A stretch of DNA of 15,323 nt, from the UHGV virus genome UHGV-1764124; one strand, written 5' to 3'. The notes below the pieces were generated by a model. The model made no database searches, was not told where the DNA came from, and saw nothing but the letters and a program-made list of their open reading frames with translations. The translations under genes were made by a program, and so were the position numbers. Of this stretch, positions 1-15,323 are shown one piece after another. How positions within the stretch are numbered: position 1 is the first letter of the stretch; each line of letters opens with the position of its first letter. This DNA comes from a virus.

Positions 1-7206: not shown

Positions 7207-7504
7207 GTTTAGACCTCGATACTTTAAAAATTTGAACGACGTTACCGCGCGTTTTAATAACCGCAGCCAGCATGACAGCGTTGATAATGACCTCAGATAA
7301 ATCCACAGCCATTGGCGTACGTAACCAGATTGCATAGGCGACTCGAACAGGAATACTGGCCGCAGCAACAATCAGGAAATAAGCAAGCCATCCTCCCCAC
7401 CTTCGATGTTGAGAGCCGTTACGCCGGAATGTGACAACGCGAATTGCTATGCCAGTGCAAATAACTGCATTGGTGATAAGCAAAAAAAACTCATGCGTTA
7501 CCAT
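7196..7504 (-). CDS. Small membrane protein of the lysis cassette (holin or antiholin candidate)
   Basis: 102 aa with 2-3 hydrophobic helices; strong SD GGGGAGAA 7 nt upstream; overlaps both neighbours. Confidence 0.55.
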
Positions 7505-7895
7505 CGTCTTTTCTCCCCGGAATTAACTCGCGTGGATTATCGGAACGGTGATAGAGCCATATACCAATACGCACAGCGACAATTGCTGACACGAATGCGC
7601 CTGCAGAGAAAACAATCCCTTTTTCAAAAGAGTCCTGCGTGATGGTAGGGATCAGGCTGGCTATGCCGATAAGAATTGATGCTGCTGGTTTGTAAAAGAG
7701 AAGGCCGCAAAGAAAGCTGAGCATCGACAGGAGCACCCGGCGACGGATGGGGTACTCTACTGCAGAGGTAACAAAAATTACCGCCCCAGCCAAAGCCCCT
7801 AAAGCAACCTCCGGAGGGGCACCTGCAATAACCGCAGCAAGAGAACTAAAACTAAGCAACTGATTTAATTGCTCACTTGTTACTTGAGCAGACAT
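7491..7895 (-). CDS. Holin-like membrane protein, first gene of the lysis cassette
   Basis: 134 aa with 3-4 hydrophobic helices and a charged C-terminal tail; SD AGGAGA 5 nt upstream of the ATG. Confidence 0.55.
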   Translation of the reverse strand: MSAQVTSEQLNQLLSFSSLAAVIAGAPPEVALGALAGAVIFVTSAVEYPIRRRVLLSMLSFLCGLLFYKPAASILIGIASLIPTITQDSFEKGIVFSAGAFVSAIVAVRIGIWLYHRSDNPRELIPGRKDDGNA

Positions 7896-8176
7896 ACTTT
7901 CTCCTGTTTACTATCTATAAGCCAGTCAATTATTGATGACTAAACCCGCATAGTAAACCATATATGAATCATTATTGTTCCATATCATATATCTCAATAA
8001 AAGTACTAATGATTTTACAGAACGAGCCAGCAGAGTGGGGGCAGTTGTACAGGAACCATAGACTTAATTTTGTATTTAATAATGCTATGGTGTAATAAAC
8101 CTGAACATGTATTTAAAATACGTACTGATTCATGATAGAATTCAAAGATAACTTTTCACAAACTCCGTTTTTGATA

Positions 8177-8205
8177 CCCGCAAAATATTGCGGGCTTTTT
8201 TTTAA
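8177..8205 (+). terminator. Plus-strand-oriented rho-independent terminator overlapping the tailspike stop codon (orphan)
   Basis: Stem CCCGCAA / TTGCGGG with loop AAT(A), followed by eight T on the plus strand. On the minus strand the stem is followed by A-rich sequence, so it is a poor minus-strand terminator. Confidence 0.6.
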
Positions 8206-11200
8206 CGTTCTTCCAGAGACTGAATCCGCTCTTTTATCTTATCCATTTCTCTGCGCTGCCATGCTGCCTCGATATAGAATAAGAGATCAGGTCTGACCCC
8301 CCATCTAGATCCTGCTGGCGTTATTTCAACGCGCTCAATGATGTCTTCCATTACCATCACTGGATTATCATCCTCATCAACAATGATGCTCCCGTCATTA
8401 TCAGTCAGCGGCATTTCCCTTTGGCCAGTAATGACGTCATCATATACTGCGGGATAATCGTCATAGCAAAGAAAGGCATAGCGGCATGTTGTGCTTTCTT
8501 CTTCCATGAGTCCGTGAGAAATAAGAACATCACGAAGTTGCTGCGCGATTACACCATGATGTATCCTCGCCCCTTCTTCCCCCTTTATAGCGACAGCGTT
8601 CAGCCATTTATAAGCGATATACCTGACGTCACCCCAGGCATCCAGCAATGCTTCGTCAGGAGAGACCGGCTCTGTCTTTAATGTTCCGTCACTGGTAACC
8701 ACAGGATTGGAGCCAAGATAAACTGTCGAGAACCTGTTTCCCGGACCACCAAGAGCATTTACATTATCAAGATAAGGTTTAACATCTCCGTTCTCAAAAA
8801 GATGTTCGAGTGCGTTATATACCGCGCGACGTGGAGTACTGCTTCCGGAACCATGCAACGTTATCATTGCACCATCTGCTGAAGACGTTATTTCACCGCC
8901 GCTAACGATTAATCTCTGAGCGGTAACATCATCAGACGGTACTTTCTTCGCAATAATGGCGTAATTACCCTCAAGTTTGACTTCCGCGCGAACTTGTCCT
9001 GATGTACCTGCATGGACAGTCAGTGACTGGACGGCAACATCATCTGTGAAATCAACGGGTACAGGAACCGTCCTCACGCCTGACGTCGACATAAAAGTAG
9101 GAAGCGTTCTGTTAGGAGTGGCTCCGTAGACAAAATCCCTTGAAACAAATTCTTCCTGTTTAATTTTCACCCTGAAACAATACAAATCAGCCGGGTGACC
9201 ATCGTGAACATAAGGATATTTTCTGTTGTTATCCCCTATGCTCCATGGGTTTAGAAAGTCTTCCCCACCGAAAATGTAGTACAGCCAGTTGTCTTTGATA
9301 CAAACTGAACCAACACCAACTGCAGAGTTAACTATTCCGCCCTGATAAATCTGATCAGTAACATTAACCCACTCTACATTATCCAGACTCCACTCATTGA
9401 CGTTAACTCTGGTCATAAATGTTCTTGGATAATTTCCTGCATAACGGTTATCAGGTTCTCCTCCTTCCCACTCACCAAATGCGCGCTCACTGCCAAAAAT
9501 AATCAGCTCATCGCCAACTTTGGCAAAAGGAAGGTTTGAGTGATGAACATTATTTGGGAAGCGAAGAGAATTCCATGATGTACCTAAATCAGAGCTTCTG
9601 TGCAATGAACTACCGGGTTGAGTACTTAATGTCCCCCTGGTCGTCAGATACAGAATGCCATCATAATATTTTACACATGGCTCAGATGCATTCGCCTCAT
9701 ATTCTGCAGGTATGCGTCTGCGAACAAAGCTACCAGGAGAACCGAAAGCATCAGAGAAATAGAGTATCCCAAGCTCGCGTGGACCAATATCACCATTATG
9801 GTAGCCAACAGCAAAACTGTTATCGCTAATCGTCGCAAAACTGTGAATCTCAGTAACAGGAGTGCTTCCGTCAACAAAAGAAGGAATAGTTCCAAGACTG
9901 GTTTTTCTCCATGGTGACGAGTGAAATGATGTACCAAAACTCCAGTATCTACCCTCGTTATTCTGATCCACATCCTGGGTATTTTGCGTCGTAACTGTAA
10001 AAGTATTTTTATCAATAACAGTAGTCACCGTCATATTCCCGGTAACACCTGTAACACCAGAGTTTGAGAAGTTGACAAAATCACCAGCAAATAATCCGTG
10101 ATCAGTAATGCGAATATAAGCGACTTGCTGATTTGCTGCTTTCGTTATACCACCATAAGCGCGAAGGCTGCGACTCATTGGGCGATCCCACAACTCTGCA
10201 ACCTGCAGTTTATTTCCGCTCACGGTCCGCGTCTCAATTACAGCAAAAAGGCGATTTCTGACAACCCCCATACTCATGCAGTGATAGTTAACTGTGGGAT
10301 AGTTTTCATGTAAATCTGTAAGCCATTCCGGCGTTGTCCAGGTCTTCCCGTCATCTCCTGAGCGAACCCATGCAACATGGAGGTTATTTACACCATGGCG
10401 GTCTCCAGCCATAAAAGGCGCATAGATGACATTGTCATATACAAACGTTTTATCCTGCGTCCAGGCGTTGTACCACGGTGTATCTGTAATTTTAAATAAC
10501 TCTCCCTGGATAAAATCTTCAGAAGCATAAAAAAGAGGCTGGCCCGGTATTCTCTCAAATAAAAAACGAGCATTTTTAAATCGACTGACATCCGGAAGAG
10601 TTGATACTTTAAAAGTAAGCCCTAATCCGTCAATTTTATAACCTGGAGATGAGGCTTCAAGGCACGCGCTTATTGCAGTGGAATCGTCATTTATACCATC
10701 ACCAACAGCTCCAAAATCTTTGGGGCTAATAGCATCACGCATTTTATCCTGGAACGTTCGGTACACAGCCCCAGAACCATACTGAATAAACCAACCAAAA
10801 CCACCAACAACCCCGGCGATTGCAGCATCGACATAATTACGCATTGAGCGATTATTTACAGCGTCCTGCTCAAATGATGGATCTGCAAGGTTAGAAATTT
10901 TGTTTTGCTTTGCATCGTAATATTTTGCAAGCAAAGATGGTTTCATCAATGCACGTCTGAACCACCCAAAACATTGCTGGATCAGCATCGTCAGGTAGTC
11001 AAAGGCATCTTCATGCACTTCGGGGAAAAATTTTCCCTGATTGCGAAGGTCTGTCTCCTGCACTACATCAAGCACACGATCTATCGTAATTCGCCATCCA
11101 GTAGCAAGCGGAGACGGAAGAACCACAGAACCGCCACTATAAGTGCCCGCCCCAGTTACCGTATAACCGGTATCCAGAACCAATTCTGTTACGTTTCCGT

Positions 11201-11321
11201 TCAGGTCAGACACCTGAACAACCAGGTCTGATTTTCTGAAAATTCGAAAAGTATACGGAAACGATGTCGTAACGCCGTTACCGGTGTATTCGTTGTGGTC
11301 AACTTCGGTTGAGACCGTCAT
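8202..11321 (-). CDS. Tailspike / tail fibre with T7 gp17-like N-terminal domain, Asp-box (sialidase-like) core and C-terminal S74 chaperone domain; endosialidase-like
   Basis: 1039 aa; SD GGAGA. N-terminus resembles T7 tail fibre gp17 (KISNLADPSFEQDAVNNRSMRNY vs T7 RRIVNLANAVDDRDAVPFGQLKTM, from memory). Two Asp-boxes, SGDDGKTW (321-328) and SSDLGTSW (576-583). DFGAVGDG motif. C-terminal 160 aa with S877/K882 dyad spacing and GARIHHGVIAQQLRD. The CDS is high confidence; endosialidase specificity is about 0.5. Confidence 0.85.
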   Translation of the reverse strand: MTVSTEVDHNEYTGNGVTTSFPYTFRIFRKSDLVVQVSDLNGNVTELVLDTGYTVTGAGTYSGGSVVLPSPLATGWRITIDRVLDVVQETDLRNQGKFFPEVHEDAFDYLTMLIQQCFGWFRRALMKPSLLAKYYDAKQNKISNLADPSFEQDAVNNRSMRNYVDAAIAGVVGGFGWFIQYGSGAVYRTFQDKMRDAISPKDFGAVGDGINDDSTAISACLEASSPGYKIDGLGLTFKVSTLPDVSRFKNARFLFERIPGQPLFYASEDFIQGELFKITDTPWYNAWTQDKTFVYDNVIYAPFMAGDRHGVNNLHVAWVRSGDDGKTWTTPEWLTDLHENYPTVNYHCMSMGVVRNRLFAVIETRTVSGNKLQVAELWDRPMSRSLRAYGGITKAANQQVAYIRITDHGLFAGDFVNFSNSGVTGVTGNMTVTTVIDKNTFTVTTQNTQDVDQNNEGRYWSFGTSFHSSPWRKTSLGTIPSFVDGSTPVTEIHSFATISDNSFAVGYHNGDIGPRELGILYFSDAFGSPGSFVRRRIPAEYEANASEPCVKYYDGILYLTTRGTLSTQPGSSLHRSSDLGTSWNSLRFPNNVHHSNLPFAKVGDELIIFGSERAFGEWEGGEPDNRYAGNYPRTFMTRVNVNEWSLDNVEWVNVTDQIYQGGIVNSAVGVGSVCIKDNWLYYIFGGEDFLNPWSIGDNNRKYPYVHDGHPADLYCFRVKIKQEEFVSRDFVYGATPNRTLPTFMSTSGVRTVPVPVDFTDDVAVQSLTVHAGTSGQVRAEVKLEGNYAIIAKKVPSDDVTAQRLIVSGGEITSSADGAMITLHGSGSSTPRRAVYNALEHLFENGDVKPYLDNVNALGGPGNRFSTVYLGSNPVVTSDGTLKTEPVSPDEALLDAWGDVRYIAYKWLNAVAIKGEEGARIHHGVIAQQLRDVLISHGLMEEESTTCRYAFLCYDDYPAVYDDVITGQREMPLTDNDGSIIVDEDDNPVMVMEDIIERVEITPAGSRWGVRPDLLFYIEAAWQRREMDKIKERIQSLEER

Positions 11322-11424
11322 GTTAAATCTCCAGATAGTCGCAGCACCCGTTGCGCCGCATATCTGGTTATTCTATTACCTGGAAAACCACATATGGATA
11401 GAAAGGATGTAAATACGAATAGAT

Positions 11425-11441
11425 ATTACCTTTCAGGTAAT
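11425..11441. promoter_or_regulatory. Third copy of operator-like palindrome ATTACC-tttca-GGTAAT
   Basis: Same 6-bp arms and 5-bp spacer as 505-521, with shared flanks (ATAGAT...GGTAATTT); sits in the divergent region between the tailspike start and the LexA-box gene, just before TTGCAA (11442-11447). Confidence 0.3.
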
Positions 11442-11477
11442 TTGCAAAACGTGCTGGATAGCAAACAAATTATTTGA

Positions 11478-11497
11478 TACTGTATAAATATACAGTT
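11478..11497 (+). promoter_or_regulatory. LexA (SOS) box
   Basis: TACTGTATAAATATACAGTT matches the E. coli consensus TACTGTATATATATACAGTA at 18 of 20 positions, with a perfect CTGT-N8-ACAG core; lies 20 bp upstream of ATG 11517. Confidence 0.75.
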
Positions 11498-11516
11498 ATT
11501 GCATGGAGAAGATAAG

Positions 11517-11774
11517 ATGCAGCAGTATCACTATCCACTGGAAGACGGATTTACCGAAAGGATTCACACGCCGGGAGGCGTCAGGTCACTGGTGGAGGGA
11601 TCGCACTTGATGAAATTACTCCGGGATCTCGATAAGGATGGATTTAATGTCGATGGCCCACTTGCCGAACTGACTGCACTGATTAACTACGTCACCAGCT
11701 CACAGATGTCTATGCAGGATCTGCAAACACATCTCGACTATTGTGCCGAACAATTACGAAAACAAACCCGGTAA
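11517..11774 (+). CDS. Small LexA-box-associated protein (85 aa), function unknown; candidate SOS-induced antirepressor or moron
   Basis: ATG 11517 with SD GGAGAA (11505-11510) is preferred over the track start at 11499; opposite orientation to all flanking late genes; no transmembrane segment; no motif I recognise. Confidence 0.6.
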   Translation: MQQYHYPLEDGFTERIHTPGGVRSLVEGSHLMKLLRDLDKDGFNVDGPLAELTALINYVTSSQMSMQDLQTHLDYCAEQLRKQTR

Positions 11775-11780
11775 ATTTAA

Positions 11781-11798
11781 AGGCCGCGAAAGCGGCCT
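11781..11798. terminator. GC-rich hairpin between convergent genes (probably a minus-strand terminator, possibly bidirectional)
   Basis: Stem AGGCCGC / GCGGCCT with loop GAAA; on the minus strand it is followed by TTTAAATTTA, whereas on the plus strand no U-tract follows. Confidence 0.5.
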
Positions 11799-11817
11799 GT
11801 GACATGTCACGCTCACG

Positions 11818-11958
11818 TTATGACAAGCCTATGTACCCTGCTACACCAGATAATATCATAATAACTGCAACAGCAAATTCGCCATCGTCAATGATACATT
11901 TACGGTTCATAACGCCAAGTGCAACAAGCGCAAACACAACAAGAATAAAAGCAATCAT
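11818..11958 (-). CDS. Candidate micro-ORF encoding a 46-aa two-helix membrane peptide
   Basis: ATG with SD AAGGA 6 nt upstream, 10 nt after the stop of the 824-aa gene; product MIAFILVVFALVALGVMNRKCIIDDGEFAVAVIMILSGVAGYIGLS. Not in the ORF track (below cutoff). Confidence 0.35.
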   Translation of the reverse strand: MIAFILVVFALVALGVMNRKCIIDDGEFAVAVIMILSGVAGYIGLS

Positions 11959-11967
11959 TTCTCATCC

Positions 11968-14442
11968 TTATTGCGGAGTGACATCCTGTGGTCGCCACCA
12001 GTATGTCTGGTTAAACTCTTTCTTCGAACGTTGCTCCATTTTACGCAAATAACCTGGTGAAAAATACTCCTGCATCTGGTTAAAGATCATGTGATCGAGA
12101 GCCGCCTTCAAGTACCAGAGATTCGCACCTGGCATCAGACCTTTCCCCAGCTTAACCAGATCACCACCAGTCTGCTCACTCTTCCCTTCCACAGCATTTA
12201 ACGGTATGCCCTGAGCAATCTTCACTACGTCATCAACCAGACCAGCTACCGGGCCAAGCATCGACGCCAGCGCGCCGCTTCCGTACCTAGTGTGATCTGA
12301 CAATAAAAAGTCACCGTAAAGGCCAAGACCACCACCTTTCAGTAGAGCACCAAGCCAAAATTTAGCAGCATCTTCTCCTGTCATCTCGCGAGGATTACGA
12401 CCAGACGCAAGGTCGTTAAGTTGCTGCGACAAAGCGCCAAGAATGGTCGTACTGGCAATAAACGTCGCAATATATGCCGCACGCCCACCAGCAGACGGCA
12501 TACCCATAGCGCGTGACCAGTGACGCATAACCACCGAGATAGGGAACGATTTAAACAGGAAAACACTTCTCGTTAATTCACCTTTCCATGTTCCACGCTG
12601 AATACCAGAACCGGTTATCAGTTGCTCACGTGCTCCCGGTGTAATAACAGCCATATCAACTTCTTCAGTTACGGCACCGAGCAGTTTACGCATTGCCTCA
12701 AATTTCACGCGTTCAGGCTCACCAAGATGTTTAACTGCTGAATCAGGGATACGCATAATGCTTTCCGGTGTCAGCATCGTATTATTACCGTTCCCCCAGT
12801 CCTCCTGTTTCGCCAGCTTCCATACGCTCCAGTCTGTGTCAGTAATCCCTTTGCTTTTCAGGATACGAAAATCAGAGTCATCGAGGCTACGAAGGTCTGG
12901 TGTACGTGACACTACTTCTCCCAGGCTTCCCATCATGGTTACGCCATAGGCGCGCTTGTGCGCATCTGACCATGCTGTAAGCCCACTGGCACGCATTACC
13001 GCCGTTGCCGCCCAACGAGACACTGACGGCCCCATATTATCCATCGCCCAGCGGTTAACGCTGCCAAGTAGAGATTCCATCGCCAGACCAGCGCGGCGCG
13101 CCCGCGCAAGTTCTGTACGGTTCGTTGGGTCCATAGCTTCAAGCTGGTTGCGGAATAACTGGTTCATTGGAAGGTTGGTAACCTTCGCAGACAGATACAT
13201 GGTTCCAAGATCAGAGAACGATGACAGCAACGCGGATCCGAGTCTGCTGGCAACCAGCCAGTTGCGGATATTGTCAGACCATCGCGCGATGTGCGGATTC
13301 GCTACAGGCTGTGTCTTTCCGGAAATAAAGTTGTACAGATTCTCTGTGTTGTTCGCCAGCCGCTCGACTTTACCGGTTTTACTCGGGTTAGCTGTTGCCG
13401 TTTCTGCCTTCACCTGATCAAGAAGAGAGCGGAAAACATGATCGGGGTTTGGGCCATATGTTTCCACCAGTGCAATATCTTTACTGATACCTTCCAGGTG
13501 ACCGACCATGATTTCCCATAGAGAGCGATCGCCATAAAGTTGCTGATATTGCAGATAGGAATCTGCATCTTTGAAATGTATCTGTCGTGATGCATTACCA
13601 CGGTTAGCACGTGCGCCGGAAATTCGCATTCCGGTATCAGTAAGCTTATTCAGCCCACCAGTAGCGATCGTGTTATAAGCCTCTCCAAGAAATGAAGACA
13701 ACTCGGCATCGTTCATCAGTTGTCCATCGGCTCGGATATAATATTTGCGATCCAGCTTACCTATAACATCGCTAACCCACTTATCCTTTGATACTGCCCC
13801 AACCTTTTCCATAGAATGATGTTGAGGGATCCCCCAGTTTTCGAGATAGCCAATGTCCCCACCAGCATCATTAAACCGGCGGCGCAGCAGCTCTGTAACT
13901 TCTCTCCACGCCTTAGCACCGTTTCTTGCTTTAGCATTGCCAGTATTTTGCCCCCGCATTTCATATACCAGGTCACGTACGCCCGCTTCATCTTCAAACA
14001 GACCAAAAAAGCGAGGATCAACTGCTTCGAATGCCTCCTGCAATTGACTCAATGCATAATCACGGGTGGCTTTTGTTCTGGATTCAACAGAGAGGAAATT
14101 AGATTTACCGTCTGCATTAAAAGCTATAGTACGGTTAAGAGCGCCAAGTTTCCCATCAGCCCCTTGATAGCTATTGATAAATTTATCCAATCTCTGACGC
14201 GCGGCTATAGTGAGAGCCACACGACGTTTCTTTAATGCCGCTTCTCGCTGTAATTCTTCAGATGCCAATTGTGCTGCTCGATATAGCCGCTCTGATTCGG
14301 AAAGTTGTCTCCACGACATCGGGTCATCACGAGCAATGGAGCGCATATTTCGATAAATGCGGTCTTCAATGTTCTGTATTTCTCGCGCCGTTAACGTGCG
14401 CTGCGCCGCCTGCTGGACCGCTTGTATACATTCCTGTCTCAT
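11968..14442 (-). CDS. Large virion protein (824 aa), candidate internal core / ejection protein
   Basis: Long ORF with SD GAGAGG; helical Q/R/E-rich N-terminal part and Gly-rich C-terminal segment (KGGGLGLYGDFLL); positioned just upstream of the tailspike in the late operon. Family is unassigned. Confidence 0.75.
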   Translation of the reverse strand: MRQECIQAVQQAAQRTLTAREIQNIEDRIYRNMRSIARDDPMSWRQLSESERLYRAAQLASEELQREAALKKRRVALTIAARQRLDKFINSYQGADGKLGALNRTIAFNADGKSNFLSVESRTKATRDYALSQLQEAFEAVDPRFFGLFEDEAGVRDLVYEMRGQNTGNAKARNGAKAWREVTELLRRRFNDAGGDIGYLENWGIPQHHSMEKVGAVSKDKWVSDVIGKLDRKYYIRADGQLMNDAELSSFLGEAYNTIATGGLNKLTDTGMRISGARANRGNASRQIHFKDADSYLQYQQLYGDRSLWEIMVGHLEGISKDIALVETYGPNPDHVFRSLLDQVKAETATANPSKTGKVERLANNTENLYNFISGKTQPVANPHIARWSDNIRNWLVASRLGSALLSSFSDLGTMYLSAKVTNLPMNQLFRNQLEAMDPTNRTELARARRAGLAMESLLGSVNRWAMDNMGPSVSRWAATAVMRASGLTAWSDAHKRAYGVTMMGSLGEVVSRTPDLRSLDDSDFRILKSKGITDTDWSVWKLAKQEDWGNGNNTMLTPESIMRIPDSAVKHLGEPERVKFEAMRKLLGAVTEEVDMAVITPGAREQLITGSGIQRGTWKGELTRSVFLFKSFPISVVMRHWSRAMGMPSAGGRAAYIATFIASTTILGALSQQLNDLASGRNPREMTGEDAAKFWLGALLKGGGLGLYGDFLLSDHTRYGSGALASMLGPVAGLVDDVVKIAQGIPLNAVEGKSEQTGGDLVKLGKGLMPGANLWYLKAALDHMIFNQMQEYFSPGYLRKMEQRSKKEFNQTYWWRPQDVTPQ

Positions 14443-14447
14443 TTAAT

Positions 14448-15275
14448 TTAACCTCTCAAGAAACACGCCACAGCGACATCAAACAGGCTGGAATCCTGTA
14501 TTGCCTGCTCACTTTCCCTGTTCGCTTCATCCAGTACTTCACGCGCGCTGCGCGATTGTGGATTACCATCATCATCCAGCACGGTGATTATCATGTCCGG
14601 ATATTCAAGCAGCGAGTCTTCAGCTATACGCAGATCAATATCTCCTGCCGGATCTGCCATCATTTTTTGTTCTGTCTGTTGCAATATCTTACCGGGATCA
14701 AAAGGAGCTACTTCGTCTGGCGTCCTGACCTCTGCTGTTTTATAGAATGAAACAGCCTGAGCATTAAGTTCACTTTCTGCCTGCTGTCTCCGAGCCAGTT
14801 CTGCTCGAGCTTCAAAAAACTGACCGCCAGGCTCATGCGGTGCCAACGCGTTACGGGAAAATTCCAGGCGTTCTTGTGCCTGCCGGATTCGTTGGTCAAT
14901 ATCCCGAAGTCTGGCCTGTTTATCTGATCGAGCACGAGACAAAGCTTTACCGCTACCGGCTGGATCTTCTGCAAGAATTTGTGCGCGCTGTTCAGTGAGA
15001 TTTTCAATAATTCGTTGGCTATTAGCGATTTCAGACTGGTAAACCTGTCTATCGCCACGCGGCAAAAGCTGCGCGGCCTGTTCTTCAAGCAACCGATTTT
15101 CTATAGCGCGCGCCGTTACTCCATCATCTACAGATGACAGAGCCTCATTAACTGCCTGAGACAGCAGACTCTTGCGTCCAGGAATTTCACTGAAAGATGC
15201 AGACTCAACAATGCTGGCAACGTCTACAGGTCTCCCCTGGCTAACATCAGACATGGCTTTTCGCAGAGCCTGAAC
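14448..15275 (-). CDS. Virion-module protein, 5'-truncated at the adapter junction (at least 275 aa)
   Basis: The reading frame stays open upstream of the first Met (15254) to the adapter at 15276, and that Met has no SD, so the N-terminus is probably missing. Charged, helical, Q/R/E-rich; stop lies 5 nt before the 824-aa gene start. Confidence 0.65.
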   Translation of the reverse strand, partial: VQALRKAMSDVSQGRPVDVASIVESASFSEIPGRKSLLSQAVNEALSSVDDGVTARAIENRLLEEQAAQLLPRGDRQVYQSEIANSQRIIENLTEQRAQILAEDPAGSGKALSRARSDKQARLRDIDQRIRQAQERLEFSRNALAPHEPGGQFFEARAELARRQQAESELNAQAVSFYKTAEVRTPDEVAPFDPGKILQQTEQKMMADPAGDIDLRIAEDSLLEYPDMIITVLDDDGNPQSRSAREVLDEANRESEQAIQDSSLFDVAVACFLRG

Positions 15276-15323
15276 TGTCTCTTATACACATCTCCGAGCC
15301 CACGAGACCGAGGCTGATCTCGT
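15276..15323. other. Synthetic Illumina Nextera adapter read-through (mosaic end complement CTGTCTCTTATACACATCT, CCGAGCCCACGAGAC, 8-nt i7 index CGAGGCTG, ATCTCGT)
   Basis: Exact match to the Nextera read-2 adapter structure as I know it. Not biological sequence. Confidence 0.95.

What the first reader, a model, noticed from the sequence alone, without database searches (positions are those of the whole stretch)
7896..8205. AT-rich 300-bp gap with an orphan plus-strand terminator antisense to the tailspike end: candidate sRNA or late regulatory region
A strong hairpin plus eight T (8177-8205) is oriented for plus-strand transcripts, but every annotated gene for 3 kb on either side is on the minus strand. 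No plus-strand ORF of credible size ends there. A weak promoter-like pair (TTGTAT 8070-8075, TGTAAT 8091-8096) would give a transcript of about 100 nt. The same gap must also hold the promoter or antitermination signals for the holin-endolysin-spanin operon, and the hairpin may simply insulate the tailspike from divergent transcription.
Basis: inference. Interest (0 to 1): 0.45.

Follow-up and report, generated by a model that had tools for sequence, protein, structure and literature searches.

The report
Orphan one-way terminator in phage accessory slot
The gap between the tailspike and lysis genes of this K1-capsule-specific temperate phage holds a real terminator that points the "wrong" way, in the slot where related phages carry cell-surface-modifying genes; a small RNA may be made there but nothing shows it, so the finding is real but fairly ordinary.

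Summary
A 7-bp GC-rich hairpin (8177-8194) followed by C+T8 (8196-8203) lies on the + strand and abuts the tailspike stop codon. Shuffles give 0.004 such motifs per window. No credible + ORF ends there.

The window is an epsilon15/phiV10-like (Uetakevirus) temperate phage, 99.8% identical to vB_EcoP_ZX5, with an endosialidase tailspike. The 306-bp gap has three parts:
- **7896-7967:** the genus-wide structured leader of the lysis-cassette mRNA on the minus strand, supported by covariation in 37 distinct sequences.
- **About 7969-8176:** a lineage-specific, AT-rich, ORF-less spacer.
- **8177-8203:** the one-way terminator.

In relatives this slot holds serotype-conversion genes, often convergent with the tailspike, or nothing. 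Their post-tailspike hairpins point the other way.

My best reading is that the terminator is the 3' end of a convergent, now ORF-less accessory unit. It blocks antisense transcription into the tailspike and lets late transcription run on to the lysis genes.

A roughly 55-nt sRNA remains possible. However, the best + promoter (8113-8141) scores no better than chance, there is no Rfam match, and the about 100 known copies are at least 98% identical, so no covariation test is possible. RNA data would decide.

The parts
7901..7905 (-). Shine-Dalgarno sequence (AGGAG) of the first lysis-cassette gene (p27-like, Phage_holin_8; ATG at 7895-7893)
   Evidence: Read from the sequence. Gene identity.
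7906..7958 (-). Structured leader of the lysis-cassette mRNA. The outer helix arms are 7950-7958 and 7906-7914 (9 bp here, 13 bp in relatives). They enclose an inner hairpin.
   Evidence: Alignment A2 has 37 distinct sequences. 90.8% of cells are paired, against 35-53% when partners are slid. The covariation score is 0.339 against at most 0.108, and 0 of 500 shuffles reach it. One pair splits GC:17 / AU:15. The window's own fold gives the same two-tier shape. The within-lineage SNPs T7951C and T7954C become G-U pairs in the minus-sense RNA only. The epsilon15 record labels the homologous stretch 'RNaseIII mRNA processing'.
7958..7967 (-). Conserved palindrome, TCATATATGG here against the consensus CCAYATRTGG followed by GTTT. 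It is probably part of a late-type promoter or regulatory module.
   Evidence: It is present 60-75 nt upstream of the p27 ATG in all slot-bearing relatives. The same motif lies about 65 nt upstream of the tailspike ATG (window 11388-11397) and in 7 of 9 relatives at the threshold used, with degenerate forms in the other two.
7968..7997 (-). Candidate sigma-70-like promoter TTGAGA-18-AATGAT. It would start the lysis mRNA at the palindrome.
   Evidence: 7.5 bits, not above chance. This is an inference only.
7969..8176 (.). Lineage-specific, AT-rich, ORF-less spacer. It is found only next to the endosialidase tailspike.
   Evidence: The only homologues in phages or E. coli genomes are the same prophage family. 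It has no similarity to the conversion-gene promoter regions of relatives. It has no ORFs. GC is about 0.32.
8113..8141 (+). Best plus-strand promoter candidate, TTAAAA-17-TGaTAGAAT (extended -10). The predicted start is about 8148.
   Evidence: 9.6 bits; shuffled-sequence best score has median 8.3 and 95th percentile 11.4. It is invariant in all copies, but overall variation is too low for that to mean anything.
8148..8203 (+). Hypothetical non-coding transcript of about 55 nt. It would have an unstructured 5' part, a U-rich stretch (UUUUUGAUA) just before the terminator hairpin, and a U8 tail.
   Evidence: Fold at -12.7 kcal/mol, z = -3.5, driven by the terminator. No expression data exist.
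8177..8203 (+). Unidirectional intrinsic terminator: 7-bp stem, 4-nt loop, then C + T8
   Evidence: The stem is intact in every copy examined, about 40 of them. The loop occurs in both orientations (AATA and TATT). A8176G adds an eighth G-C pair in some copies. The T tract is T7 to T9.
8202..8230 (-). The last 9 codons plus stop of the endosialidase tailspike. DNA similarity to CUS-3 siaK1 stops at 8231, marking a recombination junction.

Best explanation
The interval is the variable accessory ('conversion-gene') slot between the tailspike gene and the lysis cassette of a Uetakevirus-type temperate phage that carries a K1 endosialidase tailspike. It has three parts.

1. The 70 nt next to the lysis cassette encode, on the minus strand, the genus-wide structured leader and palindrome of the lysis mRNA.
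2. About 200 nt are lineage-specific, AT-rich and ORF-less.
3. At the tailspike end sits a genuine one-way intrinsic terminator oriented against the tailspike.

The terminator is most likely the 3' end of a convergent, moron-like accessory transcription unit that arrived with the endosialidase module and now carries no gene. It stops any plus-strand transcript that arises in or crosses the AT-rich spacer before it can run antisense into the tailspike gene. It lacks a U tract in the other direction, so late minus-strand transcription passes through it from the tailspike into the lysis cassette.

Shown: the terminator motif and its polarity, the absence of an ORF, the slot's variability, and the leader structure. 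Inferred: that plus-strand transcripts exist, that late transcription reads through, and how the element originated.
For: **Terminator.** It is far beyond chance and directional.

**Slot contents in relatives.**
- Convergent conversion genes: epsilon15 gp21/22, phiV10 oac, and acyltransferases in Tyrion, PAT1 and SPN1S.
- Co-directional genes: TL-2011b, PAS61 and phiv142-3.
- ORF-less gaps of 175-430 nt.
- No slot at all: 72 nt in several IMG/VR loci and 7 nt in BUCT711.

Tailspike and lysis genes are therefore adjacent in the basal layout, and the slot is an insertion site.

**Read-through.**
- The gap is AT-rich (GC 0.32) against flanks of 0.45-0.56.
- In epsilon15, Tyrion, L076, L088 and L056 the hairpin after the tailspike carries its T run in the tailspike sense. 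Here it does not, and no other minus-strand terminator lies in the gap.
- The dyad ATTACC-N5-GGTAAT sits about 30 nt upstream of the palindrome before the tailspike in 9 of 9 relatives, and before the lysis cassette in epsilon15, phiV10, Tyrion, PAT1, SPN1S and L094. It is absent from this gap even at 3 mismatches.
- That absence fits lysis genes fed by read-through from the tailspike promoter.

**Variants.** Every variant seen in about 40 copies keeps or strengthens the hairpin: loop inversion, A8176G adding a G-C pair, and T7-T9.
Against: - No plus-strand promoter stands out from chance, so the transcripts to be stopped are hypothetical.
- The spacer shows no homology to any conversion cassette or its promoter, so the 'emptied cassette' history is conjecture.
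- Conservation cannot separate function from youth. Variable sites are about 2.7% in the gap and about 2.5% in the flanking genes.
- There are no expression data of any kind.
Confidence: 0.5

Rival explanations
1. The spacer plus terminator is a small-RNA gene. A constitutive or lysogen-expressed promoter (best candidate 8113-8141) would drive a non-coding RNA of about 55-100 nt that ends at the U8 tail. The RNA could act in trans through Hfq, or in cis as an antisense to the tailspike-lysis intercistronic RNA.
For: - The terminator is orphan and there is no ORF.
- An extended -10, TGaTAGAAT, lies 36 nt upstream of the hairpin and is the top-scoring + site of the region.
- A long uninterrupted U8 tail and a U-rich stretch directly 5' of the hairpin resemble what I recall of Hfq-binding modules. 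That comparison rests on my own knowledge and was not tested here.
- The predicted RNA has an unstructured 5' half.
- The hairpin is intact in all copies.
- The slot is where relatives keep lysogen-expressed accessory genes.
Against: - The promoter score is within the chance range.
- There is no Rfam match above noise; the best E-value is 0.67.
- No diverged homologues exist, so there is neither covariation nor conservation evidence.
- No target stands out among the window's own translation-initiation regions.
- PGAP and GenBank annotate nothing here in 72 genomes.
Confidence: 0.3
2. The hairpin works on the minus-strand late transcript. It would be a 3'-end stabiliser or a weak terminator of the tailspike mRNA, and the A8/T8 run would be incidental.
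For: - The hairpin starts 7 nt after the tailspike stop codon and is more stable in the minus sense (-14.0 kcal/mol, 8 pairs including G-U).
- Relatives have a hairpin at the same place serving the tailspike sense.
Against: - No U tract follows in the minus sense (UAUCAAAAAC, score 2.65 against 4.07).
- A perfect T8 next to a GC stem has a chance expectation of about 0.004 per window, so it is very unlikely to be incidental.
- The upstream half of the lysis promoter module is missing here, which argues that read-through is needed rather than prevented.
Confidence: 0.12
3. The gap is a lambda-like late control region: a promoter, a short leader RNA and a terminator overridden by an antiterminator, placed ahead of the lysis genes.
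For: The position immediately upstream of a holin-endolysin-spanin cassette mimics lambda PR'-tR'. A conserved leader exists there.
Against: - The terminator is on the opposite strand to the lysis genes and points away from them.
- No minus-strand terminator lies in the gap.
- Relatives with a slot of only 7-72 nt lack any such unit.
Confidence: 0.03

Closest known systems
Morons of temperate phages (promoter-gene-terminator units inserted between conserved genes; e.g. phiV10 oac, epsilon15 gp21/gp22, and CFT073 neaT next to a tail-fibre gene, PMC3573123)
   Same: - It sits in the same insertion slot just downstream of the receptor-binding protein gene.
- It has lower GC than its neighbours.
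- It has its own factor-independent terminator, oriented opposite to the flanking late genes as in 5 of 10 annotated relatives.
   Different: - It has no protein-coding gene at all.
- Its promoter is unproven.
- It shows no sequence homology to any known cassette.
Short convergent antisense RNAs of temperate phages (lambda OOP, P22 sar)
   Same: It would be a short transcript with its own promoter and an intrinsic terminator, running against a neighbouring phage mRNA.
   Different: - OOP and sar overlap the coding or initiation region of their targets (from my knowledge of those systems).
- Here the overlap with the tailspike ORF is at most 2 nt, the stop codon, and the RNA would end 240 nt or more from the p27 ribosome-binding site.
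- Expression is not shown.
Bidirectional intrinsic terminators between convergent genes
   Same: It is a GC hairpin flanked by an A run on one side and a T run on the other, sitting at the end of a gene.
   Different: - Only one direction has a U tract.
- The + upstream flank is T-rich (CCGTTTTTGATA), so the minus-sense tail is A-rich.
- There is no convergent partner gene.
Tailspike-proximal terminators of epsilon15 and Tyrion (annotated rho-independent terminator in NC_004775)
   Same: It occupies the same position, a few nucleotides after the tailspike stop codon.
   Different: Those carry their T run in the tailspike sense. This one has the opposite polarity.

Membership tests
Intrinsic (Rho-independent) terminator | GC-rich stem with a short loop | tested here: met
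   The stem is 7 perfect pairs with 5 G-C, the loop is 4 nt, and dG is -11.2 kcal/mol.
Intrinsic (Rho-independent) terminator | U tract immediately 3' of the stem | tested here: met
   On the + strand C + U8 follows the stem. On the minus strand UAUCAAAAAC follows, so the feature is met for + only.
Intrinsic (Rho-independent) terminator | Lies at the 3' end of a same-strand transcription unit | tested here: inconclusive
   No + ORF lies within 3 kb. A + promoter candidate exists but scores within chance.
Intrinsic (Rho-independent) terminator | Terminates transcription | not testable with these tools
   This needs Term-seq or an in vitro termination assay.
Hfq-type trans-acting sRNA gene | Own promoter | tested here: inconclusive
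   TTAAAA-17-TGaTAGAAT at 8113-8141 scores 9.6 bits. The null best score has median 8.3 and 95th percentile 11.4.
Hfq-type trans-acting sRNA gene | Terminator hairpin with a long U tail, preceded by a U-rich single strand | tested here: met
   UUUUUGAUA, then the hairpin, then C-U8. The criterion itself comes from my own knowledge.
Hfq-type trans-acting sRNA gene | Conservation or covariation beyond neutral expectation | not testable with these tools
   All copies are at least 98.3% identical and no diverged homologue exists.
Hfq-type trans-acting sRNA gene | Match to a described RNA family | tested here: not met
   Rfam gave no hit at gathering thresholds. The best sub-threshold hit has E = 0.67 at 21 bits against a gathering score of 99.
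Hfq-type trans-acting sRNA gene | A discrete transcript is detected | not testable with these tools
   I found no RNA data in the literature held.
Moron (independent accessory unit in a phage genome) | Inserted between genes that are adjacent in relatives | tested here: met
   Tailspike and p27 are 7 nt apart in BUCT711 and 72 nt apart in 9 IMG/VR loci.
Moron (independent accessory unit in a phage genome) | Base composition unlike the neighbouring genes | tested here: met
   GC is 0.31-0.34 against 0.45-0.56.
Moron (independent accessory unit in a phage genome) | Carries a protein-coding gene | tested here: not met
   No credible ORF on either strand.
Lambda-type late control unit (PR' - leader RNA - tR') | Promoter and terminator co-oriented with, and upstream of, the lysis genes | tested here: not met
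   The terminator is on the opposite strand, and no minus-strand terminator lies in the gap.
Bidirectional terminator | U tract after the hairpin in both directions | tested here: not met
   The minus-sense tail is UAUCAAAAAC, score 2.65.
Uetakevirus lysis-cassette leader (unnamed; 'RNaseIII mRNA processing' in the epsilon15 record) | Palindrome CCAYATRTGG+GTTT 60-75 nt upstream of the p27 ATG | tested here: met
   It lies at 7958-7967 with one mismatch.
Uetakevirus lysis-cassette leader (unnamed; 'RNaseIII mRNA processing' in the epsilon15 record) | Two-tier helix ending just before the Shine-Dalgarno sequence, kept by compensatory changes | tested here: met
   The window differs from the majority by a G-C to A-U double change at pair 32-73.
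Uetakevirus lysis-cassette leader (unnamed; 'RNaseIII mRNA processing' in the epsilon15 record) | Dyad ATTACC-N5-GGTAAT about 30 nt upstream of the palindrome | tested here: not met
   It is absent from 7896-8205 at up to 3 mismatches. It is present in epsilon15, phiV10, Tyrion, PAT1, SPN1S and L094.

The most novel reading that the evidence does not exclude
In K1-capsule-specific Uetakevirus prophages of extraintestinal pathogenic E. coli (72 of 5426 complete genomes, including APEC O1, IHE3034, CE10 and IAI39), the slot that normally carries a receptor-modifying enzyme instead carries a small regulatory RNA gene. The gene would comprise an extended -10 promoter at 8133-8141, a seed region of about 29 nt, and an Hfq-type terminator. 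The RNA would act on host transcripts (for example capsule or surface genes) or on phage transcripts, so it would be an RNA-based form of lysogenic conversion.
Probability: 0.15. Interest if true: 0.6.

Novelty: new member of a known kind. Interest (0 to 1): 0.3.

Why it matters
If the terminator only insulates, it is a small and tidy example of how modular exchange of tailspike-plus-accessory modules leaves polar punctuation behind. It would also show how a phage can switch its lysis genes between their own promoter and read-through from the tailspike promoter.

If a small RNA is made, it would be a prophage-encoded regulator carried by many neonatal-meningitis, urinary and avian pathogenic K1 strains. 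It would sit in the very position where related phages keep surface-modifying genes.

The by-products may be more useful than the original finding for annotating this phage genus:
- a covariation-supported leader structure ahead of the lysis cassette;
- a repeated dyad-plus-palindrome module at the heads of transcription units.

Tried and rejected
- **Rfam.** I ran gathering and permissive thresholds and got nothing beyond noise. tRNA/tmRNA search found none.
- **Homologues of the gap.** I searched phages, E. coli genomes, IMG/VR, GTDB genomes and metagenomes. Only the same prophage family came up. The 8 GTDB hits to the 23-mer terminator were in unrelated taxa and I took them to be chance convergence. 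Covariation analysis of the putative RNA is therefore impossible.
- **Origin as an emptied conversion cassette.** No similarity to the promoter regions of epsilon15, phiV10, Tyrion, PAT1 or SPN1S cassettes, nor to the CUS-3 neuO region.
- **Source of the tailspike's last 9 codons.** No phage other than this lineage has them.
- **Coding remnants on the + strand.** None.
- **Trans targets.** Nothing beyond shuffled controls among the window's 15 testable translation-initiation regions. Host targets could not be screened.
- **Literature.** The ZX5 paper has no transcript data. The hairpin sequence appears in no held paper. The epsilon15 genome paper (PMC2698709) is not held.
- **Consensus fold of the leader.** RNAalifold's automatic consensus missed the long helix of the leader. 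The helix was tested explicitly instead.

Full report
**What the window is.** The region 7400-8700 is 99.8% identical to Escherichia phage vB_EcoP_ZX5, a temperate podophage of the genus Uetakevirus (the epsilon15/phiV10 group). The gap with its flanks is also found as a prophage in 72 of 5426 complete E. coli genomes, among them APEC O1, IHE3034, CE10 and IAI39.

Pfam confirms the neighbours, all on the minus strand:
- an endosialidase tailspike (8202-11321);
- a Phage_holin_8 protein (7491-7895, here called 'p27-like');
- a second holin;
- a GH19 endolysin;
- a DUF2514 spanin;
- an integrase.

The C-terminal part of the tailspike is 99% identical to siaK1 of the P22-like K1 phage CUS-3 down to position 8231. 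The last nine codons are homologous in protein but not in DNA, so 8231 is a recombination junction.

**The observation.** The hairpin CCCGCAA-AATA-TTGCGGG (8177-8194) is followed by C and eight T (8196-8203) on the + strand. With strict criteria the window holds three such motifs, against 0.004 expected per dinucleotide shuffle. The other two (470+, 5905-) each close a transcription unit. The T run overlaps the tailspike stop codon by two bases.

Read on the minus strand, the hairpin is preceded by A8 and followed by UAUCAAAAAC, so it is a one-way element. The gap has GC 0.31-0.34 against 0.45-0.56 around it. No + frame is open: the only ORF of 50 aa or more runs straight through the terminator. 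The nearest + genes are more than 3 kb away on either side. The description is therefore confirmed.

**What normally sits here.** I compared the interval between the tailspike and the p27-like gene in ten annotated relatives and in 80 IMG/VR loci found with the p27 protein. It is a variable slot with four kinds of content:
- Convergent serotype-conversion genes: epsilon15 gp21/gp22, phiV10 oac, and acyltransferases of 329-646 aa in Tyrion, PAT1, SPN1S and several IMG/VR loci.
- Co-directional genes: TL-2011b, PAS61 and phiv142-3.
- AT-rich ORF-less gaps of 175-430 nt.
- Nothing at all: 72 nt in nine loci, and 7 nt in Klebsiella phage BUCT711.

The 306-bp gap of this window is present all-or-none. 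It always accompanies the endosialidase tailspike, and it has no partial homologue anywhere I could search.

Where relatives have a recognisable hairpin after the tailspike (epsilon15, Tyrion, L076, L088, L056), its T run is in the tailspike sense. In epsilon15 it is annotated as a terminator. This lineage is the exception. It has the only strong terminator among the 80 IMG/VR slots scanned with strict criteria, and that terminator points the other way.

**The left third of the gap belongs to the lysis cassette.** All slot-bearing relatives share a block directly upstream of the p27 ATG. It begins with a palindrome (CCAYATRTGG followed by GTTT; window 7958-7967, one mismatch).

In the p27 sense this block folds into an outer helix that ends just before the Shine-Dalgarno sequence and an inner hairpin. 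I tested this on 37 distinct sequences:
- 90.8% of cells are paired, against 35-53% when partners are slid.
- The covariation score is 0.339 against at most 0.108.
- No shuffle out of 500 reaches it.
- One pair is split GC:17 / AU:15.

The many G-U pairs fix the strand as minus. The window's own sequence folds the same way, with arms 7950-7958 and 7906-7914. Two within-lineage SNPs in the stem (T7951C, T7954C) become G-U pairs. The epsilon15 record labels this stretch as an RNase III processing site. Rfam has no family for it.

**A repeated promoter-like module.**
- The dyad ATTACC-N5-GGTAAT occurs five times in the window against 0.49 expected, and about 15 times in ZX5. Apart from two 2-mismatch matches inside coding sequence, these lie in intergenic regions at the heads of transcription units.
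- The arrangement dyad, 27-30 nt, palindrome+GTTT precedes the tailspike in nine of nine relatives. In epsilon15 and Tyrion the palindrome is degenerate.
- The same arrangement precedes the lysis cassette in epsilon15, phiV10, Tyrion, PAT1, SPN1S and L094.
- In this window the tailspike copy is complete (11388-11441), but the gap keeps only the palindrome. No dyad is found even at three mismatches.

Together with the missing tailspike-sense terminator and the existence of slot-less relatives, this suggests that in the K1 lineage the lysis genes are fed by read-through from the tailspike promoter. That is an inference.

**Is there a plus-strand transcript?** With a position-weight model scored against the gap's own composition, the best + site is TTAAAA-17-TGaTAGAAT (8113-8141) at 9.6 bits. 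It has an extended -10 and would start an RNA at about 8148. The best score per strand in shuffled sequence has a median of 8.3 and a 95th percentile of 11.4, so this is not evidence.

The hypothetical 56-nt RNA would have an open 5' half, a U-rich stretch before the hairpin and a U8 tail. By my recollection that layout resembles Hfq-binding sRNAs, but it is not a test. No target stands out among the window's own start regions. Nothing is annotated in the gap in any of the records listed for the 72 RefSeq genomes, and I found no transcript data in the literature held.

**Variation.** About 40 copies were compared.
- Variable sites are as frequent in the gap (about 2.7%) as in the flanking genes (about 2.5%), so conservation says nothing.
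- The hairpin stem is intact in all copies.
- The loop occurs as AATA or as TATT, which is the exact reverse complement of the stem-loop. This is an in-place inversion of the hairpin.
- A8176G adds an eighth G-C pair in some copies.
- The T run is T7 to T9.

All of these keep or strengthen the terminator.

**Verdict.** The element is a real, one-way intrinsic terminator sitting in the accessory slot.
- **Best-supported account (0.5):** it is the 3' end of a convergent, moron-like unit that came with the endosialidase module and has no gene. It acts as a polar stop that protects the tailspike from antisense transcription while remaining transparent to late transcription.
- **sRNA or antisense-RNA gene (0.3):** a live alternative that only RNA data can decide.
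- **Minus-strand role for the hairpin (0.12):** disfavoured by the missing U tract.
- **Lambda-style late control unit (0.03):** excluded by orientation.

Noticed in passing
window 8177-8194; L030, L032, L033, L041, L047, L049, L119, L120, L122-L125, L127-L129: The terminator loop exists in two states among otherwise near-identical prophages: AATA (this window, ZX5, APEC O1) and TATT (IHE3034 and others). The second is the exact reverse complement of the whole stem-loop, so the hairpin has been inverted in place. It is seen only on the 8160C haplotype, which also has unflipped members.
   Followed up: partly
window 7906-7967 (minus strand); alignment A2: A covariation-supported two-tier RNA stem-loop plus palindrome lies upstream of the first lysis gene. 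It is conserved across Uetakevirus-like phages of Escherichia, Salmonella and Enterobacter. Rfam has no family for it, and the epsilon15 record labels it only as a predicted RNase III site.
   Followed up: yes
window 505-521, 567-583, 5822-5838, 11425-11441; L132 (ZX5), about 15 sites: The dyad ATTACC-N5-GGTAAT recurs at the head of almost every transcription unit: the immunity region, integrase, tailspike, replication genes and terminase. The epsilon15 record calls one copy a repressor site. So many copies suggest genome-wide silencing or a shared promoter element.
   Followed up: partly
window 11388-11397 and relatives: The tailspike gene has its own copy of the palindrome CCATATGTGG+TTT about 65 nt upstream of its ATG, 27 nt downstream of a perfect dyad. 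The tailspike and the lysis cassette therefore appear to carry paralogous control modules.
   Followed up: partly
L018 4970-5000, L021, L036, L038 and most rows of A2: In most relatives the leader contains a strong Shine-Dalgarno sequence (AAGGGGG or CAGGAGG) and an ATG 23 nt upstream of the p27 ATG and out of frame with it. Both are buried in the helices. The K1 lineage lacks this upstream ATG and has a canonical AGGAG before p27 instead.
   Followed up: no
L002 6590-6625, L018, L021, L036, L038 (slot, conversion-gene sense): Convergent conversion cassettes in relatives are preceded by a conserved box, AAATTACCCnnAnGGTGATAnnAT. In it the dyad overlaps an extended -10 (TGaTAAAAT-like). This is a likely regulated promoter for the conversion genes.
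   Followed up: no
window 11780-11968 vs L001 / L004 11880-14560: The window lacks the ash/anti-repressor (BRO-N) block that ZX5 and the APEC O1 prophage carry between the small + gene (11517-11774) and the 824-aa virion gene. The window is therefore a distinct variant of this phage.
   Followed up: no
window 5905-5924 (minus); L004 about 5993-6016: The strong terminator after the spanin gene falls about where the host gene yfgI ends in the APEC O1 lysogen. It may therefore be part of the attachment-site region shared with the host.
   Followed up: no
L030 (E. coli MS 196-1) and L031 (23CRST038): In two genomes IS3-family elements truncate the p27-like gene or the tailspike gene while the gap itself is intact. 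These prophages are decaying.
   Followed up: no
window 8231: There is a sharp recombination junction inside the intramolecular-chaperone tail of the endosialidase. To the right the sequence is 99% identical to CUS-3 siaK1; to the left is sequence known only from this lineage. CUS-3 carries the phase-variable neuO downstream of its tailspike, and this lineage has no counterpart.
   Followed up: partly

What the first reader, a model, noticed from the sequence alone, without database searches (positions are those of the whole stretch)
8202..11321. Tailspike predicted to be a sialidase-like capsule depolymerase (endosialidase architecture)
The protein combines four elements: a T7 gp17-like N-terminal virion-attachment domain, a DFGAVGDG motif, two Asp-box motifs (SGDDGKTW, SSDLGTSW) of the kind found in sialidase beta-propellers, and a C-terminal S74-type chaperone domain. 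This is the domain order reported for K1-specific phage endosialidases such as K1F endoNF. It predicts host range restricted to polysialic acid (K1-type) capsulated strains, which is medically relevant. I assigned the architecture from motifs by eye, not from an alignment.
Basis: partly seen in the sequence, partly recalled or inferred. Interest (0 to 1): 0.65.

Follow-up and report, generated by a model that had tools for sequence, protein, structure and literature searches.

The report
K1 capsule-cutting phage tailspike, known
The gene is an intact phage tailspike that cuts the polysialic acid (K1) capsule of E. coli, carried by an epsilon15/phiV10-like temperate phage; nearly identical copies are already published and annotated, so it is correct but ordinary.

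Summary
The ORF at 8202-11321 is real: 1039 aa, on the minus strand. It is an endosialidase tailspike. Pfam finds all four endosialidase domains plus the Peptidase_S74 chaperone (beta-propeller E=1e-233). Residues 205-876 match the K1F endoNF crystal structures (E=0). The five K1F catalytic residues are conserved, as is the Ser/Lys self-cleavage site.

Window 8231-10623 is 99.4% identical in DNA to the endosialidase gene of prophage CUS-3, whose activity is recorded as assayed. The first ~197 aa are instead the tail-attachment domain of epsilon15/phiV10-type phages (Uetakevirus). This domain resembles T7 gp17 only in predicted fold, not in sequence.

The same protein (99.7%) is the tail protein of the published temperate phage vB_EcoP_ZX5. 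That phage plaques on an O87:H52:K1 strain, and its paper already names the same three-part architecture. The gene (99.8-99.9% among the 25 hits listed) is in 72 of 5426 complete E. coli genomes, and in each of those 25 RefSeq calls it an endosialidase domain protein.

Activity of this exact protein on polysialic acid has not been tested.

The parts
8202..11321 (-). Complete tailspike gene, 1039 codons plus stop (TAA at 8202-8204); GGAG ribosome-binding site 9 nt upstream of the ATG
   Evidence: same CDS boundaries as annotated in phage vB_EcoP_ZX5 and E. coli APEC O1
10731..11321 (-). aa 1-197: tail-attachment (adaptor) domain of the epsilon15/phiV10 (Uetakevirus) tailspike family. Predicted beta-sandwich (aa 9-82) followed by helices.
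   Evidence: 83% nt identity to phiV10 over 10887-11774 and 96% to Phi05_1387 B over 10734-11774. PHROG tail families E down to 1e-143. Homologues in Escherichia, Klebsiella, Proteus, Serratia and Morganella. PDB Carin-1 tail fibre E=1e-35. Model and Foldseek results.
10695..10718 (-). DFGAVGDG motif (aa 202-209). It sits at the junction where the shared adaptor ends and the receptor-binding module begins.
   Evidence: relatives with the same adaptor continue with DFGAxGDG..DDT and then different modules, either pectate-lyase-type (PF12708) or endosialidase-type
10509..10709 (-). aa 205-271: endosialidase N-terminal extension domain (PF12218)
   Evidence: E=5.9e-32, 109.6 bits against cut-off 26.3
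9159..10508 (-). aa 272-721: catalytic six-bladed beta-propeller (PF12217). Contains both Asp-boxes (10338-10361, 9573-9596) and the residues equivalent to the K1F catalytic residues: H309 (10395-10397), R515 (9777-9779), E547 (9681-9683), R562 (9636-9638), R613 (9483-9485).
   Evidence: residue list from PMC12632334
9927..10175 (-). aa 383-465: beta-barrel domain inserted in the propeller (PF12195)
   Evidence: E=7.9e-46, 154.4 bits against cut-off 35
8694..9158 (-). aa 722-876: stalk (tailspike) domain of endosialidases (PF12219)
   Evidence: E=4.3e-77; aligned to the end of the endoNF crystal chains
8205..8693 (-). aa 877-1039: C-terminal intramolecular chaperone domain (Peptidase_S74), predicted to be released by self-cleavage before S877 (8691-8693), with K882 (8676-8678)
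   Evidence: PF13884; PDB 3gw6 endoNF chaperone domain E=2.4e-93 over aa 757-1038; K1F maturation site from the GenBank mat_peptide aligned
8231..10623 (-). Block of 2393 nt that is 99.4% identical to the siaK1 endosialidase gene of the P22-like prophage CUS-3 (aa ~233-1030). The flanks on both sides do not match CUS-3.
   Evidence: protein differences listed
8177..8194 (.). G+C-rich hairpin just past the stop codon (CCCGCAAAATATTGCGGG), flanked by an A-run/T-run; a possible terminator
   Evidence: consensus scan only, the T-run is on the + strand, function not tested

Best explanation
The gene encodes the single tailspike of an epsilon15/phiV10-like temperate podovirus (genus Uetakevirus). 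It is an endo-alpha-2,8-sialidase (endosialidase, the endoNF family) that degrades the polysialic acid K1 capsule of E. coli.

Inferred mechanism, by homology to K1F endoNF:
1. The protein folds as a homotrimer with the help of its C-terminal chaperone domain (aa 877-1039).
2. That domain then cuts itself off before Ser877, using the Ser877/Lys882 pair.
3. The N-terminal ~197 aa fix the mature trimer to the tail hub.
4. On the cell, the beta-barrel and stalk bind polysialic acid. The beta-propeller active site (H309, R515, E547, R562, R613) cleaves the chain internally.
5. The virion thereby tunnels through the capsule to the outer membrane. Infection should therefore depend on a K1-type capsule.

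The gene is a mosaic. A Uetakevirus adaptor is joined, at the conserved DFGAxGDG junction, to a catalytic and chaperone block almost identical to that of the unrelated P22-like prophage CUS-3.

Shown here: the domain content, the conserved residues, the mosaic boundaries, and the near-identity to known genes. Inferred: trimerisation, self-cleavage, enzyme activity and K1 dependence.
For: - Pfam: End_N_terminal, End_beta_propel (E=1.2e-233), End_beta_barrel, End_tail_spike and Peptidase_S74, all above their cut-offs and in endoNF order.
- PDB: endoNF 1v0e/3gvl E=0 over aa 205-876; phi92 endosialidase 4hiz E=7e-271; endoNF chaperone domain 3gw6 E=2e-93.
- The catalytic residues and the cleavage-site Ser/Lys are conserved. 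The K1F maturation site is annotated in GenBank.
- aa 272-721 is 99.8% identical to CUS-3 siaK1. The CUS-3 record gives endo-alpha-sialidase activity with evidence code IDA, PMID 16689790.
- The protein is 99.7% identical to the tail protein of phage vB_EcoP_ZX5, a viable Uetakevirus isolated on an O87:H52:K1 strain.
- The gene is present in 72 complete E. coli genomes. The 25 listed (99.8-99.9% nt identity) include O1:K1:H7 strains, APEC O18 and a cerebrospinal-fluid isolate, and RefSeq names the product an endosialidase catalytic beta-propeller domain protein.
- Context is a Uetakevirus late/lysogeny region: integrase, DUF2514 spanin-like gene, GH19 endolysin, two holins, then the tailspike and an 824-aa virion protein.
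Against: - No experiment exists on this exact protein. The ZX5 paper assigns the domains by similarity only.
- One residue that I recall as part of the stalk polysialic-acid binding site in endoNF (Q853) is Met here and in CUS-3.
- aa 198-232 are only moderately similar to CUS-3 and K1F.
- K1 dependence of infection was not shown for ZX5 beyond its isolation host.
Confidence: 0.93

Rival explanations
1. The protein is an endosialidase-fold tailspike whose preferred substrate is not plain K1 polysialic acid. Candidates are the alternating alpha-2,8/2,9 K92 polymer, or O-acetylated K1 capsule.
For: It is 59% identical to the phi92 endosialidase, whose host is a K92 strain. Its closest relative comes from CUS-3, which carries the neuO gene next to its tailspike. 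By my own knowledge, neuO is a capsule O-acetyltransferase. One recalled stalk binding residue differs from endoNF (Q853 to Met).
Against: The propeller is 99.8% identical to that of CUS-3, from the K1 strain RS218, with assayed endosialidase activity in its record. Known hosts and lysogens are K1 strains. All active-site residues match K1F.
Confidence: 0.04
2. The protein binds polysialic acid but no longer cuts it, so it acts as an adhesin only. Alternatively, it is an unused relic of a decaying prophage.
For: Single point mutants of endoNF were crystallised as folded proteins, for example the chain of 3gvj, which has Ala at the position of R647. No assay exists for this protein.
Against: The ORF is intact, at 1039 codons. 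All five catalytic residues and the chaperone cleavage pair are conserved. The gene is kept at 99.8-99.9% identity in every one of the 25 genome hits listed, and is present in 72 genomes. It is the only tailspike of a viable, plaque-forming phage.
Confidence: 0.02

Closest known systems
Tail protein ORF7 (QTH80017.1) of Escherichia phage vB_EcoP_ZX5 (MW722083, Uetakevirus; Pathogens 2022, PMC9782041), and RefSeq WP_000218907.1 of E. coli APEC O1
   Same: Same gene: 99.7% aa identity over all 1039 residues, and 99.7% nt identity across window 7400-11774 including both flanks. The neighbours are the same (holins, endolysin, DUF2514 gene, integrase). The paper already describes an N-terminal T7-like tail fibre part, a central endosialidase and a C-terminal chaperone.
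   Different: A few substitutions only. The window lacks the anti-repressor (Bro-N) segment that ZX5, APEC O1 and phiV10 carry beyond the small divergent gene upstream of the tailspike.
CUS-3 endosialidase tailspike siaK1 (ABQ88383.1; P22-like prophage of E. coli K1 RS218)
   Same: aa 233-1030 is nearly identical: 99.4% nt over 2393 nt, with the propeller at 449 of 450 aa. It has the same 7-aa insertion relative to endoNF, the same catalytic residues and the same chaperone domain.
   Different: The N-terminus of CUS-3 shows no meaningful similarity to aa 1-192 here; from my own knowledge it is P22 gp9-type. The last ~14 aa differ. CUS-3 has neuO directly downstream, and this gene does not.
K1F endoNF (gp17; PDB 1v0e, 3gvl, 3gw6), the structural and mechanistic reference for endosialidases
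   Same: Same domain order from the N-terminal extension to the chaperone. Identity is 62.8% over aa 193-1039 and 70% in the propeller. The catalytic residues, both Asp-boxes and the cleavage site are conserved.
   Different: The adaptor domain has no detectable sequence similarity to that of K1F, only a shared predicted fold. There is a 7-aa insertion (FVDGSTP, aa 482-488). The carrier phage is temperate and epsilon15-like rather than lytic and T7-like.
phiV10 and epsilon15 tailspikes (Uetakevirus, O-antigen specific)
   Same: Same N-terminal adaptor (83% nt to phiV10 over the first ~145 codons) and the same position in the genome.
   Different: Their receptor-binding parts target O-antigen. 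phiV10 also carries the O-acetyltransferase gene oac next to its tailspike gene, which is absent here.

Membership tests
Phage endosialidase (endo-N-acetylneuraminidase, endoNF family) | Catalytic six-bladed beta-propeller recognised by PF12217 above its curated cut-off | tested here: met
   775 bits against cut-off 24, full model 1-367, aa 272-721; endoNF crystal chains E=0
Phage endosialidase (endo-N-acetylneuraminidase, endoNF family) | Active-site residues equivalent to K1F H350, R549, E581, R596, R647 | tested here: met
   H309, R515, E547, R562, R613; residue list from PMC12632334
Phage endosialidase (endo-N-acetylneuraminidase, endoNF family) | Accessory domains in endoNF order: N-terminal extension, beta-barrel inserted in the propeller, stalk domain | tested here: met
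   PF12218 aa 205-271, PF12195 aa 383-465, PF12219 aa 722-876, all above cut-off
Phage endosialidase (endo-N-acetylneuraminidase, endoNF family) | C-terminal intramolecular chaperone domain with the Ser/Lys self-cleavage site | tested here: met
   PF13884 41.4 bits against cut-off 22; 3gw6 E=2e-93; S877 and K882 align to K1F S911 and K916; the K1F maturation site is annotated at 910|911
Phage endosialidase (endo-N-acetylneuraminidase, endoNF family) | [quoted passage not shown] | not testable with these tools
   Only indirect: the CUS-3 protein, 99.8% identical in the propeller, carries an IDA activity annotation
T7 gp17 N-terminal tail-fibre domain (Pfam PF03906) | Sequence match to PF03906 above its curated cut-off | tested here: not met
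   15.8 bits against cut-off 25.2, E=0.011; not reported at E<=1 in the whole-protein scan; BLASTP and hhalign against the K1F gp17 N-terminus not significant; none of the 120 listed homologues carries PF03906
T7 gp17 N-terminal tail-fibre domain (Pfam PF03906) | Same fold as solved gp17 N-terminal domains bound to the tail | tested here: inconclusive
   Foldseek hits to 7boz and 7ey9 (T7 gp17 N-terminus) and to fibre N-termini of PhiM1, LME-1, Kp7 and Kp9, with E 1e-4 to 4e-6 and probability 1.0. However, TM is only 0.3-0.5, and the model is confident only for the beta-sandwich at aa 9-82 (mean pLDDT 66).
Uetakevirus (epsilon15/phiV10) tailspike adaptor domain | N-terminal ~195 aa shared with tailspikes of epsilon15-like phages and prophages, followed by a variable receptor-binding module | tested here: met
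   83% nt to phiV10 and 96% to Phi05_1387 B. 182 homologues, 54-100% identical among the 120 listed, continuing into different modules. Genomic context matches phiV10.

The most novel reading that the evidence does not exclude
The catalytic and chaperone block moved recently and directly between two unrelated temperate podoviruses that live in the same K1 strains: the P22-like CUS-3 and this epsilon15-like phage. On one side, the conserved DFGAxGDG junction would serve as the crossover point. Only the tailspike module moved. The receptor-modifying gene that usually travels beside it did not (neuO in CUS-3, oac in phiV10). Lysogens of this phage would then lack capsule-level protection against superinfection unless CUS-3 is also present.

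Evidence that does not exclude this reading:
- 99.4% nt identity across 2393 nt, set in otherwise unrelated genomes.
- Genomes carrying both genes: EC69, APEC O18 and F11.
- No acetyltransferase gene beside the tailspike.
Probability: 0.4. Interest if true: 0.3.

Novelty: already known. Interest (0 to 1): 0.12.

Why it matters
K1-capsulated E. coli cause neonatal meningitis, sepsis and avian colibacillosis. Endosialidase tailspikes determine which phages can infect these strains, and they are also used as reagents and candidate therapeutics. This copy adds nothing new in kind. It is the tailspike of a described temperate phage lineage, and its enzyme part is essentially the CUS-3 enzyme. Its modest value is as a clean example of a receptor-binding module shared between unrelated temperate phages of the same host. 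It also marks this window as a phage of K1 strains.

Tried and rejected
1. T7 gp17-like N-terminus by sequence. The Pfam scan of aa 1-209 gave PF03906 below threshold. BLASTP against the K1F gp17 N-terminus gave nothing. A 30-sequence profile against the K1F N-terminus by hhalign gave E=0.45. Sequence membership is rejected. Only the fold-level resemblance from the model remains.
2. The only hit is a 21-residue sub-threshold match of PF12708 at the DFGAVGDG motif. Rejected.
3. Generic bacterial sialidase (BNR_2). The hit is sub-threshold at 17.3 bits against 31.4. The protein belongs to the phage endosialidase families instead.
4. NCBIfam gave no meaningful hit.
5. I looked for remnants of neuO (CUS-3) or oac (phiV10) downstream of the gene. 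blastn of window 7400-12000 against both loci found none in 7921-8230.
6. I did not test whether every one of the 72 carrier genomes has the K1 biosynthesis genes. The hit tables list at most 60 records, so a full cross-check was not possible.
7. One preprint on the epsilon15 tailspike structure that appeared in a search could not be opened.
Full report
**Observation.** The interval 8202-11321 is exactly one open reading frame with its stop codon. It lies on the minus strand and encodes 1039 aa. A GGAG sits 9 nt upstream of the ATG.

- DFGAVGDG at aa 202-209.
- SGDDGKTW at aa 321-328.
- SSDLGTSW at aa 576-583.

The last two are the only Asp-box-like matches in the protein. In the three-protein alignment they fall at the two Asp-boxes of K1F endoNF.

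**Identity of the protein.** A Pfam scan finds five domains, all far above their curated cut-offs:
- End_N_terminal, aa 205-271.
- End_beta_propel, aa 272-721, E=1.2e-233.
- End_beta_barrel, aa 383-465, inserted in the propeller.
- End_tail_spike, aa 722-876.
- Peptidase_S74, aa 877-937.

A sequence search of the PDB gives these matches:
- K1F endoNF (1v0e, 3gvl and its point mutants), E=0 across aa 205-876.
- The phi92 endosialidase 4hiz, E=7e-271.
- The endoNF chaperone domain 3gw6, E=2e-93.

The only trace of a pectate-lyase fold is a 21-residue sub-threshold hit at the DFGAVGDG motif.

**Functional residues.** I aligned the protein with K1F gp17 and CUS-3 siaK1, both taken from their GenBank records. 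A recent deep mutational scan of the K1F tailspike lists H350, R549, E581, R596 and R647 as the key catalytic residues (PMC12632334). Here these are H309, R515, E547, R562 and R613.

Further residues that the scan found critical (Q330, D331, H527, S528, K585, N699) are also conserved.

The K1F record annotates maturation between residues 910 and 911. The aligned site here is T876|S877, and the Lys five residues later (K882) is conserved. The assignment of Ser911/Lys916 as the self-cleavage pair rests on my knowledge of the endoNF chaperone literature. The alignment itself is a tool result.

**Mosaic structure.** At the DNA level:
- Window 8231-10623 is 99.4% identical over 2393 nt to siaK1 of the P22-like prophage CUS-3.
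- Window 10887-11774 is 83% identical to phiV10.
- Window 10734-11774 is 96% identical to another Uetakevirus contig, Phi05_1387 B.

At the protein level, identity to CUS-3 varies along the chain:
- The propeller is 449/450 identical.
- The stalk is 98% identical.
- The chaperone domain is 93% identical, with the differences concentrated in the last 14 residues.
- aa 1-192 share nothing meaningful with CUS-3.

Relatives of the N-terminal domain all run together up to about aa 197 (...FQDKMRD). They then continue with a DFGAxGDG..DDT start and either pectate-lyase-type or endosialidase-type modules. That motif therefore marks the module junction.

The gene is slightly poorer in G+C (0.445-0.459) than the rest of the window (0.482).

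**The N-terminal domain.** By sequence this fails:
- PF03906 scores 15.8 bits against a cut-off of 25.2.
- BLASTP and hhalign against the K1F gp17 N-terminus are not significant.

The domain belongs to the epsilon15/phiV10 tailspike adaptor family. The evidence is PHROG tail families with E down to 1e-143, 182 homologues across Enterobacterales, and a solved relative in the marine podovirus Carin-1 tail fibre with E=1e-35.

I built an AlphaFold model from a 30-sequence alignment. It is confident only for a beta-sandwich at aa 9-82; mean pLDDT is 66. Foldseek against the PDB returned:
- The Carin-1 fibre N-terminus first (E=1e-11).
- Then the tail-bound N-terminal domains of fibres from PhiM1, LME-1, T7 (7boz, 7ey9, 8dsp) and Klebsiella phages Kp7/Kp9, with E of 4e-6 to 1e-3 and probability 1.0, but TM of only 0.3-0.5.

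I read this as a shared fold and probable distant relationship. 'T7 gp17-like' is acceptable as a structural description, not as family membership.

**Context.** The window is a Uetakevirus (epsilon15/phiV10-like) genome segment. In window order it contains:
- An HTH repressor-like gene, a YqaJ exonuclease, RecT and an MT-A70 methyltransferase.
- An integrase (4530-5780, minus strand).
- A DUF2514 spanin-like gene, a GH19 endolysin and two holins.
- The tailspike.
- An 824-aa virion protein.

The integrase lies next to the lysis genes, as in the phage genome of ZX5. In the APEC O1 prophage, by contrast, the lysis genes abut the chromosomal gene yfgI. The window therefore has the phage (attP) arrangement.

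**What is already known.**
- The protein is 99.7% identical to the tail protein of vB_EcoP_ZX5. This is a temperate Uetakevirus isolated from human faeces on E. coli YO1, serotype O87:H52:K1.
- Its paper states that ORF7 has an N-terminal T7-like tail fibre part, a central endosialidase and a C-terminal endosialidase chaperone.
- The gene occurs over its full length in 72 of 5426 complete E. coli genomes. The 25 hits listed are 99.8-99.9% identical and include O1:K1:H7 strains, APEC O1, APEC O18 and a cerebrospinal-fluid isolate. In all 25, RefSeq names the product 'endosialidase catalytic beta-propeller domain-containing protein'.
- The CUS-3 record carries an experimental (IDA) endosialidase annotation for a protein that is 99.8% identical in the propeller.

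**Mechanism.** By homology to endoNF:
1. The protein trimerises with the help of its C-terminal chaperone domain.
2. The chaperone domain is removed by self-cleavage before S877.
3. The adaptor docks the trimer on the tail.
4. The beta-barrel and stalk hold polysialic acid while the propeller cleaves alpha-2,8 linkages internally.
5. This clears a path through the K1 capsule.

These steps are inferred. The domains, residues and near-identity to characterised enzymes are shown. I put the probability that this is an active K1-capsule endosialidase tailspike at about 0.93.

The rivals are a shifted substrate preference (K92 or O-acetylated capsule, about 0.04) and a binding-only or relic protein (about 0.02). 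The conserved active site, the K1 hosts and the strong conservation of the gene argue against both.

**Verdict.** The finding is already known in the literature and in standard annotation, so interest is low.

The only mildly interesting point is the near-identical enzyme block shared with CUS-3. Some strains carry both prophages (EC69, APEC O18 and F11). Here the block has no adjacent receptor-modifying gene, whereas CUS-3 has neuO and phiV10 has oac.

Noticed in passing
window 8231-10623; E. coli genomes NZ_CM128670.1 (EC69), NZ_CP006830.1 (APEC O18), NZ_CP184143.1 (F11): Several complete K1-type genomes carry two endosialidase tailspike genes at different loci. One is this Uetakevirus type and one is the CUS-3 (P22-like) type. 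22 of the 25 listed carriers show a second matching place. The CUS-3 type is in 181 of 5426 genomes and this type in 72. Co-residence would allow the near-identical block to be exchanged.
   Followed up: partly
window 7896-8201: The 306-nt A+T-rich spacer between the tailspike stop and the holin gene matches neither phiV10 nor CUS-3. phiV10 has the O-acetyltransferase gene oac at this position, and CUS-3 has neuO next to its tailspike. Here there is no receptor-modifying gene.
   Followed up: partly
window 11775-11816: Compared with ZX5, APEC O1 and phiV10, the segment with the Bro-N anti-repressor and neighbouring small genes is missing. That segment lies between the small divergent gene upstream of the tailspike and the small membrane-protein gene before the 824-aa virion protein. 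Similarity to those genomes breaks at 11774 and resumes at 11780. A hairpin (AGGCCGCTTTCGCGGCCT, 11781-11798) sits at the joint.
   Followed up: partly
window 4530-6580: The integrase (4530-5780, minus) and the DUF2514 lysis gene (6098-6580, minus) are adjacent, with 317 nt between them, as in the free phage ZX5. In the APEC O1 prophage the lysis genes border the chromosomal gene yfgI. The window therefore shows the unintegrated (attP) arrangement.
   Followed up: partly
window 1053-2984: The exonuclease (YqaJ domain, 299 aa) and RecT (340 aa) are separate genes here and in ZX5. The phiV10 record annotates a single fused RecE-RecT protein of 1761 nt.
   Followed up: no
window 11968-14442: The 824-aa protein has no Pfam match at E<=0.001. 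It corresponds to phiV10 p20, annotated only as a virion structural protein.
   Followed up: no
protein P0009 (Kluyvera cryocrescens): A 277-aa Kluyvera protein has the same adaptor (80% identity) followed by a PF12218 endosialidase N-terminal-extension hit, but then diverges. This hints at related modules outside E. coli.
   Followed up: no

What the first reader, a model, noticed from the sequence alone, without database searches (positions are those of the whole stretch)
8205..8693. Predicted self-cleaving C-terminal intramolecular chaperone domain in the tailspike
The last roughly 160 residues carry a Ser-Lys pair at endosialidase-like spacing (S877 ... K882 in VVT|SDGTLK) and a GARIHHGVIAQQLRD segment. 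S74-family tail fibres and tailspikes autocleave at this serine after trimer folding and release the chaperone domain. The predicted cleavage junction is between nt 8694 and 8693, giving a mature spike of about 876 aa.
Basis: partly seen in the sequence, partly recalled or inferred. Interest (0 to 1): 0.45.

Follow-up and report, generated by a model that had tools for sequence, protein, structure and literature searches.

The report
Self-cleaving chaperone domain of K1 endosialidase tailspike

Summary
Confirmed, and already known. Window 8202-11321 (- strand) encodes a 1039-aa endosialidase tailspike. [quoted passage not shown] Pfam Peptidase_S74 starts exactly at S877 (E 1.7e-10, 41.4 bits against a cut-off of 22). 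The solved K1F stalk+CIMCD structure 3GW6 aligns to the last residue (E 4e-59 for the C-terminus alone). Crystal chains of mature K1F endosialidase end at the residue aligned with T876. The RefSeq mat_peptide boundary of K1F (T910|S911) maps onto T876|S877. Every residue of the published cleavage mechanism is present: S877, K882, T876, stalk R863 and D852. S877 and K882 are invariant in 12 diverse phage homologues. Across residues 193-1039 the protein is 95% identical to the CUS-3 endosialidase. Its CTD is 100% identical to ORF7 of phage vB_EcoP_ZX5, whose paper already names the C-terminus as the endosialidase intramolecular chaperone. The predicted products are about 97.0 kDa (mature spike) and 18.7 kDa (released CTD). 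Cleavage itself was not and cannot be tested here. Interest is low: this is a correct domain call on a well-characterised family.

The parts
8202..11321 (-). Endosialidase tailspike gene (1039 codons plus stop at 8202-8204)
   Evidence: ORF list and translation. Five endosialidase Pfam domains. 99.8% nt identity to vB_EcoP_ZX5 ORF7.
10722..11321 (-). N-terminal virion-adaptor module (about residues 1-200), Uetakevirus/epsilon15 type and unrelated to the CUS-3 adaptor
   Evidence: PHROGs 13893/5662/1640 match residues 1-200. The PDB Dpo31/Dpo36 N-terminus matches 1-209. There is no CUS-3 similarity before residue ~193.
10509..10709 (-). Endosialidase N-terminal extension (residues 205-271)
   Evidence: PF12218, E 5.9e-32
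9159..10508 (-). Catalytic six-bladed beta-propeller (residues 272-721) with nested beta-barrel (383-465, nt 9927-10175). Active-site equivalents are H309, R515, E547, R562 and R613.
   Evidence: PF12217 E 1.2e-233 and PF12195 E 7.9e-46. Residue mapping to K1F H350/R549/E581/R596/R647 (residue roles from PMC12632334).
8694..9158 (-). Stalk / triple-beta-helix domain (residues 722-876), the C-terminal part of the mature spike. It contains D852 (8766-8768), R863 (8733-8735) and T876 (8694-8696).
   Evidence: PF12219 covers 722-876, E 4.3e-77. The mature endoNF chains end at the residue aligned with T876. D852 and R863 map to K1F D886 and R897.
8205..8693 (-). [quoted passage not shown]
   Evidence: 3GW6 alignment runs to chain residue 274 of 275. 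It matches the K1F mat_peptide 'endoNF-CTD'. Masses.
8511..8693 (-). Peptidase_S74 profile core (residues 877-937). It includes the nucleophile S877 (8691-8693), the general base K882 (8676-8678) and the ARIHHGVIAQ motif.
   Evidence: PF13884, 41.4 bits against a cut-off of 22, profile positions 1-57 of 58. S, K, H921, G923, A926 and Q927 are invariant in 12 homologues.
8205..8291 (-). C-terminal helix of the CIMCD (about residues 1011-1039, PDLLFYIEAAWQRREMDKIKERIQSLEER), predicted to form the trimeric coiled coil
   Evidence: It aligns with the terminal helix region of 3GW6. The coiled-coil role follows the description of the fold in PMC4690869 and PMC8326128. The last 12 residues diverge from CUS-3.
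8177..8204 (+). G+C-rich hairpin (8177-8194) and T8 run immediately after, and overlapping, the tailspike stop codon. This is a terminator-like site marking the gene's 3' boundary.
   Evidence: Consensus scan. The T-run is on the + strand, so its function for the - strand gene is inferred only.

Best explanation
Residues 877-1039 are a functional C-terminal intramolecular chaperone domain (MEROPS/Pfam peptidase family S74) of a K1-capsule-degrading endosialidase tailspike. The proposed mechanism is carried over from endoNF and T5 pb1. Three nascent 115.6-kDa chains are brought into register by the CTD, whose C-terminal helices form a coiled coil and whose beta-hairpin 'tentacles' embrace the stalk. 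This nucleates folding of the interdigitated triple-beta-helix stalk (residues 722-876). Only when the stalk is correctly folded does R863 of a neighbouring chain sit between D852 and T876, forming the oxyanion hole. K882 then deprotonates S877, which attacks the T876-S877 peptide bond. The 18.7-kDa CTD, beginning SDGTLK, is released. What remains is a kinetically stable 97-kDa-per-chain trimeric spike that is built into the virion. Shown here: homology, domain completeness, and conservation and register of all mechanistic residues. Inferred: the cleavage event and the chaperone requirement for this particular protein.
For:: PF13884 covers 877-937 (E 1.7e-10, 41.4 bits against a cut-off of 22), with profile position 1 on S877. 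It directly follows End_tail_spike (722-876); 3GW6, the endoNF stalk plus S911A CIMCD, aligns to 757-1038 (E 2.4e-93; E 4.4e-59 for the C-terminus alone). The mature endoNF chains 1V0E/3GVL stop exactly at the residue aligned with T876. CIMCDs of GA-1 gp12 (3GUD) and other tailspikes also hit; the K1F RefSeq mat_peptide boundary T910|S911 maps to T876|S877. K1F D886, R897, T910, S911 and K916 map to window D852, R863, T876, S877 and K882. The CTD is 54% identical to K1F. S877 and K882 are invariant and T876 is at least 90% conserved in 12 homologues from coliphages, Salmonella, Shigella, Klebsiella, Aeromonas and Synechococcus phages; the CTD is near-identical to the CUS-3 endosialidase; the CTD is 100% identical to ZX5 ORF7. 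Mechanism literature: PMC3828593 (cleavage on the N-terminal side of S911, K916 as general base), PMC4690869 (Asp/Arg'/Thr/Ser/Lys constellation), PMC8326128 (R897 is key and cleavage depends on stalk folding), PMC12632334 (the CTD is required for folding and cleaved on maturation).
Against: There is no experimental evidence for this exact protein. The single-sequence AlphaFold monomer model was unusable (pLDDT 38), so the fold rests on sequence homology to a solved structure. NCBIfam has no model that hits it. The last 12 residues differ from CUS-3 and there is an 8-residue insertion relative to K1F in the tentacle region. Neither change touches known catalytic residues.
Confidence: 0.93

Rival explanations
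1. The domain is a true CIMCD homologue and assists trimer folding, but it is not released. It stays attached in the virion, either as a C-terminal knob or with cleavage too slow to matter.
For: Cleavage was not measured. Some CIMCD relatives behave differently. MyRF cleavage is uncoupled from stalk folding (PMC8326128), and the serine was modelled in the mature phi29 appendage (PMC4690869).
Against: All five mechanistic residues are present in exact register with endoNF. The flanking sequence GSNPVVT|SDG..K matches endoNF GSNPIVT|SNG..K. Uncleaved endoNF requires mutation of S911 (the 3GW6 construct).
Confidence: 0.05
2. The Ser-Lys spacing is a chance motif, and the C-terminus is a receptor-binding or other unrelated domain.
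For: S-x4-K occurs 5 times in the protein, so the motif alone carries little information.
Against: The profile and structure-sequence matches are far beyond chance (E 1.7e-10, 4.4e-59 and 2.4e-93). Alignment is full-length, and S and K are invariant across 12 homologues.
Confidence: 0.005
3. The gene is a decaying prophage remnant whose product is not made, which would make the processing question moot.
For: The sequence type occurs as prophages in E. coli chromosomes.
Against: The 1039-codon ORF is intact and differs by 3 aa from the tailspike of the plaque-forming temperate phage vB_EcoP_ZX5 (PMC9782041). All catalytic residues of both the sialidase and the CIMCD are kept. Neighbouring lysis and structural genes are intact.
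Confidence: 0.015

Closest known systems
vB_EcoP_ZX5 ORF7 (QTH80017.1), temperate Uetakevirus of E. coli (PMC9782041)
   Same: The gene is 99.8% identical at nt level, with 3 aa differences (positions 368, 388, 811), none in the CTD. The N-terminal adaptor, endosialidase and CIMCD are the same. [quoted passage not shown]
   Different: Essentially nothing differs in the gene. The surrounding genome does differ outside window ~4400-11800. Cleavage was not tested in that paper either.
CUS-3 endosialidase tailspike SiaK1 (ABQ88383.1), a P22-like K1 prophage
   Same: 95% aa identity over residues 193-1039. The cleavage motif NPVVT|SDGTLK is identical and the CTD is nearly identical. Its endo-alpha-sialidase activity is annotated as experimentally shown.
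   Different: CUS-3 has a P22-type N-terminal head-binding domain, whereas this protein has the epsilon15/Uetakevirus adaptor. The last 12 residues and the downstream DNA differ. neuO lies downstream in CUS-3, while an ORF-free gap lies here.
Phage K1F endosialidase endoNF (gp17; PDB 1V0E, 3GVL, 3GW6), the founding member of peptidase family S74
   Same: The domain order from the N-terminal extension onward is the same. Identity is 66% in the mature catalytic part and 54% in the CTD. D886, R897, T910, S911 and K916 are conserved as D852, R863, T876, S877 and K882. The mature chain ends at the aligned residue.
   Different: K1F has a T7 gp17-type N-terminal adaptor. The window protein has about 8 extra residues in the CTD tentacle region and 7 extra in the propeller. 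K1F is a lytic phage, whereas this element is temperate.
Other CIMCD carriers: T5 L-shaped tail fibre pb1, GA-1/phi29 neck appendage gp12, K5 lyase ElmA/KflA, and eukaryotic MYRF/MrfA ICA domains
   Same: They share the Ser-Lys dyad five residues apart at the start of the domain, the same fold, and the same chaperone-then-self-cleave logic (PMC4690869, PMC3742443, PMC3828593, PMC8326128). 3GUD and K5-lyase-type sequences are detected directly.
   Different: Sequence identity is only 24-38%. The upstream functional domains differ. In MYRF, cleavage is independent of stalk residues.

Membership tests
Peptidase S74 / C-terminal intramolecular chaperone domain (Pfam PF13884) | Sequence match to the family profile above the curated threshold | tested here: met
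   PF13884 scores 41.4 bits against a gathering cut-off of 22, E 1.7e-10, covering residues 877-937 and profile positions 1-57 of 58.
Peptidase S74 / C-terminal intramolecular chaperone domain (Pfam PF13884) | Catalytic serine as first residue of the domain, with the general-base lysine five residues downstream | tested here: met
   S877 and K882 align with endoNF S911 and K916. Both are invariant in a 12-sequence alignment of diverse homologues.
Peptidase S74 / C-terminal intramolecular chaperone domain (Pfam PF13884) | Position at the extreme C-terminus of a trimeric fibre or spike, directly after a triple-beta-helix/stalk region | tested here: met
   End_tail_spike (PF12219) ends at 876 and S74 begins at 877. 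The domain runs to the stop codon.
Peptidase S74 / C-terminal intramolecular chaperone domain (Pfam PF13884) | Stalk residues that couple cleavage to correct trimer folding (endoNF R897 from a neighbouring chain; the Asp and Thr that position it) | tested here: met
   R863, D852 and T876 have identical spacing (-13, -24 and -1 from the Ser) to endoNF R897/D886/T910 and T5 R1250/D1239/T1263. This is sequence-level only. The geometry was not modelled.
Peptidase S74 / C-terminal intramolecular chaperone domain (Pfam PF13884) | Complete CIMCD fold, including the C-terminal helix for the trimeric coiled coil | tested here: inconclusive
   Sequence alignment covers 3GW6 to chain residue 274 of 275 at 54% identity, which implies the same fold. 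The independent 3D prediction failed (single-sequence monomer, pLDDT 38).
Peptidase S74 / C-terminal intramolecular chaperone domain (Pfam PF13884) | Autoproteolytic release of the CTD, and dependence of trimer folding on the CTD | not testable with these tools
   This needs expression with SDS-PAGE or MS, plus S877A/K882A and truncation-at-876 mutants.
Bacteriophage endosialidase (endo-N-acetylneuraminidase, GH58) | Beta-propeller with inserted beta-barrel, plus stalk architecture | tested here: met
   PF12217 (E 1.2e-233), PF12195, PF12218 and PF12219 all score above their cut-offs. 1V0E/3GVL match with E = 0 over 205-876.
Bacteriophage endosialidase (endo-N-acetylneuraminidase, GH58) | Catalytic and substrate-binding residues (K1F H350, R549, E581, R596, R647) | tested here: met
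   All are conserved, as H309, R515, E547, R562 and R613. The residue list comes from PMC12632334.
Bacteriophage endosialidase (endo-N-acetylneuraminidase, GH58) | Hydrolysis of alpha-2,8-polysialic acid | not testable with these tools
   Inferred from 95% identity to CUS-3 SiaK1, which is annotated with direct-assay evidence.

The most novel reading that the evidence does not exclude
The most novel reading not excluded is that the endosialidase and its CIMCD move between unrelated podophage lineages (P22-like CUS-3, T7-like K1F, epsilon15-like here) as one cassette. The 3' recombination breakpoint would lie inside the terminal coiled-coil helix of the chaperone (the last 12 residues differ from CUS-3). 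Alternatively, the released 18.7-kDa CTD trimer could have a second role in the infected or lysogenic cell beyond folding assistance. Nothing observed here specifically points to such a role.
Probability: 0.03. Interest if true: 0.4.

Novelty: already known. Interest (0 to 1): 0.08.

Why it matters
The practical value is correct annotation. The virion spike is the 876-residue product, not the 1039-residue precursor. This matters for anyone expressing the enzyme as a polysialic-acid reagent or anti-K1 therapeutic, because the CTD must be kept in the construct for folding, and for interpreting proteomics or cryo-EM of these Uetakevirus-type K1 prophages. It adds no new biology. The family, its mechanism and this very sequence's domain assignment are already published.

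Tried and rejected
- AlphaFold2 on residues 757-1039, run as a single sequence and as a monomer, gave pLDDT 38 and pTM 0.34. This is unusable, as expected for an obligately interdigitated trimer, so no fold search was run on it.
- NCBIfam gave no hit for the CTD or the full protein. This is uninformative.
- I tried to read Schwarzer et al. 2009 (PMC2666599), which is not held. The primary endoNF papers (Mühlenhoff 2003, Schwarzer 2007, Schulz 2010, Stummeyer 2006) are not in the library, so the mechanism is cited through open papers that summarise them.
- The CUS-3 GenBank note on SiaK1 is truncated by the tool ('initial ...'). I could therefore not confirm from the record whether processing of the CUS-3 enzyme was shown experimentally.
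- I deliberately did not spend the large protein-database or metagenome searches. 54-100% identity to characterised and solved proteins already settles the question.
- The chance-motif reading was considered and rejected: S-x4-K occurs 5 times, but the profile and structure matches are decisive.
- No tRNA was found in the window, so the attP is not tRNA-borne within this stretch.

Full report
**The observation**

The window carries a 1039-codon ORF on the minus strand, 8202..11321.
- The string VVTSDGTLK is at residues 874-882.
- S877 is codon 8693-8691, K882 is codon 8678-8676 and T876 is codon 8696-8694.
- GARIHHGVIAQQLRD is residues 917-931.
- The last sense codon is 8207-8205.

The segment after the proposed junction is 163 residues. 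The bare S-x4-K spacing is not informative, since it occurs five times in this protein. The case rests on homology.

**What the gene is**

Pfam places five endosialidase domains in colinear order:

| Domain | Residues | Score |
|---|---|---|
| End_N_terminal | 205-271 | E 5.9e-32 |
| End_beta_propel | 272-721 | E 1.2e-233 |
| End_beta_barrel (nested) | 383-465 | E 7.9e-46 |
| End_tail_spike | 722-876 | E 4.3e-77 |
| Peptidase_S74 'Chaperone of endosialidase' | 877-937 | E 1.7e-10, 41.4 bits vs cut-off 22 |

Position 1 of the S74 profile falls on S877.

Against solved structures:
- The mature K1F endosialidase chains (1V0E, 3GVL and others) align with E = 0 over residues 205-876. They end exactly at the residue aligned with T876.
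- 3GW6 is the uncleavable S911A construct of the endoNF stalk plus chaperone domain. It aligns over 757-1038 with E 2.4e-93.
- Searching with the C-terminus alone gives E 4.4e-59 to 3GW6, reaching chain residue 274 of 275. It also recovers other chaperone-domain structures, including GA-1 gp12 3GUD.

The whole domain is therefore present, including the terminal helix, and not only the 58-residue Pfam core.

**The cleavage site and the mechanism**

The K1F RefSeq record annotates two mature peptides, endoNF* ending at T910 and 'endoNF-CTD, intramolecular triple-beta-helix chaperone domain' beginning at S911. A pairwise alignment maps K1F residues onto the window protein as follows:

| K1F | Window |
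|---|---|
| T910 | T876 |
| S911 | S877 |
| K916 | K882 |
| R897 | R863 |
| D886 | D852 |

The literature held in the library gives the roles:
[quoted passage not shown] K916 acts as general base for the serine nucleophile (PMC3828593).
- An Arg from a neighbouring chain of the triple beta-helix sits between an Asp and the Thr preceding the serine. This forms the oxyanion hole, so cleavage can proceed only after correct trimer folding. This was described for T5 pb1 (D1239, R1250, T1263, S1264, K1269) by transposition from endoNF (PMC4690869).
- R897 of endoNF is named as the key stalk residue (PMC8326128).

The spacings -24, -13, -1, 0 and +5 are identical in T5, K1F and the window protein.

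I aligned 12 homologues recovered by tblastn. They come from phages of E. coli, Salmonella, Shigella, Klebsiella, Aeromonas and Synechococcus, and are 28-94% identical to the window sequence.
- S877 and K882 are invariant.
- T876 is at least 90% conserved.
- The ARxHxGxxAQ core (H921, G923, A926, Q927) is invariant.

The predicted products are 97.0 kDa (residues 1-876) and 18.7 kDa (877-1039) from a 115.6-kDa precursor.

**Where it comes from**

- The gene is 99.8% identical in DNA to ORF7 of the temperate Uetakevirus vB_EcoP_ZX5 and to two unannotated 'Escherichia phage Phi05' contigs.
- It differs from ZX5 by three amino acids, at positions 368, 388 and 811. None is in the chaperone domain.
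- Residues 193-1039 are 95% identical to the CUS-3 endosialidase tailspike SiaK1, including an identical NPVVT|SDGTLK junction.
- DNA identity to CUS-3 (99.5%) spans only window 8231-10623.
- The N-terminal ~200 residues are instead the adaptor shared by epsilon15/Uetakevirus-type tailspikes (PHROGs and the Dpo31/Dpo36 N-terminus).
- The neighbourhood is a typical temperate podophage: virion structural protein, tailspike, holins, GH19 endolysin, DUF2514 spanin-like protein, integrase, methylase, RecT and a YqaJ exonuclease.
- The whole gene is present in 72 of 5,426 complete E. coli genomes, and many of the listed matching genomes are avian or human extraintestinal isolates.

**Comparison with what is known, and novelty**

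This is the founding family of peptidase S74, and the window protein meets every sequence-testable membership criterion. [quoted passage not shown] The sialidase active-site residues are also intact: H309, R515, E547, R562 and R613, corresponding to K1F H350, R549, E581, R596 and R647.

**What remains unshown**

The cleavage event and the chaperone requirement have not been demonstrated for this particular protein. I could not verify from the held literature whether they were shown for the near-identical CUS-3 enzyme.

**Dead ends**

- A single-sequence AlphaFold monomer of residues 757-1039 was unusable (pLDDT 38).
- NCBIfam had no model that hit.
- The primary endoNF papers are not in the library.
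- The CUS-3 record note is truncated.

**Verdict**

Confidence is about 0.93 that the domain self-cleaves at T876|S877. Novelty is 'already known' and interest is about 0.08.

Noticed in passing
window 8231-10623 versus 10624-11321 and 8202-8230: The tailspike gene is a mosaic. DNA identity of 99.5% to CUS-3 siaK1 covers only the catalytic, stalk and CTD part. The N-terminal ~200 aa are the Uetakevirus/epsilon15-type adaptor. The last 12 codons, inside the CTD's terminal helix, and the downstream DNA differ from CUS-3.
   Followed up: partly
window 8177-8204: A 7-bp G+C-rich hairpin is followed by a T8 run on the + strand, abutting and overlapping the tailspike stop codon. The T-run faces against the direction of the tailspike gene, and on the coding strand an A-run precedes the hairpin. 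This may be a bidirectional or convergent terminator.
   Followed up: no
window 7896-8201: A 306-nt gap free of ORFs lies between the tailspike and the holin genes. It has 6 sigma-70-like matches against 1.9 expected. Near this position, related prophages carry an acyltransferase, and CUS-3 carries the phase-variable neuO O-acetyltransferase.
   Followed up: no
window ~5781-5971: Several E. coli chromosomal matches stop at window ~5971. In strain MS20653 the prophage end abuts yfgI. The attP core therefore probably lies between the integrase gene (4530-5780) and the DUF2514 gene (6098-6580). The window is in the circular or phage gene order rather than the integrated order. No tRNA is present.
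   Followed up: partly
window 1-4400 and 11800-15323: These flanks are not collinear with ZX5, although window ~4400-11800 is 97-100% identical. The left flank carries a YqaJ-type exonuclease, RecT and an MT-A70 methyltransferase. The right flank carries an 824-aa virion structural protein (phrog_684) and the C-terminal part of a phrog_1145 protein. This is typical modular exchange.
   Followed up: partly
E. coli genomes H21/H22 (NZ_CM142769.1, NZ_CP070111.1): Two genomes match 86-87% of the whole window in 3-4 pieces over ~18.5 kb, with extra genes such as a DGQHR domain protein among the features. This suggests an insertion or a different integration arrangement in those strains.
   Followed up: no

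What the first reader, a model, noticed from the sequence alone, without database searches (positions are those of the whole stretch)
11421..11447. The same palindrome, with matching flanks, recurs 11 kb away upstream of the LexA-box gene
ATAGAT-ATTACC-tttca-GGTAATTT at 11421-11444 matches the site at 501-523 (ATAGATTACC-ttacg-GGTAATTT) over about 20 bp, including flanks. Chance recurrence of that length in 15 kb is unlikely. It lies in the divergent region between the tailspike start and the SOS-box gene, directly abutting a -35-like TTGCAA. This suggests one regulator controls both the early operon and this locus, which would place the LexA-box gene under dual control.
Basis: seen in the sequence. 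Interest (0 to 1): 0.55.

Follow-up and report, generated by a model that had tools for sequence, protein, structure and literature searches.

The report
Phage repressor operator beside antirepressor gene
The repeated palindrome is a predicted binding site for this epsilon15/phiV10-type phage's own lysogeny repressor, placed between the tailspike gene and the LexA-controlled antirepressor gene; it is real and conserved, but the matching site is already annotated in the epsilon15 reference genome, so it is largely ordinary.

Summary
ATTACC-N5-GGTAAT occurs exactly at 11425-11441 and 505-521, with a one-mismatch copy at 567-583 (about 0.001 exact copies expected by chance).

The window is a phiV10/epsilon15-like temperate podophage (Uetakevirus). 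The "LexA-box gene" is the orthologue of the SPC32H antirepressor Ant (PDB 5D50). The ORF ending at 448 is the C-terminal part of the repressor Rep.

The palindrome is a genus-wide motif, with 12-19 copies per sequence scanned against about 1 expected. It sits in threes between rep and cro and in pairs 62 bp apart around early promoters.

The copy next to ant is found in all 12 homologous intergenic regions from eight host genera. Arm identity is 0.92-1.00; the spacer and left flank vary. It also occurs in 53 E. coli prophages.

The epsilon15 RefSeq record already annotates the orthologous site as "protein_bind: repressor".

So "one regulator for both loci" is well supported. "Dual control of ant" is plausible but unproven. 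The site lies about 57 bp upstream of the predicted ant start and about 70 bp upstream of a predicted tailspike promoter, outside both core promoters. The ATAGAT flank and the TTGCAA "-35" are not supported.

Novelty: already known as a prediction. Interest is low to moderate.

The parts
11425..11441 (.). 17-bp dyad ATTACC-TTTCA-GGTAAT, a predicted Rep (lysogeny repressor) operator. It is solitary and is the best match to the site profile in the whole window.
   Evidence: Exact match. PWM score 27.0 bits against 22.7 and 20.4 for the early-promoter sites, and no second site within 150 bp. Arm identity 1.00 and 0.92 across 11 homologous regions, spacer 0.65. The orthologous site is annotated 'protein_bind repressor' in epsilon15, NC_004775.2 19895-19911.
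505..521 (.). Upstream operator of the early-left (PL-type) promoter, centred about -62.
   Evidence: Exact dyad. It lies 62 bp from the partner at 567-583, and the same 62-bp pair is found in all seven relatives whose PL region was read.
567..583 (.). Promoter-proximal operator of the early-left promoter (ATTACCCCAACGGTAAC). It overlaps the end of the -10 and the predicted transcription start.
540..568 (+). Predicted early-left promoter, TTGACA-17 bp-AATTAT.
   Evidence: Promoter scan, 10 of 12 consensus matches.
50..448 (+). C-terminal 132 residues of the repressor Rep. The N-terminal DNA-binding domain is lost at the contig end.
   Evidence: Matches PDB 5d50_A 'Repressor' at E = 3e-21. Annotated as repressor in relatives.
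   Evidence: Matches PDB 5d50_E 'Anti-repressor protein' at E = 4e-47. 88% identical to SPC32H Ant.
11480..11495 (+). LexA box, CTGTATAAATATACAG.
   Evidence: Read directly and conserved. SPC32H and SPC32N differ by one base (ACAG to AAAG) in the orthologous box.
11455..11483 (+). Predicted ant promoter: -35 TGGATA (11455-11460), a 17-bp spacer, TG at 11475-11476, and -10 TACTGT (11478-11483) overlapping the LexA box.
   Evidence: This is an inference from conservation. TGCTGGATAG has identity 0.93 and TTGATACTGT 0.88 across 11 sequences. The strict promoter scan did not call it.
11370..11397 (-). Predicted tailspike promoter: the motif CCATATGTGGTT (11397-11386) followed by -10 TAGAAT (11375-11370). 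A lone GGTAAT half-site (11380-11375) overlaps the -10.
   Evidence: Conserved block, identity 0.80-0.90. The same motif followed by a -10-like hexamer (TAATTT, TATAAT or TATGAT) lies upstream of the head operon and the lysis cassette in relatives.
8202..11321 (-). Tailspike gene.
   Evidence: ORF list and annotation of relatives.
5822..5838 (.). Degenerate dyad TATACC-TTTAA-GGTAAT, 42-58 bp upstream of the integrase start. It carries the same mismatch in all relatives.
   Evidence: 17.2 bits.

Best explanation
The dyad at 11425-11441 is an operator for the phage's own lysogeny repressor Rep, an N-terminal helix-turn-helix protein that binds palindromic DNA as a tetramer.

It is one of about a dozen copies of a genus-wide site, (A/T)TTACC-NNWNN-GGTAA(T/A). 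These copies mark the switch region, the early promoters and several other intergenic regions.

In a lysogen, Rep would sit on this near-consensus, solitary site in the middle of the tailspike/ant divergent control region. That places it about 57 bp upstream of the predicted ant start and about 70 bp upstream of the predicted tailspike start.

The site does not cover the -35/-10 of either promoter. The primary lock on ant is therefore LexA, whose box covers the -10 and the start point.

I take the Rep site to be an auxiliary, upstream-type operator. It occupies roughly the position of the upstream partner (-62) at the early promoters, and it would add a Rep-dependent input to ant transcription. 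I favour damping. In that case, once LexA is cleaved and the first Ant molecules strip Rep from DNA, ant transcription would rise further, giving positive feedback that commits the prophage to induction.

Shown: the site, its conservation, its identity with the sites at the switch and early promoters, and the identities of Ant and Rep.

Inferred: that Rep binds here, the promoter positions, and the direction of any effect.

Rough sub-confidences: Rep operator 0.9; measurable effect on ant 0.45; that effect being negative 0.3.
For: - The window is a phiV10/epsilon15-like phage. Ant and Rep orthologues match PDB 5D50 chains E and A.
- The motif is strongly over-represented: 4 sites (at most 1 mismatch) in the window against 0.3 expected, and 12-19 against about 1 in five relatives.
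- In phiV10, all 12 sites outside the annotated terS CDS lie in annotated intergenic regions.
- There are three sites between rep and the cro-like gene.
- Pairs 62 bp apart bracket the early promoters, with one partner over the -10/+1.
- The Rep helix NLVNRW is conserved in all relatives that share the motif.
- Footprint across 11 sequences from eight host genera: left arm identity 1.00, right arm 0.92, spacer 0.65, neighbouring DNA 0.41-0.54. Spacing to the LexA box is fixed at 38 bp, with 37 bp in one sequence.
- In 53 E. coli prophage contigs the left arm is invariant and the right arm is GGTAAT (40) or GGTGAT (13).
- The ant-proximal site has the best profile score in the window, 27.0 bits.
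- The epsilon15 RefSeq record annotates the orthologous 17-mer as 'protein_bind: repressor'.
- Papers that cite Kim et al. 2016 state that Rep binds palindromic sites as a tetramer (PMC9638917, PMC9986798).
- Rep overexpression in the near-identical phage ZX5 cut lysis-gene mRNA by more than 99.9% (PMC9782041).
Against: - No binding data for this site were accessible. Kim & Ryu 2013, Kim et al. 2016 and Kropinski et al. 2007 are not held in the library.
- The site lies outside the predicted core promoter of ant, so it might have no effect, or it might activate rather than damp.
- Strong Rep repression of ant would conflict with SOS induction, which must work while Rep is still bound.
- Rep is reported to need the tetramer for good binding, yet there is no second site within 150 bp.
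- The promoter positions are predictions from conservation only; the strict scan called no promoter in this region.
- Every Ant-bearing phage found shares the same operator specificity, so no covariation test between heteroimmune phages was possible.
Confidence: 0.55

Rival explanations
1. The operator serves the tailspike gene, not ant. Rep bound at about -70 keeps the tailspike's own late-type promoter (CCATATGTGGTT followed by TAGAAT on the minus strand) silent in the lysogen. It could do this by blocking an upstream activator or alpha-subunit contact, or by reaching the GGTAAT half-site that overlaps the -10 with its second pair of DNA-binding domains.
For: - A dyad lies 29-41 bp upstream of the same CCATATNTGGTT motif at the head-operon promoter in four phages, and at the lysis-cassette promoter in four phages.
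- At the head operon, the GGTAA next to the -10 lies exactly 62 bp from the dyad, the spacing of the early-promoter pairs.
- The tailspike needs its own promoter, because ant and a terminator separate it from the structural operon.
- The spacing from the dyad to the tailspike -10 half-site is fixed at 50 bp in all 11 sequences.
Against: - The lysis-cassette promoter keeps the motif but has no dyad in this window (7966-7956) or in TL-2011b.
- Where a dyad is present at the lysis cassette, it sits 26-47 bp from the start of a divergent conversion gene and supplies the TG of that gene's extended -10. So the dyad is not an obligatory part of the late-promoter module.
- The distances from dyad to promoter vary (-70, -82, -70).
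- At the tailspike the half-site is 50 bp away, not 62 bp.
Confidence: 0.25
2. The site is an architectural anchor. A Rep tetramer bound here uses its free pair of DNA-binding domains to loop to other solitary operators (upstream of terS, the head operon or the integrase gene). This would raise local Rep concentration and compact the prophage, with little direct effect on either neighbouring promoter.
For: - Rep is reported to be a tetramer with two DNA-binding pairs.
- Several solitary, conserved, near-consensus sites are scattered over the genome.
- This one is the strongest in the window and has no local partner.
Against: - There is no direct evidence for long-range looping in this family.
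- The rigid spacing of the dyad to both flanking promoters in all homologues suggests a local role.
Confidence: 0.12
3. During lytic growth the site is used mainly by the small cro-like protein encoded divergently from rep, for example to shut ant off once it is no longer needed. Rep binding in the lysogen would then be incidental.
For: By analogy with lambda, where Cro and CI share operators (established knowledge). A cro-like gene lies next to the triple operator.
Against: The cro-like protein matches no Pfam family. Nothing shows that it recognises this dyad. The ant/Rep logic does not require it.
Confidence: 0.05
4. The palindrome acts as an RNA hairpin or weak terminator, or is a chance recurrence.
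For: A hairpin with a 6-7 bp stem can form. At 505-521 it is followed by a run of seven T.
Against: - The predicted hairpins are weak (-5.5 to -7.6 kcal/mol) and no better than 5-24 of 200 shuffles.
- The terminator scan does not call them, and there is no Rfam match.
- The arms are invariant rather than covarying.
- Triple and paired arrangements at promoters fit a DNA-binding protein.
- Chance expectation is 0.001 exact copies.
Confidence: 0.03

Closest known systems
Predicted repressor-binding sites annotated in Salmonella phage epsilon15 (RefSeq NC_004775.2, 'protein_bind: repressor, lysogeny')
   Same: The orthologous 17-mer ATTACCTGTAAGGTAAT is annotated at 19895-19911, between gp19 (the Ant homologue) and the tail-fibre gene. 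Further annotated copies lie upstream of terS, upstream of the head operon, at the early-left promoter (three) and upstream of the resolvase gene. The arms, the position and the neighbouring genes are the same as in the window.
   Different: The spacer and flanks differ. The epsilon15 record does not annotate the three sites between rep and the cro-like gene, and it still calls gp19 hypothetical, so it does not link the site to an antirepressor. As far as I could read, these sites are predictions, not measurements.
Rep / Ant / LexA antirepression switch of Salmonella phage SPC32H (Kim & Ryu 2013; Kim et al. 2016; PDB 5D4Z and 5D50)
   Same: Ant is 88% identical, Rep is homologous, the LexA box is at the same place, and the same dyad lies upstream. 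From my memory of the 2013 abstract: Rep is not cleaved during SOS but is inactivated by Ant, and the LexA box overlaps the ant promoter.
   Different: I could not read these papers, so I do not know whether they noticed or tested the Rep site upstream of ant. The secondary sources I could read mention Rep binding to palindromic sites only as a tetramer.
Lambda CI with OR1-3 and OL1-3
   Same: 17-bp two-fold symmetric operators. Triple arrays between the repressor and cro genes. A second set sits at a promoter downstream of the repressor gene.
   Different: Rep is a non-cleavable tetramer inactivated by an antirepressor. Its operators are also scattered outside the immunity region. The early promoters carry pairs 62 bp apart rather than adjacent triplets.
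Phage P1 C1 repressor with dispersed operators, including the one controlling the immI operon (c4-icd-ant)
   Same: From established knowledge: a primary repressor with many operators spread over the genome, one of which controls the operon that encodes its own antirepressor.
   Different: P1 operators are asymmetric. The protein family is unrelated. P1 ant is further controlled by an antisense RNA, not by LexA.
CTX-phi rstA promoter, repressed jointly by the phage repressor RstR and host LexA
   Same: From established knowledge: a phage promoter that integrates a phage repressor and LexA.
   Different: In CTX-phi both proteins act on the main lytic promoter, not on an antirepressor gene. The proteins and sites are unrelated.

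Membership tests
Uetakevirus Rep operator (ATTACC-N5-GGTAAT) | 17-bp two-fold symmetric site with arms TTACC/GGTAA separated by 5 bp | tested here: met
   Exact match at 11425-11441.
Uetakevirus Rep operator (ATTACC-N5-GGTAAT) | Extended consensus: A/T flanking the arms and A/T at the central spacer position | tested here: met
   A profile built from 44 exact sites gives this site 27.0 bits, the highest score in the window. Its central base is T.
Uetakevirus Rep operator (ATTACC-N5-GGTAAT) | The same motif forms the operators of the rep/cro switch and the early promoters | tested here: met
   Three sites lie in the rep-cro intergenic region of phiV10, SPC32H, 65FD, Tyrion, BUCT711 and epsilon15. 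Pairs lie at the early promoters. The switch region itself lies outside the window.
Uetakevirus Rep operator (ATTACC-N5-GGTAAT) | Conserved at the orthologous position in relatives | tested here: met
   Present in 12 of 12 intergenic regions from eight host genera and in 53 of 53 full-length prophage contigs. Annotated as a repressor site in epsilon15.
Uetakevirus Rep operator (ATTACC-N5-GGTAAT) | The cognate repressor, with its conserved recognition helix, is encoded by the same phage | tested here: inconclusive
   The rep gene is present, but only residues from about 63 onward (50-448). The DNA-binding domain is cut off by the contig end and adapter. Relatives whose rep-PL segment is 96-98% identical in DNA carry a complete rep gene. 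The NLVNRW helix was read in phiV10, Tyrion, 65FD, SPC32H, BUCT711 and epsilon15.
Uetakevirus Rep operator (ATTACC-N5-GGTAAT) | Physically bound by Rep | not testable with these tools
   Needs a gel shift, footprint or ChIP experiment. The primary papers were not readable.
SPC32H-type LexA-controlled antirepressor module | Small Ant protein homologous to 5D50 chain E | tested here: met
   E = 4e-47 over residues 2-84.
SPC32H-type LexA-controlled antirepressor module | A consensus LexA box at the ant promoter | tested here: met
   CTGT-N8-ACAG at 11480-11495, 22 bp upstream of the ATG. The orthologous box carries the SPC32H/SPC32N difference. Its overlap with the promoter is predicted, not mapped.
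Intrinsic terminator / structured RNA | A stable G+C-rich stem followed by a U run, or a match to a known RNA family | tested here: not met
   The stem is A+T-rich and weak, with z-scores of -1.1 to -2.5. The terminator scan does not call it. There is no Rfam match.
Sigma-70 promoter using TTGCAA (11442-11447) as its -35 | A -10 hexamer 16-18 bp downstream, conserved in relatives | tested here: not met
   No promoter is called in the region. The sequence 17 bp downstream is ACAAAT here and is not conserved. The second T of TTGCAA is polymorphic.

The most novel reading that the evidence does not exclude
The repressor directly tunes transcription of the gene for its own antirepressor. A solitary consensus Rep operator at about -57 of the LexA-gated ant promoter would close a feedback loop (Rep acts on ant, Ant inactivates Rep). 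This would turn SOS-triggered induction into a latch if Rep damps ant, or into a self-limiting pulse if Rep activates it. It would also be one node of a genome-wide Rep operator network whose 62-bp pairs match the tetrameric, two-palindrome binding mode seen in the crystal structures. I found no description of such a loop in the literature I could read.
Probability: 0.3. Interest if true: 0.5.

Novelty: already known. Interest (0 to 1): 0.25.

Why it matters
If Rep really modulates ant, the lysis-lysogeny switch of epsilon15/phiV10/SPC32H-type phages contains a feedback loop between a repressor and its antirepressor. These phages are common prophages of E. coli (including O157), Salmonella, Klebsiella and Citrobacter.

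Such a loop would shape how sharply and how irreversibly the prophages respond to DNA damage. That bears on spontaneous induction and on engineering these phages.

As it stands, the finding mainly confirms that a site predicted in epsilon15 is conserved across the genus. It also links that site to a gene now known to be the antirepressor.

Tried and rejected
1. Covariation between heteroimmune phages would be the strongest computational test that one protein reads all the sites. It was not possible. Every Ant-bearing phage whose repressor and operators I read (Escherichia, Salmonella, Enterobacter, Klebsiella) shares the same half-site and the same Rep helix NLVNRW. The prophage loci from the other genera carry the same dyad upstream of ant.

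2. I tried to separate an ant-linked role from a tailspike-linked role by finding relatives without ant next to the tailspike. All enterobacterial relatives have it, and the next relatives (Pseudomonas and others) are too distant.

3. The idea that the dyad is an integral part of a late-promoter module is weakened. The lysis-cassette promoter in this window and in TL-2011b has the motif but no dyad.

4. The ATAGAT flank as part of the site is rejected. It is 2 nt out of register, not conserved across genera, and polymorphic within E. coli.

5. TTGCAA as a -35 is rejected, because it has no conserved -10 partner.

6. The RNA hairpin or terminator reading is rejected.

7. A supposed second Ant paralogue with its own Rep operator in Klebsiella phage ST512-KPC3phi13.3 is not an Ant homologue (16% identity). 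It is merely another accessory gene whose start codon is preceded, about 14 bp upstream, by an exact dyad.

8. Kim & Ryu 2013, Kim et al. 2016 and Kropinski et al. 2007 are not held. Full-text searches for four operator sequences found nothing.

9. A second Rep site within 150 bp that could pair with the dyad was not found. Only a lone half-site lies 50 bp away.

Full report
**What is in the sequence**

The dyad ATTACC-TTTCA-GGTAAT lies at 11425-11441. ATAGAT precedes it (11419-11424) and TTGCAA follows it (11442-11447). An exact copy of the arms lies at 505-521 (ATTACC-TTACG-GGTAAT), and a one-mismatch copy at 567-583.

- The 12 specified bases are expected 0.0011 times in the window.
- With up to two mismatches there are 5 matches against 0.49 expected, and none of 200 shuffles reaches 5.
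- The shared ATAGAT is out of register by 2 nt relative to the dyad. In register the flanks agree at only 10 of 24 positions.

**What the window is**

The region around both sites matches phiV10, ZX5, TL-2011b and other Escherichia phages at 92-99% identity. It matches Salmonella epsilon15/SPN1S-type and Enterobacter phages at about 77%. All these relatives that carry a genus assignment belong to Uetakevirus.

From the phiV10 annotation:
- The ORF ending at 448 is the repressor gene. It is followed by a terminator (469-488) and the early-left operon, whose promoter is TTGACA-17 bp-AATTAT at 540-568.
- The 1039-codon minus-strand ORF 8202-11321 is the tailspike.
- The 85-codon gene at 11517-11774 corresponds to phiV10 p24 and epsilon15 gp19.

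That small gene is the antirepressor. It matches PDB 5D50 chain E ("Anti-repressor protein") at E = 4e-47 and is 88% identical to SPC32H Ant. The truncated ORF at 50-448 matches 5D50 chain A ("Repressor") at E = 3e-21.

From memory of Kim & Ryu 2013: SPC32H Rep is not cleaved during the SOS response but is inactivated by Ant, and the ant promoter is overlapped by a LexA box. Consistent with this, the SPC32H and SPC32N genomes differ at two bases, and one of them changes ACAG to AAAG in the orthologous LexA box.

**What the palindrome is**

The dyad TTACC-N5-GGTAA is a genus-wide motif. With at most one mismatch it occurs 14, 18, 19 and 13 times in the complete genomes of phiV10, SPC32H, 65FD and BUCT711, and 12 times in 22.8 kb of Tyrion. 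About one is expected in each.

The positions are conserved:
- Three sites lie between the repressor gene and the divergent cro-like gene.
- A pair 62 bp apart lies at the early-left promoter. In the window these are centred at 513 and 575, that is about -62 and +1.
- A second 62-bp pair lies upstream of the DUF1064/resolvase gene.
- Single sites lie after the cro terminator, upstream of terS, upstream of the head operon, in the ant-tailspike region, next to divergent O-antigen conversion genes, and upstream of the integrase gene.

A triple array in the switch region, together with sites over the -10/+1 of early promoters, is the arrangement expected for operators of the lysogeny repressor.

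All these phages share the putative recognition helix NLVNRW in the Rep N-terminal domain. Secondary sources state that Rep binds palindromic sites as a tetramer whose four DNA-binding domains form two pairs. That fits the paired sites.

In the near-identical phage ZX5, Rep overexpression lowered holin and endolysin mRNA by more than 99.9%. Ant overexpression lowered rep mRNA by 75%. That paper defines no operators.

**Conservation of the ant-proximal copy**

I aligned the tailspike-ant intergenic region from 11 sources: the window, phiV10, SPC32H, 65FD, Tyrion, BUCT711, and prophages of Citrobacter (two), Erwinia, Pseudocitrobacter and Scandinavium.

| Block | Mean pairwise identity |
|---|---|
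| Left arm | 1.00 |
| Right arm | 0.92 |
| Spacer | 0.65 |
| 27 bp to the left of the dyad | 0.54 |
| 4 bp after TTGCAA | 0.41 |

The distance to the LexA box is 38 bp in ten sequences and 37 bp in one. Epsilon15 carries the same site.

Among 53 E. coli prophage contigs from IMG/VR (42 distinct sequences):
- the left arm never varies;
- the right arm is GGTAAT in 40 and GGTGAT in 13;
- the spacer and the ATAGAT flank are polymorphic.

A profile built from 44 exact sites scores the ant-proximal site at 27.0 bits, the best in the window. The early-promoter sites score 22.7 and 20.4. There is no second site within 150 bp.

**Already annotated**

The epsilon15 RefSeq record carries "protein_bind: repressor (lysogeny)" features at seven copies of the dyad. 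One is ATTACCTGTAAGGTAAT at 19895-19911, between gp19 and the tail-fibre gene, which is the orthologue of 11425-11441. So the site has been recognised as a predicted operator. The record still calls gp19 hypothetical, however, and does not link the site to an antirepressor.

**Where the site sits relative to promoters**

The strict promoter scan finds nothing in the intergenic region. Conservation suggests two promoters.

Towards ant:
- TGCTGGATAG (11452-11461, identity 0.93) supplies a -35, TGGATA.
- Seventeen base pairs later comes TG-n-TACTGT (11475-11483, identity 0.88). This is an extended -10 that forms the left end of the LexA box.
- The predicted start is near 11490, which places the dyad centre at about -57.

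Towards the tailspike:
- The conserved CCATATGTGGTT (11397-11386) is followed by TAGAAT (11375-11370).
- The same motif followed by a -10-like hexamer (TAATTT, TATAAT or TATGAT) lies upstream of the head operon and the lysis cassette in relatives.
- The dyad centre would be at about -70.

Its second T is polymorphic, and it has no conserved -10 partner.

**How it most likely works**

The dyad covers neither core promoter, so it cannot act by simple occlusion. LexA is the primary lock on ant.

I consider it an auxiliary, upstream-type operator. It occupies roughly the position of the upstream partner at the early promoters, with the LexA box where the downstream partner would be. This gives Rep an input into ant transcription. 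I favour damping, which would create positive feedback once Ant begins to remove Rep.

This step is inferred, and the sign is uncertain. Strong repression would be incompatible with SOS induction.

The main rival is that the site serves the tailspike late-type promoter.
- For: similar dyad-to-motif arrangements exist at two other late units.
- Against: the lysis-cassette promoter in this window and in TL-2011b keeps the motif without any dyad. Where a dyad is present there, it belongs to a divergent conversion-gene promoter.

An architectural looping role and use by the cro-like protein remain possible. An RNA hairpin or terminator is disfavoured: the predicted structures are weak, there is no covariation, there is no Rfam match, and the terminator scan does not call them.

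**Limits**

- No binding or expression data for this site were available. The three primary papers could not be read, and full-text searches for operator sequences found nothing.
- Covariation between heteroimmune phages could not be tested, because all Ant-bearing phages share one specificity.
- No enterobacterial relative lacks ant next to the tailspike.
- The window lacks the Rep DNA-binding domain and the switch region. It starts inside rep, after a sequencing adapter.

**Verdict**

- The "same regulator" reading is well supported.
- "Dual control of ant" is plausible but untested.
- The flank and -35 details are not supported.
- The feature is an orthologue of a site already annotated in epsilon15. 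It is therefore already known as a prediction and of low-to-moderate interest. One untested idea is worth an experiment: a Rep-ant feedback loop.

Noticed in passing
window 23-49 and 15275-15293: The Nextera/Tn5 mosaic-end adapter (GCAGCGTCAGATGTGTATAAGAGACAG, and its reverse complement CTGTCTCTTATACACATCT) sits at both ends of the window. The first and last ~50 bases are therefore sequencing artefact, and the 'GTG start' of ORF 35-448 is spurious. One IMG/VR contig of the same phage type shows the same adapter at its end.
   Followed up: partly
window 11397-11386 (-) and 7966-7956 (-); L003 (phiV10) 3308, 20921, 24739, 33142: A second conserved motif, CCATATNTGGTT (half-palindromic CCATATATGG), lies 5-6 bp upstream of a G(G/T)TA-containing -10 region, just upstream of the head operon, the tailspike and the lysis cassette. 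It looks like a late-promoter element for an unknown activator. The same motif lies in the spacer of early promoters in phage Tyrion and next to the Rep site after the cro terminator. Its binding protein is unknown.
   Followed up: partly
window 505-521 and 567-583; equivalents in L003-L007 and L097: Rep-type dyads come in pairs exactly 62 bp apart centre to centre (63 bp in one case). They lie at two early promoters in every genome examined, with one partner at about -62 and one over the start site. This geometry would suit a tetramer that binds two palindromes.
   Followed up: partly
window 5809-5844: The degenerate dyad TATACC-TTTAA-GGTAAT (5822-5838) lies 42-58 bp upstream of the integrase start. 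It is nested in a longer inverted repeat, GACGGTAT...ATACCGTC, and carries the same mismatch in all relatives. It is not the attP core reported for ZX5, which lies 190 bp from int. It could be a weak Rep site or an Int/Xis-related site.
   Followed up: no
L003 (phiV10) 24692-24706; L004 24782-24796; L006 34415-34429; L005 7409-7423: Upstream of the divergent O-antigen conversion genes (oac, gtrA-like), the dyad always carries the arm variant GGTGA. Its TG, one base, and then TATTAT, TAAAAT, TAATAT or TAAAGT form an extended -10. Rep would therefore sit on the core promoter of genes usually thought to be expressed in lysogens.
   Followed up: no
L001 (phiV10) 3594-3634; L013 3818-3832; L005 2394-2408; L007 17377-17391: Where cargo genes are inserted downstream of ant (Bro-N proteins, a DUF2335 protein, a small gene unrelated to Ant), another Rep-type dyad follows ant. 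In phiV10 it sits at the tip of a perfect 18-bp-arm hairpin, and in ST512-KPC3phi13.3 it lies about 14 bp upstream of the accessory gene's start codon.
   Followed up: no
window 11781-11798: A G+C-rich hairpin (AGGCCGCGAAAGCGGCCT) lies between the ant stop codon and the convergent minus-strand genes downstream of ant. On the minus strand it is scored as terminator-like, and it probably ends transcription from both directions. This is why the tailspike would need its own promoter.
   Followed up: no
L097 (epsilon15) 911-933: The epsilon15 record annotates an IHF site directly beside the repressor site, on the tailspike side. The corresponding 27 bp in the window are not conserved and show no good IHF consensus.
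   Followed up: no

Follow-up and report, generated by a model that had tools for sequence, protein, structure and literature searches.

We found that a small gene at positions 11517 to 11774 of viral genome UHGV-1764124 very probably belongs to a LexA-Ant-Rep lytic switch of the SPC32H type, carried by a Uetakevirus of Escherichia coli. The 15,323-nucleotide stretch analyzed is called the window here, and the gene is called ant. In the window, ant stands behind a LexA box, encodes an orthologue of SPC32H Ant, lies in a conserved gene order, and has a box that is conserved among relatives. The window also holds part of a Rep orthologue that lacks an S24 domain. The LexA control, the binding of Ant to Rep, and the disassembly of the Rep tetramer come from the literature on the SPC32H orthologues, and we infer by orthology that the E. 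coli Ant and Rep would behave like the SPC32H proteins. The switch as such is already known from SPC32H, and only the annotation gap that we describe at the end is new.

DNA searches returned only epsilon15-like Uetakevirus as close relatives of the window, for example PAS61, phiV10, TL-2011b, and ZX5. Judged by these matches, the window phage is an epsilon15-like temperate phage (Uetakevirus) of E. coli. An earlier note on this DNA had placed the gene in a slot of P22-like phages. However, a P22-like identity was rejected, because the DNA and protein relatives are all Uetakevirus. A rep fragment (50 to 448, plus strand), cut off by the contig end, is followed on the plus strand by genes for a YqaJ-type exonuclease, RecT, and an MT-A70 methylase, and then by the integrase gene (4530 to 5780, minus strand). 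An intact attP core, ATTGAGTGGGAATGATT (5971 to 5987), separates the integrase gene from those for lysis. The same core has been reported for ZX5, phiV10, and epsilon15, for which the integration site is the 3' end of guaA. Because the core is intact at this place, the gene order of the contig is that of the unintegrated form, circular or virion. At exactly position 5971, several matches of the window to E. coli prophages break off.

Minus-strand genes for Rz, endolysin, and holin separate the attP core from the endosialidase tailspike gene (8202 to 11321, minus strand). Beyond ant are minus-strand genes for a 46-aa membrane protein (11818 to 11958) and an 824-aa virion protein (11968 to 14442). 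Over the roughly 10.7 kb of the window to the right of the integrase, ant is the sole plus-strand gene, as the earlier note had seen when it described a lone plus-strand gene among minus-strand late genes. The tailspike has End_N_terminal, beta-propeller, beta-barrel, and tail-spike domains and a Peptidase_S74 chaperone (best Pfam E = 1e-233). With such a complete endosialidase tailspike, the predicted target is the K1 polysialic-acid capsule, in this case for a phage with an epsilon15-like backbone. Avian and human extraintestinal E. coli carry the closest prophages, and an O2:K1:H5 strain is among them.

Both ends of the window (1 to 49 and 15277 to 15323) carry remnants of Illumina Nextera adapters. 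The left end reads ...ATCTACAC, the index ACTGCATA, TCGTCGGCAGCGTC, and then AGATGTGTATAAGAGACAG. At the right end, CTGTCTCTTATACACATCT, CCGAGCCCACGAGAC, and the index CGAGGCTG precede ATCTCGT. Homology to E. coli genomes spans positions 50 to 15278 only. Because the adapter was left untrimmed at the contig ends, rep is truncated in the window.

The ant ORF runs on the plus strand from an ATG at 11517 to a stop codon ending at 11774 and encodes 85 residues. In a phmmer search of the PDB, Ant matched chain E, 'Anti-repressor protein', of entry 5D50 (E = 4.1e-47, 88% identity over 83 residues), with Ant residues 2 to 84 aligned to chain residues 3 to 85. The 5D50 entry is the crystal structure of SPC32H Ant in complex with its repressor. 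Ant was also 88% identical to the ant of KC911856 by tblastn, and the SPC32H record has 'ant: anti-repressor protein' in the same slot. Both phages have the order tailspike (minus), ant (plus), small membrane protein (minus), and large structural protein (minus), which also matches the annotations of epsilon15, phiV10, and PAS61. SPC32H Ant (SPC32H_020; Kim & Ryu 2013 J Virol; Kim et al. 2016 PNAS) has 86 residues. Further features common to the window and SPC32H are the divergent arrangement of ant and tailspike, a LexA box placed alike with respect to the Shine-Dalgarno sequence and ATG, a TTACC-N5-GGTAA palindrome farther upstream, and a Rep partner of the same family. In contrast to SPC32H, the window phage has an E. 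coli host, an endosialidase tailspike, and a Rep that is 42% identical overall. The orthologues epsilon15 gp19 (84% identity) and phiV10 gp24 (98%) occupy the same slot behind the same LexA box, and both are labelled 'hypothetical protein'.

Ant falls in PHROG 450 (E = 9e-48), with further PHROG matches only to 15539 and 1760, and the Pfam scan assigned it no family at E <= 0.001. This placement is why the earlier reader saw no motif in the protein and left its function open, although that function had already been solved genetically and structurally for SPC32H Ant, in the same genus. The same reader had offered the gene as a candidate antirepressor that couples induction to the SOS response without repressor autocleavage. 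This proposal is supported by the identity to SPC32H Ant, by the conservation of the LexA box, and by the type of Rep found in the window.

Positions 50 to 448 encode residues 64 to 194 of the 194 residues of Rep, corresponding to the 3' two-thirds of rep. The fragment is 98% identical to the full-length Rep of a close E. coli prophage and 38% identical to residues 66 to 198 of SPC32H Rep (tblastn, E = 1e-25). The full-length Rep of the E. coli relative matched 5D50_A, 'Repressor', at E = 4.5e-42 and matched 5D4Z, a crystallized C-terminal fragment of Rep, at E = 4.6e-20. The rep piece in the window covers the region that aligned to 5D4Z. The Pfam scan of the Rep fragment found HTH families only and no Peptidase_S24 autocleavage domain, which fits a repressor that is not cleaved by RecA. 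Rep homologues occur in 36 phage records and Ant in 35, in essentially the same set, and Rep is the presumed target of Ant in the window phage.

Ant and Rep have diverged to very different extents. Ant is 84 to 88% identical between the E. coli and Salmonella groups, whereas Rep is 42% identical overall, 52% in the N-terminal domain, and 37% in the Ant-binding C-terminal domain. Because this domain is 37% identical while Ant is 88% identical, we only infer that Ant binds Rep in the E. coli phage. The C-terminal tail of Rep (residues 151 to 198) is 42% identical and has conserved patches. The operator half-sites TTACC/GGTAA and the NLVNRW segment of Rep are the same in both groups.

The divergence of Rep speaks for a different reading of ant. 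In that reading, the strongly changed Rep of the E. coli lineage is no longer a target of its own Ant, which instead acts mainly in trans on the repressors of other resident prophages, in a crosstalk of the Gifsy type, or has been partly replaced by BRO-N/Ant-like fusions. In many relatives, a BRO-N protein with a second Ant-like domain is indeed encoded just downstream of ant. Over their C-terminal 80 or so residues, the BRO-N 'anti-repressor' proteins (PHROG 1760; ZX5 ORF4, phiV10 gp23) share about 40% identity with full-length Ant, and the C terminus of the BRO-N protein at locus L011 shows the same level of identity. Positions 177 to 225 of the 232-position PHROG 1760 profile align to Ant residues 27 to 75 (E = 4.5e-7). 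Unlike the PHROG 1760 proteins, Ant is a stand-alone C-terminal module without the BRO-N domain. The ZX5 study, the only study of an E. coli relative, assigned antirepressor activity to the BRO-N protein, whose overexpression pushed the phage toward lysis (PMC9782041).

However, the window differs from ZX5 in having no BRO-N gene, which leaves the small Ant as its sole antirepressor candidate. Ant and Rep occur together in essentially all records, ant is under strong selection, and the patches in the Rep tail have been kept. We therefore consider loss of action on the cognate Rep, or replacement by the fusions, improbable, and we favor an Ant that acts on the Rep of its own phage. The BRO-N genes of relatives lie just downstream of ant on the same strand (L011, 21674 to 22366; L003, 6766 to 7445; L014, 3074 to 3769), so they might be co-transcribed with ant from the LexA-controlled promoter. 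In phiV10, the Ant-like C-terminal part of the BRO-N protein is split by a frameshift.

Homologues of ant were found in 35 phage records from Escherichia, Salmonella, Enterobacter, and Klebsiella, and the position of ant was identical in all 10 related loci inspected. Compared with Salmonella and Enterobacter orthologues, dN/dS was about 0.06, with synonymous sites near saturation. This value indicates that ant is a real coding gene under strong purifying selection. The GC content of ant (48.4%) is close to that of the window (47.5%). A recent insertion or moron origin of ant was rejected, because the gene fills the same slot in all 10 loci and has the GC content of its surroundings. We conclude that ant is an ancestral core gene of the genus, not the inserted cargo that had been proposed.

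Variable cargo is found just downstream, between ant and the small membrane-protein gene, in relatives of the window phage. This slot lies at 20529 to 24035 in L011, 6454 to 7510 in L003, 1756 to 2818 in L006, and 1756 to 2974 in L008. In E. coli FDAARGOS_1301 it spans about 3.5 kb and contains five ORFs, and in phiV10 it contains BRO-N; Tyrion has an 'anti-repressor' there, and one Klebsiella phage has a DUF2335 protein. The extra plus-strand genes that follow ant in phiV10 and several relatives (BRO-N and others) are absent from the window, in which the slot (11775 to 11817) is empty except for a terminator hairpin.

The neighborhood of this slot, together with a product that is small, LexA-controlled, and without a Pfam family, would also suit an accessory (moron) gene that is induced by the SOS response and targets the host, such as a DinI-like RecA modulator, a division factor, or a toxin factor. 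However, such a role is very improbable for a protein with 88% identity to one that was crystallized with a phage repressor. Moreover, ant is fixed in the genus, unlike the variable cargo beside it, and its product has no similarity to DinI or to any other Pfam family.

The reading frame used here was compared with two longer ones. A start at TTG 11499 (91 aa) and a 126-aa ORF of the PAS61 type were both rejected, since the ATG at 11517 and the GGAG motif are invariant, the PDB chain aligns from this ATG, and an in-frame stop stands at 11475 to 11477 in the window. In the PAS61 annotation (L001, 6198 to 6578), this 126-aa ORF starts upstream of the LexA box.

The LexA (SOS) box, TACTGTATAAATATACAGTT, occupies positions 11478 to 11497 and differs from the consensus TACTGTATATATATACAGTA at two positions. 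No other site in the window lay within three mismatches of TACTGTATATATATACAGTA, and none of 200 dinucleotide-preserving shuffles produced one. We then scored the window with a symmetrized LexA weight matrix that was derived from 20 SOS boxes of E. coli. The box reached 27.1 bits with this matrix, compared with 9.4 bits for the next-best site in the window and 18.4 bits for the best of 300 shuffles, and it outscored the leave-one-out scores of all 20 training boxes. The box ends 19 nt before the ATG of ant, and the Shine-Dalgarno sequence GGAGA (11505 to 11509, plus strand) stands 7 nt before the ATG. The earlier description of a near-consensus box with an 18/20 match, about 20 bp before an 85-aa ORF with a good Shine-Dalgarno sequence, therefore stands, and so does the box under the weight-matrix scoring that the note had recommended.

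We aligned the tailspike-ant spacer across eight phages, whose hosts belong to four genera. The LexA box was at the same position, at a fixed distance from the Shine-Dalgarno sequence and ATG, in all eight. CTGT-N8-ACAG was present in six; the two Klebsiella phages have an ATGT left half, and the box still scores 17 bits. The CTGT/ACAG arms, the invariant GGAG, and the ATG are in register throughout, whereas the spacer within the box varies.

Over the 1049 bp compared, the GenBank records of SPC32H and SPC32N are identical except for two bases. One is a C-to-A change in SPC32N; it converts the right arm of the orthologous box from ACAG to AAAG and lowers the matrix score from 25.7 to 18.4 bits. 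This single change is reported to cause constitutive Ant synthesis and to send SPC32N into lytic growth. The box in the window matches the SPC32H box that is mutated in SPC32N column for column. The other difference, also a single substitution (G to A), falls within the tailspike gene at its 5' end (L012 position 184, compared with L004). The chance that the palindrome is not a LexA site but a random product of AT-rich intergenic DNA (36% GC), which readily yields palindromes, or the operator of a phage-encoded regulator, like the second conserved palindrome of the Rep-operator type nearby, is close to negligible, because no shuffle reached 27 bits, the arms are conserved around a variable spacer, and the natural SPC32N mutation falls in the ACAG arm.

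A putative promoter of ant spans positions 11455 to 11483 on the plus strand. It consists of a -35-like TGGATA (11455 to 11460), a 17-bp spacer, and an extended -10 element, TGaTACTGT (11475 to 11483). In the eight-phage alignment, CTGGA, TG, and TA-TGT are invariant, and the conserved extended -10 reads TGnTACTGT. Read from this conservation, the -10 hexamer of ant would be formed by the left arm of the LexA box. A simple sigma-70 consensus scan, however, gave no plus-strand call in the region before ant.

A GC-rich hairpin (11781 to 11798), detected by a terminator scan, begins 7 nt after the ant stop codon. Its folding energy is -17.9 kcal/mol on the plus strand and -13.8 kcal/mol on the minus strand (z = -4.3 and -3.3), and the orthologous stem-loop is annotated as a terminator in the epsilon15 record. 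The T-run is on the minus-strand side, so the hairpin mainly ends the incoming virion-gene transcript. The tailspike and lysis genes would then probably depend on a separate promoter within the 195-bp spacer between ant and the tailspike gene. Two conserved blocks, ATTCTATTACC and AACC..ATATG.AT, lie in this spacer at 11368 to 11400. On the minus strand, the ATTCTATTACC block reads GGTAATAGAAT. This sequence overlaps a Rep half-site and includes a good -10 (TAGAAT), which lies some 45 nt ahead of the tailspike start. A canonical -35 is absent at this minus-strand block. The GGTAATAGAAT block may serve as the promoter of the tailspike and lysis genes or as a site for an activator.

Four copies of the palindrome TTACC-N5-GGTAA, one of them with 1 mismatch, are present in the window, compared with 0.28 copies expected. 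Two of these Rep-operator-type palindromes, at 506 to 520 and 568 to 582, lie just downstream of rep, and the equivalent positions in epsilon15 are annotated as repressor-binding sites. A third, at 5823 to 5837, lies between the integrase gene and attP. The fourth, TTACCTTTCAGGTAA (11426 to 11440), lies 38 bp upstream of the LexA box and is conserved in all eight aligned phages; the epsilon15 record labels the orthologous site 'repressor, lysogeny'. The palindrome also clusters around rep in the E. coli relative and in SPC32H, including the SPC32H rep-cro spacer. Based on the predicted operator TTACCTTTCAGGTAA, ant or the divergent tailspike-lysis promoter may also be under Rep control.

We suggest the following scenario for the switch. 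In the lysogen, host LexA bound to the SOS box would silence ant; this box probably overlaps the ant promoter at its -10 region and start site. Rep, which would not be cleavable through RecA, would hold the early operators (TTACC-N5-GGTAA). Upon DNA damage, activated RecA would trigger the self-cleavage of LexA, and ant would be transcribed. Ant would then bind the C-terminal domain of Rep and break up the DNA-bound Rep tetramer. Rep would be released from its operators, and the prophage would enter lytic growth.

Several of these steps have been described for SPC32H or a close relative. SPC32H Ant is described as disassembling the Rep tetramer through the Rep C-terminal domain. PMC7380047, citing Kim & Ryu 2013, states that the LexA-controlled Ant inhibits the repressor via protein-protein interaction, and PMC9986798 assigns the interaction with Ant to the C-terminal tetramerization domain of Rep. 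The ZX5 lysogen is induced by mitomycin C (PMC9782041). The Ant of ZX5 is 100% identical to that of the window, and its Rep is 98.5% identical to the full-length Rep of the E. coli relative.

More speculative is a double lock on ant, with LexA at the SOS box and Rep at 11426 to 11440, where Rep would damp ant, the divergent tailspike-lysis promoter, or both, and with it an Ant that cross-induces other Uetakevirus prophages; we regard this extension as unlikely. With such a lock, the first Ant made after LexA cleavage would remove Rep and thereby boost its own transcription, which would make induction a commitment step with positive feedback. In the related possibility, Ant, which has changed far less than Rep, would inactivate the diverged Reps of other Uetakevirus prophages.

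Comparable arrangements are found in other temperate phages. In the ImmI region of P22, also a temperate podovirus, an antirepressor gene likewise lies among the late genes beside the tailspike gene. However, P22 Ant is large and is controlled by Mnt and Arc instead of LexA, and the P22 c2 repressor is RecA-cleavable. The Pfam scan detected no similarity of Ant to P22 Ant, and no arc- or mnt-like ORF is present in the intergenic region of the window, where the ORFs do not exceed 42 aa. According to PMC7380047, P22 ant mutants remain SOS-inducible.

The antirepressors of phage 186 (Tum) and of the Gifsy and Fels prophages follow the same logic as ant, that of a small LexA-repressed antirepressor that disables a non-cleavable repressor through protein-protein contact (Shearwin 1998; Lemire 2011, PMC3121763). 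They belong to other phage types and occupy other genome positions than ant in the window. Tum has a DinI-like C-terminal part. Pfam and PHROG scans detected no relation of Ant to Tum or to the Gifsy antirepressors.

The ant locus is present in 529 of 5426 complete E. coli genomes (about 10%). We sampled 8 of the 529, and all annotated rows among them carry the label 'hypothetical protein', as does ant in the E. coli phage records inspected. The ZX5 study likewise left the small Ant 'hypothetical' and tested the BRO-N protein (ORF4) as the anti-repressor (PMC9782041). The prophages concerned include those of the phiV10 type, with an O-acetyltransferase that modifies the O157 antigen, and K1-capsule-specific ones like that of the window. 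Correct naming of ant would tell how such widespread prophages respond, by induction, to DNA-damaging antibiotics.
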